Shown: positions 1 to 64,000 of the stretch, piece after piece
How positions within the stretch are numbered: position 1 is the first letter of the stretch
How the letters are laid out: every line of letters begins with the position of its first letter
DNA from: Dictyostelium discoideum
Lineage: Eukaryota
NCBI GenBank assembly: GCA_000004695.1
Contig: CM000154.2
Coordinates: 640,001 to 704,000 of the forward strand
Direction of reading: 5' to 3'
Length of the DNA: 64,000 bases
The notes under the pieces: model-generated
Seen by the model: the letters and a program-made list of their open reading frames with translations, nothing else
What the model was told of the DNA's origin: nothing
The model's database searches: none
Made by a program: the position numbers and the translations under genes

Positions 1-478
1 GATAAACTTCCAACTATATGATTTCCAATTGTATTTATTCTTTTAATTGTTTTTTCCATTATTTTTTTAAAAAAAAAAAAAAAAAAAAAAATTTATATAT
101 TTATTTAATTTATTTAATTTATTTATTTATTTTTATATTACAAATAATACAAAAACACTTAATATTGAGTAATAAGTGTGTTAAATAAAAAGATTTAATT
201 TTTTTTTTTTTTTTTTAAATTTTTTAATTTTTTTAATTTTTTAATTTTTTTAATTATTTTTTTTCATTTTTTTTTTTTTTTTTTCAAAAAAGCGCAATCA
301 ATTGCTTTAAAAAGAAATTTATTATTTTTTTATTTTAATTTTTTTAATTTTTTATTTAACAAATTAAATAATAATAATAAAGACATAAATATAGAAAATA
401 ATAATTTTTTATACATTTTTTATTTTATTTAATTTCTTTTTTTTTTTATTTTTTTTTTTTTTAAAAAATATTTTTTAT

Positions 479-1078
<600 letters not shown>

Positions 1079-1446
1079 AGTTGATTTAAAAGTTTAAATG
1101 GCGATGTAGATTATAAGGAATTAGTTAAAAAGCATATTCAAGAACAATGCAAAGATTAATCATTTATTTTAGTCTAAAATATATTCTAATAAAAGTATAT
1201 TTTACAAATATATAGAATTTTAAAGTATTTTCCTTTTTTTCTTTTTTTTTTTTTGGTTTTTTTTTATCGGACCAACTTTTCCATTATTTTGGTTTTTTTT
1301 TTATTAGAAACAATTTTTCCATTTTTTTTTTTTTTAAAAGAAAAGAAAAAAAAAAAAAAAAAAATAGAAAAAAAAAAAAAATAGAAATAAAAAAAAAAAT
1401 AAAGGTATTCTTTTTTTTTTTTCCAAGAGTTAATCCGGTAGTCAAT

Positions 1447-4230
<2,784 letters not shown>

Positions 4231-4290
4231 AATAAATTATATCATTATTATCATTATTTTCATTATTTATTATTCTTTTTTTATTTAAAA

Positions 4291-4701
4291 TTAATTTAAA
4301 GAAAATGGTATCATAATATTAATTTTCTTTTTATCAAATAATGAATTTGAAATTGATTGTTCTAAATTTGATTTTAATATTTTTGTTTCTTTATTGAATT
4401 GGTCAATTTTATTTCTTGATTGACCTAATGTTAAATTTAAATCTTCAATTTTTTGATCACTCTCTATAATTAATTGTGTATATTTAGCAATGTTTTGTTG
4501 TTTTTGAGTGAATTGTAAAACTAAACGATCAACAAATTTTTTACTTGATTTAATCTCTAAAATTTGTCTAACTCTAGTATTGGATAGTTTAATCAATATA
4601 TCACTAATACTCTTTAAATATTCTTTACATTGTGATGTTGATATATCAGTTGATTCATCATTTAATTGATCAATTCCAAACATTGAATTTGATTTCTCCA
4701 T
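4291..4701 (-). CDS. hypothetical coiled-coil protein (136 aa); the heptad-rich sequence is faintly like a syntaxin N-terminal Habc domain, but no SNARE or TM segment is present
   Basis: Single ORF with no in-frame GT donor at its end. The assignment is weak. Confidence 0.35.
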   Translation of the reverse strand: MEKSNSMFGIDQLNDESTDISTSQCKEYLKSISDILIKLSNTRVRQILEIKSSKKFVDRLVLQFTQKQQNIAKYTQLIIESDQKIEDLNLTLGQSRNKIDQFNKETKILKSNLEQSISNSLFDKKKINIMIPFSLN

Positions 4702-4806
4702 TTCAAAACATCTATTATTTAAAAAAATTTCTAACTATTTTATTAATACATAAAAAAAAAAATAAAAAAAGATATTAATAATTTTATATATAATTTAAAT
4801 TTTTTT

Positions 4807-5250
4807 TTATATATATATATAAAAACATACTTCAAATAATTCATCTAAAAATTGATTCCTTAAAGGTCTAAATTCTAAAATTGTTTCATTTGGGTTAATT
4901 GGTTCATCAAATCTATCTTGTTGTTTTTGTTCTTGTTTTTGTTCTTGTTCTTGTTGTTTATCTTTTTCTTCAATTTCAATATTGGGTATAGATTTAAAAT
5001 TATTATTATCACTTTTACTATTATCATTACCAACATCACCACCACTTTCTACTAATTCAATTGTTGTAGTAATCGAAGAGCCATCAACCATTTCAATTGT
5101 ATCCATTGAAAAATCATCCCATTCAATATTTTGAGAGTCCAAATCTACTTCACTATCTTCCCAAACTATAACTGGTTGTTCTCCTATTGGTACTACATCC
5201 TCTGTAATACACCAATCAATCTCTAAATTTGGTTGATTTTCACTATTTAA

Positions 5251-5337
<87 letters not shown>

Positions 5338-6209
5338 TTCATTATTTTCATTATTTTTATTATTATTATTATCATCTTTAATATTATTATAATTATCTTT
5401 AATTTGATCATTTAATTTTATTTTTTGTGGATTTAATATTATTTCTCTTTCTTTCATTGTAACATTACCATGTTTAATTAAAAATAAGAGTAATGGTAAT
5501 GGTTCTTTACAAGTATCATCCAATTCCTATATTTAGAATATTATATTATTAATACTATTTTCATTAAGATCATAATGATTTTTAAATTGTTGGTTTAGTA
5601 TTTAAAAAGATTGACTTACAACTTTTGTTAATCTTAAAAAATTGTTATAAAATTCTATTGAATTTGAAACTGATTTATTTGAAGATAGTGAATCAACAAC
5701 CTCATTAAATAAAGGAGTTAATTGTAATGGTAATTCAATGATTTCTTCACGAATTTTGTCACCTTTTATACCTAAATCATTACACGCTTTTTTAAATGTT
5801 GATAATGCCGTTGTTTTATTCTTTAAATATGGTTTTTTTTGATCCTCTTCAATTGTTTTAATTGATTTTTCAATTGTTTTCCTTAAATTTGGTCTTGAAT
5901 TATATAATTGATATTAAATTAATATTTAATAATATTGGTTTTTTTTTTTTTTTTTTTTTTTATCTATAGATATACATACATTTCATAATTTAAATTATGT
6001 GATAAGATTTGACAAGATTCACCAATATGATAATTATCTTTTTCATAAGCTTTAATAACTTCAAACCATTTTTGTGTATTTACATTTGAATAAGCACCGA
6101 ATAATGTAGTTGCATTACCACCAGGTGCACCTTCAAACTCTTTAAATATCCTTTGACAATCATAATAACTATATTCCTCTTTAGTTACCATCACATTGAA
6201 ATTAATAAA

Positions 6210-6250
<41 letters not shown>

Positions 6251-6451
6251 TAATTAATATTTACTCTTTTCAATTGAAGTGACTTCACATGCATTGTCAA
6301 TTAATTTTAATATGTTTGATTGTGACCTTTTCCAATGTTGCTGTATCTTTTTTCTATCTGTTAACCATTCTAATAATTTATTACCTGGAACATCAATAAT
6401 CTCTTGATCATTTCCAACATTTAAAGTTTTAGTTTTAATTCTTGTTGTCAT
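4807..6451 (-). CDS. hypothetical 4-exon gene: complement(join(4807..5526,5620..5893,5980..6178,6265..6451)), about 459 aa; the C-terminal half is poly-Asn and Glu/Gln-rich
   Basis: Three minus-strand ORFs (6254-6451, 5964-6194, 4807-5523) join with frame continuity. The donors are GTAAAT, GTATGT and GTAAGT; the acceptors are aaag, caag and atag. Phase bookkeeping closes at every junction. Confidence 0.5.
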
Positions 6452-6515
6452 TATTTTTATATTATTCTAAATAAAAAGAAAATTTTTTAATTGAAGTGAA
6501 AAATTTTAAAAAAAA

Positions 6516-6548
<33 letters not shown>

Positions 6549-6972
6549 TTATAATTTAATTAATTATTATTAATTTAATTGTTTGCTATCTGCAAATATA
6601 TTTTACAAAATAATTTATTTTTTTAAATTGATATTAGATGTGATTCAATCTTTTTTTTTTGTAGTTTTATTTTATTTTTTTTTTTTTTTGTTTTAATATT
6701 TTTGTTGAGTTGGATTTCGATTTGATAATTTCTATTATTTGATGTTTGATTACTATTGTTCATTAAATGGATGGTGATTATTGTCCATCAATTGTATTTG
6801 TTTTGGAAATATTTTGTATTTATTTATTGGGTCCAAATCATTTCCCTGGTTTAAAAGTCAATTTATCAGTTTCTAGTGTATTTTATTTACTCTAATTGCT
6901 CAATTCTCTTTTATCAAAAAGAATTTTCAACAAAAACAATAACAAAAACAATAACAATAATATATAATAATA

Positions 6973-7009
<37 letters not shown>

Positions 7010-7367
7010 GTAATAATAATTCAACTCAAACAGATAAAAAAAAAAAAGCAAATGGATGAAAATCAAATTAATGATAATGAAAAGAAAATAGACAATCTTA
7101 TTAAAACTACCAATAATAATCCAATAATAATAAAATAAAAGGTTGATCGATTTGTATTATTGAATCTCTTTTTTTCTTTTCTTTTTTTTACTTTATTTTT
7201 TATATATCTTGTATTTTTTATTATTAATATTTATTCGTTTACATTATTTAGTGAGTTTCAGTTGGTTTGAGGGTTTCAAAATATGCTTTATAATCAATTT
7301 CTTGATTTGAATAATATTTTGGAATATCCAATTCTATTAAAATAATTATTAATATTGTTATTTTGGG

Positions 7368-7394
7368 TTAGTAAAACAAGTAATGATGATTATG

Positions 7395-7426
<32 letters not shown>

Positions 7427-7859
7427 TATGATTATGATTATGATTATGATTATGATTATGATTATGATTATGATTATGATTATGATTATGATAATGGTGG
7501 TGGTGATAATGATGGTAGTTATTATAAATTATTATCAATTTACTTTCTCCTTTTAATGGGATAACTTGATGTGGACCAACAACTCTAACTTTGCCTTGTC
7601 TAAATAAAGAAACTTTTTGAACTGGATCCATTGAGAAACCGTTTTCTCTTAAAATTCTGTGAAATTGTGGTGATTTTTCGTATCTTATCTCACCTTTATC
7701 AGTGCTACCATAAAATCTAAGATATGTTTGTGTTGATCTATATAAAATATAGTGATTATTGATATTAATATTAAAATAAAATATTGTATGGAAATATATG
7801 TAAAATTCTAAATTCCCACATTCATATGATCACTTTGGTATATCCATTGCATGAATCGG

Positions 7860-7897
<38 letters not shown>

Positions 7898-8026
7898 AAA
7901 TTATTATTTGATACATTACTTATATGTAGTGGCATCATTCACATATTTTCTATTTTCTGGTGTTGGTATTTTATCTAAATGTTCTCTGATATTTTCAATG
8001 ACTGGTTCACCACGTACAGTTTGCAT
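7368..8026 (-). CDS. hypothetical small protein, 2 exons: complement(join(7368..7716,7920..8026)); the C-terminal tail is His/Asn dipeptide repeats
   Basis: Exon 1 reads MQTVRGEPVIENIREHLDKIPTPENRKYVNDATTY, followed by a GTAATG donor. The intron contains poly(A/T). An acceptor at cttag leads into the ORF 7368-7631. The tail is encoded by a (GATTAT)n hexamer repeat. Confidence 0.45.
7378..7495. repeat. (GATTAT)n hexanucleotide repeat of about 19 units, lying inside the CDS above and encoding (HN)n
   Basis: Seen directly: gattatgattatgattat... Confidence 0.9.
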
Positions 8027-8201
8027 TTTTTTTTTTTTTTATTATATGTTAATTATATGATTATGAAAATGAAAAAAAAAAATTGAAAAAATTGAAAAAA
8101 TAAAAATCAAAAAAAATTAAAAAAAAAAATAAAAAAAAAAAAATAAAAATTATATTTTTTTTTAAAATTTTTTGTTTGACAAATGAAAACTTTTGCTGCA
8201 T

Positions 8202-8226
8202 ATGGAAGAAAATAATAATAATAAAA

Positions 8227-8303
<77 letters not shown>

Positions 8304-9787
8304 TGGCCAAGTGTTCAAAGTATAGAGGATAGAATTAATAATGATATAGAATCATTGAAAAGAGAGAATATTGTTGAAGATTTAAAAATATCAATTAGGT
8401 ATATAATCTATACACTAATTACCTTACCAGAAAATAATCAAACATTATATGAAAGTAGTTTTGGTGTTTCAAGGTTATGTATGTCAATTGAGAAATTATT
8501 AAGTAATAATTTCATTGAAACATATATATCACCCACCCTATGGAGTATAATAACAATCATTCAAAATGAATACCAAATAATAGATAATAGTGATTTTCAA
8601 AACATTTTACATCATTCACCATTAATTTTAACAGATTTGGGTAGATCAAGATCATATATTAGACATTTACTAAATAAAAAAATGACTTCAACATTTTTTA
8701 CTAAACATAATCAATTGTTATTACAAGAAAATTCAAAATTATTGTATGTATTTTTTTTTTTTTTTTTTTCTTTTATTAATTTTATTAAAAAGTTACTTAC
8801 TTTTAAACTTTTTTTTTTTTTTTTAGAAAATTTTATAAATCCAACTCTGTAGTGTTAGACCCAAAATCAATGTCAGTAGTACTAGATATTTTAAAAAAAG
8901 TGGATGATAATAAATTTTCAATAATTGTTCATTCTTCAAGTTTTGATACTCTAATAGATCATAGTTATTTTAGTAGTGATAAAATTCATAATAATAGCAA
9001 TAATAATAATAACAATAATAATAATTATGATAATGATGATGATGATGATGATAGTGATAATATGATTGAAACCAATATGAATGATACGAATGATATTAAT
9101 GAATTAACTGACATTAATGAAATTATAAATAATAGAAATAAAACTAATCATCCATCGTCAACAAAAATCAATAATGATGATGATGATAATAATAATAATT
9201 TTAATGATCACAATTTAATTATTTCACAGTTTGAATCACCGCCAGAATCTGATGATCTTGATAATAATAATATTAGAATTAATAATAAAATTTTAGAAAA
9301 ATTAAATAAATTAAAAATCAAAGAATCACCACCACCACAACCACCACAACCATCATCACCTCAAATAATAGAGAAAGAGGATGATATTAACTACAGTGAT
9401 ATTTTGGATAAAAATTTTAAATCAAAAGAAACACCTGCACAAGTTTCCTCATCATCGTCATCAAAAGAAGTGTCAAATCTCTCTGAGAATGATATTAATT
9501 ATAGTGACCTATTAGATCAAAGTTTTCAATCAAAAACAACAAAAAGTACAAATAAAATCAAAGAGGAAGATATTGATTATAGTGAATTATTAGATCAAAG
9601 TTTTACAACATTTAAAACCGGTGCTTTTAAAAATAATGATGAAAATAATGAAAATAACAATAATAGCAATAATAAAGAAAACAATAGTGAACTTAAAAAT
9701 AATGAATTTCCCTCTCCTTCAAATTTTAATATACAACTACCCATCAATCATAAATTATTATATGAAGAAAATGATGACTATGATTTT

Positions 9788-9880
<93 letters not shown>

Positions 9881-9991
9881 TTAGTTGGTCAGCAAATAAA
9901 TAAAAAAACCACTAAAATTATAATTAAAAAGAAAATCATTAAAAAAGTTTCCCAACCAAAGCAAACTCTTGAAAGAGATATTGATTTATAA
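8202..9991 (+). CDS. hypothetical protein, 2 exons: join(8202..8743,8827..9991); N-terminal poly-Asn, a globular region, and three tandem copies of a D-I-[ND]-Y-S-[DE]-[IL]-L-D-[KQ]-[NS]-F motif
   Basis: A GTATGT donor at 8744 and a ttttag acceptor at 8826 join ORF 8193-8852 to ORF 8852-9991 in frame. The first ATG is at 8202. The three spaced repeats at about 9390-9600 are visible directly in the translation. Confidence 0.5.
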
Positions 9992-10201
9992 TACAAATTG
10001 TAAATAAAGAGTTTTTTTTTTTTTTTTTTTAAAAATTTAAAAATAAAAAAATAAAAAATAGTTAAATTAATAAAATTAATTTACTTTTGGATCAAATGAT
10101 TTTTTGTTTAGAAATAAACTGGAATGAAATAAATAAAAAAATAAGAAGTCTAAAAATACTTTTGCCTGGGAGGTCACAAATTTTTTAAATTTTTAAGTGA
10201 T

Positions 10202-10256
<55 letters not shown>

Positions 10257-10299
10257 GTAAAACTTTAAAAAAATTAATAATATAATTTAAATTTTAAAA

Positions 10300-10362
10300 T
10301 AAAAAAATTAAAAATTAAAAATTAAAAATTAAAAATTAAAAATTAAAAATTAAAAATTAAAA
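10300..10362. repeat. (AAAAATT)n heptamer repeat, about 9 units
   Basis: Seen directly in the intergenic region. Confidence 0.9.
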
Positions 10363-10439
10363 ATTATTAAATTAAAAAAACTTTTTTCAAACCAATATAA
10401 AAATATTTTTAGTTCCCAAAAAAAAAAAAAAAAAAAAAA

Positions 10440-11721
10440 ATGAGTGTAATAGAACCTTTATTATTTGAACACAAACCTCATCAAAAAATTGGTTTTGAAG
10501 ATAAAATTAAATTCTCACCAAAAGCAATTGATGAATTAGTAAATAAATTTAAAACATTAAAACAAAATGAAGAAGATAATCCAAAAATTGTAAGTTTTTT
10601 TTTTTTTTTTTTTTTTTTTGGTTTAAACATAATATGTTATTAATTTATTTCTATATATTTTATAGAAAAAATATATTAAGAAATATGGTATTATTTTACC
10701 ATTTGAAAATTGTAGATGTTCACTATTTCAAATATTATCAGAAAAAGTGGAATTAAAAGGTCATTGTGGTAATATTATTTATTTATTATCAATATTTGAA
10801 CAATTTTTAGAATTATTAGATCAATTTAGTGAGATGGCATCAAAATCGGCAAGGGAACGTGTTTCATTCCTAATGATTGAAAAGAAGATTGAAGATATTG
10901 AATTAACTCATGAGAAATTCAAAGTGTTGGCATCAAATATTATTGATTCCATAAAAAATGGTACAACACCATTGGAGGAGAACGGTATCGTTCAATTGAA
11001 TTCATCAAAAATTAAAACCAGAGTTAAAAAGAATTTATTGGTTGGATTGGCATCGACCAGTACTATTTTTGGTGTTGCTGCCATTTCAGTTGGTATTGTT
11101 TTAGCACCATTCACGGGTGGCATTACATTATTATCAACTATTGCTGGTATTAGTACAATTGTTGCTGGTGCCGCCACAACTGGTTTAGGTACAATTACAG
11201 CTATAGCCGGTACAAGATATTTTAATCAAAAGGAAATTGATATCACCAAATCAATTCAAGCCTTGGAAATGTTAGCTAGTCAAGTAGAAGTATTGGCCGC
11301 ATCAATTAGTAAAAATCAAAATATTAAAACTCAATTAGATGAAGATTTTGAACAATTGATTCAAAACGAATTGGAATTCTTAAATTTATTCTGTGGTATT
11401 TGCTACGAAATCTTAAAGGATCCAGTTATCATACCATTACCAAATAACAATAGAGGTCAATATGAAATCTATTGTAGATGTTGTATAACTGATTGGAATA
11501 GTTCTGCTTCAACTTTACCAAAATCAAGATTACCTTTTAAAATTTCTGATTTCCAAGAACCTGATTTTAGAACTAAAGGTGAAGTTCTCAGATTTACTGA
11601 TTTAGTTAATCAAATGAATTTAAGAATTTCAAAAATTATTGATACTCAAAAAAATGAAAAACAATTTGGATCATCATCTAATCTTACTAAAACTAATTCA
11701 AATACTCTTATAAATAAATAA
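10440..11721 (+). CDS. membrane protein with tandem glycine-zipper (GxxxG-type) transmembrane hairpins and a C-terminal Cys-rich zinc-finger-like motif; 2 exons: join(10440..10589,10666..11721)
   Basis: A GTAAGT donor at 10590 and a tatag acceptor at 10665 give an in-frame join. The residues GVAAISVGIVLAPFTGGITLLSTIAGISTIVAGAATTGLGTITAIAG form glycine-zipper segments. The C-terminal end reads FCGICYEILKDPVIIPLPNNNRGQYEIYCRCCITDW, which is C-x2-C...C-x-C-C. Confidence 0.55.
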
Positions 11722-11850
11722 AATATCTATTGTACATTAATAAACTTGAAAAAAAATAAAAAAAAATAAAAAAAAAATTACATCGTTTTTCGTTTTTTCA
11801 TTGTTTCGTTTTTTCATTTTTTTTTTTTTTTTTTTTTTTTTTCAAAAATG

Positions 11851-11858
11851 TCCCACAA
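11851..11858 (+). promoter_or_regulatory. DUSE-like motif TCCCACAA (Dictyostelium upstream sequence element of ncRNA genes)
   Basis: Exact match to the [A/T]CCCA[C/T]AA consensus, lying in an ORF-free, GC-richer spacer. The match is seen in sequence; the function is inferred. Confidence 0.3.
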
Positions 11859-11927
11859 TTATATACAATGGAAGGTTGTAGTTATAGAGAAAGAAGCATT
11901 CATTTCAAAAAATTCGAACAATTAAAT

Positions 11928-11981
11928 GGGTACCCAAATACTCTATCTTAAATTTAATTGGATAGAGTCGTTCCTGTACCC
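11928..11981 (+). ncRNA. candidate small structured RNA: stem-loop GGGTAC/GTACCC plus ACTCTATC/GATAGAGT with a 13-nt loop, about 70 bp downstream of the DUSE-like motif
   Basis: A perfect 8-bp inner inverted repeat plus a 6-bp outer stem, seen directly. It lies in an intergenic region between two convergent genes. No coding potential. Confidence 0.25.
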
Positions 11982-12392
11982 AAGAAAAACCTTTACATAA
12001 TGGTAAAACACTGACTTGAATGCACCTCGCGATTTCTTGTTGGTACTTGGATTGTATTACATTCCCTAAAAATTAAAATTAAAAGAAAAAACAAATAAAT
12101 AAAATTAAAAATATTTTTATTGAAAAAAAAAACTTTTTGTTTGTGAGTTAATTATTTTTATAAGAATAGTTACATTATTTAAATGTTTTTTTTATTTATT
12201 TATTATTTTTAATTTATTCCTCAAAAAATAAATAAATAAATAATAAATAATTAAATTAATTTTATTAACTTATGAATATATATTTTAATATTTAAAAAAA
12301 AAAAAATAATAATTAATTTTATTAATAATATGAATTAATAAATATTTATTTATGTATATATATTTTATTTTTTTATTTTATTTTTTTTTTTT

Positions 12393-13810
12393 TTATAAAG
12401 TATCTAACCAAATTGATTTAAAATCAGAACGTTGTTTAATGAAAATTATTAAATCTTGTTTTGACATTCTAGTTAAAGCACCACCTTCAATTACCAATTT
12501 AAAGTTTTCAGGATTAACAAGATGTAATTTTGAAATTTCAAATAATAATTCGAAAGCATCATCAACTTTTTGACTTTTGAATTGTTTTGATAGATTTCTA
12601 TATTCGGTTAAATCTCTCATTAACTTTAGAGTACCAATACCTTGACCGATTTTAAATTTCTTAAAATGATTGATAAAGACGAATTGAGATTTTAAACCCA
12701 ACTCTTCGACATAGATATGAAAGTTTTTACCTTGTAAATTAATTTTGGCCATATCATAAAACGATTGAATTAACTTGATAACAGAAGCACAAGTATCGGT
12801 TACAGAATTGTCATAATCATCGATTAAATAATCATTTCTACCTTGTGGAAGTAAAGTTTTCTCTATTAATTGTATCATGGTTGTTAATGAATTTTCAAGA
12901 CCTGTATTTATGGTATTCTCTAATGAGGAGATATTAAAATATAATTGATCGGAACATTGTGATTGAACAATCATTGAAGTTTGAATATGTGGTAAGACAA
13001 ACACTTGAAACATTGATTGAATTTGACCAACAATTTGATTAATTGATAAAACCACTCTAAACAATTGTGAGATTGAATCTTGAATTGATTTGGTATCAAC
13101 ATTTGATGATGATGATGGAATCATTGGTAATTCGATATATTTATTTAAGACAAACATTGAATATTTTTCAAAGAGATATTCCAACATTAAAAAGAAAATG
13201 GTTTTAATATTATCGGCCAATATATTATCCAATGATAATGTATAACTTCTAGTTAAGGCATTCTCAGTTTGTTGTACAAACATTTGAGTGATCTCTGGAT
13301 TTAAACCATCCTCCAGATACATTGAATATCTATCAAGAGTTTGAAGACGTTCACATTCTTCAACTACATTTGATTGAAATAAACTAACCAAATAAGTTGT
13401 CTCCTTTTGAATATAACCTTCTTGATATTGATAGAAAATTGAATTTAACAATTGATTTAAATCCACACCAACTATACCATAGGATTGTAATGGATCAACC
13501 AATAACTTTTTAGTACTATTGAATGCATAATGAACCGTTTGTAAAAACATACTAACATTATTACTCTCCAATGATAATACATTCTCTATAAATAATCTAA
13601 CACGTTGTTCAAATAATCTAATTATTAACATTGCCATTGCTGATGTCTGATTAACAAATACATTTTGAATTACCATTTGTTCGTGTGATACATCTTTTAA
13701 AATATCTGTATAAAAAATTTCAAATCTTGTATCAACTATATTATTACCTCTAATTCTATAAATTTTAAAATAAAATAAATATAAGTTAAATCTTATTAAA
13801 TTGTAAATTT

Positions 13811-13861
<51 letters not shown>

Positions 13862-15565
13862 CAATTAAAACTTACAATCTTTTAGTAATATTATTTGCTA
13901 AATTTTCATCTTTTCTAAAACTATCAATATCAAAAAACATTTTTAATTTTTGAATATAACGTGAACGACAACGTTCACCACCATTAAAACCATGAAGAGT
14001 CGTTGCACATTGTTTCATTTTATCATAATCATTTCTTTCAGCAGCACGTTCAAATTGATTTAATAGATCATTTTCTAATGAATTTGAAATTGATTCAGTT
14101 TCTAATTTACCTTGTTTAAAACCAGAGATCTCTTTAATATCCTCTGATACTGATGATAACTTTTTCACCAAATGAGCCAATTCATGAATACGATCAGAAT
14201 TGGTAAAGATATCGGATCTCTTTGTTATACCACCATTTTCTTCAGATGATGCACCAACACTATTTAATTCCAATAGATAATTAATTAATGATAATGCACC
14301 TTGTGCTTTAACTTTTTGTTGATTCACTGAATCTAATTCATCACCAAAATGAACTGCTTTGGTTCCAATTGTATTAACTCCCTTTTCTAATTTCTTAAAA
14401 TGTTGAAAACATTCTTGATATGATCCTGTTAAATCTTGTAATTTTCTTTTATAATCATAACTAAAATCATTACATTCCTCTGCTAAATCATCTAATCTTC
14501 TATCAATCTGAATAAATTTTAAAAAATAATAAAAAAATAATAAAAAATAATAAAAAAAAAAAAAAAAGGTTAGAATATTAATTATTTTAAATGAATCAAA
14601 ATTGTGTGTGTGTGATACATTACATTACTTTCAAGTTGTGATAATTGTAATTGTGTATTTAAAAATAATTGATTAAATGGAGCAGGTTCAAAATGAAGAC
14701 CATCTGCACCCATTTGATCATTTACTAATTTACGTGTTAAATCTTCAACAAATGTAACATGTGAAAACTCTGATCCTCTAAACATGTCTGTTGTTAATGA
14801 TTTTGGTTGTATCTTATTTGGAAATATATATGGTGTTGTTTGTTTTATTGGTGTTGGTTGTTGTTGTTGTTGTTGTTGAATTTGTTGTTGTTGTTGTTGT
14901 AGTGTTGGTGGTTGTTGTTGAATTTGTCCTAAATTTGATGATGATGTTGTTGGTGTAGTTGTAGTAGATGTTGATGGTGTAGTAGTGGTAGTAGTGGTAG
15001 TAGTGGTAGTAGTGGTAGTAGTAGTAGTAGTAGTAGGAGTAGTAGTAGTAGCAGTATTATTATTATTATTATTATTAGTTGGGGCAGAAGTATTTCTAGT
15101 TTGCATTGGTGATTGTGATGGTGATGGTAATGAACTTGGTTTAGCATTTGGATTTTGTATACCTGTTGATGTACCAATTGGACTTGCCATTGAAGGTGAT
15201 GTAACTGTTATATTTGTTGTTTGAATACTCGCTTGTAAATTATTACCAGATGCAGCAGCTTGTAAATTTGTTGATGTTGTGAATGATGTTTGGCCAACTT
15301 TAACTTGTGTTGTTGTTGTTGATATAGTTGGTGATGGTGGTGATGTTGATGTTAAAGATGTTGTATTTGTAGTTGGTTGTGATATACCACCACTACCTCT
15401 TAATGCATTTGTTAAAGAAGTTATTGGTGATGATAAAGCTGATAATGTTGGTGATGATGGTTGTTTTTGTGGTGTTTCATTACCAGATGGTGGTGCTAAA
15501 CCACCTGGTTTTTGTAACTGTTGTTGTTGTTGGATTCTAGATTGAATATTTCTAGCCCATGACAT
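12393..15565 (-). CDS. exoc5: exocyst complex component Sec10 (EXOC5); 3 exons: complement(join(12393..13755,13876..14507,14624..15565)), about 985 aa
   Basis: The translated exons align to human EXOC5 along their length. FQHFKKLEKGVNTIGTKAVHFGDELDSVNQQKVKAQGAL matches FQHFQELDEHISYVATKVCHLGDQLEGVNTPRQRAVEAQKL. SDIFTNSDRIHELAHLVKKL matches SDVFTNSEKIKEAADIIQKL. The C-terminal KLVIEGGALTRMSKQD segment corresponds to KQVCSGEQLANLDKN. The donors are GTAATG (14623) and GTAAGT (13875); the acceptors are ttattcag and tttatag. The frame closes at every junction. Exon 1 adds about 250 aa of Q/T/S/P low-complexity sequence ahead of the conserved N-terminus. Confidence 0.85.
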
Positions 15566-15615
15566 CTTTTTTTTATTTTATTTTATTTTTTTAATATTAC
15601 AAAATAAATTTAATA

Positions 15616-15650
<35 letters not shown>

Positions 15651-15950
15651 AAAAATTATATTTTTTTTTAATTAAAAAAAAAAAAAAAATTAAAAAAATC
15701 TTTTTGTTTTTTTTAAAAAAAAATATAAAAAAAATTTTTTGGGACTTATTAATAAAAAACCAGATCAATATTCTAAAATAAATAAATTAATTTGGAAAAA
15801 TGTTTTAAATAAAAATATCAATAAAATAAATAAAATAAAACAAAATATTTTAAAATATTTTAAAATTATTTTGGATATAACAACAATTATAATTTTTTAT
15901 TTTTTATTTATTTTTTTTTATTTTTTTTTTTTAAAAAAACGATTAACTCG

Positions 15951-15996
<46 letters not shown>

Positions 15997-16011
15997 AATT
16001 TAAATAAAAAA

Positions 16012-16982
16012 ATGAAATTTAATAAAATATCTAAAGCATATATTGATTATTTTGGTAAAAATGCAATTACAGATTTAAAAACAATAATTGAAAAGAATAT
16101 TAATAATGGAAGTTCAATACCAAATATTTTAATTGGTGGTACACAATTAACAGGTAAATCAACAATGGGAAAGAAATTAGCAAATCATTTCTCCAAAGGT
16201 AAATTTTATTCAGTTGGTGGATTTTTTAGAGAGGCAGCAGCATTAGCTAATATCTCAATTGCTGAACAATCAAAATTATTACGTATAATTCAAGAGAATA
16301 AAGATCAATCATCGGTTGAACATGCTTTAAAAAGATTAGGTGGTAAAAGATTAGATATCGAAATGGATTATAAAACTTGTCAAATAATTTCTGGTATAAA
16401 TCAAATTAATTTCCAAAAAGAAAAACAAAAAGAAGAAAATTATAAATATTTAGTAATTGAAGGCAGACAACCAGCAACAATGGGATATTTTACAGAATCA
16501 TTAGGTAGAGAAGATTTAATTAAAATTTATGTAACATGCAGTTCAAGAGAAAGAGCAATCAGATTCATCGGTAGAGAAATTGGTGAACAATATGCTATTG
16601 AAGCTAATAAATTTTTACCAACTTCCAGTGAAAAAGTCAATGGACCATTATCAAATTTAACCTATGAAATTTCAAAATTACCAATACCAAATATTGATTT
16701 CATTGTAAAAGAATTTGAAAAAAATCAAAATAGAGATGAAGATGATAGACAAAGATATATGTAACTATTAATTTTTTAAAAATAAAAAAAAAAAAAAAAA
16801 AAAAAATATATATATATACTAACAATTATTAATAATTTAGAGATTTATATGGTATGGATTACGAAGACATGGGTTATTATGATTTTGTAATTGACACAAC
16901 TGGTGAAACCTCTGAAAATAATTTCAATAAAGCTATTAAATATTTAAATGATATTAATTTTGAAAAGATATTAAAAAAATAA
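16012..16982 (+). CDS. cytidylate kinase (bacterial Cmk-type P-loop NMP kinase) homologue; 2 exons: join(16012..16760,16841..16982), about 296 aa
   Basis: A Walker A motif GGTQLTGKST is followed by KGKFYSVGGFFREAA (the Cmk YLDTGAMYRA-like motif). Then comes YLVIEGRQ, then IYVTCSSRERAIRF (Cmk IFLTAS.EERA.RR), then NRDEDDRQRYMIDLYGMDYEDMGYYDFVIDTT (Cmk RD..D..R..APL...DA..IDTS). The intron has a GTAACT donor at 16761 and a tttag acceptor at 16840, with the frame closed. Confidence 0.7.
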
Positions 16983-18112
16983 AATAAAAAAAAAATAAAA
17001 ATAAAAAATCATTACTGATGTATTAATTAGTCAAGTGATTTTTTTTAATTGTTTTATTTTTTTTTGGTTTTAAATTAAAAATTAAAAAATAAAAATAAAA
17101 AAATAAATAATGGAATTATATTAATAAACAAATAACAGATTTACAAATAACTTCTGAGGTTTTATTCCTCTGAATTTTATATCAACATGCAAAGGTTATG
17201 GAAAACCTTTAATTTTGAACACTTATTCCAAACTCTCCAACTTTTTTCTTTCAACAAGCAACGTTTTTGCACTTGCTAAAACAAGTAAAATCATATGTTA
17301 TCCTTTTTTTTAAAAAAAAAACACATAAATCCTTAAATCATATAAAAAAAAAAACACATAAATAATATTTTTTAAAATTCTTTGTTAAACGTCCAAAAGA
17401 TCAATTTTATTAAAATATATAATGATCGATATGTTCCAATAAGCTTGCACTGAGGCGTTTAGATACCAAGCTTTGTACGTCTCCAATGTCTACGTTTGTT
17501 ATTGTATCTGTATACAATGAAAGGGGTTTGGTTAGTGTTTGTCTTATATTTTACGTAGAATGAATTGTGAGTTTTACATACCTGATGGTGTTATCAGTTC
17601 TTAAACGAATCCATTGTGGGACTGGTCTGTTTTGCTTTTGCTTTTTGCCTAAAATCTTTTTAATTTTTAATGTTTTATTGGATGGCTATAGATTGAGTTG
17701 TAGATTGACACGATATGTGATTTTGATAAAGGATATATTTTGATTTTTAAAAAAGTATACGTTTTGATTAATAATACATTTCATAAAAATTCAAAGATAA
17801 CCTTTAAATTTTAAAGGTTGACAGTCATATAGACACACATAGATAATAAATAGAAAGAGATAAAATAAAAAAAAATAAAAAAAAGTTACATATAATATAT
17901 CATACCATTTTGGAAATAGGGTGGACTAAAAACGAAAATTAAAAAAAAAAAAAAAAAAAAATTTCAACGGACCCCAAACTCGCTCATAATTTTTTTTGTG
18001 CGTTTGGTCATATAAAAATTTTCGAAAAAAAATTTTAATGTGAAAATGAGAATATCATAATGTAACGTTTAATTTTATGACAAAAAAACAATTGTATTAA
18101 CTGAAAATATTT

Positions 18113-18146
<34 letters not shown>

Positions 18147-18378
18147 TATTTTACATTTAATTAACAATTATAATTATAAGCAATTTTATTTTTTATTTTT
18201 TTCTTTTTCGTTAATCATTTTTTATTTTATATAGTTGTGTTGATTATCAAAATTTTTTTTTTTTTTAAACACAGAAAATATGAAAGTACAATTTTTTAGA
18301 TTTATTATTATAAATTTTTTTTTTTTTTATTTATTATTTTTTTTATTTTTTTTATTATTTTTTTATTTTTTTTTTTTC

Positions 18379-19168
18379 TCAAGGATGAAAAGTTTGTTTT
18401 GAAAACAATTCGATAGTAACTTGAGAAAGGAAAGAAGGTATTGATTTACAAGCGAATAAATAAGCTTTAATTTCTTTATCTAAATTTCTTGTAAACTCAG
18501 TTTCCAATAATTCCATTTGAATTCTACCCTTATTATTTGATTGTTGTGTTGGTGGTGATTGTTGAAACATTAAGAAATCAGATTCTCTTTCTGCATACAT
18601 TGATTGTAATTTATATCTATTATTTGTATCTACATCAATTTTAAAACCTAATAATGCATAAACAGCCTCTCTAAATTCATTAATCTTTTGTTTAAAAATT
18701 TGTTTTAATCTATCCATTTTCTTTTCACCATCATTAATTTGAATTAATAATCTATGATTTTCTTCAATTAATTTCTTATCAATTTGAATTGAATTATTAT
18801 TATTTTTATCATTATTAATATTATTATTAATATTATTATTATTACTTTCTTCTTGTTGTTGTTGTTGATTTAAAATTAAAGAAGAAGGATTATTTGAAAA
18901 ATGTAAAACTTTAGTTTTTAATGGATCAAATTCACCTTTACCTAATCTTGCTTCTAATAAAGCATTCTCTTGTAAAAGTTTTTCAATTTCTTTATTTAAT
19001 CTTTTGCATTCTTCTTTATAATTAATACTACTGAAATCACCATTAACATTATTAGAATTATTATTACAATCTAATTTATATTCATATTCTTGAATTAATA
19101 TATTCTTTTCTTTTAATGATCTTTCTAATTCATTTATTATTTCAATTCTTCTTTTTGTATCACCTGAT

Positions 19169-19208
<40 letters not shown>

Positions 19209-19924
19209 CATCATCTTGAAGTTGTTGAGGTTGTTGATTATCATCATAAGTATCTAAAATATTTTTAATATTATCTCTTTCTCTATTTAATAAATAATTT
19301 AATTTTTCTAATCTTTTAATTTTCTCTGTTAATTCATTAATTTTTGTTAATTTTTCATTTAATGAGTCTTTTTCTTGTTGAATACGAATTGAATAATCTT
19401 GATTTCTACTCTCCATTAACTTCCAATTTGCAGTGATTTCCCCAATTTTACCAATTAAAGTTTGATTATCATTCTCTAATTGAATGATTTTTTGTTGTAA
19501 TTGTTGAGTGGATTGTTGTTTATCAATTGAACCAAAAGTTAACTCCATTTGATTCTTTTCATTGATTAATTGATTATGTTCAACTTGTAATCTATTATAT
19601 TTCTCAATCAATGGTTCTAATCTTTTTATTTTCTCTTTCATATTTTCATTTTGTTGTTTTATCATCTCTAAATTACCAACTCCTTCAAAAATTTTATTTA
19701 GTCTATTAATTTCATCTTTTTGTTCTTTATTAATTTTTTTAAAATAATTAATTTCAGCTAAAATTAATAAATAAAAATTATTTTATTAGTAAAATAAAAA
19801 AATAAAAATAAAAAAAAAAAAAAAAATGGAAATAAAATTTTTATAAATTAATTACATTACATTTTAAAGATTGATTTAATGTTTCAATTTCTGAATTTTT
19901 TAAAGATGCCGATGCTGATGATAA

Positions 19925-19956
<32 letters not shown>

Positions 19957-20248
19957 AAGTTATAATATTTTTAAATGTATCTAATTGTTTATCTTTTTCA
20001 GATAATTGTTTTAAAGTTGAATCTAAAGTTTGTTTTTGATGATTAATTTGTTCTTCTAATTTTTTATTAATTGATTTTAAATGTTGAATTTCTGAATCTT
20101 TTAATTTTTGAATTGATGTTAAATCATTTTGATTTGAATTTTTATGTTTTAATTCAACAATTTCTGTTCTACAATTTGTTTTTTCTTTTTCAATAGCTCT
20201 AATCTTTAATTGAGTATTTCTTTCTAATTCTAAATATTTATTATCCAT
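18379..20248 (-). CDS. coiled-coil protein, Gln/Asn-rich; exons complement(join(18379..19757,19861..20248)). It may extend 5' to 20279 and join the next ORF.
   Basis: A GTAATG donor at 19860 and an aattttag acceptor at 19758 link the ORFs 19841-20248 and 18379-19665 in frame (T+CT=Ser). The heptad-repeat, Lys/Glu/Gln-rich sequence runs throughout. Confidence 0.5.
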
Positions 20249-20332
20249 TTCTTTTAATTTATCTTCTAATTCTTTTTCACTATTTGATAGAAATTTAATT
20301 TTTTTTGATAATCCCTTTTTTTTTTTTTTTTT

Positions 20333-20833
20333 TTATATATGTATTAGTTTTTTTTTTTTTTTTTTTAATATATATATATATATAATATTTACTTCAATTT
20401 CTAAATTTTTGTTTGCAATTTTAGTTTGATTAATTTTTTCAGAATTTTCTAAATCTAATCTTGCTTCAGCAGTTTTTGTAAGTAAAAATTTATTTGTTCT
20501 TTCAATATCATTGAATTTTACTTTTAATTCTGATAATTCCTTTTCAGTTGATGATAATTCTAATGATTGTTGTAATAAATTATCACCAATTCTTTTATCT
20601 TGTTTTAATTGTCTTTCTAATTGTTGAATGTATAATTGTTGTTTTTTAATTGCTTCATTTGCATCACTAAGAAATGTAATTGGTAAATCATTATTGATTT
20701 CATTTACTGTTGAATTTTGTTCGTCGTCATCATCATCATCATCATTATCGCTATTATTATTCTCGATTGAATTCAAATATTCTTCAATATCTTTTGAAAG
20801 TGAATTAAATTCTTTATTATCAAGAAATATTGC

Positions 20834-20869
<36 letters not shown>

Positions 20870-21019
20870 TATACTTTGATTAAAATTGAAATTATTATTA
20901 TTACTATTCAATGATTTGTATAAACTACTATTTGTATTGATTTTACCTCTAAAGGTATCTTGAGATTTTAATAGAGTTGATGTTGATAATAATATATTAT
21001 CATCATCTTCTTGACTCAT
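20333..21019 (-). CDS. coiled-coil protein N-terminal ORF (228 aa); probably the 5' exon of the gene above, but the splice phase does not close
   Basis: The ORF ends ...NLEIE followed by GTAAAT. The only available acceptor (aaatag at 20280) would deliver phase 0 into an exon that needs phase 2. A homopolymer A18 run sits between the two. Confidence 0.4.
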
Positions 21020-21335
21020 ATTTAATTGTATACACTAAAAAAAAAAAATGAATTTTTTTTTTTTTTTTTTTTTTATTTACTTTAAAATTTTTTTATTTTT
21101 TTTTTTATTTTTTTTTTTTTTTAATTTGGTTTATTTTTTTGATGGGTTGAAGTGATAAATTAATGAAATAAAAATGAAAATGAAAAAAAAAAAAAAAAAA
21201 AAAAAAGTTTGGGAATGGAAATAAAAAAAAAAAAACCCGCAAAATTTTTAATTTTTACTTTAATTTTTTTTTTTTTAATTTTCTTAAGATTAAATAATAA
21301 ATTTTTTTTTTTTTTTTTTTTTTAATATATATATA

Positions 21336-21534
21336 ATGAATGAAGAGCAAGAAAATGAAATCTTAGCAATATCATCAATTTATCCAGATAGTTTTAGTGA
21401 AATTGAAACAATTGTTGGGGAAGAAGAAAATGATGGTTTTGAAGATAATGATAGTCAATATTCAAAAATTTATCAAGTTATAATAACACCAAATATATCA
21501 TGTCTTGATGAAAATAGTTTAGAAGATAATAATA

Positions 21535-21579
<45 letters not shown>

Positions 21580-22242
21580 GATTAATAATTGATACAAGTT
21601 ATGATTATTTGATTTATTTTAAATTTAAATATACTAAAGAATATCCATCAAATGAACCACCAATTATATCAATTAAAGCTACATGGCTTCAAAAATCGGA
21701 TCAATCAATTCTATTATCACATTTAGAAGATCTTTGGAACCAAAATGAATTGGTGATATTTCAAATGATATCTTGGCTTCAAGAAGAGTCAATAGAAATT
21801 TTAAATAATCATTATAAATCTATAAAAAAGTTTAGTCATTATCATTTAAAAAAATCTTTAAATACTCAACAATTAAATCAAAATCAAAACCAATTTGAAA
21901 ATCAAAATCAAAATCAAAATCAGAATCAAAATCAAAATCAAAATAAAGAAAAAGAAAAAGAAAAAGTACCAACTATATATACTGGTCAATCAGTTACAGA
22001 AAAGAAATCTAAATTTCAAGCACATCTTGCAATTGTTCATTCAGAGAGAGAAGTTCAATTAGTTTTAAATCAATTACTTTCATTTAAAAAAATTTATGAA
22101 GCAACTCATAATATGTATGCATATCGTTTTCAATTAGAAAATGGTGAAATCGTATGTATTTTTAATTTTTACTGAATCATCTATTATTTATTATTGATAA
22201 TTTCATTTGAGAAGAGTGATTAATAAATACTAATAAATAAAA

Positions 22243-22285
<43 letters not shown>

Positions 22286-22528
22286 CATTATTATTTTATT
22301 ATCTAGAATGAATATTATAATGATGATGGAGAAGATGGTGCAGGTGATAAAATGTTATTCACACTTTCAAAGAATCAAGCAAAAGAGATATTAATTGTTT
22401 GTACTCGTTGGTTTGGTGGAATATTATTAGGAGGAAGACGTTATGTTCATATAGTTAATACTACAAAAGATATTTTAAATCTTTATAATACCAACTCATT
22501 ATCACAATGCAGTTTAGAATTTAATTAA
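21336..22528 (+). CDS. IMPACT/Yih1 family protein (N-terminal RWD domain plus C-terminal Impact/YigZ domain); 2 exons: join(21336..22151,22307..22528)
   Basis: EILAISSIYPDSF is an RWD start. The Impact domain reads GQSVTEKKSKFQAHLAIVH...HNMYAYRF...DDGEDGAGDKML...IVCTRWFGGILLGGRRYVHI (human ...DDGE.AAG..LL...VVVSRWYGGILLGPDRFKHI). A GTATGT donor at 22152 and a tatctag acceptor at 22306 join in frame to the stop at 22526. An NQ-repeat linker from a (CAAAAT)n repeat is inserted between the two domains. Confidence 0.8.
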
Positions 22529-22848
22529 TTAAACTCTTCAAATTTAGGGAAAAAAAAAGAAAAAACAAAAAAAAATTTAATTTTAATAAAGAAATTTAAA
22601 GAGAAAATTAAAGTGGATGATCATAAAAATGATTTATTTATTTATTTTTTATTTATTTATTTATTTTATTTTAAATTAGCATTATTAAATTTAGGTATTA
22701 TTATTATTATTATTATTATTAAAAAAAGGCCTATAATTAAAAAAATATATATTTTATTTTAATAAATGATAATTTAATTATTTTTATTTTTGTGTTAATA
22801 ATTAAAAAAAAAAAAAAAAAGAAATAAAAAAAGAAAATTAAATAATTA

Positions 22849-23824
22849 TTAAAGACTCTTTGTAGAATTATTTCCACCATCACCACCGATATTAACAGTT
22901 GGTCTAATCACAACAAAGAATACTAAATAAATTGAAACACCAATAACCACCATTGCTACTAAAGATAAAGGTCCCTTTTGATCATCAAATGGACCTTGTG
23001 TTTTTGTTCTAATTGCATGTCCTCTTCTTCTGAATTGCATTGTTGAATAAACCATAAATACCATTGAAATTGCCCACAAGAAAACACCTGTTGCCAATGA
23101 CACACCTTCACTACCAAACCATGTAATAATTGCTGTACCAATAGCACCTAATGAAAATGTTAAACCTAAAAGTAGTTTATTTATTATCAATTAATAATTG
23201 GAAAAAAAAAAAAAAAAAAAAATTATTAGGAAAGGTGATAAATTATTATTGATTATTTTTTTTTTTTTTTTTTTTATATTTTTTTTTATGTATAAATTAT
23301 AATTTTTACCAATCCAAGATAAAAAAGTTCTTTCATTTGAAAAGAAGGATTTTGCATCTTTTGAATTTTCTTTAATTCTTCTTTCTTCAGGTGTTAAAAA
23401 CTTGTCTTTATTACCACCGCCACCACCACCATTCTTTTTCTTTTTCTTTTTCTCTTTCTTTTCACCACCATCAAAATACATTTCAGGATCGACTTCAATT
23501 TGAGGTGTTGTAGAGTTTAATACCTTTACATTTCCATTACTATCCATTGGTGACATTTCAGTTGTATATTGATTATCTTGATGGTTTTCTCTATTCTTTT
23601 TACTCTTTATTAACATTGGTGATTGAATGATAACATTATCAATATCTTCACTATCTACAATATCATCTTTATTCTTTTTATTCTTTTTCTTATCTTTTTT
23701 CTTTTTCTTTTTCTTTTTTTCTTCATCTCCACTATCATTATCTCCACTATTATTATTGTTATTGTTATTATTATTATTATTACTATTGTCATTTCCATTT
23801 TTATTATTATTATCATTTCCATTT

Positions 23825-23856
<32 letters not shown>

Positions 23857-24132
23857 TTCATCATTATTATTATTATTATTATTGTTATTATTATTATTAT
23901 TATTACTATCTTTATTTAAATCAAATTTATTATTATTTGTTAAATTATAATCATCTGATATTGGTAAACTGGGAGGTGTTAAATGTTTTTCTAATTTTTT
24001 TTGTTGTTCTGGTGTTAATAAAACGATATCATTATCATCATCATTATTATTATTATTGTGGTTATCTTCAGAATCAGAGTTATTCCTGGGTGTATTTGTG
24101 TCAATTAAATTATTTTTTTCATTTTTATCCAT
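22849..24132 (-). CDS. DUF202 (YidH-like) membrane protein with a long N-terminal poly-Asn/Lys-rich region; 2 exons: complement(join(22849..23165,23310..24132))
   Basis: SNERTFLSWIG matches the DUF202 E-R-T-x-L-[AS]-W-x-R motif. A GTAAAA donor at 23309 and a ttttag acceptor at 23166 give G+GT=Gly and continue into two predicted TM helices (ORF 22849-23190). Confidence 0.6.
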
Positions 24133-24646
24133 TTTTTTAATGTTTTTTTATTTTTTTTTTTTTTCCAAAAAATTATATATATATAATTATATCTATCTTT
24201 TTTTTGTATTTATTATTGAATATGAGTAATCTGTTTTTTTTTTTTTTTTCTTTGGGTTAAAAATAAAAAAAAAAAAAAAAAAAAAATTTAAAAAATAAAA
24301 AATAAAAAATAAAAAATAAAAAAAAAACCAAAGTTTGAAAGTTTTTTCACAATTTAAAATGTCAAAAAAAAAAAAAAATAAAATAATAAAACATAAAATA
24401 AATTAAATTTTAAAATAATTTCCAAAATTAATTAGAATAATAATAATAATAAATCTTTTTTTTTTTTTTTTTTTTATAAATATATTCTTTTTTTATTTTA
24501 TTTTTTTTTTTTTTTTTTTTGTTTTCCTATTTTTAAATTTTTTTTTTTTCTTCTTTTTTTTTTTGTTTTCCTATTTTTAAATTTTTTTTATATTTTTCTT
24601 TTTTTTTTTTCCAGTTTTTAATTTTTTTTTTTTTTTTTTTTTAAAA

Positions 24647-25130
24647 TTATTTTATAATTTTCTTTTTAATGAATAATGGTCTAAGATCAATCATTTCAAT
24701 ATCTCTAGTTGAAATTGTTGATAATGGTAATTCAGTTTGGCCACCAACTACAATTAACATTGTATCAATTACAGAGATAGAGTGATATTTTCTTTTCATT
24801 GGTCTTTCACCACCATCAACTTCTAATTCACCCCATTCCAAAGTGACAGTATCAAAAAAGAATATTTCATTCTCTACTAATAATAAAATGATATTTCCAA
24901 AACAGCCACCAATCAAAGTATATTCACTCAAAAAACCGCCATGTGGGAAATTACCATTGTAAATAACTGGACTCCAACGGAATGTATTAATATCCATTTT
25001 ATACATTTCCATACATTCCGATATAATTATCCATAAAATTCCATTACTAAAACAAACTTTATAATCTTTATCTTTTAAATTAAAAATTGTTCCAAATACA
25101 TTTGGTTGTGTCCATTTTAATGTATCTTTA

Positions 25131-25197
<67 letters not shown>

Positions 25198-25851
25198 ATT
25201 TATTTAAGGAAATAATAATAAAAATAATAATAATAAAAATTAAAAAAAAAACTTACTTTGATTTGATAAATTTAATAAATGAACATCAGAATAAATTTGC
25301 CCATTATCACCAATTCCACCAAATAATAATATTGTATCATTTGAAATTTGATGAACAAAATGAGAATGTCTTGGTTTTGGTTGAGTTCCTGATGCTTGGC
25401 ATTTAACCCAAAATAAGGATTCTAAATAAAAAAAAAAAAAAAAAAAACATGGAGAATTTTAATAAATTTGGGGAAAAAAAAAAAAAAAAAAAAAAGATAC
25501 TATTATAATTATTATTATTATTTTGTTTTGAAAAAAAAACTTACCATAATCCAATAAATAAATATCATTACTTAAATTGATACAAATATTACTATTGCTA
25601 TTACTGTTACCTCCTCTGTTATTATTATTATTATTACTATTATTATTGCCATTTGAAGAATCACCAACAATGATACCACCAATTAATAATAGTTTTCCTT
25701 TATAGTTTCCATTTAATGCTGTTAATGAATGATTAATACGATTTGAAGGAGTATCACCATCACATGTTGAATTTTCCCAATGATAAATTGTTGGTCCTGT
25801 ATATTGTGGTAATTTAGAATATGTTTTTCTAATTTGTGCGCTATTATTACA

Positions 25852-25904
<53 letters not shown>

Positions 25905-26006
25905 TATTATTAATTGATGATGTTGGTGATGTTGTTGTAGTTGTGGTAGTATTGGTTGTTGTTGTTGTTGTTTTAGAAAATCCTAAAGTTTTTGGAATAT
26001 TATTTC

Positions 26007-26046
<40 letters not shown>

Positions 26047-26355
26047 AGTACTTCCATTTGCAGCACTGTTATTCACATTTGAACCTAAAAGTTTATTTAA
26101 TTTACCCATTGATTGAGTATTTTGAGGTCTTGCAATTTCATCAGTTACACCACCACCAACACTTAAAAATGCTAAATCTGTATAACCATTTGAATTATTT
26201 GGATTACCTCCTCCAAAAAATGCAATTGTACCCAAATCATTTACACTATAATTACTACAACTTGCACCATCTTGTTTTGAGATTAATATTGTACTTGAAT
26301 GTGATATTCTAACTGGTGGTTGTGATCCTTCAATATTTAATTGATACCATTTCAT
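24647..26355 (-). CDS. Kelch-repeat (galactose-oxidase-like beta-propeller) protein; 3 exons: complement(join(24647..25125,25257..25421,25545..26355))
   Basis: Repeated propeller blades are visible: ...LLLIGG..., ...ILLFGGIGDNG, ...TLIGGCFGN, ...LIVVGG. GTAAGT donors sit at 25544 and 25256; the acceptors are tttag and taaag. The phases 1/1 are consistent. The first exon contains a poly-Asn and a poly-Thr tract. Confidence 0.6.
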
Positions 26356-26649
26356 TTTCTATTATTAATTATTATTATTATTAATTATTAATTATTAATT
26401 ATTAATTATTAATTATTCCCTTCTTTTATTTTTATTATTTTTTATTTTTTTGTTTTTACTCTTTTTTTTTTTTATTTTTATTATTTTATTTTATTTTATT
26501 TTTTTTAATTTAAAAAAAAAAAAATATTAAATAATATAATAAAAATAATAATGAATTAAATATATAAATAAATAACAAATATAAATATAAATTACTCAAT
26601 ATAAAATAAAATTATGTGTTATATATAAACGTAAAAAAAAAAATGTTTA

Positions 26650-26690
<41 letters not shown>

Positions 26691-26828
26691 AAAAATAAAA
26701 ATAGGTTTATTCACGCAAATTGTGTGAATTTTTTTTTTTTTTTTTTTTTTTTAAAATTGGAGGTATTGTGTATTTATACTTTTTTTAATTATGCCAGTTG
26801 ATCCCAAACTAAACGTTTAAGAATGGGT

Positions 26829-26880
<52 letters not shown>

Positions 26881-27104
26881 TTTTTTGGTGTTAACAAAAA
26901 AAAAAAAAAAAAAAATTTTTAGTGTTTTTTTTTTTTAAAAAAAAAAATAAATTTTTAGTGTTTTTTTTTTTTTTTTTTTTTTTTTTTTTCTTCTCGCCCA
27001 CATAATCACAGATCCAGTTTTTTTTATTTTTTTTTTTTTATTTTTTTTTATTTTTATTTTTTTTTTAATTTTTTTTTGATTTGTGCAAACCAAAAATATC
27101 TTCT

Positions 27105-28100
27105 CTACCTTTGGTTCAAAGAAAAATGAAGTTGTTGGTCGACCCATTCAGTGCATCCTTCCCACACTTTTATGTTATATTCTAAAATATATGAAATTTC
27201 AAAACGTTTGCCAATACCATTATAAATATTATTATTAAAAATATTACCATCACCACTACCACCACCACTAATATCACCACTAATAATACCATCATCATCA
27301 TCATTATTATGGTTATTATTATTATTATTATTATAATTAAAATTTTTATTATAAAATTTTAAATAATTTTTAAATTGGGTTAATTGGATAATTGATAAAT
27401 TTTTTAAAAAATATAAAACTTTTTCATAATTTGAATTACTAATTGGCAAATCATAATGAAATAAATTTAATTCCAATTGATTATTTAATTCCTCTTTTGT
27501 CATATATAAAACTTTTAAAATTGATAAATAATTCCAAGAGAATGGTAGTTCTTTGTCCATTGAAACGAGAAATTTTGAATTTTCACCATAAACCGATAAA
27601 CCATATTGTTCTAAAATTGACATTTTCCTTTCATATGATTTTAAATCTTGCTTCATTTCTTTCTCCAATATAATATCTGGTATTGCATCTTCTTGAACTA
27701 ATGGAATTGAATCGTTACTATTATTTTCAATTATAAAACCATAATAATTCATTAGAGTGAAATTGGAGTGTTTACCATAGGATATGAAAACTTGACTATC
27801 TTTTTCAAATTTAGTTTTTGTAATCACTTGATAGCATTGCTTCTTTTCATCAAACTTTGTTTCTGTATTAACATCTGATGAATGATTAAATAAATCTGCT
27901 AATGGTACCAAAGCACAATCGTCCTTATCTTCCAATTGTAAATGTTTTGGTAGTTCTTTCATATTTCTATCATAATAATAGGTTCTTGATTGAATTGTAC
28001 CCCAACACCATTGATATAAATTAAAATCAATAATTTCTTTTAATTTTATAGTAATATTTTCATCATCACCACCACCACCACCACCACCACCACCACCACC

Positions 28101-28132
<32 letters not shown>

Positions 28133-28784
28133 TACTATTATCATTTAATTTTATTACAATTCTATTTAAATCATTTTTATAATTATCCATTAAAATCTCT
28201 TTAAATGAATCAAAACTTTCAAGCATCTCATTCTTTAACTCCAAAACTTTTTCAACATAAATTGGATATCCTAAATGTTCAATTTCATCATCATCATATG
28301 TTGATGTTATATTATATTCAGTTGGTAAATCATCTAATTTTAATTTAAAATAAATAAATAAATAAATGTTAATTTTATTATTATTATTATTTTTTTTTTT
28401 TTTTTAATACACACTTAAATAATTATACCAAATTGAATTTTTTTTTAATAATTTTTCAATTATTAAATGAAATGAAATTCTTTGTTTTGAATTAAATTGA
28501 TTAACACTATCATGAAAAGGTTTATAAAAAATTGACGATGGTGATAAATTATTTTCAACAAATGTTTTTATATAACTTTTTATTTTTTTAATGATTGGAG
28601 GGTTTAATTTTTCAAGTGAAAATTTTGATTTTGAATGTATTAAAAATTTCTCTGGTATTGATATTAATACTTCGTCTTGTTTAATTTCATGATTCGCAAT
28701 TACTCCTCTACCTATATCTTCAAAATCATGTACACTTAATTTTTCATTCCACTCTATACCATTATTTATTCCCCATTCTAACAT
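27105..28784 (-). CDS. SET-domain protein-lysine/histidine methyltransferase (SETD3/SETD6/RuBisCO-LSMT-like); 2 exons: complement(join(27105..28333,28415..28784))
   Basis: The N-terminus MLEWGINNGIEWNEKLSV and the SET core with CALVPLADLFNHS and VFISYGKHSNFTLMNYYGF are diagnostic. A GTGTGT donor at 28414 and an aattag acceptor at 28334 give phase 1 (A+AT=Asn). A poly-Gly/Asp insert lies in the N-lobe. Confidence 0.75.
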
Positions 28785-29498
28785 TTGTATTTAATAATTT
28801 ATTATTTAAAAGATTTCAAATAGTTATAAAAAATAAATAAAAAAAAAATTGAAAATAAAAAATCGAAAAAAAAAAAATAAAAAAAATAAAAAAATAAAAA
28901 AATAGAAAAAAAAGAAAAAAAAAAAAAGTAATAATGAAAATCTAAATCGGGATTAAAAAAAAAAAAAAAAAAAAAGATAAATAATTAAATTGTTACAATA
29001 AAAAACTATTTTGATTAAATTTTATTTTTTTAAAATTAAATAATAATGGATAAAAAAGAAAAAGTGAAAAAAATAAAAAAAAAAAAATTATAACAAAAAA
29101 TTAATCATAAATAAGTTTTAAAAATATAATTTTTGATTAAAATAGAATGATTACATTCATTTTTTTATTTTTTTTTATTTTACCATTTTGTGTATTTTTT
29201 ATACTAAATTGATATCAAAAATAAAAAAAAAAAAAATTAAATCATTGCAAAAAATAAAAAAAAATGGAAAATTGTTGAAAATTTTTTTTTTTTTTTTTTT
29301 TTTGATTTAAAAATTGAATGTTTTTATCAATATTGCACGTGTGGTCAATCAATTTTACATTTGTTTTTTAATAAAAAAAAAAAAATCAGTTTTCATTTTC
29401 TAAAATTAAATTTAATTAAAAAAAAAAAAAAAAAGAAAAAAAGAATTAACCACTAAATTATTTATATATATTTATTAAAAAAAAAAAAAAAAAAAAAG

Positions 29499-29646
29499 AT
29501 GGAAGATGAAAAAAATGAAAATTTAATGACTTTCATTCAATTTTGTGCAACATTTATAACCATAACTTTATTTATTATGCCATTGTAAGAAAATGAAATT
29601 ATTTTTTTTTTTAAAAAAAAAAACATTCAAAAATTATTAACATTCA

Positions 29647-29687
<41 letters not shown>

Positions 29688-30273
29688 TTATGTTAGGAAA
29701 ACAATTAGATTAATTATAGAAAAAAAAAATGTTGGAACTGTTGCAGGTTTACAATTTATATCATCAGTATTGAATTGCTTTTTATGGATATCATATGCAT
29801 TGTTAACGAGTAATACAACAATGTTATTTGTAAATTCAATTGGAATGATGTTTTCAATTTATTATGTTTTTAATTATTGGAAAAATATAAACCAAGTTAG
29901 AGCATCCAGAGATTATTTAAAGAAAGTTATGATAGCTTGTGTTTTAGCTATAACGATAATATCAATTTCATATTATAATACAGTGGATGATTTAGATACT
30001 AGAATTTCAAGATTGGGATTTCTATCGAGTGTAGTATGTGTATTAATGTTTGCATCACCATTAGAGAAAATGGCGATTGTAATTCAATCTAAAAATAGTG
30101 AAGGAATGATTATCAACGTTGCAATATTATCATTACTATGTGGTCTATCTTGGACAATCTTTGGTTTACTTTTAAATGATATTTATATTTATTTACCAAA
30201 TATATTAGCTTCAATTTTATCATTTGTTCAATTAACTTTAATTAAATTATATCCACCACAAATATTATTATAA
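29499..30273 (+). CDS. SWEET (MtN3/saliva) sugar transporter; 2 exons: join(29499..29584,29697..30273)
   Basis: The N-terminus MEDEKNENLMTFIQFCATFITITLFIMP is followed by a GTAAGA donor, and a tgttag acceptor leads to KTIRLIIEKKNVGTVAGLQFISSVLNCFLW... There are seven predicted TM helices typical of MtN3/PQ-loop. The intron carries (ATT)n. Confidence 0.8.
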
Positions 30274-30634
30274 AAAATAAAATAAAATAAATAAATAAAC
30301 AAAACATATGTATTATAAAAAATTTATTTATCATCTTTATTTTTGTTAATTTCATCAGATGATTCTTTTTTTTTGACTGTTTTTTCAAACCCAAATAAAA
30401 TAAGAGTGTTTAGTGATTAGTTATGCTCCACCCTCCATTTTGGATCATCGGTCTAGGCAAAACTGTTTTATATTCCACTGCACAGATGTAATTATTTAAT
30501 ATTCTTGAAAAGTTAAAATGTTGGTGATTATTCAAAGATCATTATTTTTCTGCAATTGGCGCCTTTTTTTTTATTTTTTTATAATTTTTTTTTTAATTTT
30601 TTTTTTTTAATTTTTTACAATAACAACTTTACAG

Positions 30635-31351
30635 GATGAAGATTTAAATACTCTTATATTGCTCGACGATTTTGGAGGTGGTGGTGATGGTCAAGCATTT
30701 TCTGCTTTAACAATTAATACCAATAATTTGGTTGTCGTCAAATTTTATAAAAACAATGATTCAAGTGAAAAAGTCTTGATTGATTCAATTAATAAAGAAA
30801 GTGAATGTTTGAATAAAGTTTATGGTCTGTATACTTTGGTCACAAAAATGGCATCAATTGATTGTTTGATTATGCCTCACTTCAAAATTGCTGATGAATC
30901 AGACTGGAGTAGCAAAAAATTTGAAGATAAAGTTTCAAAAGCCTGCATCAAGTTTGCCAATCGTGGTTATTTCCACAATGATTTAGACCGCTGCCATGTA
31001 GCAAAAATGAAATATAAAAATACTACTGAAGTTGTTTTTATTGATCTTTATAGAGTCGAAAAAATAAAAGATAATCAAAAAAAAGAAAAAGCTGATGCAA
31101 TGTTTAATACTTTATATGGAAACTCAACACCACTCGTTCACTATTCCTCATCTTCATCCCCTTCTTCATCCTCTTCTTCATCCTCTTCAAAAAGACCACC
31201 AAAAATTAAAGTACAAAAGAAAAGAAATACGCAATATTTTAAAAAAACAGCCTCTTCTAAAATCCCTCCAAAATTTAGAACCAAACTATTAACATTTCAT
31301 ACCCCTGAAAAGGATCCATCTTTTAAAAAAACTCTTGTAAATAAAAAATAG
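30635..31351 (+). CDS. divergent protein-kinase-like domain protein; 3' exon only, with the upstream exon(s) not located
   Basis: A ttttacag acceptor at 30634 is followed by LILLDDFGGGGDGQAFSALTINTNNLVVVKFYKNN (G-loop/VAIK-like), then FANRGYFHNDLDRCHV (HRD-like) and VFIDLYR (DFG-like). The C-terminus is Ser/Lys-rich. No clean first exon was found in 30380-30600. Confidence 0.4.
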   Translation, partial: DEDLNTLILLDDFGGGGDGQAFSALTINTNNLVVVKFYKNNDSSEKVLIDSINKESECLNKVYGLYTLVTKMASIDCLIMPHFKIADESDWSSKKFEDKVSKACIKFANRGYFHNDLDRCHVAKMKYKNTTEVVFIDLYRVEKIKDNQKKEKADAMFNTLYGNSTPLVHYSSSSSPSSSSSSSSSKRPPKIKVQKKRNTQYFKKTASSKIPPKFRTKLLTFHTPEKDPSFKKTLVNKK

Positions 31352-31430
31352 TATAGTTTAAATAAAATTTTATTTGTGTGATTAATTTTTAGTATACTTC
31401 AAGAAAATTTTTTTTTTTTTTACAATGAAA

Positions 31431-31458
31431 AGCGTCCTTGGTTAAGTGGTTACACTTT
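31431..31458 (+). other. tRNA-like 5' fragment (GCGTCCTTGGTTAAGTGGTTACAC) with no anticodon or T arm; probably a relic
   Basis: An acceptor-stem-like 7-mer plus a D-loop-like AGTGGTTA are seen. There is no GGTTCGAATCC anywhere downstream, so it is not a functional tRNA gene. Confidence 0.2.
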
Positions 31459-31691
31459 ATTAATAATAAAGTTTTTTAAATCATTAAAATTATATTTAGA
31501 TCAATGAAAATAATTAAACATAATTAAACATAGTTAAACATAAATAGATAATATTATAAATAGTTTACAACAATACATTCTTTATTATAAATAATATCAA
31601 CAATAATACCATTTTTAAATGATTCCTAGCAATGTTACAAAAACTTCCCTATTTACTTGAACCAGAGACAGGGGGAGGATTTAATTTAAAA

Positions 31692-31964
31692 TTATTTTCT
31701 TTGAGCTAAATAATATTGAAGTTGATAATCAATTTTTACATTTAATTCATTTGCAAATTGATAAACTGAAAATGGATTTCTTAGGAATTGTCTTCCAACC
31801 ATCACAATATCAGCCTTACCATCTTGTAAGATTGATTCAATTTCATTTCCAGATGTAATTAAACCAACTGTTGAAACTTTTATTTGACTTTTAGTTCTTG
31901 GACTACCACTATCAGTGCTACTAGCACTATCAGTACTACTACCACAACTATCAGTACTACTACC

Positions 31965-31996
<32 letters not shown>

Positions 31997-33096
31997 TATT
32001 ACCACTTGTACGAAGTGGTGTATTAATTATATTTTTAATTGAATTTGCAAATGGAGTTTGATACATTGGTGAAAGATTAATTTTTTGATTACTTGAATTA
32101 CCACCACTTGAACAATCGATTAAATCAATTGTACCTAATTGATTTAAAATTTCAACCAAGTGAATTGTATCCTCCATATTCCAACCATCATTTGTCCATT
32201 CTTCACATGAAAGACGTACACCCAATGCTTTATTTCTTGGCCAAACTGAACGAACTGATTCAATGATTTCCAATAAGATTCTAATACGATTTATAAAACT
32301 ACCACCATATTCATCAGTACGTTTATTTGATGTTGGCGAAAGGAATTGATTAATTAAATAACCATGTGCTGCATGAATTTCAATGAAATCAAATCCACAT
32401 TTAAGTGAACGAATAGCTCCATCTTTAAATGCTTGAATGGTACATTGAATATCTTTAATACTCATTTCAATTGGTATTGACATATTATCACTATATCTAA
32501 TCGGTGATGGACCTACAACTTCCCAACCATTACCAGATGGATCATTCTTTTCAATTGATTTTCTAGATCCTTCTAAAAATGGTGGTTGAGTTGATGCTTT
32601 TCTACCTGCATGTGATAATTGTATACCAACACACTTTTTTTTTTTTTTTTTTTTTTAATAAATTAATAAATTATATGTATTTAGAAAAAAAATAATTAAA
32701 TTATTGATATTATTCACTTACAGTATCATAAGAATGAATTGAATTTATAATTTTTTTCATTGCTGGTATATGACAATCATCCCAAATTCCAGCATCAGCA
32801 TAGGAGATTCTACCTTCTTGTTGGACTGCTGTTGATTCAAAAATGATTAAAGCTGCACCGCCTTTGGCAAAACTACTATAGTGAATTAAATGCCAATCAT
32901 TCATTAAACCACTATTATTTTTACAAGAATATTGGCACATTGGAGAAACAACAATTCTGTTTTTCAATACCATATTATTAATTTCTAATGGTGTAAAAGT
33001 TTTTGGTACTACCTCATCAATAGTTGATAAATTGCTTGGAATTCCAGAACCTTTATAATTATTTGGATATTTATATGGATATGTAAATTCTTGCAT
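31692..33096 (-). CDS. Old Yellow Enzyme family NADH:flavin oxidoreductase (12-oxophytodienoate reductase-like); 2 exons: complement(join(31692..32633,32722..33096))
   Basis: Exon 1 reads LKNRIVVSPMCQYS...WHLIHYSSFAKGGAALIIFESTAV..GRIS. Exon 2 reads CVGIQLSHAGRKAS...FDFIEIHAAHGYLINQFLSPTSNKRTDEYGGS...ADIVMVGRQFLRNP. A GTAAGT donor at 32721 and an aaaaag acceptor at 32634 join in phase 0. Confidence 0.85.
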
Positions 33097-33889
33097 TATT
33101 TTTATTTATTTATTTATTTATCTATTTATTTATTTATTTATTTGATTTTTGTTTACTTTTGCAAAAGTGATGGTTTTTTTTTTTTTTTTTATTTTATTTT
33201 ATACTGGACATTTTTTTAAAATATAAAATTTATTGTATGTAGATTAAACCACCCATTTTAAGTAATTATTTGACTTGTTAGATCATTTTTGAATAAAGTT
33301 TGAAATTAAAGTTATTTTTAATACTTTAATACTTTCCAAATTATAAAAAAAAAAATAAAAAAATAAAAAAAAAAATAAAAAAAAAAAAAAAATTTCAACC
33401 AACAATACCCGTCTCCAATTAATTTTCGAAAAATTCTGAACTTACACCAATATTGTAATCCAAATACCTCATCAAGACAATCCGATTTTTGATGAATTTT
33501 CAATTTTCCTACTTTTATGAATTTAAAAATAAAATTATCATCATCATCACAAAAAGCCTTTATTTAAAAAAAAAAAAAAAAAAAAAAAAATGCAGTTCGC
33601 TAAAATAAAAAGACATCAAAAAAAAAAAAAAAAAAAATTTATATATTTTTAAAAATAAATATATATATATAATTTTTATATATTAAAAAATTTCAAACTA
33701 ATATATTTTTTTTTTTAAAAAACATTGATGGTTGGTTGTTATTAAAATGATAATGCATATAAAAATTTCAAAATTTAGTTTGTTTTCTTAAAAATTTTCA
33801 TTTTTGTTTGCGAAAAAATTGATATTTTTTTTTTTTCGAAAAGACCCATAAAAAACAAAAAATGTTAATCAATTGCCCTTAAATTATAA

Positions 33890-34804
33890 ATTTTAAACAT
33901 ATGTTGTTGGGAATTATTAGGACATCAGGTTTAAAACCTATTCAGACACCAGAATACAATTTGAATTGAGCGGGCAACGTTCCTTTCACTCTGCACTACA
34001 TCAGCATTACTAGAGAGAAAGGTTGAAAAACCTCTATCGAAGGTGGTGGAACTGCTGAGAAGTAACAGCAATAAATAAAACATTCAAACCGATAGATGAG
34101 AGGTTCAAAATCCATCCAGTTAGTAGGGACTAAAAAACTACAAAACATAAACCCGATCCGATACCTAAGACTCCTTTTTTTTTTTTTTTTTTTTTTTTTA
34201 ATAAATCAAATAAGGTGAGATACAACACAGCAATACCCAAAGTATTCATAAACATCAACAGCATTTCTCACCAAAAAGGTAGAAACACCCTCTTCAGATT
34301 CTTCTCAAGATCACTTCCAGGTATCAACCACGAAAGAGACACCAGATGCAAGATCTGTGGCCACCTATTCAGAGACCCTTATTCTCACCTCTTCACTCTA
34401 TGCCAAGATATCCTAGATATTGAAAAAACCATCATATCAACAGTTAACAAACTATCATTCATCAAAATCCACAGATGGTCAATGGAAACCTTAGACATAT
34501 CAAAATACAACAGAACTGAGAGAATCTTCCCCAATCTCATAGGAATAATAGCACACCAATTATGGAAGATAATCTGTCACAAATTGTTCAACACTGATGA
34601 AAGCAAACCAGAGCCAAAATTCGAACAAAAGGTCATAGAAACAGAATTACTAAATCTCATCGAAACTGAAAAATTCATCACACTAAAGAAAATCAAACAC
34701 GACGAAGCAATACTAAAAAACACCAATCAAGATCTTCACAAATACAAATTCAACAAAGCCTGGCAAACCCCAGCAGCTCCGAACCCTCTTCCAATTTAAG
34801 TAGT

Positions 34805-34861
<57 letters not shown>

Positions 34862-35045
34862 ATATAATATAGTTTAAAAAATTTAATACAATTGAATAAT
34901 AAAAATAAAACCGTTTAACAAACACCGCCGAAAAGACACAAGGACATTCCTTGAAGGTCTGATCACAGGTAAAAAAAAAAAAAAAAAAAAATCAAATAAT
35001 CACATGACCTTGGAGTCTTGGTCTGCCCACGAATTTAAGTGTAAA
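33890..35045 (+). mobile_element. 5'-truncated non-LTR retrotransposon 3' fragment, tRNA-gene-targeting TRE type: ORF2 C-terminal Cys motif, poly(A), 3' module
   Basis: ORF 34215-34799 contains CKICGHLFRDPYSHLFTLC, a C-x2-C-x10-H-x4-C ORF2 tail motif. It is followed by (A)50 at 34808-34858, then about 100 bp, then (A)22, then the terminal motif tcttggtctgcccacgaatt. Base composition is distinctly non-host (higher GC). The upstream 33890-34214 is coding-like but frame-shifted. Confidence 0.55.
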
Positions 35046-35099
35046 GTTTATTTTATTTAAACTGGGTGCCTGCAAACATTATCTCATCGACCGATTTAT

Positions 35100-35255
<156 letters not shown>

Positions 35256-35523
35256 TTGAAAATTCAAATTAAAAAAAAGAAATAGCTTTACATTTTAAAA
35301 TTAAAATTCATAAATAAAACCATTATAAAAATATTGAAGTATATCAATAGGTTTAATTTAATTATTGTTTATTTTATAATAAAAAAAAAAAAAAAAATGA
35401 AAATTAATAAATAAAAATAATTAAAATTCTATATTAAAAATAAATATAAAAAAAATAAAAATAAAAAAGATTGTTTTTTAATTACCATTTCTTTTATAAA
35501 AAAATAAATAAAAAAATAATACC

Positions 35524-35762
35524 ATAATAAAGATAATGTTTGCATCACCATTAGAGAAAATGGCAATTGTAATTCAATCTAAAAATAGTGATGGAATGAT
35601 TATCATTTTACTTTTAAATGATATTTATATTTATTTACCAATCCTTCAATTTTATCATTTGTTCAATTAACTTTAATTAAATTATATCCACCACAAATAT
35701 TATTATAAAATAAATAAATAAATAAATAAATAAATAAACAAAACATATGTATTTTAAAAAAT
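35524..35762 (+). pseudogene. 5'-truncated duplicate of the last exon of the SWEET transporter gene (copy of 30047-30273) with a 54-bp internal deletion
   Basis: The match to 30047-30370 is near-identical except for a deletion of caacgttgcaatattatcattactatgtggtctatcttggacaatctttggttt and a few substitutions. There is no upstream exon and no start codon. Confidence 0.65.
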
Positions 35763-36881
35763 TTATTTGTCATCTTTATTTTTGTTAATTTCATCAGATG
35801 ATTCTTTATTTTGATCTTGTTGTTGTTGTTGTTGTTGCTGTTTTTCAAAATGGAAATTACCATGATAATCTAATCTTTTAATTACAAAATCATCAGTTTT
35901 TGGGAATGGTTCATTAATTGAATCATCATTTGATTGTTGTGGTTCAATTCCTTGTTGTTGTTGTTGTTGTGATAATGTAACACTATTATTTTCATTTGTT
36001 AAAATTGAAGGTATTGAAGAATCATTATCAAATTTATAACCAAATGAACTTGTACCAGAAATTTCACTAAAATGTTTTTTTGCAGAACCACGTTGTAATG
36101 GTTTTTGTTGTGATTCATGTGGTGCCCAACCGATTAAATAAATGATTTGAAAAGTTGCAGGAATTGAATTATTATCTTCATTACCATATAAATGTTTATA
36201 GATTGCAGATGCAGCTAAGAATGTATCTTTACTTGTATAGTTTCTTCTTTTTAAGATTGCATTATTTTCACCCATATTTTGTAAATCTCTCATTAATACA
36301 AACATATTATCATAATTTATTGTAATCTTTTCAGTGTCCACTGTTGGTAATGTGTATCTATTCTTTGATAAAATGTTACCAATATCACTAATCTTTGTAA
36401 ATGGTGATACATGTGGACTAAATCCACCCTCTCTTTCAATCTCTGCTAAATATAATGAATCTTTTAATTCCATCAATGTATCCTCACCAAATAACGATGC
36501 CAAAAACACACCATTTGGTTTTAATAATCTCTTTAATCCTCCAAAAACTCCTGGTAAATCATTTACCCAATGTAATGATAAATTACTTATAATTAAATCT
36601 AAACTTTGATCTTCAATACCTTCAATTTTATCTTCTAAACTATTAACTAATATTTTTGTAGGTTTAACTTTATTATTATTATTATCATCTTCATTCTCTT
36701 GAGAGACATTATTATCATCTCTATATAATAATTCTTTTGATGATTCAACCATATAATATTTATCAATTTTTGCACCTTTTTCTTGTATATATTTAAATAA
36801 TGCTCCATTTCTACTACCAAAATCTAAAACATTACCACATTTTATATCTTTAATATCCTTTTTTAATAAATTAATTAGAAA

Positions 36882-36917
<36 letters not shown>

Positions 36918-37136
36918 TACTAAAATTCTATCAGCTAATCTATCAGCAACTTCATTCATTAAATAATCATAATGTTTTGGGTCATCAACATTTGTAACTG
37001 TATTATTTTTTTGAATAGTTTTTACATTTGTATCAAAAATTGTCATTTTCGTATAATTTGAATATTGTCTTGTTTGATTCCAATCTTTGGAAAAACATTT
37101 TAAATTAAATCCTTTTCTAAATGTTGTTCTTAACAT
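35763..37136 (-). CDS. ndufaf5: NDUFAF5 (mitochondrial complex I assembly factor 5, SAM-dependent methyltransferase/hydroxylase); 2 exons: complement(join(35763..36857,36921..37136))
   Basis: It aligns to human NDUFAF5 along the domain. [71 protein letters not shown] matches [78 protein letters not shown] matches ATYQIYYMIGWKYHESQ. A GTATGT donor at 36920 and an aaaaag acceptor at 36858 flank an intron that is almost pure poly(A)31. The N-terminus looks like a mitochondrial presequence. Confidence 0.85.
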
Positions 37137-37561
37137 TTATTTATTATTTTTATTATTATTGTTTTCGTTTTTTTAATTTTTTTAAAAAGGAAGGGGACAA
37201 TAGAAAAATAAAAAAAAAATGGTGAAAATATGAAAAATAAAAAAAATAAAAATTTTTTATATTACCACAAATGTTCAGTTTTTTTTTTTTTTTTTGGAAT
37301 GAAACCAAAACCAGTGATTAATTAAATAAAATTTTTATTAAACAAATATATATGTATATATATATTGAATATTTTTTCATGCCAATAAATCGGATTTATT
37401 TGGGTTGGAGGTTTTGTTTTTTAACTAATAACCCTGATTTTTTTTCAAAGTTTCTTGGTTTAATATCTTCAAGTATATGAAATTCTTTTTCCTCCTATTC
37501 ACAATATTTGTGTGTACCATATGGACTTTTTGGTGTAATAGAATTGGTTACTGAAGTTCAA

Positions 37562-37594
<33 letters not shown>

Positions 37595-37715
37595 TGAAAA
37601 TTAATAAATAAAAATAAAAATAAAAAGATTGTTTTTTTTTTTTTTTTTTTTATTATATTTTTTTTTTACCAATTCTTTTAAAAAAATAAATAAAAAAATA
37701 AAACTATTATAGATA

Positions 37716-38400
37716 ATGTATAAATTCTACTCAAAAATTTTACAAAACACAATTAAAAATAGTCATTTATTATTTTCTACAATAAGTTATTGCACTCGTT
37801 TTAGCACATCTCATGAATGGGTTAAAATGTTAAATAAAGGAAATATTGCAACTATTGGATTCTCAAGTTTTTCATCTGGATTTGTATTATTTTTTTTTTC
37901 AAGTTTAGAAATTTTTTTTTTTTTTTTTTTTTTAACTAATTTTATTTGTTTAAAAAAAAAAAGATAGGTAAATTTAATAATATAAAATTACCAACTGTTA
38001 ATTCTTATTGCAAATTAAATGAACCAATTGGATTAGTTGGATCACCAGATTCAACTAAAGAAGTGCTCCAATCTCTGGTAAATGTATTGAAGTAAATAAT
38101 GAATACTCAAAGAACCTAATTTAATTATTGAAAGTCCAGAAAGAAAGGGTATGTAATAAAAAAAGATAAAATTCATAAAAATAATAAATAATTTTTTACA
38201 AAGAGTTACTAAAATTATTTTTTTATATTTTTAAAAAGGATGGTTGGTAAAAATTGAAGTTGATAATCATGAAGATTTTGAAAATTTAATGACTAGAGAA
38301 GAGTATCAAAACTTTTTAAACAATAAAGTTGGTGGTGATATTAAGGATAGTGGTGAAAATATTGACAGTGGAATCCCAGGAACATTAATCTTAGGTTAAT
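37716..38400 (+). pseudogene. degenerate paralogue of glycine cleavage system H protein, lying immediately upstream of the intact gcvH
   Basis: It retains HEWV, a degraded GITDFAQ (IATIGFSSFSS), a middle region with an in-frame TAA and frameshift, and a well-conserved C-terminal exon DGWLVKIEVDNHEDFENLMTREEYQNFL (intact copy: DGWIVEYKSSKTDQFQSLMNKAQYDEYI). The lipoyl-lysine context ESVKAASD is lost. Confidence 0.45.
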
Positions 38401-38625
38401 AAAAAAAAAAAATTTGTAAACAATTCCACAAAAAAAAAAATTTGTAAACAATTCCACAAAAAAAAAAATCTAAAAAAAAAAAATCTTAAAAAAAAAAAAA
38501 ATTTCTTTAAAATAAAAAGAATCTCAAAAAAAAAGTAGTAAAAAAAACATTTTAAAAAAAAAAAATGTCTCACAAAAAAACATTTTCAAAAAAAAAAAAA
38601 AAGTTTGTTCACGTTTTCAAATTCA

Positions 38626-38657
<32 letters not shown>

Positions 38658-38741
38658 GTTTTTTTTTTTTTTTTTTTTTTATTTTTATTTTTATTTTTAT
38701 TTTTATTTTTTAACCTCTTATAGATATATACTTTTAAAAAA

Positions 38742-39195
38742 ATGTTAAAAACCTTAAGATTTGGAACAAGAGCATTCGGCCAAAATTTAAATATTGCCAA
38801 AAGAAACTTTTGTACTAGATACACAAACGATCATGAATGGGTCACTTCTCTTGGTTCTCAAAATTATAGATTGGGTATTACCGATTTTGCCCAAAAACAA
38901 GTAAGTATATTTCAAATATTTTCATAAATTTTTTTTTTTTTTTTTTTTAAGTTATTATAACACATTAATTAACCATTAAAAAAAAAAAAAAAAAAAATAG
39001 TTAGGTGATATTGTCTTTGTTGAAATACCACAAATTGGAGCAACATTATCTCAAGGTCAACCAATAACAGTAGTTGAATCAGTTAAAGCAGCTAGCGATA
39101 TCTATATTCCAATGGATGGTTCAATTACTACTGTAAACCAAGAATTAGAAAGTTCACCAGAGTTAGTAAATGAAGAACCAATGGGCGATGGTAAG

Positions 39196-39226
<31 letters not shown>

Positions 39227-39264
39227 TTATTTAGTTAAAATAATTTATATTAATTACAATTACA

Positions 39265-39357
<93 letters not shown>

Positions 39358-39484
39358 TTTTTTTTTTTTTTTTTTTTTTCAAACACAAAAAGGTTGGATT
39401 GTTGAGTATAAATCAAGCAAAACTGATCAATTCCAAAGTTTAATGAATAAAGCCCAATATGATGAATATATTAAAGAACATTAG
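38742..39484 (+). CDS. gcvH: glycine cleavage system H protein (lipoyl carrier); 3 exons: join(38742..38900,39001..39190,39393..39484)
   Basis: An N-terminal mitochondrial presequence leads to HEWV...GITDFAQKQ, then GTAAGT. Exon 2 reads LGDIVFVEIPQIGATLSQGQPITVVESVKAASDIYIPMDGSITTVNQELESSPELVNEEPMGD (lipoyl-Lys in ESVKAASD). Then G|GTAAGT, and exon 3 reads GWIVEYKSSKTDQFQSLMNKAQYDEYIKEH*. Intron 2 holds (ATT)n. Confidence 0.85.
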
Positions 39485-39686
39485 AAACATTGTTTTTTCC
39501 ACTAATTTTTAATTTAGGATAATGACCTAAAAAAAAAAAAAAAAAAGATCAAAAATAATATGATCAAAAATAAAAATAGAAAAAAGATATTTGTTAACAT
39601 ATTATATTTTAAATAGAAAAATCAAAAATGAATTGTTTTTGTTATTTTTTTATTTTTTTTTTATTTTTTTTATTTTATTATTATAT

Positions 39687-40002
39687 TTATTCATTGCTAA
39701 CAAAATGATTTTGATGGTAATCATCATCTTCTCCAAAAACACTGATTCTTTTAATTTCATTTACAATGTCTGGATATTCATTAAATCTTAATAAAATTCC
39801 TTTCAAATCTTCAATTTTTGGTGGAAATCCTAATCTATTCATTTCATTTGCAATTTTTAAACAAGTTTTAGCATAACCAACTTTTGCTGTTCCAAACATT
39901 AAAGTTCTGAAAAAAAAAAAAAAAAAAAAAAGAATAAAAAAAAAAGTATTAATATTTTATATTTATTTTATATTTATTATTATTATTGAAAGAACTATTT
40001 TA

Positions 40003-40035
<33 letters not shown>

Positions 40036-41762
40036 TTTTACTTACAAATAAATATAATAATCACCTTCAATACCATTATTTTTCATTTGGTGTAAAATTT
40101 CTAAAGCTTTTTCTAATCTTCTATGATCAACATACATTTTGATGATGATACCATAAGTGATTATATCTGGTTTAATATTATGTTTTGGATATTCTATATC
40201 GAAAGTTTCTCTAGCTCTATTTAAACGACCTGAATGTGTAAGAACTTTCAAGTATTCATCCATTGGATATTTTGTGAGAGGGATACCTCTTTCTTTCATT
40301 TCTTGTAAAACCTTTTCAGATTTTTCAATGTTTATTGATAGTCCAGTCTTGTTTAAATAGGTTTTCTTTGAGATGATTTGATTATTTGCATAGCCAAACA
40401 AAGCACATGTGAATACTCTTTGATCTGGTTTTTGTTTGAAATCATCACGATTGTATAACAATTCTCTATAGATTTTTTCAAAAACTTGAACCTCGCCTCT
40501 CTTTGCTGCTCCCTTCATTAGTGATGTGTAAGTGATGATATCAGGTTTGAATTTATGTAAAGCCATATCTTGTAATAGTTCAAATGACTTCAAATAGTAA
40601 TGATCATCAGAACGTTTTGCACATGCATATATCAATGAATTGAAGGTGACTTCGGTTGGTGTCAAATTTAAGTACTTGAATTCTTCGTAATATTGGAATG
40701 CCTTTTCCACAAGATCATTCTTTGCGCATGCATCAACCATCACTGATAAGGTAACTGAATCAGGTTGCATACCTTTAATTCTTGCCTCTGAAAATAATTG
40801 GATTGCCAATTTAGGTTTTTTATTTTTTACAAGACCATTTATCAATGATGTATAATTTATATGATCTGGTAATAAACCATAGGTGGTCTCCATTGAATTT
40901 AAAATTTGAAATGATTCATCCACTTTACCATTAGCCATGTGTACTATAAATAATGAATTGAAAATATGATTATTTGGTTTAATTCCATTTGCTAACATTT
41001 TTTCAAATACCATTAAACAATTATCAATATCTTTACAATTTGCTAAACCACTTAAAATACAAGAATAAAGTCTTAGATTTAATTCAACTGATTTTTCCTA
41101 AGAAAAAAAATAAAATTAAATATAAATATATTAATAAATTATTTTAAAAATCAATATATATATATTATTATTATTATTATTATTATTATACACCTTACTT
41201 CAAATAATTTCATAATTTCTAAAATTCTATTTGGATGATTTGATAAACCCATACGTTGAATAAATTTAATTGCTAATGGAATAGTGAAATTATTTTGTCT
41301 AAAGAAAATATAAGGATCAACCGATTCTGTTGAGAAATTATATAAATGTTGTTTACCTTTTCCAAGGATTGGTTGAACATGTGGTTCTAATAACATATTG
41401 TATTGAACTCTTTTTGATGGATCTGATAATGGTGAACTTGTATTTGGTAATAATTTAGCTCTTTCAATTAATTCTGGTCTAATATATTCATCTCTTGTTT
41501 TTTTTGAAATATTTAATTGTTCACTTTCTCCATATTTTTTCTTTTCTAAATGAAATTTATTTTTATCTTCCGTTATTATAACTTCATCTCTATAGATACT
41601 ATTAATTTTATTTATTGGTGGTTGTATTTCTTGTTGTTCTTGAGGATTTTTCCATGATGATGATGATGATGATGTTGTTGAAAAACTTCTATAAATCTTT
41701 ATGAATTTTCCTTTATTTTTATTTATATTATTTAAATTTAATAATTTATTAAAAACTGACAT
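39687..41762 (-). CDS. pentatricopeptide-repeat (PPR) protein, probably mitochondrial; 3 exons: complement(join(39687..39906,40046..41097,41199..41762))
   Basis: There are at least 8 tandem 35-aa PPR units (..Y[NT]SLI.....G....A..L...M...GI.P[DN]..T[YF]...). The donors are GTAAGG (41198) and GTAAGT (40045); the acceptors are ttcttag and tttcag. The frame closes with phases 0 and 2. The N-terminus is basic and Ser-rich, like a presequence. Confidence 0.7.
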
Positions 41763-41901
41763 TGTCTATTTTTTATAAAAAAATATATAATTGATTTTTT
41801 TTTTTTTTTCCAAAGTTTTCAAAACCAATAAAAGTTTATAATTTAAAAGAAAAAAAAAAAAAAGGGGGTATGTACAAGTATAATCACTTTTTATTTGTGA
41901 T

Positions 41902-41936
<35 letters not shown>

Positions 41937-42267
41937 CGCAACCAATAAAAGTTTTATAAAAAAAAAAAAAAAAAAAAAAATAAAATAATGTAAAATAAAA
42001 AAAACGAAAAAAAAAAAAAAAATAAAATAAAATAAATGAAAAAAACAAAAAACGAAACGAATTGTAAAAAAAAAAAAAAAAAAATAAAAATAAAAATAAA
42101 AAAAAAAAAAAAATAAATAATAGATATTTTTAAGTAAATTAATATTAATTGAATTTTTTTGGTACTAAAATTTATTATTTTCACAATAAACACAAATAAT
42201 CATACAATGATAACAGTTTTTAAGTAAATTAATATTAATATGAATTTTTATTTTTATTTTTATTTTA

Positions 42268-42400
42268 ATATTGTAAAAACCATTCAAATTTGCCCACTTT
42301 TTCTAATTCCAAATATTTTTATATGGGAGCTCATATAAAATTAATATGTATAATTTTAAAATTTTGAAAAGTGCTCAAACTTGAATGGTTTTTACAATAT
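42268..42400. repeat. imperfect inverted repeat (16-bp perfect core tgtaaaaaccattcaa / ttgaatggtttttaca; about 30-bp arms) flanking about 75 bp; MITE-like
   Basis: Seen directly. There is also a 21-bp direct repeat tttaagtaaattaatattaat at 42125 and 42221, just upstream. Confidence 0.35.
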
Positions 42401-42722
42401 ATTTTTTTTTTCATTAAATTATTTTTATTTAATTTTTATTTTATTTTATATTTTATTTAATCCATTTGTTTCTATTTCATTTAAATATATATAAAATCTA
42501 GGATATCCCAAAATTGGGAAAATGAATTTTTTTTTATTTTTAATTTTTTTTTATGTGTGTGAATTAAAAAAAGTCAAATCATTTTTTTTTGATGACCAAA
42601 CAAAATTTTTCATTTTTTTTTAAAAAAAAAAAAAAAAAAAAATTGAATTTTTTTTATATTTTTTTTTTTTTATTTTTAATTTATTTATTTAACATCACCA
42701 AACAAATATTTACATACATAAA

Positions 42723-43036
<314 letters not shown>

Positions 43037-43409
43037 ATTTGTAAAAAACAATTAATAATAATAATAATAAAATAAGTGAAAATAAATATATAGAAAAGGA
43101 AATACAAGAAAAAGAAAAAGAAAAATAATGATTAAAATTTTAATAATGTAAAAAAAAAAAATAAAATAATAAAAAAAAAATAAACAACTCAACTCACTTT
43201 ACCTCATCGCAACAATCTCTTTTAAAACAAAAACCCCCCAAATCAGTAATAAAAAAAAAAATAATAAAATAAAATAAACTTTATTGATTTATTTTAAGAT
43301 TGCGTCTTAAAATAAATCAATGATGATTAAAAAAAAAAAAATTACATAATTCTATTTTTATTTTCAGTTTTTTATTTTTTTTTGTTATTTTTCTTTTTTT
43401 TTAATTTTT

Positions 43410-44092
43410 TTAAAATGGTAATTTATTTAAAGCAGAGGAATTTTTACCATCTTGCCATTCACTTCTGGTGATCCAAATTTCTCTTGTACTTTCCAAACAA
43501 CCTAAAATTGCACCACCTCTCCAACCAGCATGACGACAATCAACATCACTTCTAATGGAACTATTGGCAAAACCAATATAATTTTCAAGTGGCATTATAG
43601 TTGTAGAGGATGGTGTTGGGGTGGTTGTAGCAGAGTTTGTGGAATTTTGTAATTGTTGTTGTAATTGTTGTTGTTGTTGTTGTTGTTGTTGTAGTTGTTG
43701 TTGAAATTGTAATTGTTGAGCTTGATATTGTTGTTCCAATTGTTTAAATATACAAACTCTTAGTACATCTTGAATACCAGGTGCTAAGGCACCACCACCA
43801 ACCAAAAGAATATTTGATAAGTATTTCTTTTTATTTATATCACTTCTCTCCAATTGTGATACACTCTTTAAAATTGCAATATCCAATGGAATATCAATAT
43901 AATTATCTTCACAATTTGATGAGGATTCTATTTTTAATTTCTTTGTTGGTGATGATGTTGTTGAAGTTGAAGTTGATGGTACCGTTGAATTTGAATTAGA
44001 AATTGATGGTACTGTTGAGTTTGAATTTAAAGTTGATGGTACTGTTGAATTTGAATTTAAAGTTGATGTTACAATTGTAACATTATTAAAAC

Positions 44093-44156
<64 letters not shown>

Positions 44157-44221
44157 ACTATTAATATTACTATTACTACCACTATTATTATTATTATTAT
44201 TATTATTACTACTACTACTAC

Positions 44222-44252
<31 letters not shown>

Positions 44253-45203
44253 AATATTATTAATTATATTATTATTAATAATATTATTATTATTACTACC
44301 ATCTTTATTATCTCTACTTGTATTATTTTGAGCAAAGCTAAGTATATGACTATGATCATCGAATGGATCTTCATGATCATATGATGATAGGTAATGATTA
44401 TAATAATGTTTTTGATCTTCAACATATAAATTACTTTCACTAGTATTTGCCAATGATCTTGATTTAATTAGATAATTTACAGAACTTCCACCAAATTGTG
44501 ATAAAATATTTGGATAAAATAAAGACATACCAACAACTTGATAAACTTCATCTGCATTAAAATGATAAATATTCATATGTTTATCATGTTTAATATCTTT
44601 AACTTTAAATGTACCAACTCTTTGTTTTTGAAAATCATTCTATGATTATTATTAAAAAAAAAAAAAAAAAAAAAAAAGTTAATAAATATTTTAAATCTTT
44701 TGTTTATACTCTATATAATAATAATAATAATAATAGGATAACCTACATAATAATAATCTAAATTTTCAATTTTAATATTATCAAAAACATTTAAATAAAA
44801 TGGAGAGAAATCGACTAATTCATAAATTGAAGATTTGAAAGGAAAATAATATTTATGTATTTGTTTTGCAACCATTTGTCTTGTTAATGTATCAGAATCA
44901 CTCTTATCCATACCAGTTAAAAGATATTCCAATAGTTTTGTTAATTGTTCACCACCATAGCCAAGTGTTAATCTAGTATTTGGTAAAAGGTAACCTTCAT
45001 CAACACATGCAATCGATATCTTTTGATGACCTAAATCAATAACACATGATTGTGTTGCCATTGATACTCCAAACGATGAACAAATTGATTCTTGAAAGAA
45101 TAATACTGATGTAAATTGTAATTCCTTTAATAATAATGTTGTAATTTGTTTTAATGATTTTCTATCAATATTATCTGTAACAACATAAACACATCCATAG
45201 CTC

Positions 45204-45249
<46 letters not shown>

Positions 45250-46250
45250 AAAAAATTAATATTTTAGAATTATTATTAATTTTAAAACAAATTATTAAAT
45301 AAATAAATAGTTACACTTAAATCAGAGGATGGTATATTTAAATATCTTTGAATTGCATATTTCCACATTTGAGTTATATCATCAAACATTGATTGAACTG
45401 AATGATAGATTCCAGTATTAAAAGTTGACATGGTGATTGGTTGATAGGCAAACCATTTATCTTTGTCTCTGCTTACTGCGATTGCATCATCACCAATACA
45501 ATAATCGATTTCGTTGTAGTTTAATGGTTGTGGGACATAGGGTGGTGGAGTAGTTGAAACGTTTGTAAGTGATGATAATGAAGAGGTTTTCTTTTTCTTC
45601 TTTTTAATGATTTCAAAAGTTGTGGAATTATTCTCATTGTAGAGTGTTGGTTTTTGTCTAACTTTAATATAATCAACTGGTGGTAATAATTTAGTAGTCT
45701 CTTTAACTGATTGTTCAACCTCTTCTAATAATTTTTTTGGTATATGTATTTTGGTTTGTGTTTGTATATTTATTGGGGGTGGTGGTTGTTCAATTTTTAT
45801 ATTTGAGGTTATATTTGTTTTTGAATCAGTTATAGGTTTATCTATATCCATTGATTCAGTTGGTTTAATTTCTACTTCTTCTGTTGTTGATGTTGATGAT
45901 GTTGATGATGTTGGTTTAACTTGTTCATCAGTTGTTATTGTTGTTGCCATTGGCAATGTTGATTTAACATCTTCTGTGGTAGTGCCAACTGCTTCAGAAG
46001 GGGTCACTGTATTTTCAACATCTATTTTCATAATATCATCATTATTTTCATTTGATTTATTATTTATTATAGTTGACTCTACTGGTGATACTATTGTTGG
46101 TGTTTCAGTGGTTGTTATTGTTGGAGTGGAGATTTTTTCTTTTTTCTTTCTTGCTATGTAATTTGGAATTGTTTTTGGAACTGATTCTGATGCCAATCCA
46201 ATCTTTAACGAATGTGATCCATGGTGAATTACAATAACTTTACTTTCCAT
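43410..46250 (-). CDS. actin-related protein 8 (Arp8, INO80 complex subunit); 3 exons: complement(join(43410..44639,44747..45202,45315..46250))
   Basis: The N-terminus VIVIHHGSHSLKIGLASESVPKTIPNYIARK matches human ACTR8 IIVIHPGSTTLRIGRATDTLPASIPHVIARR. MWKYAIQRYLNIPSSDL matches IWSHAIQKYLEIPLKDL. The middle exon ...SSFGVSMATQSCVIDLGHQKISIACVDEG matches the corresponding ACTR8 region. The C-terminus LVGGGALAP...DCRHAGWRGGAILGCLESTREIWITRSEWQ matches LVVGGGLMF...LIAWKGGAVLACLDTTQELWIYQREWQ. Large Ser/Thr/Asn-rich insertions are present. The donors are GTAACT (45314) and GTAGGT (44746), all phase 0. Confidence 0.8.
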
Positions 46251-46464
46251 TATATTATATTTGTTTAATACAATGAAAAAAAAAAAAAAAAAGAAAATGA
46301 AAAAAAAAAAAAAAAAAAAAAAATGAAAAAAAAAAAAAAAAATAATAAAAAAAAAAAAGAATTAAAAATTAAAATGGAAAAAAAAATAAAAAAAAATTAA
46401 ATATTATGTTTTAAATTAATTATTATTTTTTTAACTTTATTTAATCATTTTTTTATTTATCTAT

Positions 46465-46499
<35 letters not shown>

Positions 46500-46712
46500 A
46501 CACTATTCTGCTTTTTTTTTTTTTTTTTTAATTTTTTTATATTTTTTTTTTTTTTATATTTTTTTTTTTTTTTTAATTTTAATTTTTTTAATTAAAAAAA
46601 AAGTTTTAAAAACAAATTCACTATTTATTTTTATTTGTATAGTATTTCTATTTTATTTTTAAAATAATTTATTTTTATCCTTAAAATTGTATTATAAAAT
46701 TAGTATAATATA

Positions 46713-47987
<1,275 letters not shown>

Positions 47988-48004
47988 AACAAAAAAAAAA
48001 CAAA

Positions 48005-48045
<41 letters not shown>

Positions 48046-48285
48046 GATTAATTAACAAACAATAAAACTTATAAATTTGTAAAAAAATAGATTGTTTCTT
48101 TTTTTTTTTTTTTAATGACTAAAATTTATTCATTATTATCGGATGTTGTTTTTTTTTTTTGACACTGCTATTGTAGTATTATATGGGTAAATTTTTACAA
48201 AATGCCTTTTGATTTGATTTAATTTGATTAAAATAAAATGAAAAAAAGACCTAGTTTTATTTGATATTTAGAGTTGTTATCGAGC

Positions 48286-49217
48286 TTATTGTGGTGGTGG
48301 GTATACCTTTGATTGTGCTTTGACCTTTTTATCATATTCTTCCTTGTTGGTCCTAAAATAGAAAAAAAAAAAAAAAAAAAAAAAAAAATAAAATAAAATA
48401 AAATAAAATAAAATAAAAGGTGTTAACTTTTTATACAATTATTGATACATTTAAATGTTTATAATGATAACTTACAAAAATAAGTGGATTGGAAGTTGTT
48501 GAGCAGGACTTTTTGGATTTGGGTTATCTAATAAATCTTGAATACCTAATAAAACCTATTATTATTTTTGAGTAAAGTGTAAATAATTATATCAATCATT
48601 CTAAATAAAATTCTCTATAAATCTCATATCACTATAATCATAACCCCACACAAACAAACACACACACACACAAAAATATAAAATAAATAAACACACAAAT
48701 AATATATAATGATAGATTGATAAATTACTGTTTTAATTGTTACGGATGGTTTCCAATCTGCTTCTTCATTTAAAATACTTAAACAAACAGTACCTGATGG
48801 GTAAACATTTGGGTGGAAAAAATCTTTTGGGAATCTACATTTAGGTGGTTTACTTGGATAATCTTCAGTAAATTCCATAATAAGTGGATATACACCACCT
48901 TCCCAATTTGTCTATAGTTATTTATAATGTTGGTTTGGTTAGTTTGTTGCCCCTCTATTTTTATTATTTTTTTTATATTTTTTTTCTTTTAAATTTGTTG
49001 TACCAATGGTTTTTGGTAATGATATTGATAATTTATATATAAAAAAAAAAAAAGAAAGACCACCTACTTTTGTTTTACCAGGAATACCACAATTCCAAAC
49101 ATATAAATTTAATGATCCATCTGTGTTTGTTGATGGTCTTGCAAAGAAACCATATGGATGATCTCTTCTCCAATTCTTTCTTTCTTCTGATAATCTAGCT
49201 GATGATATTCCTGCCAT
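48286..49217 (-). CDS. ubc9: SUMO-conjugating enzyme E2 Ubc9; 4 exons: complement(join(48286..48352,48476..48555,48729..48911,49068..49217)), 159 aa
   Basis: [50 protein letters not shown]|[61 protein letters not shown]|[26 protein letters not shown]|[22 protein letters not shown]. This is near-colinear with human UBE2I (…[46 protein letters not shown]…[28 protein letters not shown]…ILLGIQELLNEPN…). The catalytic Cys is in [15 protein letters not shown]. The donors are GTAGGT, GTAATT and GTAAGT. Confidence 0.85.
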
Positions 49218-49364
49218 ATATAATATATATATATTGAGTATTAAAATTTCAATTGAATGTAATACCTTTTATAATTTGAAATAAATAAAAACTAAATACA
49301 ATTTTTTAAAAAAAAAAAAAAAAAAAAAAAGTTAACTGAGAGTTTTTTTTTTTATTTTTTGTTT

Positions 49365-49402
<38 letters not shown>

Positions 49403-49692
49403 TTTTTTTTTTTTAAAATTTAATTTAAAAATAAATATTTTTTTTTTTTTATTTCTAGAAGGAATACCCGAATCCTTATTTGAAATATTAAAATAAAAAA
49501 ATAAATAAAAATTAATATAAGCAAAATAAAAAAATAAAAAAATAAAAAAATAAAAAAAAGCCACAAGTCTCAAAGTTTTCGATTATTTGTTACCAGAAAA
49601 TAAAAAATATAAAACTAATATAAAAATACAAAAATGAAATAATATATTATATTATTGATATATATACATTATAATATTATATTTAAGTAAAC

Positions 49693-49723
<31 letters not shown>

Positions 49724-49906
49724 AATTATTAAATAAAAGGCCTCAAGTCATTCGATTATTTGTTACCAGAAGATAAAAAAAAATATAAAACAAATAAAAT
49801 AATATATTTATAAGTGTGAATAAACTATGTTTATTGATTTGATTTACTATTTTATTATTAAATAGTTAATGAATAAAAAGTAAATGGATTTTTTTTTTTT
49901 TTTTTT

Positions 49907-52602
49907 TTAAAGTTTTTCATTATATTCTTCAAGAGTTGGTAATTTTGGATTTAAACCTTTTCTCTTTCTAATTGATGAAGCTACTTCAGTTGATCTTTTA
50001 TCTTGACCAACGATACCAATTGAACTCCAATGATCAAAAACACATTGAGGGAAAGCTTGACCAGCAGTACTTGAACGTAAATCAGCAGTGAGACCAAATG
50101 ATTCCATTACAGGAAGATAAGCTTTGATATTGAATAATGGAGTACCAATACGACGTTCTTCACCAATGACAACACCTCTTCTACGATTGAGTACAGAGTA
50201 GATACCACTAATACCACTTTCAGGAGTACTAATATCAACCAAATACATTGGTTCCAAAAGTGTTGGTTGAGCTGATAGTTGGGAGGCATACATTACACGA
50301 CGAGTTGTTGGAATAAATTGACCACTACCTCTATGAATTGCATCGGCATGAAGCATTACATCATAAACGTTGAAACGAATCGATCTCATTTTCTCACCAC
50401 ATAATACACCTTCATTTGAGATCCATTGGAATGCTGAAACCATAGAGTCTTTAATTTCATGAAGATATTGAACACCTTTGGTTTTGTTAACTAAAACATT
50501 TGGACCCTTATATTCTGGACCAAATGACCAAATGTTAACTGCATCATTCTTATCCCAAGAATGTTTATCATAGAGATAATTGGCACGACTTTTAACATCT
50601 TGATTAAAAGCCACCAAACCATTATCAATATCATCAGTTAGGTCTGACGATAATGGTTCAGATTTCATGTAGATACGATTGTGTTTATTTGGTGATTTTG
50701 CAAGACACATGATTTTTGATTCCTCTGAAACAGATTCACAAAATGATACCACTGGATCAGAGGTAATAATTTCAATGCCTGCATGATCTTCTTCAAGGTC
50801 TTTAAGACAAATTTCCAAGTGAAGTTCACCTGCACCAGCAACAATATGTTCACCAGATGTTTCGGTGATACATAAAACACATGGATCAGCTTTTGCTAAA
50901 ATTTTAAGACCTTCAATAAGTTTTGGTAGTTCAGATGGATTCTTTGGTTGTACAGCCACCCGGACTACGGGAGAAACCGAGAATTTCATAACTCTTATAT
51001 TATGAGCCGTTTCTTCCGTAGAAATCGTACCAGATTTAACCAAGAACTGGTCTACACCAACCAAACCAATGATATTACCACATGGACAATCATCGAGAAG
51101 TTCAATCTTTCTACCCATCATAAGTACGGTACGTTGAATTGATTTAAGGTATAGATCATCCTTTTTGCCTGGTACATAATCTGGTCCCATGATACGAACC
51201 TTTTGACCAGTACGGATGGTACCAGAGAAAACACGACCAAATGCATAGAAACGACCTTTATCCGAGGTTGGAATCATTTTAGATACATACATCATCAATG
51301 GACCATTTGGATCACAATTAGCAATAGCCAATGCACATTTATCATCCATTGGACCTTCATAAAGATGACTAACACGATATTTCTGTGCTTCCAATGGTGA
51401 TGGTAAATGAGAGACAACCATTGAAAGAATGGCATCTGAAGCTGGTAAGAACTTTCTCATGATTGATTTGATCAAATTCTTACCCTTCAATTCAGCATCT
51501 TCAGGTGAGAGAGAAATGTTGAGTACTTTCAACATTGAATCGATTCTATCTTGATCTTCATCGATTACTGCACGAGTCAATTTATAAATTGGATCCAAAA
51601 TAAATTGACAAAATGCTCTTTGTAATGGTTTTGCTTCACCACTACCATCATCAGATGAAGGTACATTTGAAGTTTTCCATTTCTTTGATTCTTGATCAAA
51701 GTAATTATCACCCCATAAACGTGACATTAATTTCTCTTCAGAAACACCAAATTTTGAAGCGTAAAGTTTTGCGAATTTACCAATTGTAAAACCCCAACCA
51801 TGTAGGCCAGAACCAAATGCAATTGTACCTTTCTCTGGTGAGAGGTTAATATCACCCATCATACCATTACCAAATTCATTGTTTTCACCAGTACAACCAA
51901 ATGATCCAATTACTACATTTACAGATTCAATGGCTCTTGTAAATGATAAATAGGCATCTTCACTGTTTAATTGGAGTTCCAAAAGAAAACGATCAACCTT
52001 GTTTACAAATAAAACTGGTTTAATACGTTCAGCCATTGCTTGACGTAAAACAGTTTCAGTTTGTACACAAACACCCTCAACACAATCGATAACTACCAAT
52101 GCACCATCGGTAACACGAAGTGCTGCTGTTACTTCAGAACTAAAATCAACATGACCTGGTGAATCAATAAGATTGATCAAGAATTCGTGTGAGCTACAAC
52201 CAGTTGGTAATTTCTCATCTTTTGGCATTTCAAAGTGAAGTGAAACAGATGATGACTTTATGGTAATACCACGTAATTGTTCATCTGGACGACATGACAT
52301 ATATCCTGCATTACCAGATACCTTATCTGCAATAATACCAGCTCTTTGAATTAATGAATCAGTAAGAGTAGTTTTACCATGATCAACACTTTTTTTTTTT
52401 TTATTATTTTAAAAAATAATAAAAATAATAATAATAATAATAATAATAGAAAATAAAAAAAAATATTAATAATTAATAAAATTTTATTAAATAATAATTA
52501 TAAAATAAATTATAATACTTACTGAGCAATAACAGACATATTTCTGATATTTTCACGACGATCCATAATTGAACGAATTTGATCTATTGTAAAATTGACC
52601 AT
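49907..52602 (-). CDS. efbA: translation elongation factor 2 (eEF2); 2 exons: complement(join(49907..52388,52523..52602))
   Basis: Exon 1 [26 protein letters not shown] + CA|GTAAGT; the acceptor aaaaag gives CA+T=His, then [25 protein letters not shown]... The protein is colinear with eEF2 throughout (GTP-binding motifs [21 protein letters not shown]; the diphthamide region …[11 protein letters not shown]…). There is an intergenic promoter region upstream at 52603-53100. Confidence 0.95.
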
Positions 52603-53149
52603 TTTTTTTTTGTTTTAGTTTTTTTAGAAATGAGAGTTTTTAAAATGAATTTTAATAATAAGAGTTTAAAGAGAATAATTGTACAAAGGCAAATTAAAGT
52701 TTGGCCAATGTAGGGGAAAAATAAAGTTTAAGTTTTATTAATTTTGTTTTGTATATGTAATAATATTTATTATTGATATGACAAAAATAAAAAAAAAAAA
52801 ATTTTGTTTAAATAGTTTTCCTTTGGCCAAAAAAAAAATATTTGGGAAAATAGAAAGAAAATATATTATAATTTTAATATAAAAAAAAAAACAACCCCCC
52901 AATCAATATTAATTTTTACAAAGACATCAATTCTGAACATATTTTCAATTTCATTTTTTTTTTATATAAAAAAAGAAAACTCAAAAACCAAAGAAAAAAA
53001 AAAAGTCCTTTCCAAACTATTTCTTTTAAAATATTAAATCTTTTTTCAATCTAATGTTATCAAAAAAAACTTTTTACATTACATTTTTTTAAAAAAAAAA
53101 AAAAAAAAAACTCCCATAATTTTTAAAATTAATTAAAAATGTTCTAATT

Positions 53150-53293
53150 TAATTTTAAAAATGACATTATTTTAATAGGGTGGCCTTACCAGCATCAAAT
53201 TCTATCCTTTCGAGACCCATTTGGTGGGATGTGTGGAGAAATCCATACAGTTGGTTCAATTCCAATCTTGAAAACAAATAAATCTTGCCATCT

Positions 53294-53340
<47 letters not shown>

Positions 53341-53715
53341 TGTTCTAATTTAATTTTAAAAATGACATTATTTTAATAGGGTGGCCTTACCAGCATCAAA
53401 TTTTATCCTTTCGAGACCCATTTGGTGGGATGTGTGGAGAAATCCATACAGTTGGTTTGATTCTAATCTTGAAATCAAATAAATCTTACCATCTGTTTTT
53501 ATCGACACTGAGTTTGGTGTATTTTATTTGGTAATAATTGCATTATTGCTTACTAAAATTAGGTTGTTATTATTGGTGCTTTTAGACTTTTTTGATTAGG
53601 TGAGGGATTTTCTTTCTTTTTTCCCAAAAAAATTTATTAAAAAAAAAATTATAAAAAATAAAATAAAACATTCAAAATAATGGGTTCAAATCTTGGTCTG
53701 ACCACGAATTAACAA
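53150..53715 (+). mobile_element. ORF-less retroelement-like unit: two tandem copies of an approximately 185-bp module (53150-53335, 53336-53520) plus about 190 bp ending in tcttggtctgaccacgaatt; possibly a TRE5-type A/A/B/C-module derivative
   Basis: The direct repeat is seen (about 90 % identity between copies; the first copy ends in T30). The 3' motif is shared with the end of the element at 35005-35040. GC content is above the host background. There is no coding capacity. Confidence 0.35.
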
Positions 53716-54048
53716 ATAATAATAATATTAATAAAAATAACTTAATTTTAAAAAATAAAATAAAAAGGATAGTCGACAAGTTTTTTTTTGAGGGAAAGGA
53801 AATTATATATATTTTTTTTTTTTTTTTTTTAAAAATTAGGATATTTAAAAAAAAATCATTAATAAAAAAAAAATTAAAAACAAATTTTATTGTATCTCAT
53901 TTTTTGGTATATCCTTTTTTAATTAAAAAAAAAAACACCAACCAATTATGTGTTTTTATTTTTTAATTAAAAAAAAAAAAAAAAATTGTAATAATAACAA
54001 TTTTTTGAAAATATCCCATTTAAAAAATATCTTAATTTGATTTTTTTG

Positions 54049-54090
<42 letters not shown>

Positions 54091-54102
54091 CACAAAAATT
54101 AT

Positions 54103-54136
<34 letters not shown>

Positions 54137-54188
54137 CATTTTTATTATTACCAATTTTTTTTATTATTTGTTCATTTTCATAAACAGA

Positions 54189-54591
54189 ATGAGCTTTTTT
54201 AGTAATTTATTTTCAAAACCTGAAGAGTAAGCAAATAAAAATAAAAATAATTACAACAAGATAATTTTTGAGGAAATTAAAAAAAAAAAAAAAAAATCAT
54301 TAATTAATTTTAAAAAAAAATCATTAATTAATTTTAAAAAAAAATCTAATCTTTTATTTAAATAGTAAATTAACATCTTTTCAAGTTTCAAAAGCACCAA
54401 CATTTGAAGAATTTAAAAAAACATTAAAAGATAATGGAGTCTCTGATACAACATTTGAAGATTTGTTTGAAAAAATGGTATTAATGACATTGACGTCATT
54501 TTTAGAAAAGTACCCATCAAAAGAAACTTCAAAATGTCAACATAGTAAGTTTTATTTTTTTTTCTATTTATATACCAACAAAATTATTAAT

Positions 54592-54632
<41 letters not shown>

Positions 54633-57600
54633 AAAGTTCCAACACAACCAGAATGGTTTTATTCATGTAAAACTTGTTGTAATGAATCAAACTATTATTG
54701 TAGAAATTGTTTTTTTGATGGTGAACATATTGAAAAAGGACATTCAATTTCAATGACAGAAAATTCTAGTGGTAGAGTTTGTGATTGTGGTGGTGAAGGT
54801 ATTAAACCTGAAGCATATTGTAGTAAACATATTAAATCCAATGAAAAGGTAAAGCAAGAGCTACTAAGTAAGATTCCAAGTTTCGTTAAAAAGGATATTC
54901 ACATTTTCTTTAGATACTCACTTCAATATCTTCAATATTTGTCAACTACATCAGCAACTCAACCAACAATCTCTGAAGAGAACAAAGAGGAGACCATATT
55001 AATTGGAAGTTGGTTCATTATGATAGCATCAATTTCATCGTCATTGGTTCATATGGCTGCAGAAGAAACTTCAGGAAGAGTTTTAGATTCATTAGAGAAT
55101 GGTGAATTTAAATTGAATGAACACAAACCATTACCTTACAAAATTGAAACTCATTCAATGGATGGTAACAGTGATATTATTCAACCATTTGCAAGTAAAA
55201 ATTCAAGTTTATTATCATTTGTATTTGGTAATAGTACCGCATTGCATTCTCTATTGCCATTGATCATCATTTTATATGATAATCATAAGAATTTCAAATT
55301 GGTGGTAATTGAAGAGTTTCTTAAAAACTATTCAAACTTATTTAAAAATAGAGATCAAGTTTCCACCGATATCTCTTTGAAAATGTCAAGTCTCTATTTG
55401 GGTAATAGTTTAATTTCAAAGTTTTGTACCGACTATTCAAAATATAATTACTTGGAATTGGTATTACGTGCTCATAAGAATTACTATGTACCATTGTTAT
55501 TACCATTCTATCAAACTTCAAATCCAGAGGATATCAAAAAGGATGTTATGTTACAAACTGATCTTGAAAATTTCCCAAGATTAATGAAATCCGCGAATAT
55601 TGTAAAATACTTTGTAACCGATGAAGAGAAAATGGATTTATTCTTTGAATTGGCAGGTTCTTATCATAAATTTACAACCTTGGAATATATTGACCCATCA
55701 ATTTCAACTTGTAAATTCCTTTTAAACACTGAACATTACCTTGTCAATACCATTAGAAATATTTTGACAACTATTGAATCTGAAAAAGATTTTATTTTTG
55801 ATTCTGAAACTTTGAAAAAGAAGTTTTTAGATTCAACAATTAAAAGTATCGCCGAGAAATTGGTAAAGAATATTAAAGAATTAAAAAAAAGAGAAATGAC
55901 AAATCGTTGTGGTATGATGTTAGAACATAAGGACTTTTTCGTTAATTTCACCTATGCTGAAATTCCTGTACATTTCCCATTGTTCCGTATTTTATCAGCT
56001 TTCTTATTACTTAGTGGAATGGATCCAATGGAATTGTTGACAACAAAATATAATCTAACTCAAGCTGATATCACTGAAATGGTTACAACTATTCTTTTGT
56101 TTAGATTCTGTTATATCACCTATGATATTCAATCCTCCACTGAAAATATCACCGATATCTCCATGTTGTACGATTTACATATACTTCAAGTTGGTCTCTG
56201 TTTATTGGGTACAAAGAAATTCTTATTGACTTTCTTTAATGCTTTATCATCAATCAGTCATGGTAACAATTCAAAGGTATTCGTTGATAATCTTTCCTTG
56301 TTAATCTCTGTATTCCAAACTAGAGCAAATCTTGCACCAACTAAAACTCAAGCATTCTATCATTTGTACCAAGGTGCCATGTCTGGTTTATTCTTTAAAG
56401 TTCATTTCCGTTCATTCGATATGATTTTACCAGGTTTCACTGAAAATGATATTTGTGAAAAGCATATCGAAGAGTTTACAACACCAGGTGAAACAGAAAA
56501 GCTTTTACTCGATCAAACCAATTGGAAATATTATGATAAATATTATCCATACTTTTCTTTGAACTATCGTGATTTAATCTCTTCAAATTGTTCAAAGAAG
56601 TATAAAGCCTATCAAGAATCATTGGGTTTACCAGGCAACTTCAATCCATTACCACCACAACTTGAAGAATTACCATCACAATTATCTGGTGTTTATTCAG
56701 CATTAAATGATCAATACCTTTTCGAAATGATTTTCAATGTTTTGGTTGCACCATTGCACTCAACATTTGTTGATTATGAAAATTCCTTTGAATTACAATC
56801 TGTTATCAAACGTTTATTCTCTTCAGTTCCAGTTCCACCAATCAATGAATTTTTTTATATTTTAACATTGACTTTCAAATCTTTTAAAGAACAATTCTTA
56901 CCAAAATTACAAGATTCAGAGAAATTGGAATTACAACAATCACTTCAAGAATACTTTAAATTGGATTCTGAAAATAAATTCACTTTCAAATTCCAATCAA
57001 CAATTAAAGAGAATGCAATCACTCATTTACTTCAAGTTTATCATGTTAACTTGGGTGAATCAAATGGTAAAGTTATGTTATCATTATATGATTTACTTTT
57101 AAAATATAATGAAATCATTAAAAAAGATAATTTACTTTATTCTGAATATACTTCAAATATCAATTATGTTTTCAATATTCTTTTTGAATTTGATTCTGAA
57201 ATATTTAATCAATTTAAACAACAATCAAATGTAGTTGCTGCTGTTGTTGATGTTGCTGCTTCTGCTGCTGCTGTTGATAACTCTACTACAGAAAATACCA
57301 CCACAACCACTTCATCATTAAATGTTGAAGATTCATTAAAAGATTTAAATATTAAAGATGATTCAACAACAACAACAACAACTACTGTTGATGCTACTGC
57401 CACCACCACCACTAATGAAGAAACAACAAAGAATTGTGTAATTTGTAATGGTAATGAAGAAGTTGGTAGATTATTTTCAATGTCATATATTGATTTATCA
57501 TCAGTTACATTCCAAAATGCAACTAGAACTGTTTATCAATATTCAAAGGATAAAGAGAATGGTTATGATCCACGTTATCAAACTTTTCTTGAAAACTTTT

Positions 57601-59162
57601 ACTTTATTGATATTAAACCAGGTACATCACAATACATTCCATATAAAGATGATCCAGCACCATTATTTGCATGTTATCTTTTCCAAAGGTGTCCATCCAC
57701 TTATATCTCTAGTTGTGGTCATAATGTTCACAAGAAATGTTTAGAAAAATATAATAAAACCAATCCACCACCAGTCAATACACTTTTCAACAATACCTAT
57801 AAATGTCCAAAATCAGGTTGCTCAAGAGAATGTGACATTCTCATTCCATTAGGTAAACCAGATACTTCATTAGATTTTAAATCTTCAGCCAATGAATTAT
57901 TCTCAACCATGTGTTATTTCGATTTCTTAGCTTTGATGGAAAAAGAAAACAAATACAGTATCGATAAGTATTTATGGAAATTTGTTTTACAAAATATTGA
58001 AACCTTGGAATTGAAATCAAGAAAAACCAAACTCTACAATGAATCTGAAAATGATCCAGAATACCATTTAATGAGTGAACAAGAATTCCAAAATGAAATG
58101 TTAACAACTTCACGTCTTTTCAAGGTAGTTATGACTGCAGATGTTGAACCAGAACCACTCTTACCAATTTACGACCAATCAACCTTCTTTATGGATCCAT
58201 TCACAAGTAGTAGTTATTCAGTTTACTTGGAACCAAAAGAACAACCAATTGAATTGTTATTCAAAGGTTTAGCATTATACCTTTTCAATGTACTCCTTAA
58301 TCATTGCTTTAGAAATAAAGTTGTTCCAAGTGAAAGTGCTGATAATCCAACCATCGTTTCAAAATTAATCATTGAAGAATTTAATAAACTCTTCTTTGAT
58401 GATTCAAATAAATTAAAACAATTGGATCAAAAGGTTTATTTAGAATTTAAAAATCAAATCCATCCATACCTTAGAAAACTTTTGATTTTCAATAATCTCT
58501 ACAAACCAGAATCATTGAAATCTTCAACCACTTTTGATATTTCTTTGGATGTACTTTCAGACTTTAATCAATGTATGAAGTTATTGTTTAATTTCGATTC
58601 AATTGAACTTTTATTCTCACAATTGGTTACAAAGGATTATTTAGAGTTAACTTTGAACTTCTTTATGAAAAAGAGAAAACTCAGTTCAAATATTTCAAGT
58701 TTCCCACAATTATTATGTACCTATCCACCACCACAACAATATGACTTCCTTCCAGATTTCTTTGAAATGTTGCCAAAATATGCCGATTCTATCAAAGAGA
58801 ATACTGATGTTGGTAATTGTTCAGTTTGTAAAAAGATTAACAAAATGGTTTGTTTAGTTTGTGGTGTTGGTATTTGCCCAAGCACAACTTGTAAACTTGG
58901 TCCAATCGTCCATTTATATTCTTGTCAATCCGCTCCAATAGGTTACTATCAACATGTTCCTTCTCCAAGTCTTTTTGTTTACATAACAAAACATAGTATT
59001 TTCACAAGATCATTCTCAACCTCCATTTACTTAGATAAAAATGGTAAAAAACCAACAGATCTCTCTGATTGCAATTTAACTCTTTCAAAGAAAGAATTGA
59101 AAAAACTCTTTATTAATTGGATGAATCATTCAAACTCTAATTTTTTAATTAAAAATAAATAA
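54189..59162 (+). CDS. UBR-box E3 ubiquitin ligase (N-recognin, UBR1/2/3 family); 3 exons: join(54189..54226,54366..54544,54637..59162), about 1580 aa
   Basis: The UBR box spans exons 2-3: ...KCQH|IPTQPEWFYSCKTCCNESNYYCRNCFFDGEHIEKGHSISMTENSSGRVCDCGGEG...CSKH. The C-terminal RING-H2-like region reads CVICNGNEEVGRLF...CGHNVHKKCLEKY...YKCPKSGCSREC. The UBR C-terminal autoinhibitory Cys cluster reads CSVCKKINKMVCLVCGVGICPSTTC...HLYSCQS. The donors are GA|GTAAGC and A|GTAAGT; the acceptors are aaatag and aaaaag. The phases close. Confidence 0.8.
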
Positions 59163-59273
59163 AATAATTTGAATAATTTAAATAATTTAAATAATTTAAA
59201 TAATAAAAATAAATAAATAAATAAAAATAAATAAATAATTAAATATTTAAGTTAATAAATAAAATCATTCTAT

Positions 59274-60322
59274 TTATTGAGTTAAATAAACAAAGAATAA
59301 AATAGCTAAAATTGAACTACCCCAATTAGCAACTATAAAACCAAAAATTCTACAACGATGATTATAATCCCAACCAACATGGGGGTGGAATTTGAACACC
59401 TGATAGAATAAAATGATTGGTAAAGCTGCAATGTTTACACCTAATGCTTGAGCAAATGATACAATGTAAACGCTAAACATTATATGCATTAACCAATAAT
59501 AAAAGTTTGCACTAGTGGTCGGTTAATTCCTGATGTCCAATAAATTGTTATAAAGAAAAGTGTACATGATACTATAACGTATGGAATTTCAAAAACAATC
59601 ATTTACTTACTGTATCACGTTTAAAGTATTCTTTTTGAATGAAAAACATTAGTGATACTAAATAAATTAATACCAAGTATCAATGCTTCCCAACTCATTA
59701 AAACTCTTTGTTGTTGATCAGATGAACTATCCTTTAAGTCATAAAAAGTAAAACCAATTACAAGACCAGAGATTGTACTTTGAGCAAAACTACCTATTGT
59801 ATAATAAACGTCACGAAAGTAAATTATATTTAAACGTTTATAAACTTTAATGAATTGAGTTAAATAACCATTTGCAAATTCTCTTGCTTTACCTTTATTT
59901 TCAACGACGTTGCCATCTTTACCATTTGAAATATATTTTTCTAATGTTTCTTTTGATTTTAAATGATGATCCAATTCTTGTAATACATCTTGATATTATT
60001 TTGATTGTTTCCAAACTGTTTGTCAATCAAGATTTGTTGTACCACTAATACCTGCACCAGTTGCTTCTAAAATATATTAAGCAGGATTTTCATCTTCAGT
60101 ACATGGACAAACACCATTACGTTGGAAATAAGAGGTTAAATTTTTAGATTTTTCACCTATATCACCAAAATATACTTTTTTACCACCCCTTGCTAATATT
60201 TCAAAACATAGAAAAAATAAAAATTTAGATATGATCAATTTGTAGTTCACCACTTTGTTAAAATGAGTGATGGTATCTTCACTTGGAATAATCTTAAATA
60301 TACTGTACAAGGGAGGGGCCAA
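59274..60322 (-). pseudogene. ABCG-family (PDR/White-type) ABC transporter pseudogene fragment: end of the NBD plus the first TM helices, with three in-frame nonsense codons
   Basis: The translation reads ...[68 protein letters not shown]..., then a TMD with ABC2-type helices (…YTIGSFAQSTISGLVIGFTFY…, …LMSWEALILGINLFSI…, …HIMFSVYIVSFAQALGVNIAALPIILFYQVF…). Stops replace the expected E (GAA to TAA, twice) and W (TGG to TGA). Walker A and B regions are absent. Confidence 0.55.
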
Positions 60323-60469
60323 AAAATTTTAGTTACAGATGATGATGATGATTTACCAATTGTGTCATTTGAAAAGTTTGGTGTTGATGTTTGTGATGTT
60401 AATGAGTTTGGTGTTGATGTGGATGATGATGATAATGGTGGTGAATTTTTATTAGAGTTTACAATTTGA
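60263..60469 (+). pseudogene. possible second ABCG fragment in the opposite orientation (NBD start-like [12 protein letters not shown]...KILV), abutting the fragment above
   Basis: A plus-strand ORF has an ABCG NBD-entry-like motif followed by Asp-rich junk. It overlaps the 5' end of the minus-strand fragment. The assignment is weak. Confidence 0.25.
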
Positions 60470-61011
60470 ATTGGTTGGAATGATGATTATAATGACGAGC
60501 TTGAAGTATTACTAATAGATCCTAATGGTCCTAATCCACAAACTGAAATTGCATTACTTATTGTCGAGTTTAATGGTGATGATGAAGTTGGTTATGCTCC
60601 TGGTGTTCCTCCTGAATTGGAGTTTTTCTTCCACCCAATAAACGATGGCATATTACTTTATTTTTGTATAAACTCTTTTTTCTAATTAGTAAAAAAAATT
60701 AAAAACCAAGGAAAAAAAATTAAAAATAATAAAACTATTTTAAAACATATCACATTACGATAGTGATTTTAAATCAGTAAAAGAAAAAAAAAAAAAAAAT
60801 TAAACATTTAAATAATAAATAAACTAAAATTTAATCTTTTAAATAATAATAATAAATAAAATTAAAAATAATAAATTAATAAGAATAAAACTATTTTAAA
60901 TAATCACTTTACCCTTGTGATTTTAAAATATTAGAAAAAAATAAAAAAATAAAAAAAAAATATAATTATTTGAAATATTTTTTTTTTTTATTGAAATAAA
61001 TATTATTATAA

Positions 61012-61150
61012 AATGAAATTTAAAATGTTTCTTTTTTAAAATTCAAGATTCTAACATGGCAAACAGTTAGAAATAATTAAATGTTTGCCATGTTAGAATC
61101 TTAAATTTTAAAAAAGAAACATTATAAATTTCATTTTATAATAATAGTTA
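61012..61150. repeat. long near-perfect palindrome (about 58-bp arms, about 18-nt spacer)
   Basis: Left arm taaaatgaaatttaaaatgtttcttttttaaaattcaagattctaacatggcaaaca. Right arm tgtttgccatgttagaatcttaaattttaaaaaagaaacattataaatttcattttata (reverse complement; about 3 mismatches). Seen directly. Confidence 0.7.
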
Positions 61151-61444
61151 TGAGATGATTGCTAAATGAAATACAAACTATTGTATTGGAAAGTTGTTGA
61201 CAACTAATGTTTAACCTGCAATTGGAAATGGTCTTGTTTTTTTGATTCGTAATCAGGGAGTGTTGATATATAAGATTTTATCATTTTGAATTTGTTCCAT
61301 GGTGAATGATTTTTGTATTGTGTCTTTGTCCGTATACACCATGAAACTAAAGAGATCGTGCGCTATTTCTTTTTTTGAATGTCGGAATATTCTTTAGATT
61401 TGCTTCCCAATTTTCATGAAACATAACATAAAACTTTCCAATAG

Positions 61445-62123
61445 TTAACGAACCTGAATTACCCTTGTTGAAATATGGTGGTGATCTCCCAGTTGAACAG
61501 CTTTGCTAAAGTTGGTGGTGGATATGTTGGTTGTAGAAGTAGTTGATGTATTGGTTGTAGAAGCAGTTGATATGTTGCGTGTTGTGGAAGAGGTTGGTGT
61601 GTTGATTGTAAAAGTAGTGGATTTGTTGGTTGTAGTGGTAGAGGTTGAGTGCTTTAAAAACTCCTCTTTCAACTTTGAATAATTTTTATGGGCAGCATAT
61701 TCATATAATTTATCATAACAAGGAAATCTAAGTTTAATACTATCCCAAGCAGTTTCAAAAAGATCAAAAGATTTACGACTAATACCCTTGATGAATTGAT
61801 TTGCATACTCTTCTTTTTGTAAAATGAAAGTTTTTACCAATGATTCTAAATCATCAGATTCATCAAATTTAAATATATAATCTCTATTATTATTTTTTAA
61901 AGTTTGGCATATTCTACTTGATGCTGTGGATTTACTACCTTGATATGTACAATCATCACCTTTATTGACAGAAAATCCGAAATCAATTAAAAGTGGATGT
62001 TTATTTAAAACTAAAATATTTGACGGTCTAATATCTCTATGAATTACATTCTTTTTGTGGATTGATTGAATTATATCTACCAACTAAACAATTTTTAGAA
62101 AAGTAAGTAAAATAAAAGTATTA

Positions 62124-62204
<81 letters not shown>

Positions 62205-63319
62205 TAATATTAAATAAAGTTACCTCTGAATAAAATGATGCAGGTGCACCACTGCTATCAATTGGGAGTCCTCTTGGTGAGATTTGAATAAAAAAACCTT
62301 TTTCACAACATTTAATAATTGATGGAATACCAGTTATACCCTTTAATCTATTCAACATTGAAATTTCATTGTCATATTCCAATTTTTGATGAAATACCTT
62401 GAATACTTTAGAATTATCAACAATAAATACTTGGGATGTTGCGCCAGAGAAAAATTCAACTCCTGATGTTTTTGATATTTTTAAACTGGATGGAATTGGA
62501 GTGATGTTATATTCTACATAAGACATAAGATCATAAAGATGTTGGATACCTGTTGTTAAAGGGTAGTCTTTTGTTATTTCAAACTTTTTACTACCATCTG
62601 AAAGTTTATATCTGAAAAATTTGATTAATTCTTTGTTTATCAAGAAACCAAACATTGATCCATCGTTGAAATGACGGTTTGAATTTTCAACTACGAATTC
62701 CATGTAACTAATAACTTGACCTTTATATTGTGAAGTATCTAAACTTTGATTGATTTTAATGTCTCCTGTAATATAAACCCAGTATGGTTCATATGGGAAA
62801 TTGATATCTCTTATTGCTAAATCACAAAACATTTTAGGTTTAGAGCTGCACATCATTTTAGAGGTACCATCATATATTTGGATTTTTTTTCCTTTGTTTA
62901 AAATTCTAAATATTCTAAATAACTCTTTTTGTAATGCTTTTTCATCTGTGTATTGACCTGTACTAATTTCATTTACTAAATTACCTAATTCAACCTTAAC
63001 CTCTGTTGTTGGAATTTTCCATTGTTTGAAATTGCAATTCTCTTTAATAATTCCCGAATCATTCTTTTTTGAAAAATTTTGAGAATATGTTGTTTTGCTT
63101 AAAAAAAAAACACAGTTGTTAGATATATGTAAAAAACATTATGTAAAACAATAAAAGCATTGATATTTTCTTACCTCTGTTTGAGTTCTTGATTCTACAA
63201 GGGCTTCCACCATTTTCTTTTTCCTCTAATTTTTTATTATTTTCCTCTAGTTTTTTATCTTTTTCCTCGTTATCTCTTTTCAAATTTTCAATTATTTGAA
63301 GTAAATCTTTTTCAGCCAT
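61445..63319 (-). CDS. atypical eukaryotic protein kinase-like protein; exons complement(61445..62083, 62224..~63040, 63178..63319), with the 5' junction uncertain
   Basis: The kinase core reads FSGATSQVFIVDNSKVFKVF (degenerate G-loop plus VAIK-like), then HRDIRPSNILV and IDFGFS (catalytic and DFG motifs), with no APE motif. An intron with a GTAACT donor at 62223 and a tttag acceptor at 62084 contains (AAT)n. Exon 1 (MAEKDLLQIIENLKRDNEEKDKKLEE...NR + G|GTAAGA) cannot be joined in phase to the nearest acceptor. An acceptor attaaag at about 63040 would fit. The C-terminal tail is Thr/Ser-rich. Confidence 0.55.
62113..62205. repeat. (AAT)n/(ATT)n microsatellite in the kinase-gene intron
   Basis: Seen directly. 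Confidence 0.9.
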
Positions 63320-63778
63320 TATTTTCGTTATTATTATTTAATAAAAAATTATAAAAAATGAAAAAAAAAAAAAAAAATTTTAAAAATTATAAAAAATAAA
63401 AAATAAAAAAATTTTTTAAAAATTATGAAAAAAAAGGCGCGAAAAAAATTTTCGTTACTAATCCATTTATGTATCAGATCAAATAAATTGTTTTTGTAAT
63501 AATTGATATTGTTGTGCTTGTTGTAACTGTTGTGCTTGTAATTGTTGATATCATTGGGCTGTTAACGCATTTTGTGGTGGTGGTTGTTGCTCAAGTCAAC
63601 CTAAAATGAACACCTAAAATGTATTAAATACTCAAAAAATAACATCCAAAGTGTGTGGTGAATTATTATGTGTTTTTTTAAAATTTTAATTATTTATTTA
63701 TTTCATTTTTTTTTTTTTTTTTTAAGTTATTATTTATTATTATTTTATTAAGTTATTATTAAGTTATTTTAATAAAAT

Positions 63779-64000
63779 TCATCATCATCACTATTATTAT
63801 TACTTATAATTATATAAGTATTTGGATTAAATAATGGTCGAATAAAACTACCAACATTTAATAAATCAACATTAAAATTTTCAATATAACCATTTTGATT
63901 TTGAATTACATTATAAAAGAATAAAACAATAGAGAAAAATAAATTATCAAAACCAGGTGAAATATCCCAAATTACATTATTTTGTGAATAAATTCCTTTT
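63779..64000 (-). CDS. 3' end of a gene running off the window edge (partial, minus strand)
   Basis: Open frame ...GIYSQNNVIWDISPGFDNLFFSIVLFFYNVIQNQNGYIENFNVDLLNVGSFIRPLFNPNTYIIISNNNSDDDEFY*, with coding-like composition and a stop at about 63779. No Met was found, so it is absent from the ORF track. Confidence 0.3.

Follow-up and report, generated by a model that had tools for sequence, protein, structure and literature searches.

We describe a locus of Dictyostelium discoideum AX4, placed between DDB_G0287879 and exoc5, which is predicted to be a gene for a box H/ACA snoRNA; we estimate the probability of this reading at about 0.82. It is found in the 64-kb window, the whole stretch of DNA which was analysed and to which all positions refer. 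Its architecture, conservation, strand, promoter motif and complementarity to rRNA are read directly from the sequences compared, which indicate that the locus is a real conserved non-coding RNA gene. An earlier note on the same DNA had already suggested a gene for a small ncRNA. One part of that proposal stands, a DUSE-associated, non-coding and structured RNA gene; its size and extent do not. An RNA of 55–65 nt had been expected, but the conserved unit reaches about 85 nt past the hairpin first noticed, up to an ACA box, so that the predicted RNA has two hairpins and a length of about 150 nt.

The locus and the architecture of the RNA

The ORF upstream of the RNA block is DDB_G0287879 of D. 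discoideum AX4 (100% identity), and the downstream neighbour is a homologue of exocyst Sec10/exoc5 on the minus strand. These neighbouring genes are convergent: the RNA block is found between both 3′ ends, 190 nt past the stop codon of one of them and 330 nt past that of the other. The spacer between them had been given as 210 bp, which has to be corrected: the inter-ORF distance is 671 bp (11722–12392), and a size of about 215 bp suits only the GC-richer island. The high GC content attributed to the spacer is clearly apparent, with values of 0.26–0.30 in 200-nt windows versus 0.04–0.20 in the neighbouring intergenic DNA. The spacer had also been described as free of ORFs, and indeed no ORF longer than 33 aa overlaps the RNA block. 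We found no second copy (paralogue) of the RNA within the 64-kb window.

The features of the gene are collected in Table 1. The predicted 5′ limit corresponds to the onset of contiguous invariance. The 3′ limit (12064) is also placed by conservation and is taken as the ACA plus 3 nt, the usual distance of this box from the mature 3′ end in H/ACA RNAs being 3 nt; invariance stops at 12066, 5 nt past the ACA.

Table 1. Features of the predicted H/ACA snoRNA gene, with positions in the window
Feature	Positions	Strand	Remarks
DUSE promoter element TCCCACAA	11851–11858	+	exact match to [AT]CCCA[CT]AA
Predicted mature H/ACA snoRNA, ~150 nt	11914–12064	+	ends placed by conservation
5′ leader UCGAACAAUUAAAU	11914–11927	+	invariant; role unexplained
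5′ hairpin	11928–11981	+	MFE fold and RNAalifold
5′ hairpin, lower stem GGGTAC / GTACCC	11928–11933 / 11976–11981	+	
5′ hairpin, pocket CCAAAU / CGUUCCU	11934–11939 / 11969–11975	+	no variable position
5′ hairpin, upper stem ACTCTATC / GATAGAGT	11940–11947 / 11961–11968	+	
5′ hairpin, loop, 13 nt	11948–11960	+	
H box AGAAAA (ANANNA)	11983–11988	+	invariant in four species
3′ hairpin	11994–12056	+	upper stem from MFE fold and RNAalifold
3′ hairpin, lower stem	11994–11997 and 12000–12001 / 12051–12056	+	hand-assigned, invariant
3′ hairpin, pocket GGUAAAAC / ACUUGG	12002–12009 / 12045–12050	+	invariant
3′ hairpin guide, 5′ strand GGUAAAAC	12002–12009	+	pairs with rRNA 5′-GUUUUACC-3′ (yeast 25S 2977–2984)
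3′ hairpin guide, 3′ strand ACUUGG	12045–12050	+	ACUUG pairs with rRNA 5′-CAGGU-3′ (2970–2974)
3′ hairpin, upper stem	12010–12015 / 12039–12044	+	changes all G:U-compatible
3′ hairpin, apical part	12016–12038	+	variable
ACA box	12059–12061	+	invariant

The two-tier hairpin of the earlier note, with its stems and 13-nt loop, was found at 11928–11981 just as described. It begins 69 nt past the end of the octamer, in agreement with the 70 bp which had been given. The best reading of its internal loop (CCAAAT / CGTTCCT) is that of a pocket for pseudouridylation. The lower stem of the 3′ hairpin, formed by UACA + AU and AU + UGUA, is short (4 + 2 bp) and has a bulge of 2–3 nt. In box H/ACA RNAs the canonical spacing from the top of the pocket, where the target U is positioned, to the H or ACA box is 14–16 nt. 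Both hairpins of the candidate have 14 nt between the last base of the upper stem and the box (11969–11982 and 12045–12058). The sequence hallmarks of an H/ACA RNA are all found here: pocketed hairpins, an ANANNA sequence in the hinge, an ACA and the 14-nt spacings.

Complementarity with ribosomal RNA

The target of an H/ACA pocket follows the rule 5′-[complement of the 3′ pocket strand]-U-N-[complement of the 5′ pocket strand]-3′. For the 3′ pocket the predicted target is ..CAGGU-U-A-GUUUUACC. In the target scan GGUAAAAC forms eight contiguous Watson-Crick pairs with rRNA, and ACUUG forms five contiguous pairs with CAGGU, one of them G:U, which places U2975 (yeast numbering) in the pocket. 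Targets were tested on the rDNA of other eukaryotes, 120 metagenomic loci which contain the D. discoideum 26S forward primer, so that the assignment depends on the universality of this rRNA segment. The D. discoideum 26S reverse primer is absent from all 120 loci with up to 4 mismatches.

When every U was scanned, the site GACAGGU[U]AGUUUUACC ranked first, with 5 + 8 = 13 bp, in each of the eight complete rDNA units listed, and the runners-up in this contiguous-pair scan had at most 10 bp. It is also the top site of the 3′ pocket in five out of five units by a weighted score, which was devised after the locus had been seen. The target motif is exact in every one of the 31 loci carrying this LSU region; in one of them it lies inside an Rfam LSU match, at model positions 2922–3401. 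Shuffled pockets reach 13 bp in 1.9–2.7% of the trials.

The target U corresponds to U2975 of yeast 25S rRNA: this is the only offset within ±60 nt which fits eight modified-base identities (positions 2921, 2922, 2923, 2944, 2946, 2948, 2959 and 2975). We take U2975 to be located in H93, beside the peptidyl-transferase centre. The pseudouridine Psi2975 of yeast is fully modified and is guided by snR42 (PMC5699541; PMC13015370). It is rather probable that the 3′ pocket guides a pseudouridine at the equivalent of U2975, as it is suggested by this complementarity.

The 5′ pocket behaves differently under each rule. The strict target [AG]GG[AG][AG][CT]GU-N-[AG]UUUGG had no match in the rDNA searched, and by the contiguous-pair rule the score was no better than in shuffles. 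A weighted, mismatch-tolerant score gives the equivalent of U2944 as the best site in four units out of five and as the second one in the fifth. In the pairing, GGGAACG-U-G-AGCUGG, one side has 7 bp, and in the other a 2-nt mismatch separates 1 bp from 3 bp. This U is found 31 nt upstream of the U2975 equivalent. In yeast Psi2944 is the site of snR37 and is modified only partially (PMC5699541; PMC13015370). We tentatively propose the U2944 equivalent as target of the 5′ pocket; the assignment is tentative, since the scan covered the rDNA of other eukaryotes and the rRNA of Dictyostelium may have a perfect target of its own.

The 5′ leader has several complementarities of its own. Of its 15 scored positions (11913–11927) only 11913 varies among the four species compared. 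Its segment GAACAAUU is complementary over 8 bp to LSU 2918–2925 (GAUUGUUC), a segment which belongs to the A-loop side and precedes the U2944 site by 19 nt; by itself this match is not significant, since each rDNA unit has 1–9 other matches of at least 8 bp. RNAalifold pairs ACAAUU of the leader (11918–11923) with GAUUGU (12050–12055), not the canonical lower stem of hairpin 2; both pairings are invariant, with no covariation for either of them. The leader is also complementary to the apical loop of hairpin 1 at 11952–11960 (CAAUUAAAU / AUUUAAUUG), in AX4 only: a loop base varies without compensation and this pairing is probably due to chance. None of the three complementarities, with GAUUGU, with the apical loop and with LSU, is statistically compelling by itself. 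One might imagine that leader, 5′ pocket and 3′ pocket grip LSU 2918–2925, H90 (U2944) and H93 (U2975), the RNA being at the same time a modifier and a folding clamp. We consider this idea speculative and improbable; if it were true, an RNA of about 150 nt would cover jobs for which yeast needs two RNAs, snR42 and the scaffolding snR37 of 386 nt.

The presence of an H/ACA-type RNA does not by itself fix its function. It could be an orphan, a chaperone of rRNA folding or a guide for another RNA, for example a snRNA or a Dictyostelium-specific rRNA segment. Such roles have precedents in yeast, where half of the H/ACA snoRNAs use one hairpin only and snR37 also scaffolds rRNA (PMC13015370); in the candidate, the 5′ pocket has no clean target, and the invariant leader, with its 8-bp match to LSU 2918–2925, is unexplained. 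What speaks against them is the 13-bp bipartite match at a site which is pseudouridylated in yeast, with the correct 14-nt geometry and invariant guide bases. A rough arithmetic, by which a coincidence is unlikely, multiplies about 2–3%, for a match of at least 13 bp, by about 2–3%, for its landing on a known pseudouridine site of yeast. We consider an H/ACA-type RNA which does not guide the predicted site unlikely.

Conservation, strand and promoter

Syntenic loci were reached through the orthologues of DDB_G0287879 in D. cf. discoideum, D. citrinum and D. firmibasis, and the block is present in all three species. Identities with AX4 were calculated by segment and are given here in this order of species. 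In the upstream flank they are 60%, 50% and 46%, in the DUSE region 100%, 89% and 95%, in the spacer from the DUSE to the RNA 88%, 55% and 51%, in the RNA block 98%, 94% and 87%, and in the downstream flank 78%, 53% and 40%. All 27 pocket positions and all nine box positions are constant among the four species. The apical part of hairpin 2 has 10 of the 19 variable positions, and the sole indel is found in the bulge of this hairpin.

The structure is kept as well. Standard pairs are found in 98.4% of the structure cells in the four species, versus 27–50% with slid partners, and in the 5′ hairpin all the cells are paired. The earlier note had proposed to look for a conserved hairpin with compensatory changes in D. 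purpureum and other dictyostelids: the three species compared with AX4 have kept the hairpin, and the exoc5 locus of D. purpureum has no copy. In D. firmibasis there is a compensatory change from U:A to C:G in the lower stem of hairpin 1. In its upper stem C:G becomes U:G in two species, and the one-sided stem changes are all G:U-compatible. In a shuffle control the observed covariation score was reached in 31 cases out of 500; these statistics are modest, since only four close relatives are compared and the majority of the stem pairs show no change. Without manual input, RNAalifold finds both hairpin 1 and the upper stem of hairpin 2.

The RNA is assigned to the plus strand, since several of its pairs are G:U, which on the opposite strand would be A-C mismatches. 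The same strand is favoured by the orientation of the DUSE and by the fold z-scores. The stable fold anticipated earlier is well supported: 161 nt of the plus strand have −35.3 kcal/mol with z = −3.46, and none of 200 shuffles is as good. The fold of the minus strand is unremarkable (z = −1.35).

These data also bear on a shorter product, the 5′ hairpin alone (about 55–65 nt), be it a DUSE-driven RNA from some new class or a precursor resembling those of miRNAs. No other element is as stable as this hairpin, which dominates the MFE fold, and it has a weak resemblance to the mir-7371 precursor model, which is sub-threshold (18 bits versus a gathering score of 62.6, E = 3.1). Nevertheless invariance does not stop with the hairpin but extends over a further 85 nt, to a point just past the ACA, and the bases of the internal loop are fixed while stem bases change. 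Downstream there are an H box, a second pocketed hairpin, an ACA and the 13-bp match with rRNA. We consider a product limited to the hairpin very unlikely.

Next to exoc5 in D. purpureum we found no copy of the RNA: this gene is followed by a spacer of 224 bp (GL870978.1, 9386–9610) which consists of ordinary AT-rich DNA, with no GC-rich block. The gene downstream of exoc5 is of the AAA/MgsA type, it is not an orthologue of DDB_G0287879, and the orthologue search returned no DDB_G0287879 orthologue from D. purpureum. Since the block is absent from this exoc5 locus, the snoRNA must be elsewhere if it is found in D. purpureum. The JGI contig with the closest exoc5 ends at the stop codon. A peculiarity of the D. 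citrinum locus is a microsatellite (TAA)n / (TAATA)n of about 200 bp (6289–6500), which starts right after the stop codon of the DDB_G0287879 orthologue; it has been gained in this species and is absent from the other three.

The octamer TCCCACAA is present at 11851–11858 on the plus strand, as had been stated. Its frequency in the window is at the level of chance: [AT]CCCA[CT]AA is found 8 times, versus 10.4 ± 3.0 expected from shuffles, and enrichment is ruled out. The octamer is therefore informative only through its position and conservation. In the four species GTCCCACAA is unchanged, while the 51 nt on its 3′ side have merely 51–55% identity in D. citrinum and D. firmibasis. From the start of the DUSE to the start of the conserved block (11914, placed by conservation) there are 63 nt, and the distance reported for the DUSE is roughly 60 nt upstream of the RNA start (PMC7919456). 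A sense octamer at the distance from the RNA which is usual in DUSE genes is found here, with an RNA start defined by conservation. Each 11-kb orthologous locus has a single DUSE-like match on the plus strand, 74–76 nt upstream of hairpin 1. The DUSE is used by both Pol II and Pol III genes (PMC7919456), and the ACA is not followed directly by a T-run, the first one on its 3′ side being found at about 12113; either polymerase may transcribe this gene.

The block might also be a cis-element of the flanking genes, such as a 3′-UTR or termination element, given its location between the 3′ ends of two convergent genes. Such an element would not explain an invariant DUSE with the right orientation and distance, separated from the block by diverged DNA, nor a structure which is kept with G:U asymmetry. 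The H/ACA grammar and the rRNA complementarity would be left unexplained as well, and exoc5 of D. purpureum lacks the element. We consider this reading very unlikely as well.

The grammar was searched for in the form of stems with G:C content and minimum lengths of 4 and 6 bp, pockets of 4–12 nt, a spacing of 14–16 nt, ANANNA in the hinge and an ACA. In both strands of the 64-kb window (128 kb) there is one match, at the RNA locus. From 60 block-wise dinucleotide shuffles we expect 0.15 matches per 128 kb, or about 2×10^-4 in a given 200-nt stretch of one strand; the grammar was devised after the locus had been seen, and these expectations are indicative and not a clean P value. The three other species have one match per 11-kb orthologous locus, in the homologous place. 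If the motifs had come together merely by chance in AT-rich DNA, one could quote for this the chance frequency of the octamer, the abundance of ANANNA and ACA in such sequences and the 21 ACA triplets which follow an acceptable pocketed hairpin in the window. This reading is effectively refuted by the rarity of the full grammar and by an island-like conservation in four species which cannot be attributed to chance.

Blocks are also found downstream of two other DUSE-like octamers of the window. At 33844–33851 (plus strand) there is ACCCATAA, in AT-rich DNA. About 57 nt to its 3′ side starts a GC-richer block of about 270 nt (approximately 33901–34175, GC about 0.39), which is followed from 34176 by a long T-run resembling a Pol III terminator. 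We found no Rfam match at 33844–34190 even at E ≤ 1; this region is possibly a further unclassified DUSE-driven ncRNA gene. The third octamer, TCCCATAA, is at 53112–53119 (plus strand). About 66 nt to its 3′ side there is a block of about 120 nt (53178–53294), in which GGTTCAATTCC resembles the T-arm of a tRNA; after the block comes a T-run of about 40 nt. The unit 53120–53299, of 180 nt, is tandemly repeated at 53321–53500 with 93% identity. At 53112–53500 Rfam gives only sub-threshold matches (tRNA-Sec, 21 bits; class I RNA, 21 bits) and ARAGORN detects no tRNA.

Relation to known RNAs and significance

Rfam includes the class I model (RF01414) and the DdR snoRNA families. A permissive search (E ≤ 10) of positions 11600–12300 gave nothing meaningful, and at the gathering threshold, over the whole window, there was no match at the locus. 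The suspicion that the RNA, if real, would be of a different class was well founded: class I RNAs are defined by a length of 42–65 nt, a short terminal stem, an 11-nt motif similar to CCTTACAGCAA and RF01414. The covariance-model search proposed earlier detected no RF01414 match at E ≤ 10 in 11600–12300 and the conserved unit has about 150 nt, which rules out class I; the RNA reads as a box H/ACA snoRNA. The candidate lacks the 11-nt motif and the short terminal stem and is about three times longer than class I RNAs. With the DUSE-driven ncRNAs in general, class I RNAs and spliceosomal snRNAs, it shares an octamer about 60 nt upstream, conserved across species.

The H/ACA snoRNA sno18 (DdR-18) belongs to the same organism and RNA class, but it is a separate gene: a search of the window for its two primers, tolerating up to 3 mismatches, found neither of them, and Rfam gave no match to DdR18. 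It was described in 2019 as the sole H/ACA snoRNA identified in D. discoideum (PMC6912284). In 2022 the known set was given as 17 box C/D and one H/ACA snoRNA, citing Aspegren 2004, in a paper which analysed 47 box C/D snoRNAs of D. discoideum (PMC8817022). The D. firmibasis genome paper of 2024 counts 47 snoRNAs in D. discoideum, which equals the box C/D total of PMC8817022. With respect to this literature of 2019, 2022 and 2024 the locus is a predicted second H/ACA gene of Dictyostelium, beyond sno18. It may already figure as an unnamed candidate in a screen for GC islands and DUSE such as that of Larsson. In the literature searched we found no map of pseudouridines in Dictyostelium rRNA.

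The closest counterparts of the candidate by predicted function are found in yeast. It resembles snR42 in the target nucleotide (the second U of GGUUAG, H93), in the RNA class and in the logic of a bipartite guide; it differs by the lack of any detectable sequence or covariance-model similarity to the Rfam H/ACA families. It could be either a functional analogue of snR42 or a highly diverged orthologue. Yeast snR37 and human SNORA10 share with it the U which is the best-scoring target of the 5′ pocket, in the region of the peptidyl-transferase centre: snR37 guides Psi2944 of 25S rRNA, and SNORA10 is predicted for U4521 of 28S rRNA. However, snR37 has 386 nt with extra branches, binds Upa1-Upa2 and has no 3′ pocket (PMC13015370), whereas the candidate is compact and canonical, with about 150 nt, and its pairing at U2944 has one strong and one weak side.

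The steps from transcription to RNP assembly and modification would then be the following. Transcription driven by the DUSE at about −63 would yield an RNA with a length of about 150 nt; this RNA would fold into two pocketed hairpins with the H box AGAAAA between them and the ACA at the end. Dyskerin/Cbf5, Nop10, Nhp2 and Gar1, which have homologues in D. discoideum (PMC6912284), would bind each hairpin. The 3′ pocket would pair with 26S rRNA on either side of the U2975 equivalent and dyskerin would convert this U to pseudouridine; the 5′ pocket may act likewise at the U2944 equivalent, with weaker pairing. Nothing in the candidate is mechanistically unexpected.

The search recipe which comes out of this locus can be applied to dictyostelids: one would look for GC-richer islands which fit the H/ACA grammar, have a DUSE about 60 nt before them and are conserved in D. 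citrinum as well as in D. firmibasis. Should the DUSE be functional at this locus, the known DUSE regulon would extend to H/ACA snoRNAs. If both pockets are functional, a single guide would serve two sites which in yeast are served by two snoRNAs. The candidate also provides a specific and testable target prediction at the catalytic centre of the ribosome. Eukaryotic rRNAs usually bear dozens of pseudouridines, each of which requires an H/ACA guide, and the predicted gene would start to fill a gap, the missing H/ACA repertoire of Amoebozoa.

Follow-up and report, generated by a model that had tools for sequence, protein, structure and literature searches.

A near-perfect palindrome beside a rearranged ABCG pseudogene in Dictyostelium discoideum

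Gene content and strain architecture of the locus

The window analysed here is a stretch of 64,000 nucleotides of Dictyostelium discoideum DNA (GenBank assembly GCA_000004695.1, contig CM000154.2, positions 640,001 to 704,000 of the forward strand), and coordinates refer to this stretch unless another genome is named. Between a UBR-type E3 ligase gene and a tubulin gene it carries the following features around a long inverted repeat:

59168..60198, reverse strand: ABCG transporter pseudogene, a 3' remnant whose reading frame is broken (78-86% identity to the intact ABCG genes of L010 and L007)
60260..60328, forward strand: inverted ABCG fragment of 69 nt (BLASTN to L010 17357-17287 in reverse orientation, and translation)
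60263..60685, forward strand: ACTFIT_000281, a predicted orphan gene of 114 aa that converges on the kinase-like gene (L001 annotation)
60674-60830 and 60835-60995, no strand assigned: tandem pair of diverged ~150-nt units (self-BLAST, 73% over 143 nt)
61152..61444, reverse strand: non-coding, exon-like stretch of 24-34% GC, presumed 3' UTR (composition profile)
61445..62083, reverse strand: last coding exon of the kinase-like gene (open reading frame list, splice reconstruction, tblastn and a 100% match to P0001)
62224-63045 and 63176-63319, reverse strand: further exons of the kinase-like gene (AX4 model P0001, 520 aa)

The orthologous interval was taken from six genomes, with the neighbouring UBR-type gene as the anchor, and four to five architectures were found between the UBR and tubulin genes. 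In D. dimigraforme (L007) and in D. cf. discoideum ACTFIY (L010), the UBR gene is immediately followed by an ABCG transporter gene that is intact and encodes 1462-1463 aa. The window haplotype retains the 3' third of this gene as the broken remnant, with the 5' two-thirds replaced by other DNA, and the inverted fragment beyond it encodes a 10-residue ABCG motif by translation, which confirms the earlier suggestion that the palindrome adjoins an ABCG pseudogene rearrangement. The next ~4.9 kb (60330-65076), unmatched in L010 with its intact ABCG gene, includes two small genes in addition to the orphan 114-aa gene, the 150-nt tandem duplication, the palindrome and the kinase-like gene. Window positions 59277-63092, the palindrome included, are absent from D. 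discoideum ACTFIW (L006) and ACTFIR (L009). Both keep a degenerate remnant of kinase exon 1, and hence lost the segment by deletion from a kinase-containing haplotype. D. cf. discoideum ACTFIZ (L011) possesses a different 3.1-kb insert at the same interval. The palindrome and the kinase-like gene are thus specific for the AX4/ACTFIT type of D. discoideum, and the site is polymorphic among strains, as the initial annotation had supposed it might be.

The kinase-like gene encodes a Pkinase domain (PF00069; 36 bits against a cut-off of 31.7), and the palindrome starts 294 nt downstream of its stop codon (at 61445), in agreement with the placement first given for it in the spacer 3' of a kinase-like gene. 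The corresponding protein cluster includes AX4/ACTFIT and Logan members only, and the paralogues are 42% identical. Towards this gene, the right arm of the palindrome adjoins the exon-like stretch 61152-61444, which has no homologue in the other loci compared and no Pfam match; an alternative gene model (P0010) ends its last exon at 61281. The left arm adjoins intergenic DNA of 7-10% GC (60700-60995), and the tandem duplication ends exactly where the palindrome begins. Each tandem unit carries an AATAAA and a mini stem-loop, ATCAC-N9-GTGAT (60749-60767 and 60903-60921). Further out lies ACTFIT_000281, the first codons of which derive from the inverted ABCG fragment; database searches with this orphan gene or pseudo-ORF (60330-60700) returned only its own locus and no Pfam family. 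The palindrome is consequently situated between the 3' ends of two convergent predicted genes.

Structure, rarity and authenticity of the palindrome

The palindrome is a previously unannotated element with a total length of 156 bp, and its parts are:

60996..61069, no strand assigned: left (5') arm, 74 nt (inverted-repeat search; base-by-base comparison, 70/74)
61070..61077, no strand assigned: central non-palindromic spacer or loop, 8 nt, GAAATAAT (repeat search; RNA and DNA folds)
61078..61151, no strand assigned: right (3') arm, 74 nt (repeat search; base-by-base comparison; composition profile)
61001..61022, pairing with 61125-61146, no strand assigned: perfect block A, 22 bp (bounded by the mismatches 61000/61147 and 61023/61124)
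61024..61043, pairing with 61104-61123, no strand assigned: perfect block B, 20 bp (bounded by the mismatches 61023/61124 and 61044/61103)
61045..61065, pairing with 61082-61102, no strand assigned: perfect block C, 21 bp, AAGATTCTAACATGGCAAACA (mismatch positions)

The inverted-repeat search gave arms that are 95% complementary, and base-by-base comparison placed the four mismatches at arm positions 5, 28, 49 and 71, with a sharp loss of complementarity beyond the outer ends on both sides. From the outer end inwards, the stem consists of 4 bp, a mismatch, 22 bp, a mismatch, 20 bp, a mismatch, 21 bp, a mismatch and 3 bp before the loop. With stricter scoring, a core of 65-nt arms is obtained (61001-61065 and 61082-61146; 2 mismatches, 16-nt spacer). 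A palindrome is therefore present as first described, but the dimensions given for it then (58-nt arms, about 3 mismatches and an 18-nt spacer) were underestimates. The arms are 85% A+T, with 11 G+C within the 65-nt core. Block C is the sole portion of the arm that is not of low complexity, and its partner C' (UGUUUGCCAUGUUAGAAUCUU) is a 21-mer of normal complexity with U as the first base.

The element is far beyond what chance would produce. As RNA, it reaches a minimum free energy of -77.9 kcal/mol on the forward strand (z = -17.5) and -81.8 kcal/mol on the reverse strand (z = -22.0), and none of 200 dinucleotide shuffles folded as well in either case. The DNA fold, at about -61 kcal/mol (z = -22.7), was likewise equalled by 0 of 200 shuffles. 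Either strand of RNA forms a single uninterrupted stem-loop with an 8-nt loop, bearing out the proposal that a transcript would fold as a hairpin. Over the 156-nt element these energies correspond to -0.49 (forward) and -0.52 (reverse) kcal/mol/nt. No other inverted repeat above 90% exists in the 64-kb window; the remaining long ones are low-complexity A/T tracts of 70-84%, and the runner-up in palindrome score is a poly(A)/poly(T) pair. Together with the shuffling results, this upholds the view that such a repeat is unusual even for AT-rich DNA.

The palindrome is not an artefact of assembly, because it recurs in independently obtained sequences. In the chromosome-level assembly L001 (GCA_054883475.1) it is identical, within 3.2 kb of 100% identity, and of four short-read Logan contigs obtained independently in different sequencing runs, three contain it with the same four mismatches; the fourth (L005) terminates inside it. 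A nearby SNP/indel separates all four Logan contigs from the window. Among the strains that carry the palindrome it is invariant; most strains, and all other species, lack the locus.

We found no further copy of the element. With up to 3 mismatches allowed, searches of the 64-kb window placed the 21-nt core and a 33-nt outer segment in the two arms and nowhere else, and BLASTN of the palindrome with both flanks against ~265 kb of other Dictyostelium loci returned AT-rich chance matches only. For block C, a search that tolerated up to 4 mismatches gave no further site in ~330 kb (about 1% of the genome). Neither the palindrome nor a homologue of its arm is found at the paralogous kinase loci L012 and L013. 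Exact matching of the 21-nt core in JGI metagenomes and GTDB genomes gave 0 matches, an expected outcome since Dictyostelium genomes are not part of these collections.

Proposed origin by rearrangement and possible transcription

With moderate confidence, we favour an origin of this apparently single-copy palindrome by local inverted duplication in the course of the ABCG rearrangement, with probable co-transcription in a 3' UTR and an incidental role as substrate of a Dicer-like enzyme. The rearrangement may have exchanged the 5' two-thirds of the ABCG gene for foreign DNA with the orphan kinase-like gene, giving the AX4/NC4-type haplotype; ordinary AT-rich flanking DNA would then have been duplicated in inverted orientation, during this event or soon after it. 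Two scars of rearrangement lie less than 700 bp from the palindrome, namely the inverted ABCG fragment and the abutting 150-nt tandem duplication, and the composition of the arms resembles ordinary intergenic DNA (11 G+C per 65-nt core). The arms differ from each other at 4 of 74 positions (5.4%), similar to the DNA divergence of 3-7% between the compared haplotypes, and this suggests that the palindrome is about as old as the rearrangement. Neither a single-arm precursor nor an empty site was found among the genomes compared, and since these have no homologue of the DNA at 60330-63060, we only infer the inverted duplication.

Two sequence signals next to the left arm bear on transcription:

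60987..60992, reverse strand: first AATAAA after the kinase-like stop codon, starting 4 nt past the hairpin
60968..60993, forward strand: T-rich tract ending in G (18/25 T), 3 nt before the hairpin, resembling the pri-miRNA start motif (sequence)

A motif scan of 60601-61500 showed no reverse-strand AATAAA between 61445 and the hairpin. Because the first one is located 4 nt beyond it, the palindrome is probably the distal part of the kinase-like 3' UTR and would be transcribed together with the gene. On the forward strand, many AATAAA motifs are present between ACTFIT_000281 and the hairpin. A kinase-like transcript of this extent would fold into a 74-bp stem containing three perfect blocks of ~21 bp, a putative substrate for DrnA or DrnB. 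The expected outcome would be cleavage of the 3' end of the host mRNA and the release of some endogenous siRNA, and the locus would then represent an incidental 'proto-hairpin-RNA' rather than a selected miRNA gene.

The consequences of these possibilities differ. If the palindrome is merely a scar of rearrangement, it is one more palindrome marking complex structural variation and matters little. Should it be transcribed and processed by Dicer-like enzymes, it would give a rare view of a small-RNA locus at its birth, with presence and absence still polymorphic within a species. The miRNAs of this amoebozoan are almost all species-specific, and its Dicer-like enzymes have neither PAZ nor helicase domains; blocks of ~21 bp, if diced, would offer a natural substrate for how such enzymes measure the distance of cleavage.

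Alternative readings of the palindrome

The main rival to the rearrangement origin is a genuine small-RNA gene, the stem of which would be cut sequentially into three phased duplexes of ~21 nt; we regard it as unlikely. Transcription could start from its own T-rich promoter on the forward strand or take place within the kinase 3' UTR on the reverse strand, the cutting would be performed by DrnB/RbdB or DrnA, and the single mismatches would mark the unit boundaries or bias strand choice. This reading stays in contention because the perfect blocks measure 22, 20 and 21 bp. With four mismatches placed randomly in a 74-nt arm, the post hoc probability that all three gaps are 21-23 nt is ~2e-4, and that of a smallest gap of at least 21 nt is ~9e-4. 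A conservative estimate, also post hoc, is limited to the 65-nt core with its two internal mismatches and gives 0.005 for all three blocks having at least 20 bp. Such even spacing is hard to reconcile with neutral decay, which is an unlikely cause of it, and hints at selection at the RNA level. It matches three Dicer-sized units, whereas the spacing that would best break a palindrome is five equal runs of 14. We therefore take the regularity as modest support for a small-RNA gene, weakened by the post hoc nature of the statistic. The pattern is not general to such palindromes, since the mismatches of another long palindrome, in L011, are non-periodic; on the other hand, we know of no rule by which functional hairpins would show such spacing.

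The miRNA loci reported for D. discoideum span lengths of 105-179 nt and energies of -0.51 to -0.73 kcal/mol/nt (Liao 2018, PMC6161686); in size and stability the palindrome sits at the low end of this class. Its energies lie below the -0.2 kcal/mol/nt that this study applied to high-confidence miRNAs, and its pairing (70/74 in the stem, 100% in the blocks) exceeds the 60% of the duplex demanded there. Several known loci are comparable in structure: mir-1184, mir-1185 and mir-1178 are near-perfect hairpins, and mir-1180 and mir-7102 each give two adjacent duplexes from one hairpin (PMC6161686). However, the mismatches of mir-1180 are located inside the duplexes and not just at the unit borders (PMC6161686), which counts against a small-RNA gene of this design. 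The palindrome shares with these miRNA hairpins a long, AT-rich and near-perfect stem-loop, an intergenic or pseudogene-associated position, a stem that accommodates several 21-nt duplexes and, though such tracts are frequent in this DNA, an upstream T-rich tract ending in G. It differs in its longer (74 bp) and more perfect stem, in its absence from the published lists and in its restriction to one haplotype group. Given this longer and more perfect stem, siRNA-like rather than precise miRNA processing is to be expected.

The T-rich tract upstream of the hairpin resembles the pri-miRNA start motif, a G after up to 26 heavily T-rich nt and within ~140 nt of the transcript start (PMC6161686). 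It carries little weight, because T-rich-then-G sites are common (1.75 per kb per strand) and 13% of positions are within 140 nt of one. The normal complexity of the 21-mer C' and its initial U also speak for a small-RNA gene. No candidate target emerged, as block C lacks any further site in the ~330 kb at the mismatch limit given above, and blocks A and B are of low complexity and match AT-rich DNA everywhere. Conservation is uninformative in this case, the locus being missing in other species and most strains and invariant where present.

Comparison with reported small RNAs yielded no counterpart. The 12 miRNAs of Liao 2018 Table S1 do not match the palindrome, and 10- to 19-mers tiled across parts of the arm are unmatched in the supplementary data of Liao 2018 and Edelbroek 2024; nor did 15-mers of the core match anything in the full text of 8 million papers. 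Both studies discovered miRNAs from hairpins in cells of AX2/AX4 type. Absence from these sets argues against an abundant and precise small-RNA output; the structure, for its part, is compatible with the miRNA/siRNA precursor proposed initially. One locus with a superficially similar coordinate, mir-1183, was rejected, as it lies on another chromosome and has a different sequence. Rfam gave no match at gathering thresholds across the whole window. Relaxed searching produced sub-threshold matches to mir-3119, mir-759, mir-5728, MIR2630, MIR7504 and MIR5998 (the best with 45.4 bits against 80). The covariance models of mir-3119, mir-759 and mir-5728 describe near-perfect hairpins like the palindrome and for this reason align over their full length on either strand, but they score 33-45 bits against thresholds of 80-100 and represent animal families, so the likeness is structural only.

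A variant of the same idea, which we find distinctly improbable, is that the kinase-like 3' UTR harbours a hairpin-RNA gene of recent origin, restricted to this haplotype and with three dicing units of ~21 bp; sequential cleavage by the PAZ-less Dicer-like enzymes would destroy the host mRNA in cis and free three phased duplexes, and the locus would show a small-RNA gene arising from a rearrangement. The hpRNAs of Drosophila and the proto-MIR loci formed by inverted duplication in plants are young loci with arms homologous to a parent or target gene. Like these, the palindrome is a lineage-specific, near-perfect inverted duplication that could yield 21-nt Dicer-dependent siRNAs if transcribed, in a setting of rapid birth and death. 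Unlike them, its arm has no parent or target homologue in the ~330 kb covered (about 1% of the genome).

It was also suggested that the palindrome could extrude a cruciform and act as a fragile site. A small-scale AT-rich palindrome of this type, driving the rearrangements of the locus, seems to us quite improbable as an explanation. Human PATRRs (palindromic AT-rich repeats) are cruciform-prone palindromes of several hundred bp at rearrangement hotspots. The present element resembles them: it is AT-rich and near-perfect, its spacer is short, the surrounding region is structurally polymorphic, and haplotypes differ in carrying or lacking it. The four to five architectures among six genomes indicate a hotspot of structural variation in the UBR-tubulin interval, and a DNA hairpin is strongly favoured by the folding energy. 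Moreover, the ~330 kb scanned contain only two long near-perfect palindromes, the present one and an unrelated one of 272 bp (L011 17478-17749), and both are in this variable interval, although the loci are orthologous and the co-occurrence is a small, non-independent sample. The hotspot and the strain polymorphism thus stand, but a breakpoint at the palindrome does not: the boundaries of shared and unshared DNA are at ~59276, 60198-60330, 63093 and 65076-65845, none of them at its centre or edges. The element is, in addition, shorter than PATRRs (156 bp) and identical among carriers, including the spanning Logan contigs from several independent runs, and arm divergence on a par with that between haplotypes suggests long-term stability.

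A foldback or MITE-like transposon, or the terminal inverted repeat (TIR) pair of an internally deleted DNA transposon (Tdd-4/Tdd-5 (Ginger2), DDT), is very improbable, since the palindrome is single-copy in the ~330 kb covered, shows no target-site duplication and lacks TGTNR termini. The two long inverted arms, the short loop and the sharp outer boundaries do recall foldback elements, MITEs and Tdd TIRs, and the palindrome is located inside presumably foreign DNA. To our knowledge, no MITE family has been described in D. discoideum. Tdd-type TIRs are long (50-180 bp in Ginger2 relatives), and Tdd-4/Tdd-5 have TGTNR termini and 5-bp target-site duplications (PMC2836005). The palindrome, however, ends in ATAAA.../...TTTAT, and its unequal 5-bp flanks (TTGAA and GAGAT) indicate that no target site was duplicated, in a comparison that would miss a palindromic TA duplication hidden within the repeat. 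The arms, at 85% A+T, resemble the local spacer DNA, and the search for a TIR family with the palindrome as query revealed no additional member in the window or in ~265 kb from elsewhere, together about 1% of the genome; the initial idea of fused TIRs left by an excised transposon is accordingly not supported. The miRNA-yielding Dictyostelium repeat thug-S was rejected as a MITE parallel, for it is longer, occurs in many copies and has an intron. We also rejected a kinship between the outer arm and the L011 palindrome (37 nt, 84%): this similarity is AT-rich, has the reverse orientation with respect to the centre and is equalled by matches elsewhere, and hence represents a chance match.

A variable interval between the UBR and tubulin genes

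Six Dictyostelium genomes were compared across an interval bordered by a UBR-type E3 ligase gene on one side and by a conserved 127-aa gene and a tubulin gene on the other:

59168-65845 (beyond 64000 read via the ACTFIT assembly, L001): structural-variation hotspot, from comparison of the window/L001 with L006, L007, L009, L010 and L011

The ABCG transporter gene is intact here in D. dimigraforme (L007) and D. cf. discoideum ACTFIY (L010), and the window carries an ABCG remnant together with the kinase-like insert. Complete loss was observed in ACTFIW (L006) and ACTFIR (L009); D. cf. discoideum ACTFIZ (L011) possesses an unrelated 3.1-kb insert. Both ACTFIW and ACTFIR are labelled D. discoideum, and around the UBR gene they differ from window 53300-59276 by ~3-6% at the DNA level (BLASTN identities 94-97%). 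For variation within one species this looks high; it may point to deep haplotypes or cryptic species.

Genes within the interval

61445-63319, - strand: kinase-like gene (P0001)
60263-60685, + strand: predicted orphan gene ACTFIT_000281, 114 aa

The kinase-like gene is apparently specific to some strains. No members other than AX4/ACTFIT and a few Logan runs (SRR268692xx) belong to its 90% cluster, its closest paralogues share 42% identity, and only a frameshifted first-exon remnant is found in L006 (15313-15445) and L009 (15303-15436). The 140-nt intron (window 62084-62223) consists nearly throughout of an (ATT)n/(TAT)n microsatellite. Of the four short-read assemblies, three are interrupted within this intron and the fourth starts just short of it.

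The start of ACTFIT_000281 lies within the inverted ABCG fragment (with a 10-residue motif) and is followed by acidic sequence. Since it has no homologue among 5.8 billion proteins and no Pfam match, this gene model may be chimeric or spurious, a product of the rearrangement.

Repeats and palindromes

60674-60830 and 60835-60995: diverged tandem duplication, ~150-nt unit
L011 17478-17749: second long AT-rich palindrome, in D. cf. discoideum ACTFIZ
21041-21256, 24260-24564, 38400-38714, 46272-46593 and 49337-49572: clusters of long inverted repeats, only 70-79% complementary

The tandem duplication ends (60995) where the window palindrome starts. In both units, AATAAA precedes a mini stem-loop of the form ATCAC-N9-GTGAT (at 60749-60767 in one, at 60903-60921 in the other), with conserved stems and different loops.

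The L011 palindrome is unrelated in sequence to that of the window and resides within the same syntenic interval. Its arms extend over 133 nt at 84% (core arms 93 nt), its RNA has an MFE of -93 kcal/mol, and its mismatches are not periodic. The 70-79% complementary clusters elsewhere in the window appear to be low-complexity A/T-rich spacer and not true palindromes.

One short-read contig, L005 (SRR26869248), ends within the window palindrome at 61055, just past the loop, in the way typical of breaks that de Bruijn graphs show at inverted repeats; the three other short-read contigs read through it.
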